Origin: Nannocystales bacterium
Lineage (GTDB): Bacteria; Myxococcota_A; Polyangia; Nannocystales; Nannocystaceae
Assembly: GCA_050633305.1 (NCBI GenBank)
Contig: JBOEGF010000007.1
Span: forward strand, 192,001 to 256,000
DNA length: 64,000 nt
Direction of reading: 5' to 3'
How positions within the stretch are numbered: the stretch's first letter is position 1; every line of letters begins with the position of its first letter. Of the stretch, positions 1 to 64,000 are shown one piece after another. Both the position numbers and the translations under genes were made by a program. The notes beneath the pieces were generated by a model. The model was given only the letters and a program-made list of their open reading frames with translations. It did no database searches and had not been told where the DNA came from.

Positions 1-115
1 TTGTTGGATCTACGGAGATACGGCTGAGTCCGTTCGTGTACGCGCTCAGGAGTTCCGCGACGCGGGTGAGTCGGTCGGACGCGTAGCACGGCTCCGACCG
101 GTGGTGAGTCCTCAT
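1..115 (-). CDS. Possible N-terminal part of a gene running off the window start (MRTHHRSEPCYASDRL...)
   Basis: ATG at 115 with an open frame to position 1; no recognisable motif. Confidence 0.25.
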   Translation of the reverse strand, partial: MRTHHRSEPCYASDRLTRVAELLSAYTNGLSRISVDPT

Positions 116-181
116 CCTGGCGGGCTGAAGCACCCCCGAAACCTCTGAACCTCGCGACGCTTGCAGTCGCGACGGAGGTCG

Positions 182-1480
182 CTACTCACCGGCCGGGTCG
201 TCCGACGCATCCAGCCCCAGCGGTCCCATCACAAACCCCGGCGCCGCGGTCTTACCCGTGGCCTGGGTCTGCAGGTAGCTGGTGAGCGCGTCGTAGAGAA
301 TCTCCCGCGCTCTCTTCTGGGAGATGGCCAGCTTGGCGGCGAGCTCGAGCAGCAGGGCCTCCTCGCTCGGGTGGAGCTCACCGTCCAAGGCCGCAATGTG
401 GCTCAGTTGCACGAAGGCGGTGTAGGCCTCCTCGCTCGCGTTCTCCGAGAGCCACGCCGCCGACCGATCGAACATCTCCAGCGCGGCATCGGCTGACTTT
501 ACCTCGCCGATCGATGCCTCCGGGTCGGCACACAGGTGCAGCAGGGCCAATAGGAGGATGGTGGTTTGTTGTTCGGTCGCAGGCTTGCCATCGACGTGCG
601 TCACCAACAAACCACCGGCGATCAGCAAGTCACGCACGTGAATCTCGACCTCCTCGACCGCCTCGAACTCCATCAGCTGGGCAAGTTCGGCCACATCGGC
701 ATCGATGGTCCGCAGCTGCTCGGGCGAGCTTTCAAAGCCGCCGCGCTCACCAAACAAGGCCAACGCTCGCACCCGCACCGGAGTCACCGGGTGGCTGAAC
801 CGCGCCATCAGGTCGCGGCGCTCCAGGCGTTGCAGTGTTTCGAGTTGTGCCAAGAATGCGCCGATATCGTAACGCAAATGCTCAGGGCCCAGGCCGCTGG
901 CCATCTTGAAGAAGGCACTGACAATTGCACTCAGGTCGCCGTCGACTGCCGCATAACCTGCTCGGTCGGCGGAGAGCTCGGCCAGACGGTCCCAGGTCTC
1001 GAGGCGCCGCTCAAGCAGCGGAGGCAGGCGATCGTCTTGTTCGGTGAGCACGGCCTTGGCCAGCCGCGATTGATAGTGGTTGTAGCGAAGGTGCCCAAGC
1101 TCGTGGCCGAACACGAAACTGATCTCGGGGTCGGTCATCCGCTCCACGAGGCCACTGGTCACGGAAATGATGTGCGGCTTGTTCGCCGAAACGCTGTGCA
1201 ACGCAAACCCGTTGATCGCGGCGTTGGGCTCGACGAACAGCTCCACTGGTTCTTCGAAGTCGAGCTTGGTGCGTACCGTGTCGAGCAAGCCGGTCAGGCG
1301 CGGTGCGATCAAGGGGCTGAGCCGCATTTGGCGGGTGACCACCATCTCGTACCAAGGTGCCGCGGTCTGCTGCTCGAGGTATCGACGCAACACCTCGTCA
1401 AGTCCGTAGCGGTCGTAGAGGAGTTCGATGAGCTCCCGCTCGGTCGAAAAACGGACACAGTCCAAACGTTCGCAGGCCAC
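182..1480 (-). CDS. M48-family zinc metallopeptidase with C-terminal TerB-like domain
   Basis: HELGH zinc motif, AELSADRAG third-ligand motif, FSHP; C-terminal AALDGELHPSEEALL resembles TerB. Confidence 0.75.
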   Translation of the reverse strand: MACERLDCVRFSTERELIELLYDRYGLDEVLRRYLEQQTAAPWYEMVVTRQMRLSPLIAPRLTGLLDTVRTKLDFEEPVELFVEPNAAINGFALHSVSANKPHIISVTSGLVERMTDPEISFVFGHELGHLRYNHYQSRLAKAVLTEQDDRLPPLLERRLETWDRLAELSADRAGYAAVDGDLSAIVSAFFKMASGLGPEHLRYDIGAFLAQLETLQRLERRDLMARFSHPVTPVRVRALALFGERGGFESSPEQLRTIDADVAELAQLMEFEAVEEVEIHVRDLLIAGGLLVTHVDGKPATEQQTTILLLALLHLCADPEASIGEVKSADAALEMFDRSAAWLSENASEEAYTAFVQLSHIAALDGELHPSEEALLLELAAKLAISQKRAREILYDALTSYLQTQATGKTAAPGFVMGPLGLDASDDPAGE

Positions 1481-1672
1481 GAGTGAGCCACGCTAGTCGC
1501 TGCGCGCGGCTGGTGCCAGCGAAGTCTCTGCGTTCACCGCTGTACGCAACGACGGCATCGAAGTCTCGGCCGTCGTGGCCCGCGCCGAGGCAGTCCAGCG
1601 GTCCAAGGGGAGTGGTCAGGAGGCTCTGCCCAGCCCCGAGCGGATCCGTGTCGTGTAGGGTCCGAGCGACCC

Positions 1673-2989
1673 ATGCCCACCGCCCTCCCACGCCTGACGC
1701 GAACCGCTGTCCTCACGCTCGCGTGGCCAGTCGTCCTCGCCCAGGCCGCCACGGCGCTCACCGGCGTCGTGGACACCATCGTCATGGGCCGGGTCGGTGG
1801 CAAGTCAGACCTCGCGGCGGTCGGCGTGGCCGCAGTCATCTTCTCGTTCGTCTACTGGGCGTTCGGCTTCCTGCGGATGTCCACCACGGGTCTCGTCGCG
1901 CAGGCCCAAGGCGCGAACGACCACGCTCAAGCCCGCGCGCACTTGGTCCGCGCCCTCATCGTCGCCGCCACCATCGGGGCCCTCATCGTCCTCGGCGCAC
2001 GACCGATCGAATGGGTCGCACTCGCCTCCTTCGACGCAGCCACTGACGTCGAGCTGCTCAGCGGCGAGTACTTCCGCGCCCGAGTCTGGGGAGCCCCAGC
2101 CGCCCTGATGGGCTACGCGGTCACGGGCTACCTGCTCGGCACGGGTCGCACCCGAGCGCTGCTGGCCTTCCAAGTCGTGCTCAACGTGACCAACGCGGGG
2201 CTGGACGCCTGGCTCGCGGGCGCGCGGGGCTGGGGACCCGCGGGCATCGGCGCGGGCACGGCGAGCGCGGAGTGGGTGTCGCTGGGCTTTGGAACGTGGT
2301 TGGTCCGCGATGCCTTACGGGCGCCCGCGAAGCTCTTCGACCGCGACAAACTCTGGGCGCTGCTCTCGGCAAACCGCGACATCTTGATCCGCACCCTCGC
2401 GCTTCTGTTTTGCTTCGCCTGGTTCGTCAACTCGGGTGCGGAAGTCGGCACCGCCGCACTCGCGGGCAACGAGGTCTTGCTGCAGTTCATCGCAGTGGCG
2501 GCGTTCGTCCTCGACGCGTTCGCATTCGTGGCCGAGAAGGAGATCGGTGAAGCGGTCGGCGCGGGCAGCCGTGACCGGGTGCGCCAAGCGATGCGCGTGA
2601 CCAGCGAGCTCGCGCTCACACTGGGCGTGGTCATCTCGGTGCTCTTCTTCGCCATGGGCCCTCCGCTCATCACGTGGATGGTTGCCGACGCTCAGGCCCG
2701 ATCCATGGCGCTGACCTACCTGCCCTACTGCGCGGTGGTCCCGGCGCTCGGTGTTCCAGCATGGCAGCTCGACGGGGCGTTCTTGGGCGCGACGCAGGGC
2801 CGCGCGCTGCGGACGTCCGCGGTGATCGCGACGGCGGTCTACCTCGGACTCGACCTTCTGCTCGCTCCGCGGTTCGAGAACGCGGGCGTCTGGCTCGCGT
2901 TCGTATCGATGTACGTTGTCCGCGCGCTGGCCCTTGGGGCACACTGGCCGGCGCTTCTCCGAGGCGTCGAAAAACCGACCGAGTCTTGA
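1673..2989 (+). CDS. MATE family efflux transporter (DinF-like)
   Basis: About 12 hydrophobic segments; VDT..G, FLRMSTTGLVAQA, LDAFAFVAE, DGAFLGAT motifs. Confidence 0.92.
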   Translation: MPTALPRLTRTAVLTLAWPVVLAQAATALTGVVDTIVMGRVGGKSDLAAVGVAAVIFSFVYWAFGFLRMSTTGLVAQAQGANDHAQARAHLVRALIVAATIGALIVLGARPIEWVALASFDAATDVELLSGEYFRARVWGAPAALMGYAVTGYLLGTGRTRALLAFQVVLNVTNAGLDAWLAGARGWGPAGIGAGTASAEWVSLGFGTWLVRDALRAPAKLFDRDKLWALLSANRDILIRTLALLFCFAWFVNSGAEVGTAALAGNEVLLQFIAVAAFVLDAFAFVAEKEIGEAVGAGSRDRVRQAMRVTSELALTLGVVISVLFFAMGPPLITWMVADAQARSMALTYLPYCAVVPALGVPAWQLDGAFLGATQGRALRTSAVIATAVYLGLDLLLAPRFENAGVWLAFVSMYVVRALALGAHWPALLRGVEKPTES

Positions 2990-3254
2990 CGCGGTCCTCG
3001 TCGCTGCTACACCTCCTGCTCCACGGCGACGCACGAGGGCAGGGGCCTCGGACCGTCATGGGTACGCAAGCATTCTGCTGCGTGCGAACCGGCGCGGCCC
3101 AAGCCAGCGCCCCATTCGAAACGCGGGGTCGGGCGACTTGTCGTCACCGACAGTTCCCCAGAGAAGCCGCTCGCCCGAGTCAGAACGAGGTCTCTATGCA
3201 ACGCAACTCCAATCAAACCGACGTCAGCCCCCTGTACGGGGCTGGCTGAGACTT

Positions 3255-3294
3255 CTCGAAGGGAGGCGCAATCGCGTGGCTCCCTTCGGGTTTT
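3255..3294 (+). terminator. Intrinsic terminator
   Basis: CGAAGGGAG/CTCCCTTCG stem followed by TTTT on + strand. Confidence 0.6.
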
Positions 3295-3298
3295 GCAC

Positions 3299-4537
3299 TC
3301 ACAAGGACGGAGGGCAGTCCGCCTCTGAGGCACCGTTCGCGTCGTAGAACGGGTGGGTGGCCGGCAGTTCGTCACGCAGGTCCCAGCGACACGCGAGCTG
3401 GCCTTCGATGACCTGTCGCTGCGCTCCACTGGGGGACGGTGAGTACACGCGGAACTCGTACAGGACAGCGTCGTTGCCGTTGCCGACCGAGACCGCACTG
3501 GCGTTGGCCGTACGGGATTCAGCTTCGGATGCTTCCTCGGCGCCGTCGATGAAGATCAACCGCTGAGCACTCTCCGCAGAGTTCACGAAGCTGAACAGGT
3601 GTGTTTCGCCGACCTCGATGACGTTGAGCGCGGTGGCGATCCGTGCGGCGTTTCCACTGCCGCCGATGTCGAAGATGACGCGCCGGTCGGAGTTGCCCCA
3701 CGGGATGTGGCTCGAGTACCGGCCGCCGCCCTGGCTGGGATGGTTGAGGTTGAAGTCGAAGGAGTTGCGACTGTCGACCTCTTCTTGGACCATGAAAATG
3801 GCGACGTCCGCGAGTGGTCCGTTGAACACGTCGCTGTCCGAGACCATGCTGTCGTTGCTGAACTCCACCCCGTCGCTGTCCTCGCGATAGTTCGGCTGGC
3901 CGCCCTCGTCGAGGAACATGCCCCCTGCGGAGCCCTTGTTGGTCCAGCAGTAGACCTGTTGCCCGTCGGTCGGGGGACTTTCGCTGCACTCGTCGTTGCG
4001 GAAGAGCGTTGCGTCGTCGAGGGCGTCGAGCCAGACTTGAGGCTGCTGGAGGCCGCAGGCCGAGGATGGGGTGCAGAAGCCGGTGGTGCAGTCGGTCCCG
4101 ACCAGGCAGCTCTCCTCGAACTCGCACGGAGAACACGAGCCGCCGCAGTCGACGTCGGTTTCGTCGCCGTCCATGGTCTCGTTGTCGCAGCTCACCGGCG
4201 AGGCGGTCGACTCGGAGTCGGTGGTCTCCTCGCCGCCGGTGGTGTTCGAGGCGTCGGTTGTTTCGGTGCTCGGGCCTGCGGTCGTCGCGGAGTCTGTGGT
4301 GTCGGTCCCCGGGGTGCTTGTTGCTGTGGTGGGAGCGGTCGTCGATGTGCTTGCTTGCCCGCCGGTTGCAGTCATCGCTGTTGCGTTCGAGTCACCGCTG
4401 GTGGGGCCCCCGGTGGTTGGGGAGGGTGCGTTTGTCTCTCCAGACCCCGCGGTCTCTCCGTCGGTATCGTTCCCGACGAAGTCCGTGCAACCCATCGTCA
4501 GGCACAACGCGACCCATGGCCCCAAGCTCCAGCGCAT
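3299..4537 (-). CDS. Lipoprotein with Thr/Ser-rich linker, Cys-rich repeat and LamG/ConA-like domain
   Basis: Lipobox LTMGC; CDNETMDGDETDVDCGGSC repeat; WLDA.D...W.NK and 'IEGQLACRW...LPATHPF' C-terminus. Confidence 0.7.
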   Translation of the reverse strand: MRWSLGPWVALCLTMGCTDFVGNDTDGETAGSGETNAPSPTTGGPTSGDSNATAMTATGGQASTSTTAPTTATSTPGTDTTDSATTAGPSTETTDASNTTGGEETTDSESTASPVSCDNETMDGDETDVDCGGSCSPCEFEESCLVGTDCTTGFCTPSSACGLQQPQVWLDALDDATLFRNDECSESPPTDGQQVYCWTNKGSAGGMFLDEGGQPNYREDSDGVEFSNDSMVSDSDVFNGPLADVAIFMVQEEVDSRNSFDFNLNHPSQGGGRYSSHIPWGNSDRRVIFDIGGSGNAARIATALNVIEVGETHLFSFVNSAESAQRLIFIDGAEEASEAESRTANASAVSVGNGNDAVLYEFRVYSPSPSGAQRQVIEGQLACRWDLRDELPATHPFYDANGASEADCPPSL

Positions 4538-4632
4538 ACGGCCTACGCTAGCAGCTGCATACGCGCGGACGCCGTCGGTTCCCTTACGTTTCAGGACCGC
4601 GGGTCCGTGAAACCGGCTCTCGGCGGGCGGTT

Positions 4633-5628
4633 CTAGAAGCGGAGGTTCGCGGAGACGCCGCTGTAGTCCATGGAGAGCTGGGGGGCGAGCGTGAACTCGA
4701 CCCTGGCAGCCTTCTCGACGCCGTAGTTGCGCTCGTAGTTGCGTCGCTCTTTCTTGTAGGTGACGCCATAGGTGAGCAGGCCCGCGCCGCCCGCGATGGC
4801 AGAGGACGTCAGCTGGTGCATGCCGTACAAGAGCGCGTTTCGGTTGGCGTAACAGTCGAAGAACTCGTCGGTCTGGGTGTCGGCACCGTCGAGGCAGTTG
4901 GCCGCGATCCCGTTGACCGGGTTGATCGAACGAATCCGGATCACTGCGACGATAGTGCGACCGATCGCACCCGCAGCGAGCAAGCCGGCGCCCGTTCCGA
5001 TGAACACGCCCGGCTTGCGCTGAACCTCACCGGTCTTGACGGAGCGAGCAGCGTCGTACTTCGCCCGGACCGCTGCTGCGCCGGGTGCAAGGCCCCAGTT
5101 GGCCGCGTTCGGTAGGGCTTGAAGCACCCAGAGTCCCGCGTTCCCGCCTCGGGCCGACAAGAAGCACTCGGTTGCCGCGTCTGTCACGCTCTCGAGGTCG
5201 TCTTCAGACACGCTCGTCACGTCCACGCTGTCGGCGGTGCACAGCCGCTTGATTCTGGAGATCCGCAGCCCCATCACGCCCCACGCGAGCGCGCCGACGC
5301 CACCAGCCGTGGCCATGAGGCCGATGCCTTTCTTGTTTGGGATGACGATGTCGTCGATGGTCTTGGGCGCGGTGGGTCCAGGCGGGAGCGGTGCGGCTGC
5401 CTGAACCGGCGCGGCGGGTTGGACCTCCGATGGACTCGCTTCGGCGGCGGGCGTGTCGAGGGACTCGTCTTGCTGGCCGTCCACTGCGTCCGCGGGTTCC
5501 CCGGGAGCTTCAGCATCATCGCCCCAACTCGCGTCGGCCTCGGGCTGCGCGAGGATGCTCGCCAGGTGAGTCGGGGCGACCGAAGCGGTGGTCAGCAGAG
5601 CGGCGGTCATCAACGCAGTCGGCAGCAC
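4633..5628 (-). CDS. Hypothetical secreted/membrane protein
   Basis: Signal-like N-terminus, Pro/Ala-rich linker, Gly-rich hydrophobic segments, terminal Phe; start uncertain (5628 or 5610). Confidence 0.6.
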   Translation of the reverse strand: MLPTALMTAALLTTASVAPTHLASILAQPEADASWGDDAEAPGEPADAVDGQQDESLDTPAAEASPSEVQPAAPVQAAAPLPPGPTAPKTIDDIVIPNKKGIGLMATAGGVGALAWGVMGLRISRIKRLCTADSVDVTSVSEDDLESVTDAATECFLSARGGNAGLWVLQALPNAANWGLAPGAAAVRAKYDAARSVKTGEVQRKPGVFIGTGAGLLAAGAIGRTIVAVIRIRSINPVNGIAANCLDGADTQTDEFFDCYANRNALLYGMHQLTSSAIAGGAGLLTYGVTYKKERRNYERNYGVEKAARVEFTLAPQLSMDYSGVSANLRF

Positions 5629-5829
5629 GCAACCAGAGTAGGGCTCCCAGGCTTCGACACGCAACGCTATCGCCAGCGTCTTCGACGGCCCCGTGCCCCC
5701 CGACACAGATGGCGGCGGCAATGTGAATACGTCCTTGGGGGGTCGTATGTGGCAACTTGCAACGTTGCTCCCGGTCGCCGGCCGTCGGGCTTCGCCTCGC
5801 CGGCCATAGGCCGGTACCCTCACCGCTCC

Positions 5830-6756
5830 ATGGTTCGCTCGACGCGATTGGCATGCTTGTGCGCCTGTCTACTTGCTGCCGGTTGTACCGATCGTGTGAT
5901 CGTGCAGAGCGGCTCGGCTGTGGACACGGAGCCACCGGAGGACGAGGAACCTCCGGCAGACGATGATGGGCCCTCGGACGACGAAGAGCCCGTTGATGAC
6001 GAAGAGCCGAGCGAGGACGACGATGCGCCGGCGGTTGACTGTGTCGACCAGTTCATCGACGCCCGGGAGCTTCCGCTCTCGCTCGAGGGGGCCTTCGCTC
6101 CTGGGGGCAGCCGGTTTCAGCCATCGTGCGTGGGGGCGGTCAGCGGCGAGCTGACGTTCTCATTCACCGCGCCTCGGGGTGCGAACTATCTGTTCGACAC
6201 CCAGGGCTCCAGCTTCGACACGGTTCTGTACGCGTTGGGTCCGACGTGCGAGCCCCCAGAGCTGGCGTGCAACGACGACTACGACGACCTGACCTCGCAG
6301 ATCGGTCTGGGAATGTTGGCCGGGGAGACGGCGGTGATCGTCATCGACAGCTTCGGGGCCACGGGGGAGTGGAGCTTGCAGGTGAGGGAAGGCGGGATCT
6401 GCCCCACTGAGACGCTCGACCCGAATCCCGAGGTGTACGTTGAGGGGGTCCTCGATTCGACGCAGCTGGACTCCGTTGTCCCCAGCTGTGCGGGGGCTGG
6501 GCCGGACGTCGTCTACACGTGGACGCCCCCGTTTTCAGGTCGCTGGAGGATCTCGACGGCCGGCTCGAGCTTCGACACCGTCCTCGCGGTGTTCTCGGAC
6601 GACTGCGTCACCGAACTCGCGTGCAACGATGACGGGCCGAATGACGTCTCCTCGATGCTCGATTTGGAGCTGGACGCGGGGGTGCCGGTGGCCATCGCCG
6701 TCGACTCCTTCGGTGACGAGAGCGGGAGCTTCCAGCTCTCGATCTTCCCCTCGTAG
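5830..6756 (+). CDS. Lipoprotein with acidic linker and two tandem PPC-like beta domains
   Basis: Lipobox LAAGC; duplicated PSC..G...GSSFDTVL...ELACNDD...DSFG unit. Confidence 0.75.
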   Translation: MVRSTRLACLCACLLAAGCTDRVIVQSGSAVDTEPPEDEEPPADDDGPSDDEEPVDDEEPSEDDDAPAVDCVDQFIDARELPLSLEGAFAPGGSRFQPSCVGAVSGELTFSFTAPRGANYLFDTQGSSFDTVLYALGPTCEPPELACNDDYDDLTSQIGLGMLAGETAVIVIDSFGATGEWSLQVREGGICPTETLDPNPEVYVEGVLDSTQLDSVVPSCAGAGPDVVYTWTPPFSGRWRISTAGSSFDTVLAVFSDDCVTELACNDDGPNDVSSMLDLELDAGVPVAIAVDSFGDESGSFQLSIFPS

Positions 6757-6765
6757 AGAGGCCCG

Positions 6766-9700
6766 CTAGGACGGCTCAGGGCGGTAGCGGTTGGTCACAC
6801 CGAGCCCCGCGGGCGCTAGCTGGTCGGTGAATCGCTCGTACTCTCCTCCGGTCAGCACTCGGAGTAGGCCCGCCTCGTCCGTTGGTTCGTAGGCGCCCGA
6901 GAGGTTCCGGGCGCGCATGACCAGGTCTCGGGCGCGGGCTTGGTCGTTGCCGCTGATGTACAGCGCCTGGCCCAAGAGCAGAGAGGCCTCGGCCAGGTTC
7001 AGGTCGTCCTCCGCTTCGTCGGTCCGAAGCTCCAGCGCTCGTTCCAAGTGGGGGAGGGCATCCAGGGGGGTGCCTGTCTCGAGCATGGTCCGGCCGAGGC
7101 CGGTGAGCGCATAGGCGACCAAGGGGTGTTCTTCACCCATCGCGGCCTCCCAGACGCCCAACGCGAGCGCGTAGTGCTCGCGGGCAGACTCCGCTTGCCC
7201 GGTCGCCCACAGCGAGTTCGCCAGGTCGAGGTGCGCGTAGCCGAGGTCGGTGTGTCCCGGAGGCAGGGTCTTGGTCCACACCTCGAGCCCCCGGCGCAGG
7301 TGGGGGAGCGCTTCGGTGTGTCGTCGCTGGTCGGCAAGTGCGAGCCCGAGGTTCAAGCGGGCATAGCCAACGTCCCGATGCGTTGTCCCGAGCGCGCGCT
7401 CGAGCATGGCTACGGCACGCGCGTGCAGCCGCGCAGCGGCGTCGAACTCTTCTTGAGAGCGTTGCAACGTACCGAGCTGGTCGAGGCAGCGTGCGAGGTC
7501 GACGGGATGCTCGATGGCGTCGAACACCGCGGCGGGGACGGCCGGCTCACCTCCCGCAGCGGGAAGGTTGGCGAGGCTCATCGCGCCGTCGCGGTCGAGG
7601 AGCATTCGGGCGCGGACGAGCGTGCCCTCCACGGGCTCGGGACCGAGGTGTCCCTGCATGGACGACGCGAGGCGAAGCAGTGAGCGCGCCACCTCGGGGT
7701 GCGAGGTTCCAAGGACCTGCTCGCGAATGGATACGCTTTCGCGATGGTTGTTCGACGCGCGGGCATACTGACCCATGCCTTCGAGAGCCGCGCCGAGCCA
7801 CGCGTGGGTGTCGGCACTCCGAACGTCTCCGGGCGGGAGGTGTGCGTTCTGGATCTCCAGCGCCTTGGCGAACTGCTGGAAGGCCATGTCGTAGGAGCCC
7901 TCCGCTTGGGCGATCTTGCCCAGCCCCGAGAGCAACTGCGCGCGGGCAAGCGGGTTGTCGCCCGCGCGGGCGATGGCGGCCTCCGCTCCCAGGGCGATGC
8001 GGTCTCCCTCTGCGTACAGACCCTGCCGAAGGGCGACGATGTCCATGGTGAGCGTCCATGCGGCGGCTTCGACATCCGCACGGCCGCTCTGTGCGGCGAG
8101 GAGGATGGACTCTCGGAGCTTCGCCTCGGCCTCGGTGGCCTCGCCGAGTTGCAACAGGGCCTTTGCGCTCAGCAGAGAAGCCTCGCTTTGCAGTCGCGTG
8201 GCGCCGATGTTGGATGCACGCCCGTAGGCGCGATCGACGGTCTCCTGCGCTTTGGGGTGTCCCAATGCGAGTTCGACACGACCGCGTCCAAGCAAGACAT
8301 GCACATCGTTGAGCTTGCCGCGGCGGGCGGGCTCAGCGGTCAGGCGCTCGTCGGAGTCGTCGTTGCGCCCCACGCTCGTACAGGTTGCGGGAGCGGGGAG
8401 GGACTGCACAGCCTCGGCTGCGTGGAGCAGGGATGCCTCGACCCCGCCCTCGGATTCGAGTTGCCGCAGCAACAGGTCCAGATCGGCCTTGCGGTCTTCG
8501 AGGCATAGGAGGCCCGGGTCGTCGAAGCGGGGGGTTCGCCGGACGCGGGCGCGGGCATCGGCCGTGCACCGGACGTCGTACACCGTCGTCCACGCGCTGG
8601 CGTACTGGTCGAGGGCCCGTCCCATCGATTGCCAGGTCGCTCCTGCGAACGGGGCTGCCGCCGCGTCGAAGCGGGCGCCAAGGGAAGCCCGACGATCCGA
8701 GTTCCAGATGCCGTCAATGGTTTCGCTGGACGCCTTGCACGCCTCGAGCCGGTTGGACCGCGTGCCGAGATACACCGCGGTGATCAGCCCGCCGATCCCC
8801 ACCGCGATGCCGGCGACGAGCCAAGGGTGTCGCGCCTGCGGAGGGTCCCGCTGGAGCTCCGCGAGCAGGGCGTCCATGGAGGGGTGCCGGTCTTGGGGAG
8901 AGACGGCCAGGCCTCGTACCACCACGGCGCGTAACCACGACGGCACCTTGTTGTCTCGCGGCGGGCTTCGAATCGTCCCGTCGAGGACGTTGATCGCCAG
9001 GGAAGCCATGCTCGCGCCTTCGAACGGACGCTCGCGGTACAGGGCCTCGTACAGCGCCACACAGAAGCTGAACTGGTCGGTTTGCGGTCCGATGTGCTCG
9101 CCGCGGTGTTGCTCGGGAGCCATGTACGCCGGCGTCCCCAGCATCGCGCCGGTGCGGGTGAGGCTGAGGTTGAGGTCCCGCGTCTCCCCAGCGCCAGAGC
9201 TGCTCGCCGCGCGGAGCTCTTGGAGCTGGTCGGCGATGGGACCGGTCCGCAGCGTCGTGCGGCGGGCGAGGCCGAAGTCCATCACCAGAACACGGCCGTC
9301 GAGTCCCATGAGGACGTTGTCCGGCTTGAAGTCGCGGTGGACCAGACCCGCTGCGTGTGCAGCTCCGAGACCCCGACCGGCGCGAACAAACGCATCGACC
9401 AGCTCTGGCCAGCTGCGCTCGCTGTCCATCCAATCGCGAAGCGTGGAGCCCTCGATGAACTCCATCGCCACGAACACCCGTTCGCCAAACGTCCCAACGT
9501 CGTGGACGGTGATGACGTTGAGATGGCTCAGCTTGGCCATCGCCTGGGCTTCGCGCAGGAGTCGGGTCCGGCCACCGGAGTCCGAGCTTCCGTCGGGACC
9601 GGCGTGCATGACCTTCAGCGCGACGCGGCGATCCAGCTGCGGATCGAAGGCTGCATACACGACCCCCATGCCACCCGCCCCGATGCGCTCGAGCACGGTG

Positions 9701-9852
9701 TAGCGCCCCACGCTGTCCCCGCGCCGCAACGGCTCGCCCTCTCGGTCAGGCGGCCCCACCTCGCCGAGACTCTCCGAGGACTCTCCTGCGAGCGTGGCAA
9801 CGAGGCCATCGGCCAACGACGCGCCCGAGGGCGGTGCTTCAGAATCGGACAT
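6766..9852 (-). CDS. Membrane Hanks-type Ser/Thr kinase with C-terminal TPR repeats
   Basis: GAGGMG, VALK, HRDFKPDN, DFG, GTPAYMAPE; TM segment; TPRs (LGTSHPEVA). Start reassigned to MSDSEAPP. Confidence 0.93.
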   Translation of the reverse strand: MSDSEAPPSGASLADGLVATLAGESSESLGEVGPPDREGEPLRRGDSVGRYTVLERIGAGGMGVVYAAFDPQLDRRVALKVMHAGPDGSSDSGGRTRLLREAQAMAKLSHLNVITVHDVGTFGERVFVAMEFIEGSTLRDWMDSERSWPELVDAFVRAGRGLGAAHAAGLVHRDFKPDNVLMGLDGRVLVMDFGLARRTTLRTGPIADQLQELRAASSSGAGETRDLNLSLTRTGAMLGTPAYMAPEQHRGEHIGPQTDQFSFCVALYEALYRERPFEGASMASLAINVLDGTIRSPPRDNKVPSWLRAVVVRGLAVSPQDRHPSMDALLAELQRDPPQARHPWLVAGIAVGIGGLITAVYLGTRSNRLEACKASSETIDGIWNSDRRASLGARFDAAAAPFAGATWQSMGRALDQYASAWTTVYDVRCTADARARVRRTPRFDDPGLLCLEDRKADLDLLLRQLESEGGVEASLLHAAEAVQSLPAPATCTSVGRNDDSDERLTAEPARRGKLNDVHVLLGRGRVELALGHPKAQETVDRAYGRASNIGATRLQSEASLLSAKALLQLGEATEAEAKLRESILLAAQSGRADVEAAAWTLTMDIVALRQGLYAEGDRIALGAEAAIARAGDNPLARAQLLSGLGKIAQAEGSYDMAFQQFAKALEIQNAHLPPGDVRSADTHAWLGAALEGMGQYARASNNHRESVSIREQVLGTSHPEVARSLLRLASSMQGHLGPEPVEGTLVRARMLLDRDGAMSLANLPAAGGEPAVPAAVFDAIEHPVDLARCLDQLGTLQRSQEEFDAAARLHARAVAMLERALGTTHRDVGYARLNLGLALADQRRHTEALPHLRRGLEVWTKTLPPGHTDLGYAHLDLANSLWATGQAESAREHYALALGVWEAAMGEEHPLVAYALTGLGRTMLETGTPLDALPHLERALELRTDEAEDDLNLAEASLLLGQALYISGNDQARARDLVMRARNLSGAYEPTDEAGLLRVLTGGEYERFTDQLAPAGLGVTNRYRPEPS

Positions 9853-10017
9853 CCGCGCGAGTCCTGAGCATGCCGCACCGAGGCCCGAACCCACAACGTC
9901 AACCACCGCCGACGGACCCCAGATGGAGACCGGTCGCACCGGGATCGGTGCCGTCCGCACATTCTGGGCCGCATCGGTGGAGACAACGACGAGCGCTCGG
10001 GGCAAGATCAGCGGGCC

Positions 10018-11079
10018 TTGCCGCCCGAACGGTCTCTCCTGCGCAGCACGCTGCTCGCGCTGCTGGCTCCACGCCGTCTGCTGTCCATCTTGGTGGTGGC
10101 GGTTCCGCTGGTCCTGGCGCAAGACCACTACTCGGTCGAGCCCATGGCAGCGCCGCTGGGGGTGTTGATGTGTTTGGCGTTCTTCTTGTTCGCGCCGTTG
10201 TCGTGGCGGGCGCTGTTTCAAGGTGAAACGTCGAGGCGCCGGACGTTCACCGAGCCGTTCGGTCGATTGGTGGTCTACGGCGTCGCGGGGGCGGGCACCG
10301 TGGCGCTGGTCGGCTCGGTCGTTCCCGACCTCTTGGGGTTGCAGCCTACGCTGATGACATCCGAGAGCAGCCTGCTGGTGTCGATCGCGCTGTTTCTCGT
10401 GGGCGGCTACGGGCTCGGCCGAGACATCGACCTCGAGCGCAGTTTGCACGCGGAGCGAAAGCGAGCCGATGACATGACGGTGGCGGCCGAGCGGGCTCAG
10501 CTGCTCGCGCTTCGCAACCATCTCGACCCGCACTTCCTCTTCAACACGCTCAACGCGATCGCCGAGTGGTGCCGTGAAGATGGCGAGGTCGCGGAGCGAG
10601 CCACGCTCCAGCTCTCGGAGATGCTGCGCACGATCATGGCAGGGACGCACACGCCCGCGTGGTCGTTGGAGCAGGAGGTCGCCCTGCTCGACACGCTGTT
10701 CGCGCTGTACCAGATCCGCGACCCCGAAAAGTTCGTGTTGCAGCGGGAAATGGACGAGCCCCTCCCGCGCGTTGAGGTGCCGCCGATGCTCCTGCTCCCG
10801 GTCGTGGAGAATGCGATCAAACACGGGCCGGCGGCGTCCCATCGTGGGGCGGTCCATCTTCGTGTGCACGCGCAGCCCGGTGGGCTGTCCATCGAGGTCC
10901 AAAACCCCGGCGCGTTCGAGGGGCGCCGCCCCGGTGGCGAGGGACTTCGGCTGGTCGAGAAACGCTTAGAGCACGCCTACGGGACGGAGGCGACGTTCTC
11001 GATCGAAGCTCGCGACGACACCACACTCGTACGTCTCACCCTCCCGTCCCAGCCCAACCCCGAACCGGATCCCACATGA
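10018..11079 (+). CDS. LytS/YehU-family sensor histidine kinase
   Basis: About 4 TM segments; LDPHFLFNTLN, PPMLLLPVVENAIKHG, GEGLRLV. Confidence 0.92.
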   Translation: MPPERSLLRSTLLALLAPRRLLSILVVAVPLVLAQDHYSVEPMAAPLGVLMCLAFFLFAPLSWRALFQGETSRRRTFTEPFGRLVVYGVAGAGTVALVGSVVPDLLGLQPTLMTSESSLLVSIALFLVGGYGLGRDIDLERSLHAERKRADDMTVAAERAQLLALRNHLDPHFLFNTLNAIAEWCREDGEVAERATLQLSEMLRTIMAGTHTPAWSLEQEVALLDTLFALYQIRDPEKFVLQREMDEPLPRVEVPPMLLLPVVENAIKHGPAASHRGAVHLRVHAQPGGLSIEVQNPGAFEGRRPGGEGLRLVEKRLEHAYGTEATFSIEARDDTTLVRLTLPSQPNPEPDPT

Positions 11080-11822
11080 GCACCGCACTTCGCATCGCCC
11101 TCGCTGACGACGAGTCCACCGCCCGGCGCCGCATGACTCGGCTTCTCGAGGCCATTCCCGGGGTCGAGGTCGTGGGTGCTCACGAGGATGCGCGCGGCAT
11201 CCTCGACCAGCTTCAGGATGAGGCGATCGACGTGTTGGTGCTCGATGTCCAGATGCCCGGGCTCTCTGGGATCGAGGCCCACGCGTTGCTTGGGGCCGAC
11301 GCGCCGTACGTCATCTTCGCGACCGCGCACCCGCAGCATGCGATCGAGGCGTTTGAACTCGGCGCGGTGGACTACGTGCTCAAGCCGATCGAGGCCTCGC
11401 GCCTCGGCAAAGCGATCGAACGCGCTCGGGGGCACGTCTTGGCGGGCAGCCGAGACTCCGAGCCCAGCCCAGCAGACCCCTACGCTCGGGTCCCGGTTGT
11501 GACCCGGGATGGCATCGTGCTCTTGGACCCGCCGTCGATCTCCCACGCGGTCTTCGATGGCGCGCTGGTCACCGTGCACACGACCCAGGGCGAGTCCCAT
11601 CTCACCGACGCGACGTTGGCCGACCTGCACGCGCGGCTCCCCGACGGCGGATTCGATCGAGTCCACCGCCGCGTGTTGCTCAACCTGCACGAGGTCAGCA
11701 TGTTGCGCCCAACGCCCAGCGGGGGATTCGTGGCGCTGACGCGGGCGGGCGCGGAGGTCCCGATCTCGCGGCAGTCGGCCCGGCGCATGCGGAAGGCCCT
11801 GGGCCTTACCAAGACGCAGTGA
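11076..11822 (+). CDS. LytTR-family response regulator
   Basis: Receiver (ADDE, LDVQMP, DYVLKP) plus RVHRRVLLN/PISR; ATGA overlap with kinase. Confidence 0.93.
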   Translation: MSTALRIALADDESTARRRMTRLLEAIPGVEVVGAHEDARGILDQLQDEAIDVLVLDVQMPGLSGIEAHALLGADAPYVIFATAHPQHAIEAFELGAVDYVLKPIEASRLGKAIERARGHVLAGSRDSEPSPADPYARVPVVTRDGIVLLDPPSISHAVFDGALVTVHTTQGESHLTDATLADLHARLPDGGFDRVHRRVLLNLHEVSMLRPTPSGGFVALTRAGAEVPISRQSARRMRKALGLTKTQ

Positions 11823-11851
11823 CGCTCAGCAACCCGCAGAGACTTCCGGCT

Positions 11852-12973
11852 CTACTGAACGTAGACTTCGCCGGAAGCGGCAGCGTGCCGCCGGTTTCTC
11901 GGAAGCGTCAGGGCTTGCGGCACTCGAATCGCACGTGGGGCATCCTCCGGAAGCGAGGCCAGTGGCGGGGGCGGTGGAGTCCCAGGAAGCACAGTCAGGG
12001 TGGCTCCGCCCAGGTCGAGTGAGGCGGCGGTGGGCGCTCCGAAACCGAGGTCGATCAGCTCGTACTGCCACACGGGGTCCTTGGGCATCCAAGATTGAGC
12101 ACTGCTCAGCACGGCTTCGATCACCTCGGCGGCATCGCGTTGACCTGCAGAGGCCCGCACCCAGACGAACCGCTCCAGCGCGGCCAGTGCTTGGACGCGG
12201 TCTCCGAGGCCGGCGTGGATCCGCGCCAGTCGGAGCAGGGTGTCTGGGTTGCTCGGCTCGCGCCGCTGAAGCGCGAGCAGCAACGGCAGCGCGCGTTCGG
12301 ATTCTCCCTTGGCGATCAGACCGTAGGCGAGGGTGTGCAGCGCGAAGAGGTTCCGCGGGAATCGGTCGAGCAGGAGTCGCGCCATGGCGAGCAGCTCGAT
12401 GGTCCGGCCCCGGCGTTTCAAGGATTCCGCGGTGGCTTGCAGGCGAGCTTGAACCGCCGCTCGGTCTCCATGGCGCAGCTCGGCGTCGAGGAGCTGGCGC
12501 AACGTGCTGGTGTCCTCGGGCCGGACGTCGGCGGCCAGACGCAACAGTGCGAGTCCGGAGCGTTGGCGGCCGTGAATGCGATGAAGATGGGCCAGTGCGC
12601 ACAGGCGGCGTTGTGCATGCTCATCTCCCAGGGCGCACGCCCAGGTGTGGCAGCGGGCGGCCGTCACCTGCAGGGGGTCGAGCTTGCACGCTCGGTCGAA
12701 CAGGGCGAGGGCACGTCGTCGTTGGCCCAACCGGGCATAGACCTCCGCGGCATGAAGGTAGGTCCGTGCCGCCAGCACGGTCTGGCCCGAGCGCAGGTAG
12801 TGCAGCGCGAGCCGCAGGGTGGCTTGCAGGTCGTCCGGAGCGGCGTCGATCACCGCTTGAAGTGCTCGAGCCGCAGCCGCGTGGTCGCCCACCCGCGCAT
12901 GCTCCCGAGCGCGAAGGCGCAGACGCCCCGCGGAAAACACCAACCCTTGCCCGATCGTTTGCCCCGCCATCAT
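11852..12973 (-). CDS. Tetratricopeptide repeat protein
   Basis: Ala/Leu/Arg-rich helical repeats ending in DP/PDD/PRN turns; start MMAGQT assumed. Confidence 0.65.
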   Translation of the reverse strand: MMAGQTIGQGLVFSAGRLRLRAREHARVGDHAAAARALQAVIDAAPDDLQATLRLALHYLRSGQTVLAARTYLHAAEVYARLGQRRRALALFDRACKLDPLQVTAARCHTWACALGDEHAQRRLCALAHLHRIHGRQRSGLALLRLAADVRPEDTSTLRQLLDAELRHGDRAAVQARLQATAESLKRRGRTIELLAMARLLLDRFPRNLFALHTLAYGLIAKGESERALPLLLALQRREPSNPDTLLRLARIHAGLGDRVQALAALERFVWVRASAGQRDAAEVIEAVLSSAQSWMPKDPVWQYELIDLGFGAPTAASLDLGGATLTVLPGTPPPPPLASLPEDAPRAIRVPQALTLPRNRRHAAASGEVYVQ

Positions 12974-13058
12974 TCCCACCCGACAAGTGGGACACCGGTC
13001 CACGTCATCCTTCCCGACCCGACATCGAAAAAAAAAGTGGCCGCGGGAACAGCGCTGG

Positions 13059-13649
13059 CTAGAAGCCGGAGCCGGGCCGCTGCAGGAACTCCACCTCCTC
13101 GGGGCTGGATTCTCGCCCGAGGATCGCGTTGCGGTGCGGGTATCGGTCGAAGCGGTCCACGATCTCCTTGTGGCGATGCGCATAGTCCACGTTGTTCCGC
13201 AGACCCGGTTGCTCGGGCGCGCGTTCTGCGAGGGCCGTGAACTGCTCGACCGACTGCGCCTGGCGGCCGCGGTCCTCCGCGTGCATGAGCGGCATGAGGA
13301 TGAAGCACTGGCCATCGGGGCTCAGCTCGGTGAGCGACCCTTGCTCCAGGACGTGGTCGGTGGTCGCAAGGGCGAGCGTGTCAGAGCCAAACGCGGCTGG
13401 CGTGTCGCGGAACATGTTCCGAGAGAACTGGTCCAGCACCAGAATCCGCGCGAGGCATCCCAGCCCAGTCTCCAGCCATTCGGCGTGTTGCCCGGCCATG
13501 AGCGCCGCATGGAGATCTCCGAAGTGCTCGCGAATCTCGCGATCGAAGTCGTCGGACTTCTTGAACCAGCGCTGCCGAAAACCGGCCGCTGGAGCCTGCG
13601 CAGTGGCGTTGCCGAACCAGAACGTGATGACCGCGTCCACCGAAGACAT
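13059..13649 (-). CDS. DUF924 family protein
   Basis: FWFG, LDQFSRNMFR, MPLMHAED, RYPHRNAILGRESSPEE. Confidence 0.92.
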   Translation of the reverse strand: MSSVDAVITFWFGNATAQAPAAGFRQRWFKKSDDFDREIREHFGDLHAALMAGQHAEWLETGLGCLARILVLDQFSRNMFRDTPAAFGSDTLALATTDHVLEQGSLTELSPDGQCFILMPLMHAEDRGRQAQSVEQFTALAERAPEQPGLRNNVDYAHRHKEIVDRFDRYPHRNAILGRESSPEEVEFLQRPGSGF

Positions 13650-13770
13650 GGCCGGACTCTACAACGCACGAGCGGCCTGCGCGCAGCCAGCCGCGCAAGC
13701 TCACGGCACGATCGGCCGCGGATCCGGGTTCTAGGGGCCAGATGTTGTAGTTAGCGCGCGGACCCGTTCC

Positions 13771-15627
<1,857 letters not shown>

Positions 15628-15746
15628 GTCCCACGTCGATTGTCGGCCCGCTGGCCGCTGTCGTTTGATGCTCGTCGATTGGCGTCATCGGATGGTCGGG
15701 TCTGGGTTGCGGTGTTCCCGCGGAGGTTCAATCCTTCGGGTGCGCG

Positions 15747-18542
15747 ATGAAGAGCACCCGTCGAGGATTCCTGCGGGGCACCGTGGTGGGGGCGAGCGCG
15801 CTCACCACCGCGAGTTGCTCCGAGTCACTTCGTACTGAGAAGAGCGTGTCGCCGTCCGAGGCCCCAGTGGGGCAGGACCGGGTGCGCGTGAGCACCGAGG
15901 TCAACGGCAAGTCTACGAGCTTGGAGGTCGGGCCGGACGAATCGGCGTTGCACGCAGTGCGGGAGCAGCTCGACCTGACGGGCTGCAAACTGGGCTGCGG
16001 TCACGGTGCGTGTGGGGCCTGCACGATGCAGCTCGACGGAACACCCGTCGCGACATGTCTGCTGCCCGCCACGTCCCTTCACGGACGCAAGGTCACCACG
16101 GTCGAAGGCATCGCGACTGGAGGAACGTTGGCCGCGGTCCAGCGGGCCTTCATGGCCGAGGACGGATTGCAGTGTGGGTTCTGTACGCCCGGGTTCATCG
16201 TCGAGTCCGAGGCGTTCGTGCGGACCTGGCGGGCCGAGCATGGGGCGAAGGAGCCCGATCGCGACACCGTCGCCGAGGCGTTGTCCGGTCACCTGTGCCG
16301 CTGCGCCGCCTACGAGGGCATCTACCGGGCTGTGCGAGGGGCATGCGCGGGGCGGTTCGATCACGGACCGGTGCAGGCGGAGCGACACGACGCCGCGGAG
16401 AAGGTCACCGGGGAGGCGAAGTACACCGTCGATGTGAAGCTGCCCGGCATGCTCCACGCGCGGGCGCTGCACAGCCCCCACGGCAACGCCACGATCAAGA
16501 GCCTCGACTGGACCAACGCGCTTGCGATGCCCGGGGTCCGCGGCATTGTCGATTTGATGAAGGGACGCACCGCGATTCGTCACGCGGGCCAAGAGCTCGT
16601 GGCGATCGCGGCCGTCGATGAGGCCACGGCAGCCCGTGCGGTCGCGGCGGTCGAGATCGAGTTCGACGTCCGCACGCCCGTGCTGAGCATCCCAGAGGCT
16701 CGGGCCGACGGCGCACCGACGGTCTATCGCCGACGCAAGGCTCGCAAGTCCGCCCCCAACGCGAGTGAGGGCCCGCTGTTGCCCGAGGCCTGGGACGGCA
16801 ACGTCCGGGGACCGCTCAAGTTGATGAGCAAGTCGAAGGGGAAGGCGGTCCGTCTTGTGGACGACGCGCGGGACAAGGGCACTGCGGTGGAAGGGAGCTG
16901 GACGACGGCGGCGCAGTGCCACACCACGCTCGAGCCTCATGCCGCTGTCGTGCAATGGCCGACTGAAGACAGCCTCGTCGCGTACATCTCCACCCAGGCG
17001 GTCCGGGCGTGCGCGGAGGACTTGGCCGAGCGGTTCGGTCTGCGGCGCGACGCGGTGACCGTGTTGTCGAACTACATCGGAGGGGGCTTTGGTGGGAAGG
17101 GCAAGCTCGAGAGTGAAGCGGTCATTGCGGCCGAGCTGGCCCGGGTCTGCGGGGCTCCGGTCCGCTACGTGCTCGAGCGTCGCGAGGAGCTGATGATCGG
17201 TGGTTACCGCCCCGGCACCCAGCTCGAGTTGGCGGCCGCCGTGGACGACGACGGTGACCTTGCGGTCGTCGCTCAGTCGTACTCGAACTCTGGCGTCGCG
17301 GTGGGACACACGGTCACCCCGCTGTGGCGGATGCTGTATCCGGGCGCGCCGAAGCGTCTGGAGGACATCGACGTCGTGACCCACGCGCCGCCGGGCAAGC
17401 CCTTTCGCGGCCCCGGAGGTCCGCAGGCCTATTGGGCGCTGGAGCAGGCGGTTGACGAGCTCGCCCACACTCGCGGTGAAGACCCGCTCGCGATGCGCCA
17501 CCGATGGGATCCTAACCCCGCACGCCAGCCTCTCTATGCGTGGGCCGAGGGCATCGATGCGTGGCGCAATCGGGCAAAACCAGGCGCCGACAAGGGCCGG
17601 TTCCGACGCGGGGTCGGGCTCGCGTTCGGGACCTGGTTCGTGTTCTGCAGCCCCAAGACCCGGGTTCAGGTCGAGACCGGGCCGGACGGCATCGTGGTCT
17701 CGACTGCGTGTCAGGACATCGGTAACGGCACGCGAACGGTGTTGGCCAAGACCGTCGCCGAGCAGCTTGGCGTGTCGGCCTCGGACGTGACGGTCAAGGT
17801 TGGGAACTCCCGGTACGTGCCCGGCCCCACCTCCGCCGGGAGCCGTACCGTGTCCTCGCTCGTTCCCGCCTGCGTGGTCGCGTGTGATGCCCTCAAGGAG
17901 GAGCTGTTCGACGACGCCAAGGACCGCCTCTTCTTGCGGGGCGCTGTGGCGACGACACGCGGGGTGGAGCACGAGGGCGGCATCGTGCCGTGGTCCAAAC
18001 TCGCCGAGACCGCGCCGCCTGTGTCCGTGGTGGGACGTCGGCCCAAGGACAAGGGCGGCTATTTCCTGCCCCCCGTCGGCGGGGTTGCGTTCGAGAAGTA
18101 CAGCTCCGCATCGATCCAGATCGTCGAGATCGAGGTGGACACGCGCCTGGGCAAGACCCGTGTCGCTCAGACCTGGGGTGGCTTTGGCGTCGGGAAGCTG
18201 GTCTCACCTCAGCTCGCCCGCAGCCAAGCCGCCGGCGGGATTCTGCAGGCGATCAGTTACACGCTGTACGAGGAGCGAAGGCTGGCCCCCGGTCGCGGGT
18301 ACCTGCTTACCGCAGGGCTCGAGGACTACCGGGTGATGGGCCCCGGAGATGTCCCCGAGTTGCACATCCACTTTCATGAAGAGGGCTACGACAACATTCC
18401 CCAGCGCTCCGCTGGGCTGGGCGAGATCGTGACGCTCGCTCCGCCGGCTGCGATCGGCAACGCGATGTTCAACGCCGTGGGCTGGCGACCCAAGGACCTG
18501 CCGCTCCGTCCCGACCACGTTCTGAAAGGACTCCGAGGATGA
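15747..18542 (+). CDS. Tat-exported xanthine dehydrogenase-family molybdoenzyme, [2Fe-2S] domain fused to Mo-binding domain
   Basis: TRRGFL Tat motif; GCGHGACGAC, QCGFCTPG, LCRC; GGGFGGK, FRGPG, GLGE catalytic Glu. Confidence 0.9.
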   Translation: MKSTRRGFLRGTVVGASALTTASCSESLRTEKSVSPSEAPVGQDRVRVSTEVNGKSTSLEVGPDESALHAVREQLDLTGCKLGCGHGACGACTMQLDGTPVATCLLPATSLHGRKVTTVEGIATGGTLAAVQRAFMAEDGLQCGFCTPGFIVESEAFVRTWRAEHGAKEPDRDTVAEALSGHLCRCAAYEGIYRAVRGACAGRFDHGPVQAERHDAAEKVTGEAKYTVDVKLPGMLHARALHSPHGNATIKSLDWTNALAMPGVRGIVDLMKGRTAIRHAGQELVAIAAVDEATAARAVAAVEIEFDVRTPVLSIPEARADGAPTVYRRRKARKSAPNASEGPLLPEAWDGNVRGPLKLMSKSKGKAVRLVDDARDKGTAVEGSWTTAAQCHTTLEPHAAVVQWPTEDSLVAYISTQAVRACAEDLAERFGLRRDAVTVLSNYIGGGFGGKGKLESEAVIAAELARVCGAPVRYVLERREELMIGGYRPGTQLELAAAVDDDGDLAVVAQSYSNSGVAVGHTVTPLWRMLYPGAPKRLEDIDVVTHAPPGKPFRGPGGPQAYWALEQAVDELAHTRGEDPLAMRHRWDPNPARQPLYAWAEGIDAWRNRAKPGADKGRFRRGVGLAFGTWFVFCSPKTRVQVETGPDGIVVSTACQDIGNGTRTVLAKTVAEQLGVSASDVTVKVGNSRYVPGPTSAGSRTVSSLVPACVVACDALKEELFDDAKDRLFLRGAVATTRGVEHEGGIVPWSKLAETAPPVSVVGRRPKDKGGYFLPPVGGVAFEKYSSASIQIVEIEVDTRLGKTRVAQTWGGFGVGKLVSPQLARSQAAGGILQAISYTLYEERRLAPGRGYLLTAGLEDYRVMGPGDVPELHIHFHEEGYDNIPQRSAGLGEIVTLAPPAAIGNAMFNAVGWRPKDLPLRPDHVLKGLRG

Positions 18543-19543
18543 TCGTCTTTCCCAAGACCCTGCTGGAGGCGCAGGCTTCCGAAGGCACGATTCGAGCCGG
18601 TGGGACCGAGCTCCAAGAACGTCGACGGTTGCCCGGGATGGGGGGCGACCTCGTCGACCTTCGGGACACTGCAGGTTTGGACTCGTTGCGGTTTGCCGCG
18701 GACGGCACGCTTCGCATCGGGGCGGGGCGCCGCATCGCCGAGGTCGGGTCGAACGCCGAGATTCAGGCCGCCTACCCGGGATTCGCGGAAGCCGCCGGAG
18801 GTCTCGCGACGCCGCAGATTCGGGCGGTCGCGACGATGGCAGGCAACCTGTTGCAGAGGACCCGCTGTTGGTACTTCCGCGCTCCCCAGACCGGCGACCG
18901 ATGTTTCAAGCGCGGAGGCAACATGTGCTCGGCCCGCTCCGGGGACCACCTGTTTCACGCGTGTTTCGATCTGGGGTCGTGCGTTTCGGTGCATCCCTCG
19001 ACCCTCGGTATGGCGATGCTCGCCTACGACGGACTTGTCGAGGTCGCACCCGGCGGCATGCGTTCGGTCGCGGAGCTGCTGGGCGATGGCTCCGATGCAT
19101 CGGCCGACAACACGCTGCGGCCCGGTGAGGTGGTGACGGCGTTGGTCCTGCCTGCGCCACAAGCCGGCGAACATTCCGCGTACTTTCGGGCGATCAGTCG
19201 CGCGCGATCCGAGTGGCCGCTTGTCGAGGTCCTCGCGCGGCTCGTGGTCGACGGCGGCGTGATCAAGGAGGCCGCCATCGCGTTGGGTGGCGTCGCTCCC
19301 GTTCCTGTGCGGGCCTCCGTCGCCGAAGCCAAGCTGGTCGGCAAAGCTCCCGATGCGGCTGCATTTCAAACCGCGGCGGAGGCGGCCACGGTCGGTTCGG
19401 CTCCGCTCCCCATGACCGGCTACAAGCTCGAACTCATCGTGGGATCTGTTCTCGAGGCGCTCGAGCGTGCCGCCAAGCGCGACCCCGTGGTGCTCCCAGC
19501 GCCGATCCACAAGCTGCCCCGTTCCTCCGAGAAGACCCCATGA
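18539..19543 (+). CDS. FAD-binding subunit (PaoB/YagS-like) with [4Fe-4S] insert
   Basis: AGGT, ATPQIR..AT.AGNLLQRTRCWYFR..C.KRGG..C..C..HPS, GGVAPVP; ATGA overlap. Confidence 0.9.
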   Translation: MIVFPKTLLEAQASEGTIRAGGTELQERRRLPGMGGDLVDLRDTAGLDSLRFAADGTLRIGAGRRIAEVGSNAEIQAAYPGFAEAAGGLATPQIRAVATMAGNLLQRTRCWYFRAPQTGDRCFKRGGNMCSARSGDHLFHACFDLGSCVSVHPSTLGMAMLAYDGLVEVAPGGMRSVAELLGDGSDASADNTLRPGEVVTALVLPAPQAGEHSAYFRAISRARSEWPLVEVLARLVVDGGVIKEAAIALGGVAPVPVRASVAEAKLVGKAPDAAAFQTAAEAATVGSAPLPMTGYKLELIVGSVLEALERAAKRDPVVLPAPIHKLPRSSEKTP

Positions 19544-19773
19544 ATCCCCTGCGTTTCGACCTGTGCAAGAACCTGCGCTGGAAGTCGCACTCCCGCGACT
19601 CCGGCGACCCCGCCGCGATTTTGGAGTCTCTGCAACGGCAGCAAGTGCCGTTCGATTGCTTGCAAACGTGTCAGCCGTGGGGCCCCGACGACGACATCGT
19701 CTCTCCGGGCGCGTGCGGAAAGGAACGGACCTGTTTCGCTCAGAGCCGCCTCGTGGAGCCACCGATCGCGTAA
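19540..19773 (+). CDS. Small Cys-rich protein (77 aa) coupled to the molybdoenzyme operon
   Basis: ATGA overlap with the upstream stop; 5 Cys; C.NLRWK...CLQTCQPWGPDD...C....TCF. Confidence 0.65.
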   Translation: MNPLRFDLCKNLRWKSHSRDSGDPAAILESLQRQQVPFDCLQTCQPWGPDDDIVSPGACGKERTCFAQSRLVEPPIA

Positions 19774-19794
19774 GGGCTGCTACCGTGCTGCGCG

Positions 19795-20160
19795 ATGACG
19801 CGCCCGTCCAAGGCCGACACGCCCCACGAGGTCGCAGCGATCATGCGTTCGCTGCCTCAGCGCTTCCGCCCGGGTCAACTCGGCGACTGGAGCGGGACGT
19901 TTCATTGGGACATCCGAGGTGCCGACGAGGCGGAGTGGACCGTCCGGGTCTCCGACTCCGGGTGCGAGGTCTTGGCTGGTTTGCAAGGCGAAGCCGACTG
20001 CGTCGTTCGAGTTGGCTCGAAGACCTTTGTTGGCATCGAAACCGGTGAACGCAGCCCGATGATGGCGTTCGCCAAGGGCAAGATCAAAATCAGCAACGTT
20101 GGAAGCATGCGCCGCTACGAGAAGGCGTTCTTCAAGTTCCACGACGTGCCGAAGGACTGA
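19795..20160 (+). CDS. SCP2 sterol-carrier domain protein
   Basis: F.WDI.G...W.V...ADC.V...TF..I.TG..SPMMAFAKGKIKI. Confidence 0.85.
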   Translation: MTRPSKADTPHEVAAIMRSLPQRFRPGQLGDWSGTFHWDIRGADEAEWTVRVSDSGCEVLAGLQGEADCVVRVGSKTFVGIETGERSPMMAFAKGKIKISNVGSMRRYEKAFFKFHDVPKD

Positions 20161-20210
20161 GTTTCCTTCGATCCGAACGGCTTGGGGGCTCGTATCGAGG
20201 ACGAGTCCAC

Positions 20211-20852
20211 ATGTACTTCATGTCCACGCAGGGGTTTGACCCCACCTCTCGCCGTCCGGTACGGTGGTCCGTGTCTGGCGGCGGCGGCTCGGGGCCTCCC
20301 GATTTCTCCTCTTTCGACGACCGCGCGTTGGTCGCCGAGGCCGCTCGTGGCGAGGTCAACGCCTTTGCGGCGCTCTACGATCGCTTCGCGGGGATCATGC
20401 TGGCAACCGCAAAGCGGATGTTGGGCGACCGCGGCGGCGCAGAGGACCTCATGCACGACGTGTTCATGGAGGTCTGGCGCAACGTCGACAACTACGACCC
20501 GACGCGGGCCACCGTCCGTACCTGGATCCTGGTACGGCTTCGCTCGCGGGCGCTCGACCGACTTCGGTCCGCCACCGTACGGCGCGAAGTGACCACCGAC
20601 GACGTCACCCCGAACGAGGCCCCGGTGGCCGAAGACCCGTCGCTGGCTCCCGATCGCACCGCGGTCGTTGCGGCACTGCAGAACCTGCCAGACGACCAAC
20701 GCATGGTCATCGAGCTCAGCTACTTTCATGGGCTGTCCTCGTCTGAGATCGCCGAACGGATGGGCTCTCCGCTCGGGACCGTCAAATCAAGAACCGCAGC
20801 CGGGTTGGCGAAGATTCGCTCCGCCATGCAGATAGGAGCCACGGGCCAATGA
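20211..20852 (+). CDS. ECF RNA polymerase sigma factor
   Basis: AEDLMHDVF.EVW, YDP.R..V.TW, LSYFHGLSSSEIA..LGTVKSR. Confidence 0.92.
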   Translation: MYFMSTQGFDPTSRRPVRWSVSGGGGSGPPDFSSFDDRALVAEAARGEVNAFAALYDRFAGIMLATAKRMLGDRGGAEDLMHDVFMEVWRNVDNYDPTRATVRTWILVRLRSRALDRLRSATVRREVTTDDVTPNEAPVAEDPSLAPDRTAVVAALQNLPDDQRMVIELSYFHGLSSSEIAERMGSPLGTVKSRTAAGLAKIRSAMQIGATGQ

Positions 20853-21412
20853 GCGATGAAGACACTTTCGACCCCGCGGTGCTTGGCGCACTGGTGCACG
20901 GGCTCGAGCCGGCCACCCCGGGCGCATCGTTGCGCGAGCGTTTGATGGCCGCCGTTTCCACGAAAGGCCGGTTCATGCCGTTCCTCGACCGGATGATGCG
21001 GATCTTCGATCTGCCTGAGGCCCGAGCGCAGGCCGAGCTGTCGACCTTCGATGCGCCCGACGATTGGGAGGCGATGACTCAGGGAGTCCAGGTCCGCGAC
21101 TTCGAAGCGGGTGCCGCCTGCGGCGAGGCGCACGGCGGGCTTGTTCGGGTGGAGCCCGGGCACGCGTTCCCTCGGCATGCACACGTCGGCGAGGAGACCG
21201 TCTTGGTCCTCCAGGGCGAACTCGAGGATGATGCCGGCACCCGGTACCGGGCGGGAGATACGATTGTCAGCGGTGACGGCACGAGCCACGAGCTGCGGGT
21301 CGTCGGCGAGACGCCGCTGCTGTACGCGGCGCTGGTGGTCGGAATCAACATCGAAGCCTCGGGCGACGACGATGACGATGACGACTGGGACGACGACACG
21401 GACTTGGACTAG
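20849..21412 (+). CDS. ChrR-like cupin anti-sigma factor
   Basis: ATGA overlap with sigma; P...LRERLM; cupin FPRHAH.GEE.VLVLQG...SH. Confidence 0.8.
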   Translation: MSDEDTFDPAVLGALVHGLEPATPGASLRERLMAAVSTKGRFMPFLDRMMRIFDLPEARAQAELSTFDAPDDWEAMTQGVQVRDFEAGAACGEAHGGLVRVEPGHAFPRHAHVGEETVLVLQGELEDDAGTRYRAGDTIVSGDGTSHELRVVGETPLLYAALVVGINIEASGDDDDDDDWDDDTDLD

Positions 21413-21504
21413 TCGAGCGTCTCACGCCGTCGCGTCGGGCGGACGCGGTGGCTCCGGTTCATCGAGCGCCCGCGATCGTCCTGGTTGGCGACCCTTCCCT
21501 CGAT

Positions 21505-21978
21505 CTACGACTTCGGGATGTAACCCGCCGGCTCGTGCCCGGACGGAGCCTCGGAACCGACAACTTCCTTGATCTGGCAGGCCACACCTGCCGCTTGGAA
21601 GACATCCGCGAGGTCTTCGATTTGGGGTCTGATTCCTTCGACGAGAGGAGCGCCTCGCGCGGGGCGTTTCGCCGTCCTCAGCGCCGACAACCGATCGAAG
21701 CCAAGGTGCGCTCGCAAGACGGCGACCGTCGGCTTCAATGGCCGGGGAGGCTCCGTCAACGACAGCCCCCACCACCCGGATCCCTTCATGATCGCGGTCA
21801 CGAACACCTCGGGGGTGCTGTCGCCGTCGGCTTCCCACGCGCCGCCACACGAGGCGCACCGAAACGACTCACTGTACGTGATGACGCCCGAGTCGAATCG
21901 CGCATAGGCATCAACGCGGCCCACGCCGAGACACTTCGAACATCGCAACTCCCAAGCATGTCTCGCGGTTCTGGTCAT
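21505..21978 (-). CDS. Hypothetical protein with two CxxC motifs
   Basis: AGGA RBS; CSKC and CASC. Confidence 0.55.
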   Translation of the reverse strand: MTRTARHAWELRCSKCLGVGRVDAYARFDSGVITYSESFRCASCGGAWEADGDSTPEVFVTAIMKGSGWWGLSLTEPPRPLKPTVAVLRAHLGFDRLSALRTAKRPARGAPLVEGIRPQIEDLADVFQAAGVACQIKEVVGSEAPSGHEPAGYIPKS

Positions 21979-21998
21979 CGTTTCCTACGGCGCCTCGC

Positions 21999-22313
21999 TC
22001 ATCGAGGGGGAGGGGGGCTCAAGGCACAGGAGCACTTCTCCGCCCAAACCTCGGTTTCCCCGCAGATGTCCGTGTACGCGCCCCGCACCACAGTAACCTC
22101 AACGCCTCCTTTGTCCAGAATCGTCGCTGTGATTCCGGCGTCTCCAACTTGGATGAACCATGTTCGGTCGTCCAACCACTCGAGATGAAGGAAGTCCTCG
22201 ATCGCCAGCTCATCGAATAAACCGGTTCCGGAGTCTTCCACCGTCGTTCCGTCTGCGGTCTTCTCCTGCGCCCTCCATGGTCTTGCCGCGGTCGAAACGA
22301 AGTTCTCGGTCAT
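21999..22313 (-). CDS. Hypothetical acidic small protein
   Basis: MTENFVS... FDELAIEDFLHLEWLDDRTWFIQVGD; protein-like composition, co-oriented with neighbours. Confidence 0.55.
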   Translation of the reverse strand: MTENFVSTAARPWRAQEKTADGTTVEDSGTGLFDELAIEDFLHLEWLDDRTWFIQVGDAGITATILDKGGVEVTVVRGAYTDICGETEVWAEKCSCALSPPPPR

Positions 22314-22407
22314 GGCCGATTCGATCGTCTCGCGGCCGAGTGCTGACACTCGTCGACATCCGCCCTGGACTCGCGACGGCCCCACGGTTGACGGCACCCC
22401 GCCGGGT

Positions 22408-22845
22408 TCAGTCGCGAGGCGCCACGACGCGCTGGTGAATCGTGCGGAGCGTCCAGTACATCAGCAGTCCCGCTGGACCCAGCATGAACGTGGTCACCAG
22501 GCAGGGAATGACGAGCAAGTGATGAATCTTCAGTCGCTGCGCATCCCGCAGCTGCCAAGCGCCAACCACCAGGTCGAAGGCCAAGTAGTGAATCCATCCG
22601 GCGAGCAGGGCACGCTCGTCGCTAAAAAGGAGCCCGACTGCGTGCAGCGTGCCGAACCCAGCGCCTTCAGGGGCTGTCCCGGTGCTGGTCAGCACCAAGA
22701 CCGTGTAGACCACAGCGATCAGCAGAGGCAGAACGACCGGCGCGACCCAGCGAGTCCCGAGCTGCCAACGGGGGGCGAGGATCAGGAGGCCCCAGCCGAT
22801 CATCGCGACTACGCCGCATACGGAGAAAATCTGTTCGTTGTCCAT
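22408..22845 (-). CDS. ABA4-like (DUF4281) membrane protein
   Basis: GW.LLI.APRW, F.TL..V..LF, AGWIHYLAFDL.VG.W, MLGPAGLL.Y. Confidence 0.88.
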   Translation of the reverse strand: MDNEQIFSVCGVVAMIGWGLLILAPRWQLGTRWVAPVVLPLLIAVVYTVLVLTSTGTAPEGAGFGTLHAVGLLFSDERALLAGWIHYLAFDLVVGAWQLRDAQRLKIHHLLVIPCLVTTFMLGPAGLLMYWTLRTIHQRVVAPRD

Positions 22846-22858
22846 GGCCTTCTACGTT

Positions 22859-22881
22859 CAATCTTTCCGGTGGAAAGATTG
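22859..22881. promoter_or_regulatory. Palindromic operator, probably bound by the adjacent TetR
   Basis: CAATCTTTCC-GGT-GGAAAGATTG perfect 10-bp inverted repeat; TTGACA on - strand at 22910-22905. Confidence 0.7.
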
Positions 22882-22974
22882 GGTATGATGGCTACGCTCG
22901 GCGTTGTCAAGGTCGCTTGCCAGGTTCACACCGTGGAGTATCGTCGTCGGTCCCCGGACGTGAGGACGGTGCCG

Positions 22975-23628
22975 ATGGGCAAGACGACCAAAGAACCCGC
23001 GGGCAGTGCCTACCACCACGGAGACCTCAAGCGCGCGCTGCTCCGTGCAGCGGACGAACTCCTCGCCGAAGAGGGGATGCACGGGGTGACGCTACGAGCA
23101 TGTGCGCGTCGTGCAGGCGTCTCGCACACGGCGCCCAAGCATCATTTTGGCGACCTCTGCGGCTTGTTGACGGCGGTGTCCCAGCTCGGGTTCGAGCGTC
23201 TCCTCGAGGCGCTGCGCGATGCGATGGGGCCGGTGATGGGCGAGCTCGACGAAGAGATGTTCGCGGTCACGAGGGCATACGTCGGATTCGCACAGGCGCA
23301 CCGGGAGCACTTCCGGCTTATGTTCCGCGCCGATCTGCTCGAGGGGTCCACGGACGAGCTTCCGGCTTCAATTCTCGCGACCTTCGTCGAGCTGACCAAC
23401 GTCATCTTGCGACAGCGGGGCGAGCCGAACTTGGAATGCGCGGCAGACATGGCAACTCCTTCCAGCGAGCTGGTGGACGACATTCTGATGGGGTGGTGCA
23501 ACATCCACGGCTACGCTCATCTGCGGATCGCAGGTCAGCTGATGATGGTCTCGGAGGACGAGGAAGAGGCCCACCTGCGTCGCCTGAGCCGACGCGTGGC
23601 GCGAGCGATTCAATCCCCGGCCTGTTAG
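22975..23628 (+). CDS. TetR/AcrR regulator with WHG-type C-terminal domain
   Basis: YHHGDLKRALL, TLRACARRAGVSHTAPKHHF, FRLMF, WCNIHG. Confidence 0.9.
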   Translation: MGKTTKEPAGSAYHHGDLKRALLRAADELLAEEGMHGVTLRACARRAGVSHTAPKHHFGDLCGLLTAVSQLGFERLLEALRDAMGPVMGELDEEMFAVTRAYVGFAQAHREHFRLMFRADLLEGSTDELPASILATFVELTNVILRQRGEPNLECAADMATPSSELVDDILMGWCNIHGYAHLRIAGQLMMVSEDEEEAHLRRLSRRVARAIQSPAC

Positions 23629-23728
23629 ATCGCGACACCATCCGATCTCCCGCGAGATGGCTGAGGGGCATGGACAGATTCGGGGGCGGTGGTACTCACC
23701 ATACGCAAGCGTATGGAGACGCGCACCG

Positions 23729-24331
23729 ATGCGACTGACGACCGAAGAACACGCAAGCCACGCCTGGCGACTGCCCGAAGTCGCGCCCGATTTCACGCTC
23801 CTGGATGCGTGGAAGCTTCCCGCAAGCGGGGGAGAGGACGAGTTCGACGGCCTGCTCGCGCTGTGGTCGGCGCTGGACCCCACCCAAGAGTCGTCGGGCT
23901 TTTCGCGAGTGTTGTTCAGGGTGCGCGATCGCCTTGGCCAGTGGTTCGGTTGGGATGAGGAGACCAATACCCTGCCCATCCCGGGGTGCCGAGAATCGTC
24001 GCTACGGGAGCGTCTTCCCGCCGATCTACCCGCGCTTCCGATTCCGAACCCGGCGAAGAGTCCGTTCGTGCCGGTGTTCCGCGCGGAGCGGGAGTGGGCG
24101 GGCGAGCTGTCGAACTCGACCGTGCACGCGGTGCTGCAGCTTGGATGGGTTCGGCGGGACGACGGGCGATTCGACGGTCGGCTGGGGGTCTACGTGAAGG
24201 CTCGCGGATGGTTCGGCCGGGCGTACATGGCGGCGATCGCCCCGTTCCGGCACTACATCGTGTACCCGGCCTTGATGCGACAGGTCGGGCGGCTGTGGCA
24301 GGCTCGCAGTCAGCATCCGCGGGGGTCGTAG
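23729..24331 (+). CDS. DUF2867-like protein
   Basis: GGAG RBS; DF.LLDAW.LP, SNSTVHAVL.LGW, GRAYMAAIAPFRHYIVYPAL. Confidence 0.75.
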   Translation: MRLTTEEHASHAWRLPEVAPDFTLLDAWKLPASGGEDEFDGLLALWSALDPTQESSGFSRVLFRVRDRLGQWFGWDEETNTLPIPGCRESSLRERLPADLPALPIPNPAKSPFVPVFRAEREWAGELSNSTVHAVLQLGWVRRDDGRFDGRLGVYVKARGWFGRAYMAAIAPFRHYIVYPALMRQVGRLWQARSQHPRGS

Positions 24332-24442
24332 CGGCAAAACACAGGGCGACGCGGAGATGGTTCGTCGGGATGAGTTCGATGTACCGACGCTTGGCCACGG
24401 CGCCACACGCGACGCCACTACGCGTGGCACTGTGCGCGCGTC

Positions 24443-25546
24443 ATGACGCTCGCCTCCAACGCCCAAGTGACGCCCGTCTCACGACCGGTTGTGGTCGAGC
24501 ACGCCAGGACTCCGGAGACCGCGCCCGGGGTCACGAAGAACGACCTTCCCATCTTGCAGGCTCGTCTCGCACGGGGGGACAGGGCTGGGGTGTACGTGGA
24601 TCTGTACAACCTCACCGGCGACGACATTTGGTTGATGCATGCTCAGATCACCTCGTACTCCGGCTTGTTCGGCGGCGCGGCGCTCAGCGCAAACTTCCTG
24701 GCGAAGCTCGCGAACCCTCGCAAGTACAACGTCGCCCTCGATGTGTTCTCGCGCGAGATCCTCGAGTCGATGCTGCGCGTGGTCAAACGCGACGTCGAGT
24801 CGGGCGGGACCGGGCGTCCGTCGGTCGACACGCTTCGCACCGATGGGGACCGAGGGGTCTGGAAGAGCAAGGGGATGGGGGACCACTTCCCAGGGAACAT
24901 CCTGTTCATGGAGGTGCACGAGCACGGTCTGTCCGGTCTCGGCACGTTCTTGTCGAAAGGGACATTGCACGGGCTCGAAGCCGGGCTGGACGGTGCCAAG
25001 AACGGGAAACGCCCCAGCGAGTTTCGGACGGGCCCGTACCGCACTCACGAGAGCCGCGACCGACGGTTCATCACGGTGACCGACAACCGGACGCAGAAGA
25101 TGGAGGTCTTCTTCGACAAGGAGGCGTCCGGTGGGCTCGGCGTCGTGGGGCAGATCGATGACGAGCCTCTATCGCGCGAGGAGTATCGCTGGCACGAGCG
25201 CACCGCGCTGTGGGAGTTCCTCCAGGCCAACCAGGACTCGGAGCAGACGATGGACCGACGGGTCTTGTTCGAAGGAGGGAAGGGGTCGTTGCCCAACCCC
25301 AACATCCCAGGATTGTTCGAGGACCAGGAGATCCTCGACCGCATGATGTTCCGGAGTCCCACGGACGGAAACTGGTACAACGAAGACCTCAACGGGCGTG
25401 TTCGAGATGGTCGGTTGCTCGGTTTCCTCGAGGCACGACGCGAGGAGGCCCTGGATTTTCGGCGAAAACGAGGTCTGTCCCTCGAACCGCAGATCCCCGG
25501 GCGCTACACCAGCGCCAAGCTGTGGCCGGCGCGGCAGACTCGTTGA
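24443..25546 (+). CDS. Hypothetical protein (367 aa)
   Basis: Long ORF with typical GC3 bias; no family assigned with confidence. Confidence 0.75.
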   Translation: MTLASNAQVTPVSRPVVVEHARTPETAPGVTKNDLPILQARLARGDRAGVYVDLYNLTGDDIWLMHAQITSYSGLFGGAALSANFLAKLANPRKYNVALDVFSREILESMLRVVKRDVESGGTGRPSVDTLRTDGDRGVWKSKGMGDHFPGNILFMEVHEHGLSGLGTFLSKGTLHGLEAGLDGAKNGKRPSEFRTGPYRTHESRDRRFITVTDNRTQKMEVFFDKEASGGLGVVGQIDDEPLSREEYRWHERTALWEFLQANQDSEQTMDRRVLFEGGKGSLPNPNIPGLFEDQEILDRMMFRSPTDGNWYNEDLNGRVRDGRLLGFLEARREEALDFRRKRGLSLEPQIPGRYTSAKLWPARQTR

Positions 25547-25568
25547 TCCTGGCGCGGACCGGCGCTCC

Positions 25569-26723
25569 TTACTGGAACGTGCCGCTGCCGAAGTCGGCTC
25601 CGACCGGAACACACCACACGCTCACACCCCCGAGGTCGTCGAGCGTGAAGCCTTCAGGGAGCGTCAGCGTCAGGACTTCGCTGTTGTAGGGAAGGTCCCG
25701 GACGAGGTTCTCGCTCATGCTGAAGCCGTCGTCATACATCCCCTCGAAGCCGCCGTAGATCTGAGCGTCGATGCCCTGGCCGTCGAAGTTGAAGTCCCGG
25801 ATCTCGATGGTGCAGTTGTCGATGATCTCGGCGGTGCCACCGACGTCGTGGAAGAACATCTGCAGCTCGGCGGTCTGGCCGACCTTGGGGTGGGTGGCGG
25901 CACAGCCCGAAGGGTCGACGGGATCCACGGGATCGTCGGGGTCCATCGGGTCGTCGGGGTCGGTCGGGTCGTCGGGGTCGGTCGGGTCGTCGGGCTCCAC
26001 TGGGTCGGGGTCGACCTGGTTGGGGTCGTAGTCCCGGGAGAGGTACGCAACGATGTCGAGGAGTTCGTCCTCGCTCAGACGATCGGCGGCCCAGAACGGC
26101 ATGACGCCCCCCGTGAGTCCCTCGTAGATCTGGCTGCCGGGGAGGCCACTGGTACGAACGCGGCGGGCGACATACGCGGGGTCCAGCACCCCGGAGGCGA
26201 CCGAGATGGCTTGCTGGCTGCCAACGCCGTCTTGCCCGTGGCACTCGGCACAGCTGGCGTTGAACATCGCCCGCCCTGCGTCGGGGTCTCCGCCGGAGGG
26301 GGCTGTTGGAGGTGCTGCGATCTCGAAGGTTATCTCGTCTTCGGCGCCGCTGCCGGACTCCACAAAGGCCCGCAACGAAATCATCCGTGGGTCATCCGCG
26401 TCCCAGGGGTCGGCGGTCATCCACTCCGACAGGCAGGAGTTCGCGGCATCTTCAAAAGAATCGAGTTGCCCGTTCTTGAAGGTGTCTCGACTCGTGGCGC
26501 CGCCGAGTGGATGCCCGACCCGCCGCAGGCCCTCGGCATCGTCCATGGCGTGACACGTGGCGCACGTGAAGGTGTTTCCGCCCTCGACGGTCTGCTCGTA
26601 GAGCGCTTGACCTTCCGCGACCAACTCGGGGTCCGGGGCCGGCGCGCCCTCGCTGTCGTCACAACCGGTCAACAGGAGGGTGGCCATGGGGGCCGCGAGG
26701 ATCAGGGTCTTCAAATCCAGCAT
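25569..26723 (-). CDS. Lipoprotein: diheme c-type cytochrome (TsdA-like) plus DM13 domain
   Basis: Lipobox LTGC; CATCH and CAECH; PDDP repeat linker; DM13 HDVGG.A..FNFDG.G..VSVWC..GADFG. Confidence 0.85.
   Translation of the reverse strand: MLDLKTLILAAPMATLLLTGCDDSEGAPAPDPELVAEGQALYEQTVEGGNTFTCATCHAMDDAEGLRRVGHPLGGATSRDTFKNGQLDSFEDAANSCLSEWMTADPWDADDPRMISLRAFVESGSGAEDEITFEIAAPPTAPSGGDPDAGRAMFNASCAECHGQDGVGSQQAISVASGVLDPAYVARRVRTSGLPGSQIYEGLTGGVMPFWAADRLSEDELLDIVAYLSRDYDPNQVDPDPVEPDDPTDPDDPTDPDDPMDPDDPVDPVDPSGCAATHPKVGQTAELQMFFHDVGGTAEIIDNCTIEIRDFNFDGQGIDAQIYGGFEGMYDDGFSMSENLVRDLPYNSEVLTLTLPEGFTLDDLGGVSVWCVPVGADFGSGTFQ
25912..26012 (-). repeat. Coding tandem repeat (PDDPTD/PDDPMD linker)
   Basis: About 18-bp units such as gggtcgtcggggtcggtc, repeated. 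Confidence 0.8.
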
Positions 26724-26819
26724 CTGACTTGCTCTGCGCGACCCAACCCGGGCGCGAAGGGGCATACGCCCGCCTCGCCCGACGGTTACACAGTTGGGGT
26801 ACTCTCGGCGCGAATCGCG

Positions 26820-27680
26820 ATGACTCAGGTCGATCAGTTCGAGAGCGTGTTCAGAGCGGCCGCCAAACCCGTTTTCCATCCGTCCGCGGTGGAGCTGGAG
26901 CGGGTCCTGGTGGTCACAGATCTTCCTCCATCGGAGGCCAACGACTACGGCGGCGGGGTGGAGACGTTCCTGCGCCATGCGGCGAGCGCAGATGCGGCGA
27001 GCTACGACACCATCGCGGGGGTCGAAGCGCGGAGTACGGGCCAGCTGCTTCAGCTGGTCGAGGATGCAGCGCCCAGCTTGGTGTGCGCCTATCGCAACCT
27101 GTTCAGCGATGGCTGGCGGTGGCCGCACAGTCTTGGGGAAGCGTTGGACCTCCTGACGCAGACCACCGAGGCGCCCGTGCTCGTGTTGCCGCACCCCCAA
27201 GAGGGCAGTCAGGCGGAGCACGCGCTGCAAAACATCAACCAGGTCATGGCCGTGACCGACCACCTCGCTGGAGACGACCGCCTGGTGAACTGGGCGGCTG
27301 CGATGACGCAGGATGGCGGAACACTGACGTTGAGCCACATCGAAGACCAGAGCGTCTTCGACCGGTACATCAGCGTCATCGGGAAAATCTCGTCGATCGA
27401 CACCGACTCTGCGCGGGCTTCGATCGAGAAGCAGCTGCTCAAGGAGCCGGCCGACTACATCAACTCGGTTCGCGAAACCCTGAAGAAGGCGGGCACGCCC
27501 ATTACGGTGGAATCCGAGATTCGGCTCGGCAATCACCTCTCCGACTATCGGAGCTTGGTGGCCGAGCACGAGGTCGACATGCTCGTGCTCAACACCCGCG
27601 ATGACGAACAACTCGCCATGCATGGGCTCGCCTATCCCATCGCCGTCGAGATTCGAGACATTCCACTGCTGATGCTGTGA
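26820..27680 (+). CDS. Tandem universal stress protein (USP)-like protein
   Basis: Two units: VLVVTD...APVLVLP and VMAVTD...VDMLVL...IPLLML. Confidence 0.7.
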   Translation: MTQVDQFESVFRAAAKPVFHPSAVELERVLVVTDLPPSEANDYGGGVETFLRHAASADAASYDTIAGVEARSTGQLLQLVEDAAPSLVCAYRNLFSDGWRWPHSLGEALDLLTQTTEAPVLVLPHPQEGSQAEHALQNINQVMAVTDHLAGDDRLVNWAAAMTQDGGTLTLSHIEDQSVFDRYISVIGKISSIDTDSARASIEKQLLKEPADYINSVRETLKKAGTPITVESEIRLGNHLSDYRSLVAEHEVDMLVLNTRDDEQLAMHGLAYPIAVEIRDIPLLML

Positions 27681-29086
27681 ACGCCATGCCGACGACGCTC
27701 CTACTCGCGCTCTCCGAGGGGCACCACGACGTGCCCATGTCCGTCACGCTCCTCTTCACCGGCATTCTCGTCGCCCTCATCGTCTCGCTCGCGCTCGAAG
27801 AGAAGATTCACGCCAAGAAGTCCCTGATCGTCGGGGTGTTCGCGATCATCGTGCTGTTCCTGGGCATGGTGTTCGAGATCGTGCCCGGATCGGTCCCCGT
27901 CAACGTGGGCGGGGAGACCTTGACCCTGCCCATCTACATCCCGAGCATCGATTGGTCGGTCATCGCGATCATCCTCGGTTCGAGTTTGTTCGTGGATGTG
28001 ACCTCCAAGTCGGGCCTGTTCACGTGGATCGCGATCAAGCTGACCAAGGCTTCGGCGGGTGACCCACGCAAACTGCTGTGGTTCTACGGCCTGATGACCG
28101 TGGTGTTCTCTGCGGTGCTCAACAACGTCACCGCGATGATCATCGTGGGGTCGCTGACCGGCGTGTCGCTGCGCAAGCTCGGCCGGGCGGAGATGATGCT
28201 CGGCTTCCTCTTGGTCGAGGGATTGCTGACCAACATCGGTGGTCTGCTGACGCTGATCAGCTCGGTCCCCAACATCATCGTGGGTACCGCCGCAGGGATC
28301 AGCTTCGTGTCGTTCTTCATCGCGGCCGCGCCGTTCGTCGTCGTCGCCACCGGGCTGACGATCTGGATGGGGGCGAAGCTGTTCAAGATCGAGTCGCTGG
28401 CCACCGAGGAGGAGCGCAAAGACGCTCTCGAGCAGGTCTCAGCCTTCGACGAGAACGACGGCATCGAGAGCAAGGGGTTCTTCACCTTCGCTTCGGTGAT
28501 GCTCGGCGCGTTCATCATCGTGATCGCGACGACCTCGGTATTGCCCTACATCCAGGACCTCGGCATGGGCTACGTGGCGATGACCTTCGCCGCGATCATG
28601 TTGATTCGCTACAAGTCCAGCGTCGATACCTACTACAGGGCCGTCGATTGGGACTTGCTGGGCTTCTTCGCCGCGTTGTTCGTCGTGATCGGTGTGCTCG
28701 AGCACGCGCAGGTCTTGGCGCTGATCGGGCAGGGGCTCGAGGTCATCATCGGGTGGGGAGATGTCGCCGGCACCGGGGCAATCCTGGTCGCGTCCGCGCT
28801 GGCGAGTTCGGTCACCGACAACATCCCCTTGGCTGCGATGCTCGCGAAGATCCTGTCGTCGCTCGGGACGCCGTCCGATTCGCCCCTGTGGTGGTCGGTG
28901 GTCTTCGGCGCCAACCTCGGTGGCAACATCACGCCGATCGGCTCGGCGTCCACGCTGGTCGCAGTGACGATCATGCACAAGAACGAACTGAAGGTCTCGT
29001 TCGGAGGGTTTGTGGCCAAGGCCGTGCCCTACGCCGCCATCCAGCTCGTCATCGCAGTCGCCTACGTGTTGCTGTTCTTGGGCTGA
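27677..29086 (+). CDS. ArsB/NhaD/SLC13 (IT superfamily) permease
   Basis: SAVLNNVT, NIGG.LT.I..VPNII, DW..L.FF..LF, SSVTDNIP, GANLGGNITPIGS; GTGA overlap. Confidence 0.88.
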   Translation: MNAMPTTLLLALSEGHHDVPMSVTLLFTGILVALIVSLALEEKIHAKKSLIVGVFAIIVLFLGMVFEIVPGSVPVNVGGETLTLPIYIPSIDWSVIAIILGSSLFVDVTSKSGLFTWIAIKLTKASAGDPRKLLWFYGLMTVVFSAVLNNVTAMIIVGSLTGVSLRKLGRAEMMLGFLLVEGLLTNIGGLLTLISSVPNIIVGTAAGISFVSFFIAAAPFVVVATGLTIWMGAKLFKIESLATEEERKDALEQVSAFDENDGIESKGFFTFASVMLGAFIIVIATTSVLPYIQDLGMGYVAMTFAAIMLIRYKSSVDTYYRAVDWDLLGFFAALFVVIGVLEHAQVLALIGQGLEVIIGWGDVAGTGAILVASALASSVTDNIPLAAMLAKILSSLGTPSDSPLWWSVVFGANLGGNITPIGSASTLVAVTIMHKNELKVSFGGFVAKAVPYAAIQLVIAVAYVLLFLG

Positions 29087-29442
29087 CCATGACACGCGCG
29101 TCGGTGTTCAGGCCGACGTGCGACATCCGTGTCCCGATCTGCCCCCATGGCGCGTCCGCAACCCTTTGCGTTGCCGGCTTTGCGAGTTTTGGCATCGTCG
29201 CTGCAAAGCAAAGAGGACGAACGCAGACGGATGCGTTCGCGGCGGAGCCGTCTCCCATCCGGGGGCGGTTGGGACACTCGGCATCAGCCCGTGGGGGCGC
29301 GTGCGCTGTGTCGAGGGCTCCGTCGCCGCGCGGGTTTCCGCGCGGAGCGAAACGCGAACTTGGTCGCATTGGGTCTTAGAAACTCGCTCCGCGCGGAGGT
29401 CCCGGGCGTCTTCTTTGTCGGAGACGTCGAGTCGGCCGCGGC

Positions 29443-30435
29443 TCAGTCCGCTTCGAGGTCGACGTACTTCAGCCGGGGGAACCGCTCTTCGAGTTCCCCC
29501 TCCATCCGGTCGACTTCTCGGGCGAGCTCGTCGAGGAGCTGATCCCCGAAGTCGCGAGCGAACTGCTCCCGCTGCTCGGGGGTCTCGAGCGTGGTGTACC
29601 GCTCATCCACGAAGTCCTTCATCCGGGCGCCGAAGACAGCGCCGTCGAAGTCGAGCTGGGCTTGAAGCCTGAAGTTGTCCGCACCGACGATACGCGTCTT
29701 CACGGTGCGGACGCGCATCACGGCGGGGTGCTGCTTGAGGTAGGCGGTGATCTCGGCCTGGAGGTCGGCAGGGATCGCTGGGCCCAGCAGCAGTGTTCGG
29801 TTGCGAACGCCGAGCCACACGGCGACGACGCCGAGCATGATGCCGATGACGATTGCGCCGATCGCATCGAACATCGCGTTGCCCGTCATGTAGGCGAGTC
29901 CGAGACCGGCCGCGGCGACGAGCACACCCAGGCAGGCGACGGCGTCTTCGAGCAGAACGGCGGCCACCGTGGGGTCGGTCGTCGTCCGCAGGTACTGGAT
30001 CAGGGATTTGTCCCCCTTCTTGTCCCAGACCACCCGGGCGGCGGCCATGAGCACATAACCCTCCACCAGGAACGAGATCGCGAGGATGACGAAGGGGATC
30101 CACGACACCTCGAGCGTGGGTGGCTCGATGAGGCCGTGGATGCCGTGATAGATGGTGACACCGCAGCCGAGCACGAAGATGCCGACGGCCGACAGCAGTG
30201 AGTAGAGGTAGCGGTCCGCGCCGTATCCGTAGTGGAACAGCGCGTCAGCGGGCTTCTCGCTCTGGCGAATCCCGAGAAAGAGCAGGGCCTGGTTCGACGT
30301 ATCTGCGAGCGAATGGATCGACTCGGAGAACATCGCCCCCGAGCCGGTGATTGCGAACGCGAAGAACTTGATCACGGTGAGCGATCCGTTGCCCACCAGC
30401 GCTCCAAGGACTGCACCCTTCGACGAGCCGGCCAC
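29443..30435 (-). CDS. Cation diffusion facilitator (ZnT9-like)
   Basis: GSGAMFSE.IHSLAD..NQ, H.YGYG...Y, LLEDAVA, FDAIG; start GTG (AGSSKGAV). Confidence 0.9.
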   Translation of the reverse strand: MAGSSKGAVLGALVGNGSLTVIKFFAFAITGSGAMFSESIHSLADTSNQALLFLGIRQSEKPADALFHYGYGADRYLYSLLSAVGIFVLGCGVTIYHGIHGLIEPPTLEVSWIPFVILAISFLVEGYVLMAAARVVWDKKGDKSLIQYLRTTTDPTVAAVLLEDAVACLGVLVAAAGLGLAYMTGNAMFDAIGAIVIGIMLGVVAVWLGVRNRTLLLGPAIPADLQAEITAYLKQHPAVMRVRTVKTRIVGADNFRLQAQLDFDGAVFGARMKDFVDERYTTLETPEQREQFARDFGDQLLDELAREVDRMEGELEERFPRLKYVDLEAD

Positions 30436-30629
30436 CTGGGATCGGGGATACGCCGGCCGCGGCGCTGGGGTCAAGGGAGGGCGCTTGCAACGCGGAGGGG
30501 GCCGCGTCAAGCGCATGGGCGTCACAGGAGCGTCAGGGCAGCCCACGAGCAAAGCGAAGGTACCCAGATGTGGCCCATGGCACGCGTGTCGTCCCAAGAG
30601 GGTGGTTGATCGGACTCGAATGCGGCAAC

Positions 30630-31598
30630 ATGGATGCAGTGGTGGGTTCGCTTCAATCGCTGTGGCTGATGTTGGCGTACGCGCCGGTGGTCCCTGCGCC
30701 CGCGGCCGCGCCTCCTCCCGCCGTGCCGCCTTCGGCTGAGGTGCTCGCTCCGGCCCCTGCACCGTCTCCGGCCGCAGCTCCTGCCCCAGCTCCTGCAGAC
30801 ACGCCGGCAGACACGCCGGCAGACACGGTGGCTGCCCCAGCCGAACCGGCTGCAAAGCCGGCCTCTGAGGCGACCTCCGAGCCCGTCCCCGCGACGCCGG
30901 CCGAGACTGTCACACAGGCGGGTGCTCGACAGCCAGAGTCGCAGCCACTCGACGCCGAGCCGGCATCGAACCCGGTCACACCCCACACGGTGACCTTGGT
31001 GCACCGGTCCTCGGTCTCCTCTTCGGCCCGGTACGAGTCGGCGCCGGTCCAGGACTCCCACGAGAAATTCTTCGTCTCCGGGTATGGCGGAATGACGACC
31101 CGTGGGTCCGCGGTCTCGGGGAAAATGGGGCTGCTCCGTGGCTACCACGGAGGTCTGCTTCTGGGTGATCGCTTGTCGATCGGGGTTGCCTACCACCGCC
31201 TGAAAAAGCGATTTGGCGCGTCGATCCTCGACGCCGAGAACCGACCCGTCGCGCTCGAGATGGCGTACGGCGGGCTGGAGGTCGGCGCCACTGTGGTGCG
31301 GCGCGGACGGTTTGAGCTCGGCGTTCAGACTCTGTTCGGAGGCGGCGCTTCGTGTCTGACCTACGACGTCAACGGCCGCAGCAGCGTGGCTGAGTGTGTG
31401 GAGTCCGTGCAGATGATGGTCCTCGAGCCCAGCGTGCTCGCCAACATCCGCGTGACCGACTGGATGCGGTTGGGTCTCGAGGGGGGATACCGCGGCGTCG
31501 CTCGGTCCGAGTGGGTCGCACCCACCGACTTCGATCTCGGAGGAGGCTTCTTCGGTCTCAACCTCGACTTCGGATGGTTCGCACGGCCGCAGGACTGA
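30630..31598 (+). CDS. Putative outer-membrane beta-barrel protein with Pro/Ala-rich N-terminus
   Basis: Alternating beta pattern (YGGLEVG, VLEPSV.ANI.VTDW.RLG..GGYR, GLNLDFGWF). Confidence 0.65.
   Translation: MDAVVGSLQSLWLMLAYAPVVPAPAAAPPPAVPPSAEVLAPAPAPSPAAAPAPAPADTPADTPADTVAAPAEPAAKPASEATSEPVPATPAETVTQAGARQPESQPLDAEPASNPVTPHTVTLVHRSSVSSSARYESAPVQDSHEKFFVSGYGGMTTRGSAVSGKMGLLRGYHGGLLLGDRLSIGVAYHRLKKRFGASILDAENRPVALEMAYGGLEVGATVVRRGRFELGVQTLFGGGASCLTYDVNGRSSVAECVESVQMMVLEPSVLANIRVTDWMRLGLEGGYRGVARSEWVAPTDFDLGGGFFGLNLDFGWFARPQD
30795..30828 (+). repeat. Coding 12-bp tandem repeat (ADTP, about x3)
   Basis: gcagacacgccg repeated. Confidence 0.75.
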
Positions 31599-31623
31599 CC
31601 TTCGCTCCCCTCCAAAACAAGAC

Positions 31624-31661
31624 AAGCGCGGCAGCCGATTCGATCGGCGCCGCGCTTTTTT
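31624..31661 (+). terminator. Intrinsic terminator between convergent genes
   Basis: AAGCGCGGC..GCCGCGCTT stem with inner GCCGAT/ATCGGC, followed by a T run. Confidence 0.8.
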
Positions 31662-31679
31662 GTGGCCTTGCGGATCGAG

Positions 31680-32246
31680 CTAGCTGAGGAACTTCACCGC
31701 GCCGGTGCCAAGCTCGTAGAACGCCGGCACGATTCGCACGCTGCCGGATTCCACGGCCTTGCGAATGATCTCGGACTTGCTGACGAGGTCCGCCGCGACA
31801 TGGGATGCGTTGGCGCGGACGACGTCGTTGACGTCCTCACTGGCGGCCTTCTCCTTGGCCGGTTGGATGTAGCCCAGGAGGGTGTTGAGGTTCGGCCCGT
31901 TGTCGCCGCCTGCGATGGCGGCTGTGACCGCTCCGCAGGACTCGTGTCCCAGGACGACGATGACCGACGTCTTGAGGTTGGCCACGGCGTACTCGATGCT
32001 GGCAACCGAGGAGGTGTTCGCAATGTTCCCGGCGACGCGAATGACGAACAACTCTCCGAGTCCAGCGTCAAACGCGAATTCTGGGACGACGCGGGAGTCG
32101 GCACAGCTGAGGATGATCGCGTCGGGGGCTTGGCCGCTGGTCAGTGCGGTCCGGCGCGCGCTGTCTTGCAGCTTGCCGTCGAGCTTGTCTGCAACGAAGC
32201 GGGCATTGCCAGCCTCGAGCCGCTGAAGGGTTTGTTCGATGGACAT
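31680..32246 (-). CDS. Beta-class carbonic anhydrase
   Basis: L.RL..GN.RF, CADSRV.PE, RVAGN, GHESCGAV. Confidence 0.95.
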   Translation of the reverse strand: MSIEQTLQRLEAGNARFVADKLDGKLQDSARRTALTSGQAPDAIILSCADSRVVPEFAFDAGLGELFVIRVAGNIANTSSVASIEYAVANLKTSVIVVLGHESCGAVTAAIAGGDNGPNLNTLLGYIQPAKEKAASEDVNDVVRANASHVAADLVSKSEIIRKAVESGSVRIVPAFYELGTGAVKFLS

Positions 32247-32412
32247 CTCGAGCGCAGCGTAGCAGCCCCGGACGAAACCTGACACGGCCAGCGCTTAGGA
32301 TCTTCCGTCTGTGGAGCCCTGGGCGCGTCCCGGTGTGGCGCCCTTCGGGTGCCGGAGTGTCATCGAGCACGGGGCCCGGCTGTGTCGCGGTCGTCTTGAT
32401 ACCGTGCAGCCG

Positions 32413-33912
32413 ATGAGTTCGTTGCCGATCACCACCCGCCATGGCAAAGCGCTGTCTGCCTCCGGGCGCCGCCCGCCCGATGCTCCGGTGTGGATCGACG
32501 AGATCGACAATCCCTACCTGCACGGGTTGTTCGCACCGATTCAGACCGAGTTGCAGACCGACCAACTCACGGTCGTCGAAGGCGAGCTTCCCCGGGACCT
32601 CCGCGGTGGATATTTCCGCAACGGCCCCAACGCAGCACGTGCGCCCAAGAATCGCTACCACTGGTTCGACGGCGACGGAATGGTGCATGGGATCTGGTTC
32701 GAGGACGGCAAGGCCCGCTATGCGAATCGTTATGTGGGCACGGCGGGGCTTCAGTTGGAAGCCGAGCGCGACACGACGATCTGGCCCGGCGTCCTGGGGC
32801 CCTTCGACTTCTCTGCGCCGTTGGGGCCGCTCAAAGACACGGCGAACACCGACCTCATCGAAGTGAACGGACGCCTGCTGGCGCTTTGGTACGAGTCGGG
32901 AAAACCCTACGTGCTCGATCCCAACACGCTGGAGCCTCAGGGGATCGAGGACTTCGGCGGGCGCCTCACGTTTCCGTTGTCGGCACACTCCAAGGTGGAC
33001 CCCAACAGCGGGGACTTCATCTTCTTCAGCTACGGCGACCGGCCACCTTACATGCGCTACGGCGTGCTCACGGCGCAGGGCCAGCTGCATCACGTCGACA
33101 TCGACCTTCCGGGTCCTCGTCGGCCGCACGACATCGGGGTGACGCCTCGCTTCTCCATTCTCCACGACTTCCCGGTGTTCTACGATCCCGAGCTCTTTGC
33201 GAAGAAAGGGAAGCGAGTCCCGCTGTTTCATCCCGAGGTCCCGACTCGCTTCGGCGTCATTCCGCGGTTGGGCACCAACGAGGACGTGCGCTGGTTCGAG
33301 TGCGAACCCTGCTACATGCTGCACGTCGTCAACTGTTGGGAAGAGGGCGACTGGGTCGTGATGGTCGGATGCCGGACCGCGGATCCGTCGCTTCACCCCG
33401 ACCCCGAGGACGGCCGGATCGCCGCCATGCTCAGCGGCCTCAAGCTGCAGGCCAACCTCTATCGCTGGCGGTTGAACATGAAGTCCGGCGCCGTCGAGGA
33501 GGGGCCGCTTGATGACTCGAACGCCGAGTTTCCGATGATCCGTCCCTCGGTCATGGGGGAGGCGAATCGGTGGGCATACCTGCAACACATCCCCCACGAA
33601 GTGCCTGCGACGTTTGAGGGCCTGATGAAGTTCGATGTGCGATCCGGCGCCTCGACGGCGTTCCAGTACGGACCGGGCGTGTTCGGAAGCGAGAGCCCGT
33701 TTGCCCCCCGGCCCGATGGTGACGAAGAAGACGACGGTTACCTGGTCACGTTCGTCACCGACACCGCCGACTGGAGCAGCGCATGTCTGGTCTTCGATGC
33801 CCGTGACATCGCCCAAGGCCCACTCGCCAAGGTCGCGCTTCCGCAGCGGGTTCCGGCTGGTTTTCACGCGATCTGGATCGACGGAGCGGTTCTCGATGGC
33901 GCTGCGTCCTGA
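32413..33912 (+). CDS. Carotenoid/stilbene cleavage oxygenase family protein
   Basis: NPYL.G.FAP, RNGPN, HWFDGDGMVH; four Fe-His (SAH, PHD, LHV.N, GFH). Confidence 0.93.
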   Translation: MSSLPITTRHGKALSASGRRPPDAPVWIDEIDNPYLHGLFAPIQTELQTDQLTVVEGELPRDLRGGYFRNGPNAARAPKNRYHWFDGDGMVHGIWFEDGKARYANRYVGTAGLQLEAERDTTIWPGVLGPFDFSAPLGPLKDTANTDLIEVNGRLLALWYESGKPYVLDPNTLEPQGIEDFGGRLTFPLSAHSKVDPNSGDFIFFSYGDRPPYMRYGVLTAQGQLHHVDIDLPGPRRPHDIGVTPRFSILHDFPVFYDPELFAKKGKRVPLFHPEVPTRFGVIPRLGTNEDVRWFECEPCYMLHVVNCWEEGDWVVMVGCRTADPSLHPDPEDGRIAAMLSGLKLQANLYRWRLNMKSGAVEEGPLDDSNAEFPMIRPSVMGEANRWAYLQHIPHEVPATFEGLMKFDVRSGASTAFQYGPGVFGSESPFAPRPDGDEEDDGYLVTFVTDTADWSSACLVFDARDIAQGPLAKVALPQRVPAGFHAIWIDGAVLDGAAS

Positions 33913-34333
33913 AGACCTCGTCGGCACCTGGGAACTCGAGGTGTTCGAGGTCGAGCTCGCGGACGGAAGGCGGGTGTTCCCGATGGGAGCCGACGCCCGC
34001 GGGAGCCTGATGTACACCGAGGATGGAAGGATGTCGGCGACGCTCAGCGCTGCCGAGCGCGCGCCGCTTTCGGTGCCACGCCTCGAGGCGTTCGCGCGTG
34101 CGCCCTCGTCGGAGAAAGCCGCTGCGTTCGACTCGTATCTCGCGTACGTGGGCCGATACACGGTCGAGCCCGGCGCTGTTGTGCATCATGTCGAACTCGC
34201 GTCGGTGCCCAACATCGTCGGCGCGAACCAGCGGCGAGACGCGACCCTCGAAGCAGACCACCTCACCCTGCGGTACGCCGTCGATGGCGACCGAGGCTCT
34301 CGACACAACACTTTGCGATGGCGACGCTCGTAG
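33896..34333 (+). CDS. Lipocalin-like domain protein
   Basis: LVGTW.L, G.LMYT.DG.MSA, YLAY.G.Y, L.WRR; overlaps both neighbours. Confidence 0.85.
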   Translation: MALRPEDLVGTWELEVFEVELADGRRVFPMGADARGSLMYTEDGRMSATLSAAERAPLSVPRLEAFARAPSSEKAAAFDSYLAYVGRYTVEPGAVVHHVELASVPNIVGANQRRDATLEADHLTLRYAVDGDRGSRHNTLRWRRS

Positions 34334-36012
34334 ACTCCTGGTTCTCTTCTCACGCGCCGCGCCTGGAGCGAGCGGTGCAGGCCTGCGCAACGCGAGAAGC
34401 GTGGACGCCGTTCGTCGAGTCCCCCTCAGGGAAGCTGCACCCCCCGGGAGCCAAGGACGCGGGGCTCGAGTGGTTCCAGTCCGTGCTGGGCCGCTCGTTC
34501 CCGCTCTCGATGCCAGGGGAAGTCGGACGCACCGGGGCCGAGGTTTCGCCCTACAGCAGAGAGTCTCTGGGCATCGATTACCCCAAGGTCGAGGTCGACC
34601 CGTTGATGGCCGCAGCCCAGGCGGCCATCCCGACGTGGCGCAAGGCATCGATGCAGACCCGGGTTGGCGTGTGCATGGAGATCCTGGACCGGCTCGCTCA
34701 GGACGTGTTCGCGAACGCGTTTGCCACGATGCACACCGCAGGGCAGGGGTTCATGATGAGCTTCGCGGGAAGCGGCGCAAACTCGCTCGATCGGGGCCTC
34801 GAGGGGCTCGCCTTCGCGTACAAGGCCATGAAGGACATCCCCACCGAAGCGGTGTTCGAACGTCGCTTTGGCGGGGAGGTTGTTCGACTGCGCAAGCGCT
34901 ACCGCCTGATGCCGCGTGGGGTGGCGGTCGTGGTGTCATGCGGTTCCTACCCCGCCTGGAATGCGTACCCAGCCTTGTTCGCAAACCTGGCCACGGCCAA
35001 TCCCGTCGTGCTCAAGCCGCATCCGGAGTGCATTCTCCCGATGGCCCGCGCGGTACAGATCGCTCGCGAGACCATCCTCGAGGCTGGGTTCGACCCGAAC
35101 CTGGTCACGTTGGCGGCCGATACCCGGGCTGAGCCGGTCACGAAAGAGCTGCTGAAGCACCCACAGACCGCGATCATCGACTTCACGGGGAGTCAGCGGT
35201 TTGGGGCCTGGATCGAGGCGAACTGCGGGCATGCGGACGTGTACACAGAGACTGCAGGGTGCAATGCGGTTGTGGTCGAGTCTGCCCGGGCACTTGAGCC
35301 CGTGCTCGATGCGATCGCGCAGAGTCTGTGTCTGTTCTCCGCACAGATGTGCACCGCGGCGCAGAACATCTTCGTGCCGGCCCTGGGCGTGCGCGTGGGT
35401 GATTCTCGGGTGCTTCCGGACGCATTTGCGGCAGGACTGGTGGAGGCCATCGACCGAATGCTGGCAGACCCGAAACACGCGGCGGGCATCTGCGGTGCGC
35501 TGCAAACCGATACGATCGAGGCGACGCTTCACCGGCTTGGTTCGCATCCCGGCGTGGTCCGTCCGAGTAAGCCGTACGCGCATCCGCAGCATCCCAATGC
35601 TCGCACCGCGACTCCGTTGGTGCTTCGCACGTCGGCGCCAGACTCTATCTACCAGCAGGAACACTTCGGTCCGGTTGGGTTCGTGATCGAAGCGCACGAC
35701 CGCGAGCATGCGCTCGCACAGGCGGCGCACGACGCAGGGCATTTCGGCTCGATCGCCAACTACGCCTACTCGGTCGACCCCGCGTTCCTCGAGGCCATCG
35801 AAGACGCGTTCGCGGACCACGGCGCCTCGGTCGGAATCAACCTGCTCGGGCAGCGGCCGATCAACTTCACGGCAGCGTTCAGCGACTATCACGTCACCGG
35901 GCTCAACCCCGCCGGAAACGCCTGCCTCACCGACCTTGCGTTCGTCACCCGACGCTTCCGCATCGTGCAATCCAAGACTGAAGAACCATGCCTCGCATCG
36001 ACGACATCCTGA
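34318..36012 (+). CDS. PaaN-like aldehyde dehydrogenase
   Basis: E.SPY..LGI.YP, HT.GQ.FMM, DRGLEG.A, DFTGS, ETAG.N, QMCT, FSDYHVTG.NPAGNA. Confidence 0.87.
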   Translation: MATLVDSWFSSHAPRLERAVQACATREAWTPFVESPSGKLHPPGAKDAGLEWFQSVLGRSFPLSMPGEVGRTGAEVSPYSRESLGIDYPKVEVDPLMAAAQAAIPTWRKASMQTRVGVCMEILDRLAQDVFANAFATMHTAGQGFMMSFAGSGANSLDRGLEGLAFAYKAMKDIPTEAVFERRFGGEVVRLRKRYRLMPRGVAVVVSCGSYPAWNAYPALFANLATANPVVLKPHPECILPMARAVQIARETILEAGFDPNLVTLAADTRAEPVTKELLKHPQTAIIDFTGSQRFGAWIEANCGHADVYTETAGCNAVVVESARALEPVLDAIAQSLCLFSAQMCTAAQNIFVPALGVRVGDSRVLPDAFAAGLVEAIDRMLADPKHAAGICGALQTDTIEATLHRLGSHPGVVRPSKPYAHPQHPNARTATPLVLRTSAPDSIYQQEHFGPVGFVIEAHDREHALAQAAHDAGHFGSIANYAYSVDPAFLEAIEDAFADHGASVGINLLGQRPINFTAAFSDYHVTGLNPAGNACLTDLAFVTRRFRIVQSKTEEPCLASTTS

Positions 36013-37172
36013 TCCTGGACGGAGCCCGCACCGCGGTGGGGGCGTTCCTCGGTGGCCTCAGCCGTGTCACCCCAACCTCGCTCGGCGTGGCTGCGGCCAC
36101 CGGTGCGCTACGCAGGGCCGGCATTGAACCGGAACGTATCGACGCGACGATCTTCGGCAACGTGCTCCAGTCGGCCAAAGACTCGGTGTACCTCGCACGC
36201 CACGTGGGTTTGCAGGCGGGTGTCCCCGAAGACCGCCCCGCGTTGGTCGTAAACCGGGCGTGCGCCTCGGGCCTCGAGGCCGTGATTCAAGGCGCGAAGG
36301 CGATGGCCGTGGGCGAGGCAGGCTTCATCCTCGCGGGCGGGGCCGAGAACATGAGTCTGACGCCGTACGCGATGCGTGGGGTCCGTCAGGGCTGGAAGAT
36401 GATCAAGTCGGACGTCGACGACATGCTGTTCAGCGCGTTGTTCGATCCGATGGCCGGGTGCTCGATTGGAGAGACCGTGGAGCATCTGGCGGCGGAGCTG
36501 GGCATCACGAGACAGGAGGCGGACGCGATGGCGGTGGAAGGGCAGCGCCGCGCCGCAGCGGCCGTGGCCGGGGGCGTCTACGCGGAGGAGATCGTACCCG
36601 TGACCGCAGGAAGTCGCCGAAAGCCCGTGGTGGTCGAAGTCGATGAGGCGCCCCGTCCGGAGTCCACGATGGAGATGCTCGCGGGACTGCCCGGGCTCTA
36701 CGAAGGCGGCATCAACACGGCTGGTAACTCCTGCGGACTCAACGACGCAGCCGCCGCCGTGGTCATGGCGACCGCAGACGCAGCAAAGGCAGCCGGTGCA
36801 ACGGCACTGGGGCGAGTGGTCAGCTGGGCCAGCGTGGGCGTGGCCCCCAAATCGATGGGGCTGGGTCCGATCGAGGCGAGCCGGAAGGCGCTGGGTGATG
36901 CGGGGCTTTCGGTGAGCGACCTCGACGTCATCGAGCTCAACGACTCCTTCGCAGTGCAGTCCGTCGCGGTTCAACGGGCGCTGGAGTTGGACCCGAGCAA
37001 GGTGAATCCGAACGGCGGGGCGGTCGCGCTGGGGCACCCGATGGCGGCGACCGGGACGCGTCTGGTGCTCTCGGCGCTGTACGAACTCCGCCGGAGGCAG
37101 GGACGGTACGCGTTGGCCACGGTGTGTGTGGGCGGCGGCCAAGGGACAGCCATCGTGCTCGAGCGGGTCTGA
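35988..37172 (+). CDS. Thiolase (acetyl-CoA C-acyltransferase)
   Basis: NRACASG, GGAENMS, GHP..ATG, CVGGGQG. Confidence 0.93.
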   Translation: MPRIDDILILDGARTAVGAFLGGLSRVTPTSLGVAAATGALRRAGIEPERIDATIFGNVLQSAKDSVYLARHVGLQAGVPEDRPALVVNRACASGLEAVIQGAKAMAVGEAGFILAGGAENMSLTPYAMRGVRQGWKMIKSDVDDMLFSALFDPMAGCSIGETVEHLAAELGITRQEADAMAVEGQRRAAAAVAGGVYAEEIVPVTAGSRRKPVVVEVDEAPRPESTMEMLAGLPGLYEGGINTAGNSCGLNDAAAAVVMATADAAKAAGATALGRVVSWASVGVAPKSMGLGPIEASRKALGDAGLSVSDLDVIELNDSFAVQSVAVQRALELDPSKVNPNGGAVALGHPMAATGTRLVLSALYELRRRQGRYALATVCVGGGQGTAIVLERV

Positions 37173-37229
37173 GCGCCGTGACTGGCACGGACCGGTTGTG
37201 TCCGGACGGGGAACGGGCAACCCTCGGGC

Positions 37230-38021
37230 GTGACCACTGCCGACCGTCCCCGAATTCGGACCGAAGTCCACGGCGCCGTCTTGCTGCTCGTCCTCGACCG
37301 CGCGGAAAAACGAAACGCGTTCGACCTGCGGATGCTTCGCGAGCTGGCGGAAGCGCTGACCCGCTACGAGACGGACGAGGCGCTTCGTTGTGCAGTGTTG
37401 GCGGCAGATGGCGAGCACTTCACGGCGGGTTTGGATCTCGCGGAGGTCGGGCCCGCGGTCGCTGATGGTGCGTCGTTGTTCCCCGATGGCGCAGTCGACC
37501 CGCTCAACATGCACCCACCACTGCGTCGCAAGCCTCTGATCATGGCGGTCCAGGGCTGGTGTCTGACGATCGGCATCGAGCTGTTGCTCGCCGCCGACAT
37601 TCGACTGGCCGCGACGGGGACGCGCCTCGGGCAGATCGAGATCAATCGCGGCATCTTTCCGTTTGGTGGTGCCACGGTCCGGCTTCCCCAGATCGCGGGC
37701 TGGGGGAATGCGATGCGTTGGCTCCTCACCGGAGATGTCTTCGACGCCCAGGAGGCGCTGCGTATTGGGCTCGTGCAGGAGGTGATTCCGGAGGCTTCGC
37801 TGCGAGCACGGGCGCTGGAACTCGCGGCGACGGTTGCCAAGCGGGCACCGTTGGGCGTGCAGGCGACGCTTGCCTCCGCGGCCCAGGCCGAGCTGCAAGG
37901 CCACCAAGCGGCGATCGACGGGTTACTCCCCACCGCCATGAAGCTGATGGCGAGTGAGGACGCCGCCGAGGGGCTTCGCTCGTTCGTCGAACGTCGAGAC
38001 GGCGTGTTCACCGGCCGCTGA
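37230..38021 (+). CDS. Enoyl-CoA hydratase/crotonase family protein
   Basis: FTAGLDL, KP.I.AVQG.C, EL.LA.DI, EINRGIFPFGG. Confidence 0.92.
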   Translation: MTTADRPRIRTEVHGAVLLLVLDRAEKRNAFDLRMLRELAEALTRYETDEALRCAVLAADGEHFTAGLDLAEVGPAVADGASLFPDGAVDPLNMHPPLRRKPLIMAVQGWCLTIGIELLLAADIRLAATGTRLGQIEINRGIFPFGGATVRLPQIAGWGNAMRWLLTGDVFDAQEALRIGLVQEVIPEASLRARALELAATVAKRAPLGVQATLASAAQAELQGHQAAIDGLLPTAMKLMASEDAAEGLRSFVERRDGVFTGR

Positions 38022-38048
38022 ACTCGCGGAGATTCGGACGAGGAGGCG

Positions 38049-39860
38049 GTGTGGGCGGTCGATGCCGTCGTACACTTCGACCGTCCGATGTCCCTCGAGA
38101 CCGAACCCTTCCGCACGCTTCTTGAAGACCTCGCGTTCGTCGTGTTCGACGTGCTGAAGCAGCCGGACCGGGCGGAGCATGAGCCGCTGATCGAGGCGGC
38201 GATTCGCTTGGCCGCCGAACGGTTTGCCACACATGCGGCCAAGTCCGATGCCCACGAACCAACGTGGGATGGCGAGCACTTGCACCTCATCCCAGAGATT
38301 CAGCAAGCGCTCCGCGAGTTCATCGACGGAGGATTCCTCGCCGCTCCATTCCCGGAGTCCGATGGCGGGTTGGGGCTCCCGTACACGGTCTATCAATCGA
38401 TGATGGCCGCGTTCCAAGCCGCAAACCCGGGAACCTGCGCCTACCCGTTTCTCACCTCGGCGGCGGCCAACCTGTTGCGGGTGTTTGGAAGCGAGTCGCA
38501 GAAGGGGCGGTTCATGCGACCGATGATCGACGGGCGTTTCTTCGGGACGATGTGCTTGTCCGAGCCCCACGCCGGTTCCTCGCTGGCGGACATCCGTTGC
38601 CGAGCGCTCCCGCAGCCCGACGGCACGTTCCACCTCGAGGGAGACAAAATGTGGATCTCGGCCGGCGAGCACGGTCTCTGCGAGACGATCGTGCACTTGG
38701 TCCTTGCACGGCTGCCCGATGCGCCCGACGGGGTCCGCGGCATCTCGTTGTTCCTGGTGCCGCGCAATCAGGTCGCGGAGGACGGGACGGTGGGCCCACG
38801 GAACGGCGTGTCGCTGATCGGTCTCAACCACAAGATGGGCTACCGCGGGGCGGTCAACACGGCGCTGGCGTTCGGCGCCGACGCGCCGGCCGTTGGGGAG
38901 TTGGTCGGTGCTCCGAACCAGGGCCTTGCCGCGATGTTCCACATGATGAACGAAGCCCGTATCGGTGTGGGGCTAGGGGCGGCGATGATCGGCTACGCCG
39001 GCTACCGCGTCTCGGTGGCCTACGCTCGTGATCGAGTTCAGGGGCGTCACCCCGATGAGAAGGGCGGGAAGGCGGTCCCCATCGTGGAGCACGCCGATGT
39101 CCGGCGCATGCTGTTGACCCAGAAGGTCTACGCCGAGGGGGGGATGGCGTTGACCCTGTACTGCGCGCGTCTCGTCGACGATGCGCAGGCGGCATCCGAC
39201 GACGAATCGAAACGGCGATGCGCCGACCTCCTCGGGATGCTCACCCCGATTGCGAAAGCCTGGCCGTCCGAGCATGGACCGATCGCCAACGACCTGGCCA
39301 TTCAAGTCTTCGGGGGCAGTGGCTACACGCGCGACTACCCGGTTGAGCGCTACTACCGAGACAACCGTCTCAACCCAATTCATGAGGGCACCAACGGAGT
39401 GCAGGGGTTGGACCTGCTTGGGCGAAAGGTCATGCAGGACCGGGGGCGGGCCTTCGGTCGACTCTGCTCGAAGGTCCAATCGGCGATCGAGCGGGCGGGA
39501 GGGTTCGACGAACTCGCGGACGACCGAGGGGCGCTGGCCCACGCGTTGGGCCGTGTCGTCGAGACCACCGGGATCCTGGGCACGGCCGCTGCGGCTGGGA
39601 AGGTTCGGTTGGCGCTGGCGAACGCGACCGAGTATCTGCACATGCTCGGGCACGTGGTCGTGGGTTGGATGTGGCTCGAGCAGGCGATGGCGGCGATTAC
39701 GGGGCGTGACGCAGGGACCACCGACCCAGACTTCGCTGCCGGCAAGATCCACGCATCGCGGTTCTTCTGCCGCTACGAGCTTCCCAGGGTCGACCGACGG
39801 GCCACGCTCTTGAACAGGCTCGACGACACCACGATGACGATGCCGGATGCCGGGTTCTAA
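38049..39860 (+). CDS. Acyl-CoA dehydrogenase
   Basis: GTMCLSEPHAGSSL, G.KMWISAGEH, MFHMMNEAR, QVFGG.GY, IHEGTNG; alternative start 38088. Confidence 0.93.
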   Translation: MWAVDAVVHFDRPMSLETEPFRTLLEDLAFVVFDVLKQPDRAEHEPLIEAAIRLAAERFATHAAKSDAHEPTWDGEHLHLIPEIQQALREFIDGGFLAAPFPESDGGLGLPYTVYQSMMAAFQAANPGTCAYPFLTSAAANLLRVFGSESQKGRFMRPMIDGRFFGTMCLSEPHAGSSLADIRCRALPQPDGTFHLEGDKMWISAGEHGLCETIVHLVLARLPDAPDGVRGISLFLVPRNQVAEDGTVGPRNGVSLIGLNHKMGYRGAVNTALAFGADAPAVGELVGAPNQGLAAMFHMMNEARIGVGLGAAMIGYAGYRVSVAYARDRVQGRHPDEKGGKAVPIVEHADVRRMLLTQKVYAEGGMALTLYCARLVDDAQAASDDESKRRCADLLGMLTPIAKAWPSEHGPIANDLAIQVFGGSGYTRDYPVERYYRDNRLNPIHEGTNGVQGLDLLGRKVMQDRGRAFGRLCSKVQSAIERAGGFDELADDRGALAHALGRVVETTGILGTAAAAGKVRLALANATEYLHMLGHVVVGWMWLEQAMAAITGRDAGTTDPDFAAGKIHASRFFCRYELPRVDRRATLLNRLDDTTMTMPDAGF

Positions 39861-39863
39861 GGC

Positions 39864-41099
39864 CTACGCATCCGTTGCCAACCGACGCCCCAGGAGGGCT
39901 CGCAAGGCGGGGGTCGGGGCGGCATCCAAGGCAAGCGTGCGGTGGTGTGCTGCCTCTGCTTCGTGGCCACAGCGGCGGTGCAGGTCCGCGAGGACAGCGA
40001 ACCACTGGAAGGATCCGTGCAACCATGAAGGCGGGGCGACGCGTTGGAGAAACGCGAGGCCGTCTTGCGGACCACTGCATTGGGCGATGGCGACCGCGTG
40101 CCCGAGCCGGTGCGTCGCCGACGGGGCCACACGCTCCAGCAGCGCGTAGCAGGCCACGATGCGGTCCCACCTGGTTTCTTCGAACGTCGGCGCTCGGCAG
40201 TGTTCCGCGGCGATCCCTGCCTCCGCATGGTAGCGGCTGAACGTGTCTCCGGTCGCCGCGCTGGCAAGCCACCGCATGCCGGTTGCGATCGCCTGCGCGT
40301 CCCACAGGCTGCGGTCCTGTTCGCTCAGCAGCAACAGACCTCCCACGCCGTCGTCACGGGCGCTCATGCGGGCCCGGTGCAGAAACATCAGGGCGACCAA
40401 GGCCGAGGTCTCCGGAGTGGGTGCGCCCGCGTGTTCGGCCAGCAGGGTCCCCAGTCGGATGGCCTCGTCACACAAGTCGACCCGCATCGATTCGTCGGCG
40501 CGGACGGACGCGTACCCTCCGGTGAAGAGCAGGTGCAACACCGCCCGTACCGCGGGGACGCGTTCGCGCAGGTCGTCCTCGGTGAGCGTGCCCAGGCTTA
40601 GGCCGACGGACTGGAGCTTGGCTCGGGCACGTTGGAGCCGCTTGTAGACGTTGGCTTCGGTTAAAAAAAGGTGCTCGGCGAGTTCGGCGACCGTGAGCCC
40701 GAAGAGGATTCTCAACGACAGAATGCGCTGAGCATCGCTGGGTAGGGTCTCGTGGCAGCAGGCGAACAGCATCGCGAGCTGAGCATCACGAACCTCCCCA
40801 CGAAGCCAGGTGTCGGGAGCGGGCGCGACTTCGTCGGTGGGGGTGCTGACCAAGGCGGCAGCCCGCCGTCGTTGTGTCCGGAGCCGGTCGATGACCGCGT
40901 TGTTGGAGGCTCGAAACAACCACGCCGCGGGGTTGTCGGGAACCCCGCGGGTTGGCCACGTCGCTAACGCGGACGTCCACGCGGACTGGACCGCATCCTC
41001 GACCAGTTCCACGTGTTGCATACCGACGCGGGCGGCGAGCATCGACACCACGCGTCCGTACTCGCGTCGGTAGACGCGTTCGAGAAGTGCGCCCGTCAA
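39864..41099 (-). CDS. Extended ECF sigma factor (ECF42-like, DUF6596/TPR extension)
   Basis: EDAVQ.A...W...G.PDNP.AWL, LFACCH, QDRSLWD, AGIAAEH; downstream of yciI. Confidence 0.88.
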   Translation of the reverse strand: MTGALLERVYRREYGRVVSMLAARVGMQHVELVEDAVQSAWTSALATWPTRGVPDNPAAWLFRASNNAVIDRLRTQRRRAAALVSTPTDEVAPAPDTWLRGEVRDAQLAMLFACCHETLPSDAQRILSLRILFGLTVAELAEHLFLTEANVYKRLQRARAKLQSVGLSLGTLTEDDLRERVPAVRAVLHLLFTGGYASVRADESMRVDLCDEAIRLGTLLAEHAGAPTPETSALVALMFLHRARMSARDDGVGGLLLLSEQDRSLWDAQAIATGMRWLASAATGDTFSRYHAEAGIAAEHCRAPTFEETRWDRIVACYALLERVAPSATHRLGHAVAIAQCSGPQDGLAFLQRVAPPSWLHGSFQWFAVLADLHRRCGHEAEAAHHRTLALDAAPTPALRALLGRRLATDA

Positions 41100-41434
41100 G
41101 GTGTGTGAATCTCGATGACCTCAACGCCGGAGCCGGGCTTGACGAGGCCGGGGCAGGCGCTCGCGACCTCGATCGCTTGGTCGAGCGACTCGGCGGAGAC
41201 GATCATGTAGCCCCCGACCAGGTCCTTGACCTCGACGAGCGGGGCATCGGTTTTGGCGTCGGAGGTGACGAGCTTTCCGTTGCCGAGTTTTCCGCCGAGG
41301 TCGACGAGGTTGGCCTCGAACTTCTTCATCCAGCCCTGGAAGGCGGCGTACCAGTCCTCCATGTTGCCGCCCGCAGGGGCTGGCTGGGGGTCTGCGGCGG
41401 GGATGCTGCGTTGCATGCAAAGGTATTTGGGCAT
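41096..41434 (-). CDS. YciI/DGPF-domain protein
   Basis: DAPLVEVKDLVGGY.IV.A.SLDQAIE.A..CP. Confidence 0.85.
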   Translation of the reverse strand: MPKYLCMQRSIPAADPQPAPAGGNMEDWYAAFQGWMKKFEANLVDLGGKLGNGKLVTSDAKTDAPLVEVKDLVGGYMIVSAESLDQAIEVASACPGLVKPGSGVEVIEIHTP

Positions 41435-41590
41435 CTCGGGTTCCTTTTCGTTGGGGCGGATGGCTCGCTTGTCGCGAGTCCCGCGTTGTTCGCTCCCATG
41501 ACGCGCCGGGACGCCGAACTTGGACACCGCTCCTCAAGAAAATCGTCGCCCCAGTTTCGCACGTCCTCGCGAGGAGCCTACACGGGGGCC

Positions 41591-42292
41591 CTACTCAGGA
41601 CGTGACTCCGCGGGCAACGCGGCTGGGGGCAGCGAAAGCCAGCGAAAAGCGTGCAACAGGGCCTGTTTTCCCCCGGTCTCGACCACGTCTCCGTGGGCCA
41701 TGACGATCCGGTCGAAGTCCCAGTTGGCGATCTTCGCGAGGTCCTCTCGGGCCAAGTCTCGGCGCATGCCGATCTTTTCGAGGATTGTGACCGAGCAGCC
41801 GGGGTACCCCCCTGCGCAGCGCATCGCCATCCGCGTCATCCACGGCGCGTTACGCGAGATGTTGAAGACCAAGTCGCTCACCAGGAGCGTACGGCTGGGC
41901 TTGTGGAGCAGGACGACCTCGTTGGTCATCGAAAAACACCGAAGGACGTAGGTCTCGACTTCGTCTCCGAATGGACGGGTGCCGCTGCTGAGCACCCCCT
42001 CGAATCGGACGTCCGAGCGTTTGTCCGGGAGGCCGGGCGCACCCCACCCATCGAGGCCCGCGTCGATCCACGGACCGATGTACATGTGGTGGAAGAGGTT
42101 CGGCGCGACGGCCCAACGCGGCGTGCCGATGTTCTCGACGACCGAGGGCGGGACTGCGACGGGCGAGTGCACGAGCAGGCCCTCACCAAGCTCGAGCACG
42201 GTCATACGCGTCCCAAGCTCGAGGCCAAGAAACCGCTGCGGGGCGTCGAGGACGTGGACGCCGGGGGCGATGGTGTTGAGGCTGCTCATCAT
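41591..42292 (-). CDS. DUF4336 family protein
   Basis: TRMTVL.L, VHSP, VAPN.FHH, EVVL.HKPSRTL.V.DL, WDFDRI.MAHG. Confidence 0.85.
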   Translation of the reverse strand: MMSSLNTIAPGVHVLDAPQRFLGLELGTRMTVLELGEGLLVHSPVAVPPSVVENIGTPRWAVAPNLFHHMYIGPWIDAGLDGWGAPGLPDKRSDVRFEGVLSSGTRPFGDEVETYVLRCFSMTNEVVLLHKPSRTLLVSDLVFNISRNAPWMTRMAMRCAGGYPGCSVTILEKIGMRRDLAREDLAKIANWDFDRIVMAHGDVVETGGKQALLHAFRWLSLPPAALPAESRPE

Positions 42293-42406
42293 CGGTGACG
42301 GGTCCCCGCCGAACCCGAGTGTACCGCTCGAGGTGATTTCGCAAGTCCGGACCCTGCGGCGTAACCCACACCTTTGCGGGGGAGTACCCCGTGCGAGGCA
42401 ATCGAG

Positions 42407-43111
42407 ATGACGAATACGAAGCGAATCGCCCTCGTGGTTGGCGTTGGCCCTGGACTCGGAACCGCAACCGCTCGGCGTCTTCACGCCGATGGGTACCGGG
42501 TTGCGGTGGCGTCCCGAGACAAGGACCGCCTCGCGGGGCTGGCCGAAGAACTCGACGGCTTCGCGGTCGCCATCGATGCGACCGATCCGGCCTCCGTCGA
42601 GGCAGGGGTGGCGACGGTTGAGGAGACCCTGGGCCCGATTCATACGGTGGTGTGGAACGTGGGCGGTGGTGTCTTTGGGACCCTCGAGTCGGTCGATACC
42701 GACGGTCTGGATTTGGCTCTGGGCACCAACACCCGGGGTCTATTCGTCCTCGCCAAGCGGCTTCTGCCGCAGATGGCGGAGCGTGGCGACGGGGCACTGG
42801 TCGTCACGGGTGCGACCGCCTCACTTCGTGGCAAACCCTTGACCACCGCGTTTGCAGCGGGCAAGGCGGCACAGCGTTCCCTGACCCAGTCGCTCGCCCG
42901 TGAGTGGGGGCCCAAGGGGGTTCATGTGGCCCTGGTGATCGTCGACGGGATGGTCGACCTTCCGACGACCCGTGCGCGCATGCCCGAGCGGCCGACGGAA
43001 GCTTTCCTCTCGCCGGACGGATTCGCGGGCGCCGTCTCGTTCCTGCTGGGCCAGCCCCGCAGTGCGTGGACGTTCGAGCTGGACCTCCGGCCGCATGTCG
43101 AAGCTTGGTAG
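42407..43111 (+). CDS. Short-chain dehydrogenase/reductase (atypical)
   Basis: GVGPGLG, TGATASLRG, FAAGK in place of YxxxK, WTFELDLRP. Confidence 0.88.
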   Translation: MTNTKRIALVVGVGPGLGTATARRLHADGYRVAVASRDKDRLAGLAEELDGFAVAIDATDPASVEAGVATVEETLGPIHTVVWNVGGGVFGTLESVDTDGLDLALGTNTRGLFVLAKRLLPQMAERGDGALVVTGATASLRGKPLTTAFAAGKAAQRSLTQSLAREWGPKGVHVALVIVDGMVDLPTTRARMPERPTEAFLSPDGFAGAVSFLLGQPRSAWTFELDLRPHVEAW

Positions 43112-43435
43112 CTACTTGGCGACGAACTCGACCCCTTCACGCAGCAGCGCATGCCAGCGCTTGCGGTCGAGGGCGGGCACGGAGAGCCATTCTTTGAAGA
43201 TCTTGCCGCCGGGTCCGAACGGCCGGCCAGCGCCGTCCTCGACAAGCTCGGAGACCCGTTGCTTGGGCAGCTTCACCACGAGGCCCGAGCCCTTGTAGTC
43301 GACCAGCGCGAGGAACTCCTTCCCGACCCGAAGACATGCGCCGCCCATGATCGTCCCTTCGACGACGCGGCCGTCTTCTCCCTGCAGCTCGCCGGCGAGG
43401 TCCCAGAACAGCTCTTCTGCGGTCACGTCGTGCAT
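43112..43435 (-). CDS. TfoX-N/YjbR-like small protein
   Basis: G.IMG..CLRV..EF.A, LVVKLP..RV.ELV, F.EW. Confidence 0.6.
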   Translation of the reverse strand: MHDVTAEELFWDLAGELQGEDGRVVEGTIMGGACLRVGKEFLALVDYKGSGLVVKLPKQRVSELVEDGAGRPFGPGGKIFKEWLSVPALDRKRWHALLREGVEFVAK

Positions 43436-43497
43436 GGTCCCATGACGAACGACGGTCCCGGAACCCGACACGACGGCCGATTTTTTCGCCCGGCGTT

Positions 43498-44475
43498 TCA
43501 AGCCATGTTGGCCAGGGACGCCTTGCCATGTCGGAGCTCGCCGATGTCGGGTCGGTCCGCCCGCTCCCCGATGCAGGCCCGAAACACATCGAGGTAGCTG
43601 GGCGCGCATGCGTCCGGATGCTCTTCGTAGAAACCCCGCGCCTCGAGAAGCGCGTGCGCCCTGGGCAAGTTGTAGCCGGGCACGCTGGGGAAGAAGTGGT
43701 GCTCGCAGTGGTAGTTCACGTAGTTGGGCGCGATCAACGTGCGCGCGAGCCAACCTGCCCTTGTCGTGCGTGCGTGCAGCCGGGGTTCCTTACTCAGAAG
43801 GTCGGGAACGTTTCCGTGTTCACCCATGACACGAAGCCGGAGGCACAGGGGCACCACGAAGATGAACCCGGCCCACCAGGCGGCGTAGGCCCAGGGCATG
43901 CCGAGCAGGTACAGGCCACCGAACATGGCCGTGTGCACCACAACGGAGGTCAGCCGGCCATGGCGGACCGTCATCGCGATCAGATAGAGACCATCGCGGA
44001 CCCCAGTTCGTCCGCTGAGGTCGCGTACCAATTTGCGTCGCATGCTCGCCGGCTTCACCGGGTAGGCGTGGACGAAGGGCAGGTCGGGGTCCTCGAGTGT
44101 GCCCGCGTGCCGATGGTGCGCGAGGTGGCCGTTGCGGTAGGTGTCGAAGTCGATCAGGGTCGGCCCCGAGAACAGCCATCGGCCGAGCACGCGGTTGAGC
44201 GCAGGGGTCCGGAACAGCGCGTTGTGGGCGGCGTCGTGGATCAGGATGCCGAGCCCCACGTATCGCCCGGCGAGGATGACCGCGGAGACGATGAACGTGA
44301 CCGGGTGCGGCCACAAACCGAGCAACGCGAAGGCGCCCGCAATGACGCCGAAGTTCGCCAGGACCTCAACGCTCGCCCGGAGGTCGGAGGTCTCCGTGAG
44401 CGAGGCGGTCTCCTCTCGGGAGAGGAAGTCCCGGACGCGGGCTCGACTATGAATATCTCGAACACCCATGAACAT
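43498..44475 (-). CDS. Membrane fatty-acid desaturase family protein
   Basis: His boxes HDAAH, HLAHHRH, HCEHH.FP.VP.YNLP. Confidence 0.9.
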   Translation of the reverse strand: MFMGVRDIHSRARVRDFLSREETASLTETSDLRASVEVLANFGVIAGAFALLGLWPHPVTFIVSAVILAGRYVGLGILIHDAAHNALFRTPALNRVLGRWLFSGPTLIDFDTYRNGHLAHHRHAGTLEDPDLPFVHAYPVKPASMRRKLVRDLSGRTGVRDGLYLIAMTVRHGRLTSVVVHTAMFGGLYLLGMPWAYAAWWAGFIFVVPLCLRLRVMGEHGNVPDLLSKEPRLHARTTRAGWLARTLIAPNYVNYHCEHHFFPSVPGYNLPRAHALLEARGFYEEHPDACAPSYLDVFRACIGERADRPDIGELRHGKASLANMA

Positions 44476-44477
44476 AA

Positions 44478-44506
44478 AGTGTCGATCGGTGTTACTGTAG
44501 TGTCAA
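44478..44506 (-). promoter_or_regulatory. Putative sigma70 promoter of the desaturase
   Basis: TTGACA-17 bp-GACACT; imperfect palindrome TGTTAC-TGTA-GTGTCA overlaps the -35. Confidence 0.4.
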
Positions 44507-44519
44507 GGCAGCTGAGCCC

Positions 44520-45344
44520 ATGCCCAAGCCGAAGGACGCATTTTCGGCCCGGCTGGCGAGTCCAGTGACCGCCAAGCGGGCGATTCTCGCGGCGTTGACT
44601 GCAACGCAGCGTGCGCTTAGTACCGCTCAACTTCGACTCTGCGGAGCGCTGTTCGACGTGGAAGGGCCCGCGGTCCGGGTGGCCCTGGGTCGGCTTGTGG
44701 ACAAAGGAGACGTCGTTTCGCAAGGCGAGGGTGTCTACAAGATCGGGCCCAAGGGGGAGGCTATCGCGCAGGCGATCCGGCGCTGGCGCGACCTCCCGCG
44801 ACTCGACAGATCGTGGAACGGCGAGTGGATCGCGATTCACACCGCGCACCTGGGCCGCAGTCGTCGGCCGCAGCTGAGACGTCGAGAACGGGCGTTGTCC
44901 CTGTTTGGGTTTGCGAGTGTGACGGATGGGCTGTGGACACGCCCCGACAACCTTCGCATCGAGCCCGCCGCACTGGCCTCGCGGTTGTTCGAACTCGGGC
45001 TCGAACCGGAGGCAATCCTCGTCGTCGGTGCTCGGTTCATCGCAGAGCCGGCGCAGGGGCTTGGGTGCCTATGGGACAAGGAGACGATCGAGGCTGGCTA
45101 CGTGGCTGCGGAGTCCGCGATGGCGAGTTGTCTCGAGGGGTTCGAGCGGGCGAGTCTCAAGGAGCGGGCGCGAGGCACCGCGACGATCGGGACCGCGGTG
45201 ATCGGGATGCTCAGCTTCGATCCTCTCTTGCCGCGCGAACTCTTGGACGCGGACCTGCGCGGCGCGGTTCATCGCCGCATGTTGGAGTTCGATCGCATCG
45301 GGAAACGGGCGCTCGTAGCGTACTGGCAGGACCACGGCTGCTGA
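44520..45344 (+). CDS. PaaX-family transcriptional regulator
   Basis: wHTH RVALGRL, W.G.W, L.L.GF....GLW.RPDN, DPLLP.EL. Confidence 0.85.
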   Translation: MPKPKDAFSARLASPVTAKRAILAALTATQRALSTAQLRLCGALFDVEGPAVRVALGRLVDKGDVVSQGEGVYKIGPKGEAIAQAIRRWRDLPRLDRSWNGEWIAIHTAHLGRSRRPQLRRRERALSLFGFASVTDGLWTRPDNLRIEPAALASRLFELGLEPEAILVVGARFIAEPAQGLGCLWDKETIEAGYVAAESAMASCLEGFERASLKERARGTATIGTAVIGMLSFDPLLPRELLDADLRGAVHRRMLEFDRIGKRALVAYWQDHGC

Positions 45345-45356
45345 CACCGCGCCACC

Positions 45357-45698
45357 CTAGGCCTTCTTCACGATCGAGCTCTTGAGCTTCATCGGGCCGA
45401 ACCCGGGGATCTTGCAGTCGATGTCGTGGTCGCCGTCGACGAGGCGAATGTTCTTCACCTTCGTACCCGCCTTGAGGGCGCTCGCGGCTCCCTTGATCTT
45501 CATCGTCTTGACGACGATCACATCATCGCCGTCGACGAGCACGTTTCCGACCGAGTCTCGGATGCCTGTGTCGGCTGCGGTGGTCGACTCCTCCTCGGCG
45601 GGCGACCATTCGTGGGCGCACTCCGGACAGACGAGCAGAGCACCATCGGGATAGGTGTGCTGCGATCCGCACTTGGGGCAGGGAGGCAGGTCGTCCAT
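45357..45698 (-). CDS. yjdM: Zinc-ribbon protein YjdM/PhnA
   Basis: LPPCPKC.S..TY.DG..VCPEC.HEW, D..GN.L.DGD, K.GTKVKNIRLVDGDHDIDCKI. Confidence 0.9.
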   Translation of the reverse strand: MDDLPPCPKCGSQHTYPDGALLVCPECAHEWSPAEEESTTAADTGIRDSVGNVLVDGDDVIVVKTMKIKGAASALKAGTKVKNIRLVDGDHDIDCKIPGFGPMKLKSSIVKKA

Positions 45699-45812
45699 GG
45701 GCGGGACTGTGCCTGCTGCAGGGAGGCTGGTCCACAGACTGCACGGGGCACGACGCCGAGGCATCGTTGGGGGAGCTGCAGGCTCGATGACACCTGCGGA
45801 TCTCGTGTTCGC

Positions 45813-46406
45813 TCAGCTCTGGTTGAGATCCAGCCACTTCTGGATCGCGGCGGAGGGCTTGTACGCCCGCATTCGTTCCAACAGCGTGGCGGGGTCCGGG
45901 GCGTCGAGCAAGAGCGTGCGGTTGTCTGCGCGAAGCAGTTCGTCCTGCACCGCTCGGCCGAGCCACGTCAGCAGTCCGTCGTAGTACCCATCGACGTTGA
46001 GCAGTCCGATCGGCTTCGCGTGAATGCCCAGCTGCGCCCACGTCGTCACCTCGGCGAGTTCCTCAAGCGTACCGAACCCGCCTGGCAGCGCGACGAAGGC
46101 GTCCGCCAGCTCGAACATCTTGGTCTTCCGCTCGTGCATGGAGCTGACTTCGATGAGCTCGGTGAGCCCTCGGTGCGCGATCTCGCGAGGGAAGAGCTGG
46201 GTCGGAATGACGCCGCGCACCGTGCCCCCGCGCGACATCACGGTATCGGCGATGAGCCCCATCAGACCGACGGTTCCGCCCCCGTACACAAGCTCGAGCC
46301 CCTCGTCCGCGAGCCGCTCCGCCAGCGCTCGAGCGGTCTTGGTGATCGCGGAGTTGGTTCCCGGAGAGGACGCACAGTAGACGCAGACGCGGCGAAGCTC
46401 GGCCAT
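45813..46406 (-). CDS. LOG family nucleotide monophosphate nucleosidase (TIGR00730)
   Basis: VYGGG.VGLMG, MHERK, ALPGGFGTLEEL, WAQLGIH.KP. Confidence 0.92.
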   Translation of the reverse strand: MAELRRVCVYCASSPGTNSAITKTARALAERLADEGLELVYGGGTVGLMGLIADTVMSRGGTVRGVIPTQLFPREIAHRGLTELIEVSSMHERKTKMFELADAFVALPGGFGTLEELAEVTTWAQLGIHAKPIGLLNVDGYYDGLLTWLGRAVQDELLRADNRTLLLDAPDPATLLERMRAYKPSAAIQKWLDLNQS

Positions 46407-46504
46407 GAGCGAGGACGCTAGCATCCGCGCACCGGCCCGATACGGAACTCTCGCCGAATGGCTTGCAATGTCGTGCCTGCGCCTTATGCAAGCACCAGGA
46501 CGCC

Positions 46505-46927
46505 GTGACTTCAGCACAAGAGACGAATGCTCAGACGATCATGGTGGTCGACGATGACCTTATGGTCCGGCGCCTCCTCGAACGCTTCCTGACGAGCGCC
46601 GGTTACCAGGTCGTCGTGGCGGCGAGCGGGTTCGGGCTGAGCGGGAAGGTGAGGGAGACCCAGCCCGCCCTGTTGCTGCTCGATGTGAACATGCCCGGAC
46701 TACGCGGCGATGCCGCGCTGTCGATCCTCCAGCAGCTCGGGCAACGCTTCAATTCCCTCGACGTGCCGGTGGTTTTTCACAGCGGCATGGGAACCGCCGA
46801 GCTCGATCGGCTGGCGCGGACCCACGGCGCCGCGGGCTTCCTCCGAAAGCCAGCCGGACGCGAGCAGCTTCTCGAGTTGGTGGAGTCGGTGCTGGACCAA
46901 TCGGGTGCGCAGCTCGCCGTCCAGTAG
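46505..46927 (+). CDS. Stand-alone receiver-domain response regulator
   Basis: VVDDD, LLDVNMPG, FLRKP; start uncertain. Confidence 0.85.
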   Translation: MTSAQETNAQTIMVVDDDLMVRRLLERFLTSAGYQVVVAASGFGLSGKVRETQPALLLLDVNMPGLRGDAALSILQQLGQRFNSLDVPVVFHSGMGTAELDRLARTHGAAGFLRKPAGREQLLELVESVLDQSGAQLAVQ

Positions 46928-46975
46928 CGGCGGTTGACGGCATCGAACTCGCGCGAGACCACGGCCGACAACCAC

Positions 46976-47004
46976 AAAAAAAGACCCACTCGAAAGTGGG
47001 TCTT
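46976..47004 (-). terminator. Intrinsic terminator of tRNA-Asn
   Basis: AAGACCCACT-TTCG-AGTGGGTCTT followed by a T run on - strand. Confidence 0.88.
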
Positions 47005-47008
47005 GAAG

Positions 47009-47082
47009 CTCCTCAGCACGGACTCGAACCGCGGACCTAGGGATTAACAGTCCCCCGCTCTAACCAACTGAGCTACTGAGGA
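47009..47082 (-). tRNA. tRNA-Asn(GTT), CCA not encoded
   Basis: TCCTCAG/CTGAGGA acceptor stem, D-arm AGCTCAGTTGGTTAGAGC, loop CTGTTAA, GGTTCGAGTCC. Confidence 0.96.
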
Positions 47083-47093
47083 ATAGGGCGCGC

Positions 47094-47123
47094 TTCATAC
47101 CGCTCCGAGCCCCGCCGCGTCAA
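47094..47123 (-). promoter_or_regulatory. Putative sigma70 promoter of tRNA-Asn
   Basis: TTGACG-18 bp-TATGAA just upstream of the tRNA. Confidence 0.45.
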
Positions 47124-47288
47124 CCCTCGGAAACAAGTCTTCTGCAATACCCTCTAAACCGCCCTTCAGAGGCCCTTCTGGTGGCCCGCGTGTCGCCGAG
47201 GTCCGGCTTGCGCAGAGTGCGAGAAAACGTCGCGGTCGACCGGCGGAGGGGATCCCCCGGTTGGAGCGGCCGTGCGTCTGCGTGACCC

Positions 47289-47855
47289 TTGGGCGTGACC
47301 GATGAGCAGAGGGGGCCGGGGCCGAAAGGGGTTCCCCAGGTGGTGGGCCCATCACCCTCCACCCTGCTTCGCATCGATGATGACGAACGGATCTGCTCGG
47401 AGGGCGTCGACCATCGGGTCGTCCAGTGGCGCAACGTGCTGTTCACGCACTGGTTCGCCCCGGTGTCGGTGGGCGGGTTGGCTGCCTGTGAGAGCGCGAG
47501 CTTCGACCTGGCCTCCCGGAACCCGATGGGGGTCGTGGTGTTCAACGTGATCGAGTTCGGGCTGCAGATCCCGGACCCTGCGGCTCGCAAGAAGGCCTCC
47601 GCGGTGCTGGCGAGCACCAGTGGGCACGTCCGGGTGACCACGACGGTGATCCCCGGCGAGGGGTTCTGGGCCTCAGCTGCTCGGGCGAGCGTGGCCACCA
47701 TTACGCTGCTGTCCCGCGCGGGTCATCCACATCGCGTGTTCTCGACGACGAACGACGCTTCTCACTTCGTGCTCCCGTTTGTCACACCCGAGAAGACTCC
47801 GCGGGCCCATCTGCAAAGCGCGCTGAGCCGGCTCGCCCACCGCCACCAGGCCTGA
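47289..47855 (+). CDS. Hypothetical protein (STAS/SpoIIAA-like alpha/beta fold suspected)
   Basis: PD..ARK, TVI.GEGFWASA.R, PHRVF pattern. Confidence 0.55.
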   Translation: MGVTDEQRGPGPKGVPQVVGPSPSTLLRIDDDERICSEGVDHRVVQWRNVLFTHWFAPVSVGGLAACESASFDLASRNPMGVVVFNVIEFGLQIPDPAARKKASAVLASTSGHVRVTTTVIPGEGFWASAARASVATITLLSRAGHPHRVFSTTNDASHFVLPFVTPEKTPRAHLQSALSRLAHRHQA

Positions 47856-47867
47856 TGGCCTTCGGCG

Positions 47868-49109
47868 CTAGGTGGTCTTGGAGCGGGCTCGGTCGGGGCG
47901 CAAGATCAGCAGCGCGGCGATGCATGTGACGCCGAGCGCTCCGCCGGCCCCCAGCGCACCGGGCATGCTCCACCCCGCGGCAGCCGAGAGCAGCCACGAC
48001 GAGACGGTCACGGCTCCGAGCAGCCGCGCGCGCTCCAGAGGCCACGCCCAGCCACGACCCTCAGCCATGCCCAAGATGGCGGCGAACGTCGCGATGAGGA
48101 CCGCGCCCGCGGCTGCGAGTTGAAGCGGGTTGAGGCTGTGCTCGAAGAACACGACGACGCCCATAGCACCGCCGGCCAGGCCGAAGTGCGCGAGAAGGTA
48201 GGCCCGCAGCCTGGGCGCGACCGCTGGCCGGTACTTCTCGTAGGTGCGGCGGTCGACCTTGGGCTCAGGCTCGGCGACGCCGTGCGGCAGCCAGGCCGGG
48301 TGCGCAACCCAGGCCCACAGTCGCTCGCGAGTCGTGGAGGCGAGCCGACCCAAGGTGATGATGCGGCTGATGTGCACGAAGTTGGCCCACAGCGGGCTGT
48401 AGCTCCGTAGGGGGACCGTGGTGCCGTAGACGGGCGGCTCGACCTCGGGCTCGAAGGTTCCAAACAACCGGTCCCAGACGATGAGCACCGCGCCGTAGTT
48501 CTTGTCGAGGTACTGCGGGTTGACCCCGTGGTGCACGCGGTGGTGGCTGGGCGTGTTGAGCAGCCACTCCACCCAGCGGGGGCCCTTGTCGACAACCTGG
48601 GTGTGAATCCAGAATTGGTAGAACCGGTTGATGCCGTACGCGGCGAGGTAGACGACTGGGGAGACGCCGAGCAGGGCCAGCGGGGCGTAGAAGAAGAACC
48701 AACTGACGGGTTCGAACAGGGGCTGACGAAGCGCCACCGCCAGGTTGTAGTCCTCGCTTTGGTGGTGGACGCCGTGCACCGCCCACAACACGTTCACGAC
48801 GTGGCTGACGCGATGCCACCAGTAGAACAGGACGTCGACGCCGACAATGCCGAGCAGCCACGGCCAGGGGCCGGCCTCGTCCCATGTGATCAGGCGCGCG
48901 TGTTCAAACAGCCAGACGTACGCGGCGACGAAGACGAGCTTGAGCACCAACTCACCGGCTTGAAACACGGTGCCGCAGGCGAGGTCGCTCAGCGCGGTGC
49001 CGAACGCGTAGAGATCTTGGCGCCGCTTGCGGGCGATCCATGCCTCGAGCAGGGTCGCGCCCAAGAAGATCGGGACCGCCAGCGCGGCCCAGTTGTATTC
49101 GCCGTCCAT
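47868..49109 (-). CDS. Sterol desaturase/fatty acid hydroxylase family, alkylglycerol monooxygenase-like
   Basis: YWWHR.SH..N.LWA.H.VHHQSE.YNL..ALRQ, QFWIHT, TPSHHRVHH, NYG..LI.WDRLFGTF; C-terminal TM extension. Confidence 0.9.
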   Translation of the reverse strand: MDGEYNWAALAVPIFLGATLLEAWIARKRRQDLYAFGTALSDLACGTVFQAGELVLKLVFVAAYVWLFEHARLITWDEAGPWPWLLGIVGVDVLFYWWHRVSHVVNVLWAVHGVHHQSEDYNLAVALRQPLFEPVSWFFFYAPLALLGVSPVVYLAAYGINRFYQFWIHTQVVDKGPRWVEWLLNTPSHHRVHHGVNPQYLDKNYGAVLIVWDRLFGTFEPEVEPPVYGTTVPLRSYSPLWANFVHISRIITLGRLASTTRERLWAWVAHPAWLPHGVAEPEPKVDRRTYEKYRPAVAPRLRAYLLAHFGLAGGAMGVVVFFEHSLNPLQLAAAGAVLIATFAAILGMAEGRGWAWPLERARLLGAVTVSSWLLSAAAGWSMPGALGAGGALGVTCIAALLILRPDRARSKTT

Positions 49110-49345
49110 CGCTCGCCTGCGTTCAGTGTGCCGCGTGGTGCCCGTTGTCGCCAGCGCGAGGGTCGGTGGGATCGATCTGCCCGGGGGCCGTCTGCTTCGG
49201 AGGCCGCTTTAGGGCCATCCGGCACGGATCGGTCCAGGTGTCCCCGCATCGGCCGTCTTCGGGCGTCGCTGTGGTGTTGCGCCGCCCCAGGCCCGAACGC
49301 AGAGACCTGTTGCGGGACCAAGGCTGGCCCCGCGAAAGCAGACCC

Positions 49346-51865
49346 ATGGGCGACGACGTCATTCGGCCTCTCCGTAGCGACTCCACCCGTGCCGTGGCCC
49401 AGCCCCCTGAGGGCAGCGGCGGCACAACAACCGAGAAAGCGGGCCTGGCCGCGCTGCTCGGCAGCTGGTTAGGCTTGCTGCGGCGGTACAGATGGGTGGC
49501 GGTGGGTGCAGGTGTGCTTACCCTCGCGCCGTTCGTCCTGTTCGGGTTCTTCGCGCTGCCGTCGTACTCGAGCGCGGGGGTTGTGCAGGTGTCCAACGAG
49601 GGCAACAGCGCGATGCCGATGCTCGACTTCATGGGGGAGTTGGGCGGGTCCCAGGTCGACACCGAGGTGGAGATCCTCCGGCGGCGCGAAGCTGTTGTCG
49701 AGACGTTTACCTCGCTCGGCCTGCATGTGATCGACCCCAAGCGTCCGTGGATGGTGACGCCCCAGTGGGCCGTTGCGACGGGAAAGCAGAGCCCGACGCC
49801 GCCGTGGCTGGCATCGCTCCGCGGCTCGTTGGCGTTCGCCCAGCTGGCGCCCGAGCGTTTCGAAGGGGTGACGATCCGCATCGAAGCGACCGACGAGTCG
49901 AGCGTCGCAGTCGCGGTGGGAGAGCCCGGTGCGGCGGAAGAGTTCACCCTCGCGGTGGGCGACACGCTCGAGACCGATGGGCTGGCGCTGTCGTTTGCAA
50001 CCCTCCCCGGCGAGATTGGCGTTCCCAACACCATCTACGTGGAGACCGAAGGCGAGCTGCTCGACCGCCTGCTGCCGCAACTGTCCGTGGCGCCGGTCGG
50101 CAACCGCGACCACGCAACCGACTTGGTCGCCGTCCGCTTCCTCCACGCCGACCGTTTTGTCGCGCAGGCTGTCGTTGACGACCTCATGCGGAGATACCTC
50201 CAACAGAGCCTCGACTGGCAGGCCACGGGCGCATCGAAGTCCGCGGAGTTCATCCGCCAGCGTCTCGAAGATGCTGACGAGGAACTCGCGGTTGCCGAGC
50301 AAGAACTCCGAGAGTTCTCCGAAGCGGAGCACGCGGTGCAGCTCGACACGCAAGCCAAGGTCACCATCGAGAGTGTCTCGATGATCGAGGCCGAGCTCCG
50401 CCAGGCGGATGTCGAGGCTGCAGTGCTCGGGTCGCTCCACAAGGGGCTCCGGACCCGTCTCAAGAAGGGGGAGGGCGCCCACCTCACCGCCAGCTTCATT
50501 GCGGACCCCGTGCTGGCCGCGTCGATCGGCGCGCTGACCGAGGCGGAGACGCGCGCGGCGACGCTGTCGGCATCGCTGACCCCCGACCACCCCAAGCTGG
50601 TCGAGATCAACCGCCGGCTGAGGCAGCAGCGCAAGCAGGTCGGGCGTCTGCTGGGCACCGCGCGGAAAAACGTCGGCAGCCGGATGGCCAACCTGCGCCG
50701 AGAGCGAGATGCCGCGGCAGCCGTGCTCACCGACTTCCCCGCGAAGAACCTCCAGCTCGCACGTCTGATGCGGGACGTCGAGGTCAGCCAGAAGCTCTAC
50801 GCGTTCCTGCTGGAGCGCTACCGTGAGGCCGAGATCCTCGAGGCCTCCACGACGATCGACAAGCGTATCGTCGAGAGCGCAAACGTGCCGCACGACATGG
50901 CCTCGCCCCGCCGTGTTCGAATCTGGGCGTCTGGTCTCGCCGCCGCGGTGATGCTCGCGCTTGGTACTGCGTGGCTCTCCCACGCCCTACGACGCCGACT
51001 CTCCTCGGTTGACGATGTCGCTGCCGAGTTCGACTTCGGTGTCTACGGGGTGGTGCCCAAACTCGCGGAAGCGACGAAGGCCTCGCAGCGCGACAACTCC
51101 CGTCTTCCGCATCAGGCGATCTGGGCCGAGACCCATTCGCCCGCTGCCGAGGCGTTCCGTGCCCTGTGCGTGTCCGTGACCCTGACGCCCGCGGAGGCGG
51201 GTCGAGGCCGCGTCATCGCGCTCTCCTCCAGCCAGCAAGGCGAAGGAAAGAGCACCGTGGTCTCCAACCTCGCGATCTCCTTGGCACGCTCGGGTTCTTC
51301 GGTGCTCGTCGTCGACCTCGACCTCCGGCGCCCCGTCCAGCACCGCGAGTGGAGGGTCAAGCGTGACCGCGGATTCACGAACCTGCTCGCGCACGGCAAT
51401 GTCGCCGACTTTGCCGACTTCGTCCGCCCCCAAGAATGCGGTGTCCATGTCCTCACCGCCGGCCAGCGGGTACCCGACTCGCTGCCGTCACTCATGTCGC
51501 CCAAGCTCGGCGAGATGATCGAAGCGGCTCGCCTCCGCTACGACTACGTCCTGCTGGACAGTGCGCCCTCGTTCGTCCCCGATGGCTCGGTCGTCGCCCA
51601 ACACGCCGACCTCCTCTTGGTGGTCGCTCGCCCCGGCGTCCTTCAGCGGGCCCATGCCCGTCGCGCCCGCGTGGTGTGGAACCGCCTCGGAGCGCCCAAG
51701 GGCTTGGTGCTCAATGCCGTCGAGCGTGAGCACGGCGGTGACGATGGGTACTACTACTACGGTGGAGGCTACGCCTACTCGTCCGACTACACCCAGTCCC
51801 CGACCGAGGCCGATGAGTCTCAAGACGACGATGCCAAGTCCGACGACATCGCAGTTGCTTCCTGA
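49346..51865 (+). CDS. wzc: Polysaccharide co-polymerase/tyrosine autokinase (Wzc-like)
   Basis: Two TMs flanking a coiled coil; EAFR.L, GEGKST, DLDLRRP, LLDSAP; C-terminal YYYYGGGYAY cluster. Confidence 0.9.
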   Translation: MGDDVIRPLRSDSTRAVAQPPEGSGGTTTEKAGLAALLGSWLGLLRRYRWVAVGAGVLTLAPFVLFGFFALPSYSSAGVVQVSNEGNSAMPMLDFMGELGGSQVDTEVEILRRREAVVETFTSLGLHVIDPKRPWMVTPQWAVATGKQSPTPPWLASLRGSLAFAQLAPERFEGVTIRIEATDESSVAVAVGEPGAAEEFTLAVGDTLETDGLALSFATLPGEIGVPNTIYVETEGELLDRLLPQLSVAPVGNRDHATDLVAVRFLHADRFVAQAVVDDLMRRYLQQSLDWQATGASKSAEFIRQRLEDADEELAVAEQELREFSEAEHAVQLDTQAKVTIESVSMIEAELRQADVEAAVLGSLHKGLRTRLKKGEGAHLTASFIADPVLAASIGALTEAETRAATLSASLTPDHPKLVEINRRLRQQRKQVGRLLGTARKNVGSRMANLRRERDAAAAVLTDFPAKNLQLARLMRDVEVSQKLYAFLLERYREAEILEASTTIDKRIVESANVPHDMASPRRVRIWASGLAAAVMLALGTAWLSHALRRRLSSVDDVAAEFDFGVYGVVPKLAEATKASQRDNSRLPHQAIWAETHSPAAEAFRALCVSVTLTPAEAGRGRVIALSSSQQGEGKSTVVSNLAISLARSGSSVLVVDLDLRRPVQHREWRVKRDRGFTNLLAHGNVADFADFVRPQECGVHVLTAGQRVPDSLPSLMSPKLGEMIEAARLRYDYVLLDSAPSFVPDGSVVAQHADLLLVVARPGVLQRAHARRARVVWNRLGAPKGLVLNAVEREHGGDDGYYYYGGGYAYSSDYTQSPTEADESQDDDAKSDDIAVAS

Positions 51866-53105
51866 GCTGTCCCGGCGGGGCAGCTTCGGGTGGACACTCG
51901 TCGGGCGCATCATCTACGGCCTCGCCCAATGGGGAACGCTGGTGCTCGTGGCGAAGCTGGGCTCGGTCGCCGACGTGGGTCGGTTCTCGCTGGGGCTCGC
52001 GGTGACCGCCCCGGTGATGGTGTTCTGCAACATGCACCTGCGGAACCTCTACGCGACCGACTCTACGGGTCGCTTCAGTTGGTCGACCTACGGTCAGGTA
52101 CGTCGAGTGACGGCGCTGGTCGGGTTGCTGGTGTGCTCCGTAATGGCGGCATCTGTGTATGAGGGCACCGCTGCCTGGGTCATTGCAGCCGTGGCGCTGG
52201 CGAAGTCGGTCGAGATGCTCGAGGACCTCCGCTACGGAGTGTTTCAGCGCTTCGGTCGGATGGACGGCTTCAGCAAGTCTCTGATCCTTCGTGCGGTTGC
52301 CGGGTTGGGTGCCTTGACCGCCGTGATGGTCACGACGGGCGAGCTTCCACTTGCCGTGTTGTGCATGGCGGCGGCGTGGGCCGCGGTGTGGTTGCTGCAC
52401 GACCGGCCGCGCTCCGACGCGTTGCTTGACGCCCGGGGCCAGTCCCGCGGGGCGACACGTGGCTCGCCGCGAGGTCTCGTTCTGATGGCGCTCCCGATGG
52501 GCCTGATGTGGTTGGTCGATTCGCTCAACCAGAACCTGCCGCGCTACGTCGTCGAGGCCAACCTCGGCGAGGAGTCGCTCGGCTTCTACGTCCCCATGAC
52601 GTACGTCGTGACGGTGGGGAGCGCGTTTGTCTTTGCGCTGGGAGCCCCTGTGGCTCCGCGACTGGCCCGCCATGTTGCCGAGCGCAATGCCTCCGCCTTC
52701 GCCAAGATGGCGCTCGGGTTGTTCGCGCTCGCCGCTGCGATGGGCGGCGCAGGGGTCCTCGTGGCGGCGACGGTGGGGGACGTGCTGCTTGGTCTCGCCT
52801 ACGCCGAGTCGTTCGCTGCGTACCAGCCCGAGTTTGTGTGGATCATGATCGGTGGCGCGATGCACTTCGTGCTCGCGTTGTCGATGTATGCGTTGACCGC
52901 CGCCCGGCTTCTCAAGACACAAGCCGCGCTGTACATCGCAGCCGCGACCACGACGGGAGTTGCTGCGATGGCCTGGGTGCCATGCAGCGGCCTGATGGGG
53001 GCGGCCAAGGCGAGCGCGCTGGGGCTCACCGTCGGCGCCTCCGGAGCGGTGCTTGCGGTGATGATCGCGTGGCTCCGGATCAGGAGTGGAGGTCCTCATG
53101 CATAA
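51831..53105 (+). CDS. Polysaccharide flippase (Wzx-like)
   Basis: F.WT..G..IY...QW..L..AKLG...VG.F, N.PRY..E..LG...LG.Y; multiple TMs. Confidence 0.82.
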   Translation: MPSPTTSQLLPELSRRGSFGWTLVGRIIYGLAQWGTLVLVAKLGSVADVGRFSLGLAVTAPVMVFCNMHLRNLYATDSTGRFSWSTYGQVRRVTALVGLLVCSVMAASVYEGTAAWVIAAVALAKSVEMLEDLRYGVFQRFGRMDGFSKSLILRAVAGLGALTAVMVTTGELPLAVLCMAAAWAAVWLLHDRPRSDALLDARGQSRGATRGSPRGLVLMALPMGLMWLVDSLNQNLPRYVVEANLGEESLGFYVPMTYVVTVGSAFVFALGAPVAPRLARHVAERNASAFAKMALGLFALAAAMGGAGVLVAATVGDVLLGLAYAESFAAYQPEFVWIMIGGAMHFVLALSMYALTAARLLKTQAALYIAAATTTGVAAMAWVPCSGLMGAAKASALGLTVGASGAVLAVMIAWLRIRSGGPHA

Positions 53106-54276
53106 CGATGAACCGCAGCGACAGGTCGCTTGGGCGACGGCAATCGGGATGGCGTTGTTCATCCTCTCGGGCCGATGGAGCTTGGCTCGAATGGGGTTTG
53201 GAGAGACCAGCGCGTTGTTCGAGCCCCGCGCGTGGATCGTCGTGGGTTTGGCGGCGATCGCCTACTCCCCGGCGCTGGGTCGAACGCTCGAGATGGAGCC
53301 GGTACTGCGGACCAATGTCGGCGCAGCCGCGGCATTCTTGGGCTACCTGGTCACCTCGGTGCTCTGGGCACCCAGCTCGGACCTCCCCTGGACCAAAGCG
53401 TACGAGATGCTGCTCATCCTGGTGGCGCTCACGTCCGTGGCCAGGATTGCGCGATGGACCGGTCCAACGCTGCTCATCAACCGGTTCTGGGACGCGCTCG
53501 CAGGCGCGCTCGGGCTGATGGGTGTGCTGGGACTCCTCTCGTGGATCGGTGGCACCGGAGAGAGACTCGCCGTGGCCGGCGGTGGCCCGAACGTGTTCGG
53601 CCGCAACATGGCGGTGTTGTTGATGTTGAGCCTGTCGGCGATTCTTGCCGGACGCCGAAAACGAACGCTGTGGCTCTGTGCCGCAGCTCTCGGGGCGGTG
53701 CTGGCGCTGCTCTCCGGATCGCGCGGGGCGATCGTCGGCATGATGGTCGGAACCGCGACCCTCGTCTACGCCAAGCGCATCCCCGTGGGTCGCTTCGTGA
53801 AGATCGCGTTGGGCCTGGTCGTGTTCGGATGGTTCGTCGTCACGTTCACGGACGTTGGCCAGTCGGCATTGCACTCGTTCGAAGAACGGTTCCTGGTACT
53901 CACCCTCGAGGAGCGCCACGACGCTGGCAGGATGGACATCTACATCCATGCTTGGGAGATGGGGCTGGAGGCTCCGCTCGTCGGACAAGGACTCGCAGCA
54001 TTCGCCGCCAATGGGTTTCACGTCTACCCTCACAACATCGCGCTGGAGGCGTTCTGCGAGGGCGGTCTGATCTCGGTCGTCCTTCTCGGCGCGATGCTGG
54101 GCCCGCAGCTTTGGCGGGTGTTCTCGGACAACGCAGACCTCTACGCGCGCGACCTGTGTGTGCTGCTCGTCTTGCTGATGTCCGCGTCGTTCACGGGGGA
54201 CTTCTACGACTCGCGCGGGGTCATGCTGGTCGCCCTGCTCGTGTCCATGCGTCGTCGGCACCCGGCTAGGCTTTGA
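53098..54276 (+). CDS. O-antigen ligase/Wzy-like polymerase
   Basis: PNVFGR, LLSGSRG, GR..IY...P..GQG, YPHN..LE...EGG. Confidence 0.85.
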   Translation: MHNDEPQRQVAWATAIGMALFILSGRWSLARMGFGETSALFEPRAWIVVGLAAIAYSPALGRTLEMEPVLRTNVGAAAAFLGYLVTSVLWAPSSDLPWTKAYEMLLILVALTSVARIARWTGPTLLINRFWDALAGALGLMGVLGLLSWIGGTGERLAVAGGGPNVFGRNMAVLLMLSLSAILAGRRKRTLWLCAAALGAVLALLSGSRGAIVGMMVGTATLVYAKRIPVGRFVKIALGLVVFGWFVVTFTDVGQSALHSFEERFLVLTLEERHDAGRMDIYIHAWEMGLEAPLVGQGLAAFAANGFHVYPHNIALEAFCEGGLISVVLLGAMLGPQLWRVFSDNADLYARDLCVLLVLLMSASFTGDFYDSRGVMLVALLVSMRRRHPARL

Positions 54277-54291
54277 GGACCGAGGTCGCCC

Positions 54292-54729
54292 TCAAAGCCC
54301 GGCGAGTTCGCGCAGCGAAGCCGCGAGCGCGGCCACCCGGGTCACGCTACGAGGGATGACGAGCACGGTGTCGTCGCCCGCCAACGTGCCCAGGATGTCG
54401 GGGTGTCGCATGGAGTCGAGGTCGAAACCGACAGCCTGCGCTCGGCCGATCCGGGTTCGCAGCAGGAGCATGGACTCGTTGTGCATCACGTCCTGCACCA
54501 TGTCTGCATCGAATGCAGCCGTTGTCTCGGCCAGCAGGTGGTACGCGAACTCCCCGTCGGCGCGTTGCCGGCGTTGAGCGCTGAGGGACTTGAGGTCGCG
54601 ACTTATCGTGCTCTGTGTCGCGTCAAAACCCCTTCCGCCCAGCAGGTCGCAGAGCTCCTGCTGGGTCCCGGTTTGACCGCTGAGCAGCAGCTGTTTGAGC
54701 GCAAGCCGGCGTGCCTTCGCGCCCTTCAT
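54292..54729 (-). CDS. argR: Arginine repressor
   Basis: TQQEL, ATQSTISRDL, GTLAGDDT. Confidence 0.93.
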   Translation of the reverse strand: MKGAKARRLALKQLLLSGQTGTQQELCDLLGGRGFDATQSTISRDLKSLSAQRRQRADGEFAYHLLAETTAAFDADMVQDVMHNESMLLLRTRIGRAQAVGFDLDSMRHPDILGTLAGDDTVLVIPRSVTRVAALAASLRELAGL

Positions 54730-56645
54730 GCCAACGCCTGCCGGGTGATGAGCGTGCCGATCCCTTCGTCGGTGAACAGCTCGCCGACGACGGCATGGGG
54801 AATCCGGCCGTCGATGGCGTGAAAGGCCGAAATCCCGCGCTTGGCTGCGTGTCGGGCCAGGACCAGGAGTTCCGCGTCGGTCGCATCGAACCGACCGCGT
54901 TCGAGACCCGTGAGGAACGTGTCCGGAGAGAGTCGTTGGACAAGCCCATGTTTGTCGCGCAGTCCTCCATCTGCGGCGAGCACGATGAGCTTTTGGATGC
55001 CGAGCTTCAGGGCGAGGTCGACCGTTGCGTCGGGCGCGGGCTCGGTCTGGGAGAGCAAACACAGGTGGCCGCGGTCCAGCAGGTTGCTGATGTTCACCGC
55101 ATCGGTCGCGACACTCGCCGCGAATCGTCCTGCCTGCCGCATGTGTTCGGCGATGGACTCGACGGCAGCCGCCGAGGGGAGCAAGGCCACCGGCTTGAGG
55201 CCCGCATCGAGGCACAGCTCCAGGTCGTGTGCCAGCGTCGCGATGGGGGCATCGAGTTTCTCGAGGTTGGGAAGCACCACCATCACCCGCATCCCGGTGA
55301 ACCGCCGAACGTAGGACAGGCCTTCGCACAGCAGCTGATGCTTGAGCCGGGGCGAGTACGCCGCGAGGGAGAGGTTGCGCGAGACGGCGCCGCTGCGACT
55401 GACCTCGATCTGCTTGGACTCGTCGGCGTTGATGCGCACGTAGTCGTAGCTGAGGTCGCAGCCGTACGCGGTGGAGGAGGCAGTCCCTCCCATGCCGACG
55501 TCGATGCTCCAATGGACTTCGGTTTGTTGAAGTCCGGCGCGAAGGGAGGCGCTGTTGTGCCCGAGCTTGGGTCCGGAGCGGTCGTAGAGCAGGGTGCCTT
55601 GTGCGTGAATCGTGAGCGCGCCGGGGTCCAGCTGCAGCCCGTGGTCTGCCGCGACTTGACCGATCGCCATGCTCACGCGGCCCCACTCGGGCTGACCTGC
55701 AAATGCGCTGCACTTGACCAGGCTGCTGCGACACACGCCCCGCGCGAGGTCCCGGGCGATGGACTCGGTGGGTGCGCCGGTGACCTCGACTTCGATGAGG
55801 CGCGTCGCGCCTTCACCATCGCGGGCCACTTGCTTGGCGAGCGAGCGCAAGACCCCATCCAGGGCCTCGGCGAACACGGCCTCGGCGGCGTCCCCCTCGA
55901 CATGGAGCCCGGAGGCACCGTTGGCCAGCGCCAGCACCATGTCGTTGGTCGAGGAGTCGCCGTCGACGGTGATCGCGTTGAAGGTTCGGTCGACGGCGGG
56001 GGCGAGCATGGCCTGCAGCCTGGCCGGGGCGATGGCCGCGTCGGTCAACAAGAATCCGAACGTCGTGGCCATGTTCGGGTGGATCATGCCCGAGCCCTTG
56101 GCGACCCCGAGTACGCGCACGGGCGCGTGCTGGCCTGGCAGCTCGATGGTGGTGTGGGCCACCTTGGTGCAGGTGTCCGTGGTGAGAATCGCCTTGGCGA
56201 ACTCTCGGGGGTCGTCGGCAAGCTTGCTCTCGAACTCGCTGGCGGCCTCCTCGATGAGTTCGACCGGGAGTGGCACCCCGATGATCCCGGTCGATCCGGT
56301 CAGAACCGTATCAACCTCGAGTCCCAGCGCGGTGGCGGCTGCGGTGGCCATGCGGAGGTTGTCTTCAACGCCGGTGGGTCCGGTCATCGCGTTGGCGTTG
56401 CCGCTGTTGATCAGCACGGCTCGCATTCCGTCGGCCGGCAGTGCGGCGGCATTTCGTTCAACACAGGCGGCGCGGACCCGGTTCTGCGTGAAACAGCCGG
56501 CGACGACCGCGGGTCGATCGGAGACCAGCAGCGCGAGGTCGGGCCGGGCGTGCTTGATCCCACAGCGCGTCCCGGCGAAGCGGAACCCTGCGATGGGGAA
56601 CGAGGGCGCCAGGTCGGTGTGGATGGTGAGGTCGGTGGTGCTCAT
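54726..56645 (-). CDS. argJ: Ornithine acetyltransferase ArgJ fused to a degenerate acetylglutamate-kinase-like domain
   Basis: NSGNANA, STG.IG, TTDT, KGSGMIHPNMAT, DGDSSTND, DGEGAT, GCDLSYDYV.IN; about 200-aa AAK-like tail. Confidence 0.9.
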   Translation of the reverse strand: MSTTDLTIHTDLAPSFPIAGFRFAGTRCGIKHARPDLALLVSDRPAVVAGCFTQNRVRAACVERNAAALPADGMRAVLINSGNANAMTGPTGVEDNLRMATAAATALGLEVDTVLTGSTGIIGVPLPVELIEEAASEFESKLADDPREFAKAILTTDTCTKVAHTTIELPGQHAPVRVLGVAKGSGMIHPNMATTFGFLLTDAAIAPARLQAMLAPAVDRTFNAITVDGDSSTNDMVLALANGASGLHVEGDAAEAVFAEALDGVLRSLAKQVARDGEGATRLIEVEVTGAPTESIARDLARGVCRSSLVKCSAFAGQPEWGRVSMAIGQVAADHGLQLDPGALTIHAQGTLLYDRSGPKLGHNSASLRAGLQQTEVHWSIDVGMGGTASSTAYGCDLSYDYVRINADESKQIEVSRSGAVSRNLSLAAYSPRLKHQLLCEGLSYVRRFTGMRVMVVLPNLEKLDAPIATLAHDLELCLDAGLKPVALLPSAAAVESIAEHMRQAGRFAASVATDAVNISNLLDRGHLCLLSQTEPAPDATVDLALKLGIQKLIVLAADGGLRDKHGLVQRLSPDTFLTGLERGRFDATDAELLVLARHAAKRGISAFHAIDGRIPHAVVGELFTDEGIGTLITRQALA

Positions 56646-57589
56646 GGCAACGCGCGAGTCATGGGTGGCACGTCGTTTCCGACGTGGGTAAGGGGCAGAG
56701 GCAACCCCGCGTCTGGGGGCAGGTCGAGCCAGAGGTTGAGGTTGGTGAGCGCTTGGCTTGCGGCCCCGCGCATGAGGTTGTCGATGGTCGCGAACACTGG
56801 AACCAGGCCGCCGTCGTCCGCGGGTCCCACGGCGATGACCGCCTGGTGGCTGCCGACGACATGCGCGACGCCGAGGCCCGGTCCGGGTTCGGGGAGGACC
56901 GTGACGTACGGCTGATCCTCGTAGTGGTGCTGGAGCGTTTGCAGCACGTGTTCGGGGGACCGGGTTGGCTTGACGAACGCCGTCACCAAGATCCCGCGGA
57001 CGATCGGCAGCAGCTGCGTCACGAAAGTCACCGGCGCGCCGAGGTGGCGGGCGATCTCGGGGATGTGCTTGTGACTGCCGACCTTGTACGGAAACGTATT
57101 GCCGAACAGCGCGCTGAAGTGAAGGTCGTCCCGCGGCGTCTTTCCTGCGCCCGAGGTCCCGCTGGCCCCGACGACGGCGATCGGGGACGCTTCGATCGCC
57201 TCGGCGCGCAGGAGCGGCGCGAGGCTGAGCAGGGTTGCGGTGGGATAACAGCCCGGGTTTGCAACGACCGCAGCATCCGCACTTGGCGCGCCCCACAGCT
57301 CGGGGATCCCGTAGTGGATCCCTTCTTCGAGGCGGTGGGCCCCGGAGAGGTCGAGCACTTTGATCCCCGCGGACGTCAGGGCCTCGGTCCACGCGGCGGC
57401 GGGGCCATCCGGGATCGCGAGCGCGACCGCGCGGGATTCGCGGAAGCAGTCGACAGCGTCCGGCGTCGGATCACGGTGGACGGCTGGGAGGGGCTTCATG
57501 CACGGATGGTGCATGAGAAGCGCATGGAGAACCTGGCCCGCGTATCCGCGCGAACCCACGATCCCGATAGTGTTAGACGCGGAATTCAT
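56642..57589 (-). CDS. argC: N-acetyl-gamma-glutamyl-phosphate reductase
   Basis: G..GYAG, DLSG..RL, YGIPE, ANPGCYPT, SG.SGAG, DNL.RGAA.QA. Confidence 0.93.
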   Translation of the reverse strand: MNSASNTIGIVGSRGYAGQVLHALLMHHPCMKPLPAVHRDPTPDAVDCFRESRAVALAIPDGPAAAWTEALTSAGIKVLDLSGAHRLEEGIHYGIPELWGAPSADAAVVANPGCYPTATLLSLAPLLRAEAIEASPIAVVGASGTSGAGKTPRDDLHFSALFGNTFPYKVGSHKHIPEIARHLGAPVTFVTQLLPIVRGILVTAFVKPTRSPEHVLQTLQHHYEDQPYVTVLPEPGPGLGVAHVVGSHQAVIAVGPADDGGLVPVFATIDNLMRGAASQALTNLNLWLDLPPDAGLPLPLTHVGNDVPPMTRALP

Positions 57590-57716
57590 CCCGTTGTACC
57601 CTTGGCCGGCTTCGTTCTACTCCGGCGGTCGGTGGGTCGCAACATGAACCATGGCACCGGAAGCATGCGCATGGACACGGTTGTTCATGCAGGCTCGATT
57701 TTGTACGAATTCACCC

Positions 57717-57745
57717 TTGACTCCACCCGCGCCTTGAAGCAGTAT
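57717..57745 (+). promoter_or_regulatory. Putative sigma70 promoter of tRNA-Gly
   Basis: TTGACT-17 bp-CAGTAT, 12 nt upstream of the tRNA. Confidence 0.45.
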
Positions 57746-57757
57746 CCGCATCCCTTC

Positions 57758-57833
57758 GCGGGAATAGCTCAGTTGGTAGAGCGCAACCTTGCCAAGGTTG
57801 AAGTCGCGAGTTCGAATCTCGTTTCCCGCTCCA
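57758..57833 (+). tRNA. tRNA-Gly(GCC)
   Basis: GCGGGAA/TTCCCGC acceptor stem, loop TTGCCAA, GTTCGAATC, encoded CCA; 76 nt. Confidence 0.98.
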
Positions 57834-57834
57834 A

Positions 57835-57881
57835 GAAAACGCCACGTCCTCTTCAGGACGTGGCGTTTTCGCTTTGATTTT
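57835..57881 (+). terminator. Intrinsic terminator after tRNA-Gly
   Basis: GAAAACGCCACGTCCT-CTTC-AGGACGTGGCGTTTTC followed by a T-rich tail. Confidence 0.85.
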
Positions 57882-57977
57882 CCAGAGGATCGCGCGTTGC
57901 GCCGAGGCGTGCGGCGGTGGCTCGGTCGCTTGGCCGCAGTATGGTCGCCCAGTTTGCTACGTTGCTCATCGATCGTG

Positions 57978-59393
57978 ATGCGCCCGATTCATCTGTGCAC
58001 CTCCTTGCTCGTCGCCCTTGGGCTGACGGGGTGCCCAAGCTCCGAGCATGACGACGCCGCGCCGCCGCGCGTGCGGATCGATGCGGAGCGCTACCGGGTC
58101 CCGCTCCTGGGCCAGGAGTACGCCCGCGGAGGCGAGACTCCGCTGGTCACGGTCGTCCTGTACACCGACTATGCCTGCCCGCCATGCGGTCGCACTTGGT
58201 CGGTCATGGACAACCTCCTGGAAGACTACGGGCAGGACCTCCGGGTGATCTTCCGATCATACACGGTCCCGGGCTTTGGCAAGGGCGAGGAGGCGGTCGA
58301 AGCCGCCTTTGCGGCTGGGGAGCAGGGGAAGTTTTGGGAGATGCATGCCGAGCTGTTTGAGCACATCGGTGCCTTCGATCGCCCGACGTTGCGCAAGCAT
58401 GCCCAGGCAGTCGGTCTGGACGTCCCGAAGTTCATGGATGATCTGGACACAGGAGCCCACGCAGGGACGCGGATGCGTCACCGGCGGGAGGCCAAGCGCC
58501 TGGGAATCGTGGGGCTTCCGGTCGCGTTCGTGAATGGCCTGTACATGGCCGGGTACGCCGAGGAAGCGACCTGGCATGCAATCCTCGACGAAGAGATCGC
58601 GCGCTCCAAGGACCTGCTCGCAGCCGGCACGCCTCGGGCCGAGTTGTACGACAAGGTGATGGCCTCGGCGTCGAGCAAGCGAGTCTCTGCGCCCAAGGGG
58701 GCGAAGAAGCTTCAAGAAGAGCTGGCGGACAAGCAGAAGCTCACCAACCCGCCCATCAACCTCGTGGCGCCCACCCACGATGCTCGCTACAGCATCGAAC
58801 CGGGTGAATCCGCGCCGCTGGGCCCCGACACGGCCCCCGTCCAAGTTGTCGAGCTGCTCGACTTTCAGTGTCCCTACTGCCGCAACGCCCACGAGGAGTT
58901 GTTGGAGTTGCGGGAGAAGCACGGTGACGACGTGCAGTTTGTTGTGCGTCACGTGCCGCTGGAGATTCACACTGCCGCCAAGGGGGCGGCAAAAGCCTCT
59001 GTTGCCGCGGGCAAGCAGGGCAAGTTCTGGCCCTATCACGACGCGATCTTTGCTCGCGAAGGCGCGCTGGATCGCAGCGCCTTCATCGCGATGGCCACGG
59101 AGCTGGGGCTCGACGTCGAGCAGTTCAAGGCCGACCTCGACAGCACGCCCGTCGCCCAGGCCGTGGACGACGACTTGCGGATCTCCCTCCGGCTCGGTGT
59201 CGTCGCCACACCCGGCTTCTTCATCAACGGCCGGTACGTCAGTGGGTTCCGACCGGGGCGACTCGGTGGCGTCATCCAAGAAGAACTCGACGCTGCAAAC
59301 AAGCTCGCCGAAGAAGAGGGGGTCCCCCGAGACCAACTCCGGGCCCGTCTGCTCGACGGCGCCATCGGCCCCGAAGGATATCCAAACCCGTGA
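57978..59393 (+). CDS. Lipoprotein with two DsbA-like thioredoxin domains
   Basis: Lipobox LTGC; CPPC..GLP and CPYC..ATP; QGKFW motifs. Confidence 0.9.
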   Translation: MRPIHLCTSLLVALGLTGCPSSEHDDAAPPRVRIDAERYRVPLLGQEYARGGETPLVTVVLYTDYACPPCGRTWSVMDNLLEDYGQDLRVIFRSYTVPGFGKGEEAVEAAFAAGEQGKFWEMHAELFEHIGAFDRPTLRKHAQAVGLDVPKFMDDLDTGAHAGTRMRHRREAKRLGIVGLPVAFVNGLYMAGYAEEATWHAILDEEIARSKDLLAAGTPRAELYDKVMASASSKRVSAPKGAKKLQEELADKQKLTNPPINLVAPTHDARYSIEPGESAPLGPDTAPVQVVELLDFQCPYCRNAHEELLELREKHGDDVQFVVRHVPLEIHTAAKGAAKASVAAGKQGKFWPYHDAIFAREGALDRSAFIAMATELGLDVEQFKADLDSTPVAQAVDDDLRISLRLGVVATPGFFINGRYVSGFRPGRLGGVIQEELDAANKLAEEEGVPRDQLRARLLDGAIGPEGYPNP

Positions 59394-60157
59394 CCACGCT
59401 TCGCATCCTCTCCTCGCTCGCCTTCGCGGCGACGCTCGTCCTCGGTGGTTGCAACAAGAAGAGCGCCGGCCCCGATCCCAAGTACGACAAGCCGGTCGCA
59501 CACATGAACGACGTCGACGACGCCCACGCTGAGCTGGCGCGTGGCGATGGCGACCGGGTTCGGGCGACGTACAAGCCGACCGACGGTATTCGGGGCGCCG
59601 CTGAGCCGCTGGTCACCATCGTCGAGTACAGCGACTTTCAGTGCCCGTTCTGCGGCACCTTCGCGCAGACCGTGCACGAACTCGAGGCGGTCTATCCCGA
59701 AGACCTGCGTGTCGTGTTCCATCAGTTCCCGATGCCCATGCATCCCCAGGCACCCCTCGCTGCCAAGGCTGCCATCGCAGCCCAGACGCAGGGACGGTTT
59801 TGGGCGATGCACGACCACATGTTTGCGCATCGGGCCTCGTTGTCCCGAGAGCAGCTCGTCGAGGCCGCCGGTTCCTTGGGCCTGGACAAGGCGCAGTTCG
59901 AGACCGACCTCGACAGCGAGGAGACCGAAGCGCGACTCAAGCTCGAGAAAACTCTGGGTCGCCGGTTGGGGGTCCGCGGAACCCCATCGTTCTTCATCAA
60001 CGGGCGGAGTTTCTCCGGCGCGATGGATGCTCAAGCGCTCGGCGCGATCATCGATGAAGAGCGCGCGTTCGCGAAGAAGCTGATGGACGCTGGCGTGCCA
60101 CGCAACGAGGTCTACGCCCGAATCATGCGTGCGGCGAAGGTCGCCGGCGCGCGCTGA
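59390..60157 (+). CDS. DsbA-like lipoprotein
   Basis: Lipobox LGGC; EYSDFQCPFC, GVRGTPSFFING; GTGA overlap. Confidence 0.92.
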   Translation: MTTLRILSSLAFAATLVLGGCNKKSAGPDPKYDKPVAHMNDVDDAHAELARGDGDRVRATYKPTDGIRGAAEPLVTIVEYSDFQCPFCGTFAQTVHELEAVYPEDLRVVFHQFPMPMHPQAPLAAKAAIAAQTQGRFWAMHDHMFAHRASLSREQLVEAAGSLGLDKAQFETDLDSEETEARLKLEKTLGRRLGVRGTPSFFINGRSFSGAMDAQALGAIIDEERAFAKKLMDAGVPRNEVYARIMRAAKVAGAR

Positions 60158-60170
60158 GAGGCCCGATTTC

Positions 60171-61580
60171 ATGAGCGAGTCCCCCGAGACCACCGAGTCC
60201 ACTGACGACAAGAAGTCCAGTTCCGGGCCCCTGATGGGGGTGTTGGCGTTCCTCATGGCGCTGGGCTTGGGGTTCCTCATTGGCCGGGTCGTACAAGACG
60301 ACTTCGACGGCCCACCCGTCCTCGACGATGACACCCGCTACGACGTGGACCTACGCGGGGACGAGCCAGTCCGTGGTCCCGAGAACCCGCTGGTCACCGT
60401 TGTCGAGTTCGCGGACTACCAGTGCCCGTACTGTGCGCGGGCCCGCCAGCCTCTCGAGGATGCGATGGCGAAGCGCGACGACGACGTCCGCCTCATCTAC
60501 AAGCACTTCCCGCTCCCGGGTCACCGGCTCGCATTGCCGGCGGCGAAGGCCGCTTGGGCCGCGCATCAGCAGGGCAAGTTTTGGGAGATGCACAAGGACC
60601 TGTTCGAGGCCAACTCCTCGGTCAAGGACATCGCCGCGCGTGCGGAGGCGATGGGGATGGATCCCGAGGTGTTTCTTCGCGACTACGCCAGTCCGGCCGC
60701 AGCGAAGGCGGTCGATGATGACATGCTCGCCGGCGCCAAGCTGGGTGTGACGGGTACGCCGGTCTTCTATGTCAACGGGCATCGCTACGTGGGCTTTCGG
60801 GACAAGGGGCAGTGGACCGAGGTCCTCGAGTTCGAGGCCGACAACGCTGAGCGACTGATCGACGCGGGGACGCCCAAAGAGGGCGTGTACGCGAAGCTCA
60901 TGCAGGGCGCAGTGAAGCAGCGCCGCAGCCGAGATCCCAATCCGCCCAAGCCCGCGCCGCAGCCTGGCGGCCTCGACCCCGACGTCACCTATCGTGTCGA
61001 TGTCGCGGGCCGACCCGCGCTGGGCCCTGCCGACGCCTTGGTCACCGTCGCCGTCTTCAGCGACTTTCAGTGCCCCTACTGCGGTCGGATCGCGCCGTCG
61101 CTACGCGAGCTTGCCGAGTTGGAGAAGGGGGTGCGTGTGGTCTCGATGCAGCTCCCGATCCCTTCGCACCCGCGCGCTCATGATGCGGCGAAGGCCGCGC
61201 TGGCTGCACAGAAACAGGGCAAGTATTGGGAGATGCACGACAAGCTGTTCGAGGTCCGGGAGTCTCTCGGGTCGGCCGACTTCTCCGCGATCGCGGAGGA
61301 GTTGGGCCTCGATGTCACGCAGTTCGAAGCAGACCTGCAGGACGAGGCGATCGAGGAGCAGGTTCGAGCGGACGTCGAGATGGCGCGAGACCTGGGCGTT
61401 CGCTCGACCCCGGCCACATTCGTCAACGGACACTACGTTCGAGGTGCTGTTCCCATCAAGACGCTCCGTCAGGCCGTCGCAGCGCAGCGTCCAATGGCGC
61501 AGGCGCTCGTCGACGCGGGGACGCCGATGGCGGGCGTCTATGAGGCGCTCATGGCCGAAGCCGCCGTGGCTGAGCAATGA
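60171..61580 (+). CDS. Membrane-anchored protein with two DsbA-like domains
   Basis: N-terminal TM; CPYC twice, GTP and STP cis-Pro loops. Confidence 0.9.
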   Translation: MSESPETTESTDDKKSSSGPLMGVLAFLMALGLGFLIGRVVQDDFDGPPVLDDDTRYDVDLRGDEPVRGPENPLVTVVEFADYQCPYCARARQPLEDAMAKRDDDVRLIYKHFPLPGHRLALPAAKAAWAAHQQGKFWEMHKDLFEANSSVKDIAARAEAMGMDPEVFLRDYASPAAAKAVDDDMLAGAKLGVTGTPVFYVNGHRYVGFRDKGQWTEVLEFEADNAERLIDAGTPKEGVYAKLMQGAVKQRRSRDPNPPKPAPQPGGLDPDVTYRVDVAGRPALGPADALVTVAVFSDFQCPYCGRIAPSLRELAELEKGVRVVSMQLPIPSHPRAHDAAKAALAAQKQGKYWEMHDKLFEVRESLGSADFSAIAEELGLDVTQFEADLQDEAIEEQVRADVEMARDLGVRSTPATFVNGHYVRGAVPIKTLRQAVAAQRPMAQALVDAGTPMAGVYEALMAEAAVAEQ

Positions 61581-62482
61581 GTGCAGATTCTGCTACCGTC
61601 CGAGGCGTGAGCGAGGCGAAGCCCCAGGCCCGGACCGGTCCCGATGCGTTCGGGATGCTCGTCTATGTGCTGTACATCGGCGTGGGCGGTCTGTTGGTCT
61701 TCATGTTCGCGTGGTCGCTGCGCGGTGCCGTCGAGACTCAGAACGCGTCGATCTGTGGCGCGCTTCGACCCGAGTTTCGCTCCCGGGTCACTCCGACGGT
61801 CACCCGCGGCGGGAGCCCGGTCTCCGACGCCGTGTTCAACCCCGACGCGAAGGGGAACGGTGTGGGCACGACGAGCCAGTCCGGTGAACTCTCGTTGCTG
61901 CTCCCGCACGGTCCCCAAGAGATCGTCGTCGTTGCCCCTGGGATGGAGGAGCCCGTACGGTTCGCGCTCGACCTGCCCGGGAGCGAAGAGCTTGCTGTCG
62001 CGTTCGACCTCGACACCGGAGTCGCATCGATCGGCGAGCGCGAGCCGTTCATGGCCCCCGAGTTCACCGCCCAAGATCTCGAGGGCAACGAAGTCTCGTT
62101 GGCGGACTTCCGCGGCAAGTTGGTGCTCGTCAACTTCTGGGCGACCTGGTGCGAGCCCTGCATTACCGAGTGGCCCCAGTTTGACCAACTCGCCCAACGG
62201 CTCGGTGACCGGGACGATGTCGTCATCCTGGCTGTGAGCATCGATGAGAAGCGGGAGGATGTCGCTCCGTTCCTCGAGCGAATGTCGTTGCAGGGGACCG
62301 GCGTGAAGGTGCTCTGGGACCCTTCAACCTCGATCAACAAGGCGTACGGCAGCGACAAGATTCCCGACTCGTTCTTTGTCGACGAGAACGGGAAACTCTC
62401 CTCGGCATTCGTCAACGTGCGCAAGTGGGGCAACCCCGAGGCGTATCACTGCGTGGACGGAACCGTCGGCCTCGGAAAATAG
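61577..62482 (+). CDS. TlpA/ResA-like redoxin with N-terminal TM
   Basis: APEFT..DL.G..VSL.DFRGK.VLVNFWATWCEPC, IP.SFFVD..G; ATGA overlap. Confidence 0.9.
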   Translation: MSADSATVRGVSEAKPQARTGPDAFGMLVYVLYIGVGGLLVFMFAWSLRGAVETQNASICGALRPEFRSRVTPTVTRGGSPVSDAVFNPDAKGNGVGTTSQSGELSLLLPHGPQEIVVVAPGMEEPVRFALDLPGSEELAVAFDLDTGVASIGEREPFMAPEFTAQDLEGNEVSLADFRGKLVLVNFWATWCEPCITEWPQFDQLAQRLGDRDDVVILAVSIDEKREDVAPFLERMSLQGTGVKVLWDPSTSINKAYGSDKIPDSFFVDENGKLSSAFVNVRKWGNPEAYHCVDGTVGLGK

Positions 62483-62547
62483 ACCGACGGGCAATGGTGT
62501 CCTCTTGGGACACTCCATCCCCGCGTCGAAGGCGGGTCCCACCGGCG

Positions 62548-63513
62548 TCAGCGCGGGTCGGCCAGCCACGCCAGCAGCTGCGCGGGCAGGGTGGGGGGCG
62601 CGTGGGAAGACAGCTGCGGCGCTGGGAGTCCGACGTGGCCGCCGCGGTCGAGCATGACCGTGCGCAGCGACTCTCCAGCGGCGTTCAGTGAGGGCAACAC
62701 GGCTGGACCGGGGACCATCGGATCGAACGGCGAGCCGACGTACAGGGCTGGGCAGGCGAGGTCGCGCAGGTGGGGCCCGACGCTCATGCTGCGGTGATAG
62801 TCGGTCACGTCGGTGAACCCGAAACGGGGCACGACGACGGTGCGGTCCCAGTCGCGAATGGTGCGGACCGCATCGACGGTTTCCCACGAGGACGGGACCC
62901 GGGGACCCGAGCCGTGGCGATCGACGACGGCCAGGTAGGCGTCTTTGAGGGCTCCCAGCACGTGGTGGCGGTACGGAAATGCACGCGTGCGGTCGATCGC
63001 TTCGCAAGAGGTGGCGAGGTCGAGCGGGGCACTCACCGCCACGACGGCTTTGAGTTGCTCGAGCGGTTCGAGGGCGAGGCGGAGCGTCGCATGTCCGCCC
63101 AACGAGACGCCCACGACGTGAAGCGTCTCGTGCCTGGCGAGCTCGGGGCTCCGCAGCGCGGCGCGGAGGTCTTGCGCGAGGCCTGCGTGGTAGACGTCCT
63201 CACCATCACCGTTTGCGCCGCGCAGGTCGATGCGCAGACTTGACCAGCCCCGGTCTGCGGCAGCCTTCGCCAGCCCGCGGCAGTAGCCGCTTTGTGACGA
63301 CCCCCCGAGGCCGTGAACGATCAACACCGCGTCCCGTTCGTCCGCCGATCGGGCATAATGGCCGGTCAGACGAGCGGTGTCACCGGCGGTTCCCGGAACA
63401 TCGAGGGCCCACGCCGTGCTGGCGGGAACCTCGACCGGCTGGACCCGATGGCGCGCGTCGGCGAGAATTGTCCAGGCGTGTCCTCCTAGGACACCCGCGA
63501 TGTGCCGGAGCAT
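62548..63513 (-). CDS. YheT-like alpha/beta hydrolase
   Basis: HGLGGSS.S.Y, YHAG, GVSLGG, DP.V, GGHVG. Confidence 0.88.
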   Translation of the reverse strand: MLRHIAGVLGGHAWTILADARHRVQPVEVPASTAWALDVPGTAGDTARLTGHYARSADERDAVLIVHGLGGSSQSGYCRGLAKAAADRGWSSLRIDLRGANGDGEDVYHAGLAQDLRAALRSPELARHETLHVVGVSLGGHATLRLALEPLEQLKAVVAVSAPLDLATSCEAIDRTRAFPYRHHVLGALKDAYLAVVDRHGSGPRVPSSWETVDAVRTIRDWDRTVVVPRFGFTDVTDYHRSMSVGPHLRDLACPALYVGSPFDPMVPGPAVLPSLNAAGESLRTVMLDRGGHVGLPAPQLSSHAPPTLPAQLLAWLADPR

Positions 63514-63516
63514 CGG

Positions 63517-63999
63517 CTACTCGATGACGGCGTTGCCGGCTTGGTCGGACGTGTACCCACCTTCGACGAGGCCGTCGAGGTCGCAGTAGACCCACGTTGC
63601 ACCGCCGTCTCCGGAGACCCGGGCTGCGTAGTCGTACGTGCCCACGTCGCCGAATTGCAGGTCGCCTTGGTATTCGTCGTTGTCGGGCTGTCCTACGTCG
63701 TTGCCGTTCCAGCCGACGTTCCCGGCACCCGATACCCAGCTCCAACCATCGACAGCAGGGTCGGAGGCGTCCGCGCCATACCCGAATTCGACTTCCAGCA
63801 AGGCGTCCGAGTCGTTCCCCGGCGTTTGGTCCGTGAGTCCTTCGACGTAGAGGCGGGCGTATACCGTCGTGACGGTCACGGTGCTCCCCTCGATTGTTCC
63901 GGGGAACTGGAGGTTGCACCACTCGACGTCCCACGCGGCACTGCCGGTGGTGCCATCGCTCGTCGAGCTCGACGTGCTGGTGGTCCCCGACGACGAGGT
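63517..63999 (-). CDS. C-terminal part of a secreted protein (Ser/Thr linker plus Ig/CBM-like domain), truncated by the window end
   Basis: Frame open to the window edge: TSSSGTT..WCNLQFP..VYARLY..NDEY..YDYAARVS.DGG.TW.YCD. Confidence 0.7.
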   Translation of the reverse strand, partial: TSSSGTTSTSSSTSDGTTGSAAWDVEWCNLQFPGTIEGSTVTVTTVYARLYVEGLTDQTPGNDSDALLEVEFGYGADASDPAVDGWSWVSGAGNVGWNGNDVGQPDNDEYQGDLQFGDVGTYDYAARVSGDGGATWVYCDLDGLVEGGYTSDQAGNAVIE

Positions 64000-64000
64000 G

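Follow-up and report, generated by a model that had tools for sequence, protein, structure and literature searches.

Which substrate could be served by a carotenoid oxygenase family protein that is encoded together with a lipocalin-like protein, a PaaN-like aldehyde dehydrogenase (ALDH) and a thiolase? We addressed this question in a window of 64,000 nucleotides from a myxobacterium of marine type, whose genome is 92% complete, and in surveys of 72 genomes from the order to which the host belongs and of 80 oxygenase loci (20 close and 60 more distant), the gene content of the latter being taken from tblastn presence tables with identity thresholds chosen by us. The conserved unit consists of the four genes encoding the oxygenase, the lipocalin, the PaaN-like ALDH and the thiolase; the crotonase and the acyl-CoA dehydrogenase that follow look like generic neighbours. 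We tentatively favour, on the basis of protein sequences and gene context, an O2-dependent bypass of a beta-oxidation block, in which the core genes would act by C3=C4 cleavage of a beta-branched or ring-bearing acyl-CoA. In agreement with the earlier note on this DNA, a literature search, covering mainly open-access journals and main texts, found no description of such a gene set or pathway; the accessible parts of PMC4263727 and PMC10468300 were unrelated to it or uninformative.

Table 1. Features of the oxygenase locus, in window coordinates
Feature	Position	Strand	Evidence and remarks
Candidate -10 hexamer TAnnnT, 7 nt 5' of the oxygenase ATG	32400..32405	+	Pattern read by eye
RPE65/PF03055 Fe dioxygenase, uncharacterised clade, 499 aa	32413..33912	+	426 bits, E 2.5e-127; core gene
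Lipocalin_5 beta-barrel (PF13924), 145 aa	33896..34333	+	119 bits; core gene in Myxococcota-type block
PaaN-like ALDH, oxygenase-linked clade, 564 aa	34318..36012	+	TIGR02288 PaaN_2, 587 bits (cut-off 578.75); core gene
Thiolase, NDSF loop, 394 aa	35988..37172	+	PF00108/PF02803, TIGR01930 over cut-off; core gene
Crotonase, PRK06563-type	37230..38021	+	375 against cut-off 261; accessory, probably generic beta-oxidation
Acyl-CoA dehydrogenase, 600 aa, FadE5/DmdC-size	38049..39860	+	Family and closest structures; accessory

ORF and profile searches placed six intact ORFs on the plus strand at 32413-39860 (Table 1), bearing out the earlier reading of six co-oriented genes of which the first four overlap. 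The ESM Atlas added no Pfam family to these assignments. The overlaps measure 17, 16 and 25 nt and suggest that these four genes are co-transcribed; gaps of 57 and 27 nt precede the crotonase and the acyl-CoA dehydrogenase, respectively, and GC3 is 0.78-0.83 across all six genes. An alternative start of the acyl-CoA dehydrogenase is possible at the ATG at 38088. In 10 of 15 upstream regions, counted by eye, a TAnnnT hexamer precedes the oxygenase ATG by 6-8 nt; as a -10 element, the candidate would give a leaderless transcript from the first gene. The promoter and terminator scan, which used the full sigma-70 pattern, found no promoter and returned nothing exceeding shuffled sequences. Four related loci have a TetR gene upstream, of which the host has no clear orthologue (best 36%).

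The oxygenase belongs to the RPE65 superfamily, with a PF03055 score over the cut-off, a propeller fold in the structure model (pLDDT 92.5) and four iron-binding His. These residues (H192, H239, H304 and H485), earlier described as intact, are conserved throughout a set of 34 homologues and correspond to His residues of CCD1 and ACO, and an RRPHD motif is present in 120 of the 120 top homologues. O2-dependent C=C cleavage is predicted from the family, whose characterised substrates, as far as we know, are conjugated or aryl alkenes. Plant CCD1 (PDB 9luz, 9m3e, 9m6z) and Synechocystis ACO (2biw), to which the protein is about 34% and 27% identical, have the seven-bladed propeller, the four His and the second-sphere Glu in common with it, and among solved structures a plant carotenoid 9,10-dioxygenase is nearest to it (E 1e-81). 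It scores below the cut-offs of three characterised-family models, and its fold scores against CCD1, lignostilbene dioxygenase (LSD) and ACO are alike (TM 0.79-0.83), so the fold search does not separate them. In a sequence alignment used to compare the hydrophobic tunnel and membrane patch of CCD1 and ACO, Trp159 and Glu161 correspond to ACO Trp149 and Glu150, whereas the loop with the hydrophobic segment is shorter and Arg237, which precedes an iron ligand by two residues, takes the place of ACO Phe236 and of a Met in CCD1; the CoA-metabolism gene context also sets the window's oxygenase apart from these enzymes. Position 237, which we take to line the substrate cavity as the equivalent of ACO Phe236, is Arg in all 120 top homologues and all 20 close loci, a conservation that would be consistent with an anionic substrate; the 60 more distant loci, a good many of them with a PaaN all the same, have Leu, Ser or Ala there. 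Of 8,000 proteins scored, 4,120 fall within the clade at E <= 1e-50, a count that includes more distant family members, and the mycobacterial Rv0913c is presumably a candidate member.

The second gene is lipocalin-like, as had been proposed, with a PF13924 match and a barrel model of pLDDT 96. Its product has no obvious signal peptide in its sequence and no sequence match in PDB; the fold matches are uncharacterised or generic barrels, the best being the uncharacterised lipocalin 4gzv (Z 11.9, rmsd 3.6, 104 aligned). Of 15 metagenomic loci, 14 have this gene immediately 5' of PaaN. A lipocalin-ALDH complex prediction, with a score of 0.00 against a mark of 0.32, speaks neither for nor against such a complex. 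The protein is likely a ligand carrier or an accessory isomerase.

The ALDH passes the TIGR02288 cut-off narrowly and keeps the catalytic Glu and Cys recognised earlier (E311 and C345, invariant in 10 of 10 aligned PaaNs). The earlier suggestion that it acylates CoA is unlikely, because it keeps Glu311; a Glu at this position is the general base of the hydrolytic reaction, and a CoA-acylating MMSDH has no Glu in the corresponding stretch. The score against the CoA-acylating MMSDH model TIGR01722 is 35 (cut-off 448.5), and a CoA ligase is supplied instead in 22 of the 80 related loci, in their proteobacterial versions.

This ALDH is uncoupled from phenylacetate catabolism. The absence of paaABCDE, first noticed within the window, extends for PaaA and PaaC to the entire host genome (92% complete), where the sole match of that Pfam family is BoxB. 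PaaN occurs in exactly those 7 of the 72 order genomes that carry the close oxygenase, and PaaA in none of the 72 (control, 3 of 14). In 26 more distant genomes the sole PaaN adjoins the oxygenase; 19 of them have no PaaA match, and the remaining 7 have PaaA on a different contig from the oxygenase and PaaN. Three genomes (G107, G108 and G111) encode PaaA and have a PaaN of the oxygenase-linked type away from the oxygenase. The window's ALDH is 41-46% identical to most PaaNs of paa clusters, and the oxygenase-linked PaaNs form a clade of their own (support 100, FastTree and quick IQ-TREE) in a tree where the paa-cluster PaaNs come from 7 plasmid records only. The two groups differ in several motifs, and therefore the substrate analogy may not carry over. 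Oxygenase-linked PaaNs also adjoin the oxygenase in marine Gammaproteobacteria, and the link is seen in two distant lineages and again when the search is reversed.

The thiolase carries the NDSF variant that had been pointed out, along with the catalytic residues C92, H350 and C380; among 18 orthologues, 15 have an NDSF loop and 3 have NDAF. Having NDSF and a C-terminal Cys, not HDCF, it is no SCP2-thiolase type 2. An orthologue is found near the oxygenase in 13 of the 17 close loci with enough downstream DNA. In the wider oxygenase clade, one of three thiolase types is nearby in 53 of 80 loci; when the count is limited to the 48 loci that have 8 kb or more on each side, the number is 35. Of the 80, 27, some of them short, have none of the three. 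The thiolase type varies among loci while the oxygenase link persists, and the smallest versions (L017-L019 and L022) contain the oxygenase and a thiolase only. The HDCF-type thiolase PRK06289, which has no match in the host genome, occurs in 9 of the 72 order genomes, all among the 25 with an oxygenase, and is adjacent to it in 6. This pair likewise joins the same oxygenase clade to a thiolase; the window has the classic NDSF enzyme instead, plus the lipocalin and the PaaN-clade ALDH. Proteobacterial clusters contain a second classic-fold thiolase, without the C-terminal Cys in two aligned copies.

Cluster conservation, which the earlier note had proposed as a check, was confirmed: the gene order recurs in other genera and thus exceeds chance. 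Related clusters are present in cultured strains of Pseudomaricurvus, Maricurvus, Parahaliea, Cupriavidus and Sphingopyxis, with Cupriavidus and Sphingopyxis plasmids carrying the same set of the ligase/flavoenzyme type. Proteobacterial versions include a nitronate-monooxygenase-family flavoenzyme (21 of 80 loci) and a CoA transferase (5 of 80), marine clusters include TonB receptors and esterases, and further neighbours are a tannase or alpha/beta hydrolase and an occasional Rieske demethylase. An orthologue of the module's CoA ligase is missing from the host (best 28%). The crotonase, with two Glu at the catalytic positions by motif reading, is near the oxygenase in 4 of 80 loci and the acyl-CoA dehydrogenase in 3; even in close relatives the crotonase is apart from the core or truncated, and its family occurs in 39 of the 72 order genomes, 33 of these without PaaN. 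The catabolic route suggested before thus stands as a conserved oxygenase/ALDH/thiolase module, and its six-gene form was rejected.

The main rival of the C3=C4 reading is initial cleavage of a free carotenoid or apocarotenoid that prey or the host itself would supply, after which the lipocalin would carry the aldehyde, the ALDH convert it to an acid, an unlinked ligase activate the acid and the thiolase handle methyl-branched intermediates. We consider this rather unlikely. CCD1 is the best solved homologue by sequence and fold, the ACO Trp/Glu pair is retained, a lipocalin fold suits the partner protein, marine clusters have TonB receptors and esterases, the host has three phytoene/squalene-synthase-family matches, and other myxobacterial oxygenases cleave carotenoids according to the accessible text of PMC5133782, which also refers to conjugated or aryl alkene substrates of the family. 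However, Arg replaces the ACO Phe and the hydrophobic-segment loop is shorter, the 8'-apo-carotenoid 13,14-cleaving model NF052295 gives 273 against a cut-off of 675, no carotenoid-synthesis gene is among the annotated recurring neighbours, and the fold scores for LSD and the carotenoid enzymes are similar. Quite unlikely is a scheme in which a conjugated polyenoic acid (an aryl polyene or flexirubin acid, an apocarotenoic acid or a conjugated fatty acid) is converted to its CoA ester and cleaved farther down the chain; the ALDH would oxidise the omega-aldehyde left on the CoA fragment, whose breakdown a reductase and the thiolase would finish. It would retain the conjugated substrate known for the family and fit the cavity-position Arg, a CoA-semialdehyde-type ALDH and the ligase, flavoreductase-like, hydrolase or tannase and Rieske neighbours, but it leaves unexplained why the smallest versions keep a special thiolase and not a reductase, and the host block has no reductase.

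Cleavage of a stilbene or phenylpropene, also raised in the earlier note, is highly improbable. The lignostilbene dioxygenases LsdA and NOV1 share the fold, the iron site and an ALDH partner with the window's enzyme, but the reading fails because the stilbene-binding Tyr/Lys pair is absent and the scores are far under the cut-offs: 224 against 800 for NF053778, which two control proteins pass, and 197 against 650 for NF053780. In the accessible text of PMC6382310, Tyr101 and Lys134 of NOV1 bind the substrate 4-hydroxyl; where two LSD controls have this Tyr (YRNP) and Lys (LKE), the window's oxygenase has Val128 and Trp159/Tyr160, and two true LSDs fall in a clade apart from it. Moreover, an aromatic aldehyde product would need no thiolase. 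There is equally little chance that the genes are unrelated neighbours, with PaaN serving phenylacetate or the benzoyl-CoA (box) pathway: the PaaN_2 cut-off is passed and the host encodes boxC-boxB, but PaaA is missing from all 72 order genomes and the oxygenase link recurs in two distant lineages and in the reverse search. PaaN as the missing BoxD was rejected, the ALDH scoring 41 against the cut-off of 444 of the BoxD model PRK11903 and another host gene scoring 579.

In the preferred C3=C4 reading, a CoA ester would be supplied by a ligase or by beta-oxidation encoded elsewhere, and its cleavage would give a 3-oxoacyl-CoA, to be split by the thiolase, and an aldehyde, to be converted to an acid by the PaaN-like ALDH. 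For a ring, modelled as cyclohex-1-enylacetyl-CoA, both ends would reside in a single product, 3-oxosuberyl-CoA semialdehyde, a saturated counterpart of the substrate of PaaZ; for a 3-methyl isoprenoid chain, the products would be acetoacetyl-CoA and a free lipophilic aldehyde that the lipocalin could carry. The crotonase and the acyl-CoA dehydrogenase may prepare or finish the chain. The block to be bypassed would be that of a tertiary beta-carbon, as in cyclohexylacetate (accessible text of PMC10710301). We propose a likeness to the lower Paa pathway, where the same ALDH family (PaaZ/PaaN) and then a thiolase (PaaJ) act in semialdehyde oxidation followed by thiolysis; that pathway has the PaaABCE epoxidase, whereas the window has an RPE65 oxygenase and a lipocalin in place of the ring-opening genes, and its ALDH belongs to a separate clade.

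Several observations argue for C3=C4 cleavage: the thiolase is the steadiest partner of the oxygenase clade, even as its type changes; PaaN and the close oxygenase co-occur without PaaA; ring cleavage would directly yield a PaaZ-substrate-like semialdehyde; proteobacterial versions add a CoA ligase, flavoenzyme or CoA transferase; and Arg237 fits an anionic substrate. Against it stand the conjugated or aryl substrates of the family and the carotenoid 9,10-dioxygenase as nearest solved homologue, the replacement of Arg237 in the distant loci, the lack of the module's ligase in the host and of the three thiolases in 27 loci, the occurrence of paaZ and paaN together in three paa clusters, the three genomes with a detached PaaN, and the missing C-terminal Cys of the second proteobacterial thiolase. 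We found no earlier case in which a CoA ester is the substrate of a carotenoid oxygenase. More doubtful than the reading itself is its extension to a first carotenoid-oxygenase clade on CoA thioesters, a cofactor-free dioxygenase that would stand in for the entire PaaABCE/PaaG/hydrolase front end through cleavage of the beta,gamma double bond in beta-blocked ring or isoprenoid acyl-CoAs. It would be common to predatory Myxococcota, to lipid degraders of the sea and, probably, to mycobacteria.

For a large oxygenase clade without an assigned substrate, the link to a PaaN-type ALDH and a thiolase provides a testable product class, and in many marine genomes a 'paaN' annotation is no sign of phenylacetate use. 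If C3=C4 cleavage is true, carotenoid-oxygenase chemistry would extend to CoA esters and overcome the beta-branch block in a new way, next to alpha-oxidation and carboxylation; this could explain bacterial use of beta-blocked ring acids or isoprenoid acids.

The six genes that the earlier note had placed in one block are all present (see table), the first four overlapping by 17, 16 and 25 nt and the others following after gaps of 57 and 27 nt, and the catalytic residues of oxygenase, ALDH and thiolase are intact. In this 11-Mb, 92% complete host genome, the block lies between a divergent carbonic anhydrase gene upstream and a convergent ECF sigma gene downstream. A TAnnnT hexamer, read by eye, stands 6-8 nt ahead of the oxygenase ATG in 10 of 15 upstream regions, and this recurrent candidate element suggests a leaderless transcript. 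Elsewhere in the window, the cytochrome c/DM13 ORF and an adjoining CitMHS-type transporter are kept together in close relatives, and the desaturase-family pair is also conserved in locus L016.

Features of the window
Position	Feature	Remarks
32413-33912	RPE65-family oxygenase	all four iron His intact
33896-34333	Lipocalin_5
34318-36012	PaaN_2 ALDH	barely above family cut-off; Glu311/Cys345 intact
35988-37172	thiolase	Cys92/His350/Cys380 intact
37230-38021	PRK06563 crotonase
38049-39860	acyl-CoA dehydrogenase	600 aa
25569-27623 (-)	ORF	cytochrome c domains, C-terminal DM13 domain
43498-45344	fatty-acid-desaturase-family gene, divergent from 274-aa ORF	274-aa ORF without Pfam match

A scan of genome contigs yielded 201 oxygenase relatives, the best 80 of which were kept for neighbor counts (flanks up to 10 kb, identity thresholds set by ourselves; many of the loci are short, and related ones do not count as independent). 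Near these 80 oxygenases we found an HDCF-type thiolase at 38 loci, PaaN at 31, a second thiolase type at 29, a CoA ligase at 22, a nitronate-monooxygenase-family flavoenzyme at 21, a double-HxlR regulator at 20, and the lipocalin and the window-type thiolase at 13 each. Among the 20 loci with at least 60% oxygenase identity, 17 have at least 2.5 kb of downstream DNA; PaaN is present in 12 of these, the thiolase in 13, and one or both in 16, the sole exception (L021) carrying its lipocalin-PaaN-thiolase elsewhere in the genome. A reverse search of metagenomes with PaaN as query returned 15 loci at 52-88% identity and two at 31%, the latter with none of the module genes found. The lipocalin directly precedes PaaN in 14 of the 15, and the oxygenase is visible in eight; neither was found beside PaaN in L153, and the oxygenase is absent from the 1.6-2 kb upstream of the block in L148 and L149. 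Based on these counts and the reverse search, the core unit is oxygenase-lipocalin-PaaN-thiolase, and chance adjacency of the genes is highly improbable.

Conservation holds for this core and fails for the last two genes: the crotonase accompanies the oxygenase at just four and the dehydrogenase at three of the best 80 loci. The crotonase family occurs in 39 of the order's 72 genomes, including 33 that lack PaaN, and the gene is displaced or truncated even among the closest relatives; the dehydrogenase resembles general FadE/DmdC enzymes. A six-gene pathway is therefore not upheld. Decay is seen in relatives, with PaaN in two pieces (L063:11466-13114), a partial thiolase and crotonase (L141:9834-10248), and a crotonase remnant 3' of a pirin gene (L009:16355-16456). 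Two loci have further genes upstream of their oxygenase-lipocalin-PaaN block, encoding a Rieske oxygenase and an IQCH-like ATP-grasp protein (L011:6515-9147, L037:5820-8438).

PaaN here is decoupled from phenylacetate catabolism. Within the order, 25 of 72 genomes have an oxygenase match at E <= 1e-60, and seven, all of one genus, a close oxygenase (at least 77% identity); PaaN occurs in exactly these seven, and PaaA in none of the 72 (a control search was positive in 3/14). Of 74 further genomes we examined 50: every one in which PaaN lies near the oxygenase (26) and 24 in which it does not. The 26 have one PaaN apiece, and seven of them encode PaaA, on a different contig every time. PaaN stands elsewhere in five of the 24, four of which also have PaaA, which argues against a strict PaaN-oxygenase link; three of these PaaNs adjoin the module's second SCP2-like thiolase and group with the oxygenase-linked ones, while the fourth falls just beyond the fetched flank. 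In trees, the oxygenase-linked PaaNs fall into a single clade, separate from seven plasmid-derived paa-cluster PaaNs (FastTree support 100, 38 selected rows; quick IQ-TREE SH-aLRT 100, 39 rows including two paa rows). A sub-block of PaaN, second SCP2-like thiolase, second CoA ligase and hotdog thioesterase adjoins the main oxygenase cluster in marine Gammaproteobacteria (L041:3609-8582, L029, L033, L083 and, partially, L048).

Three alphaproteobacterial paa clusters (L128, L158, L162) encode both bifunctional PaaZ and PaaN, which makes the real reaction of PaaN uncertain; it may not be simply the ALDH half of PaaZ. The ALDH retains Glu311, the general base, and a CoA-acylating MMSDH has no Glu in the matching stretch (BLAST, gap placement loose), so that the CoA acylation previously suggested is unlikely. 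The host also has a boxC-boxB pair (L088:8488-11622), with no boxA recognized in 17 ORFs scanned around it, and its own BoxD-type ALDH on another contig (G000:C9:290142-291692).

The oxygenase scores far under the cut-offs of three characterized families; among proteins of solved structure, plant CCD1 is its nearest relative. The stilbene substrate considered in the earlier note is very improbable: Tyr101 and Lys134 of NOV1 bind the substrate hydroxyl (PMC6382310), and the Tyr and Lys of two controls passing the lignostilbene model are replaced here by Val128 and Trp159/Tyr160. Trp159 and Glu161 correspond to Trp149 and Glu150 of ACO, whereas Arg237 aligns with ACO Phe236. An RRPHD motif is present in 120/120 top homologs and 20/20 close loci; in 60 distant loci the Arg237 position is Leu (53), Ser (6) or Ala (1). 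A second host RPE65-family gene (L089:8889-10628), 27% identical, forms a long branch and adjoins two-component kinase genes.

The partner persisting across the oxygenase clade is a thiolase, of another type in the wider clade (39-55% identity), and thiolases act on 3-oxoacyl-CoA. This other type, PRK06289, occurs in nine of the 72 genomes, all with the oxygenase and six with it adjacent. Cupriavidus and Sphingopyxis plasmids carry a compact cassette of oxygenase, ligase, flavoenzyme, hydrolase, SDR, ALDH and thiolase; on a C. necator plasmid (L170:10001-16014), a CoA ligase lies between two clade oxygenases, followed by an HDCF-type thiolase and SDR. Several alpha/beta hydrolases and tripartite tricarboxylate binding proteins surround wider-clade oxygenases in L093:14206-22582 and L094:10119-15288, suggesting ester or amide intermediates after cleavage. 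Three marine Gammaproteobacteria (L017, L018, L019; one titled Ketobacteraceae) have a TGTACA-N-TGTACA palindrome, a candidate operator, in the stretch that separates a TetR gene from the oxygenase-thiolase pair, ~45-55 nt ahead of the oxygenase.

A single reaction would unite the roles of thiolase and PaaN: dioxygenolytic cleavage of a beta-branched acyl-CoA at C3=C4. We favor this reading tentatively, at a little under even odds. Cyclohex-1-enylacetyl-CoA would give 3-oxosuberyl-CoA semialdehyde, then 3-oxosuberyl-CoA, and finally adipyl-CoA and acetyl-CoA; 1-cyclohexenylacetic acid is reportedly an intermediate in a Cupriavidus strain. From a 3-methyl isoprenoid acyl-CoA, acetoacetyl-CoA would arise together with a lipophilic aldehyde, a fitting ligand for a lipocalin adjoining the ALDH. 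Beta-oxidation is known to be blocked by a tertiary beta-carbon (PMC10710301). Against C3=C4 cleavage stand the conjugated nature of the substrates known for the oxygenase family, for which we found no CoA-ester precedent, the confinement of Arg237 to one branch, the lack of the module's ligase in the host (best 28%), and PaaN's uncertain reaction. That a free carotenoid is cleaved first is less likely, and a cut further along the chain of a polyenoyl-CoA somewhat less likely still.

The full-text literature searched (subscription journals and supplements lie outside its coverage) holds no description of this gene set, in agreement with the earlier note: the block is built from known families, and its pathway is undescribed there. 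That C3=C4 cleavage holds at the CoA level is doubtful. The novelty lies in the four-gene form, which includes a lipocalin and a PaaN from a clade of its own, and in the class of product that it indicates.
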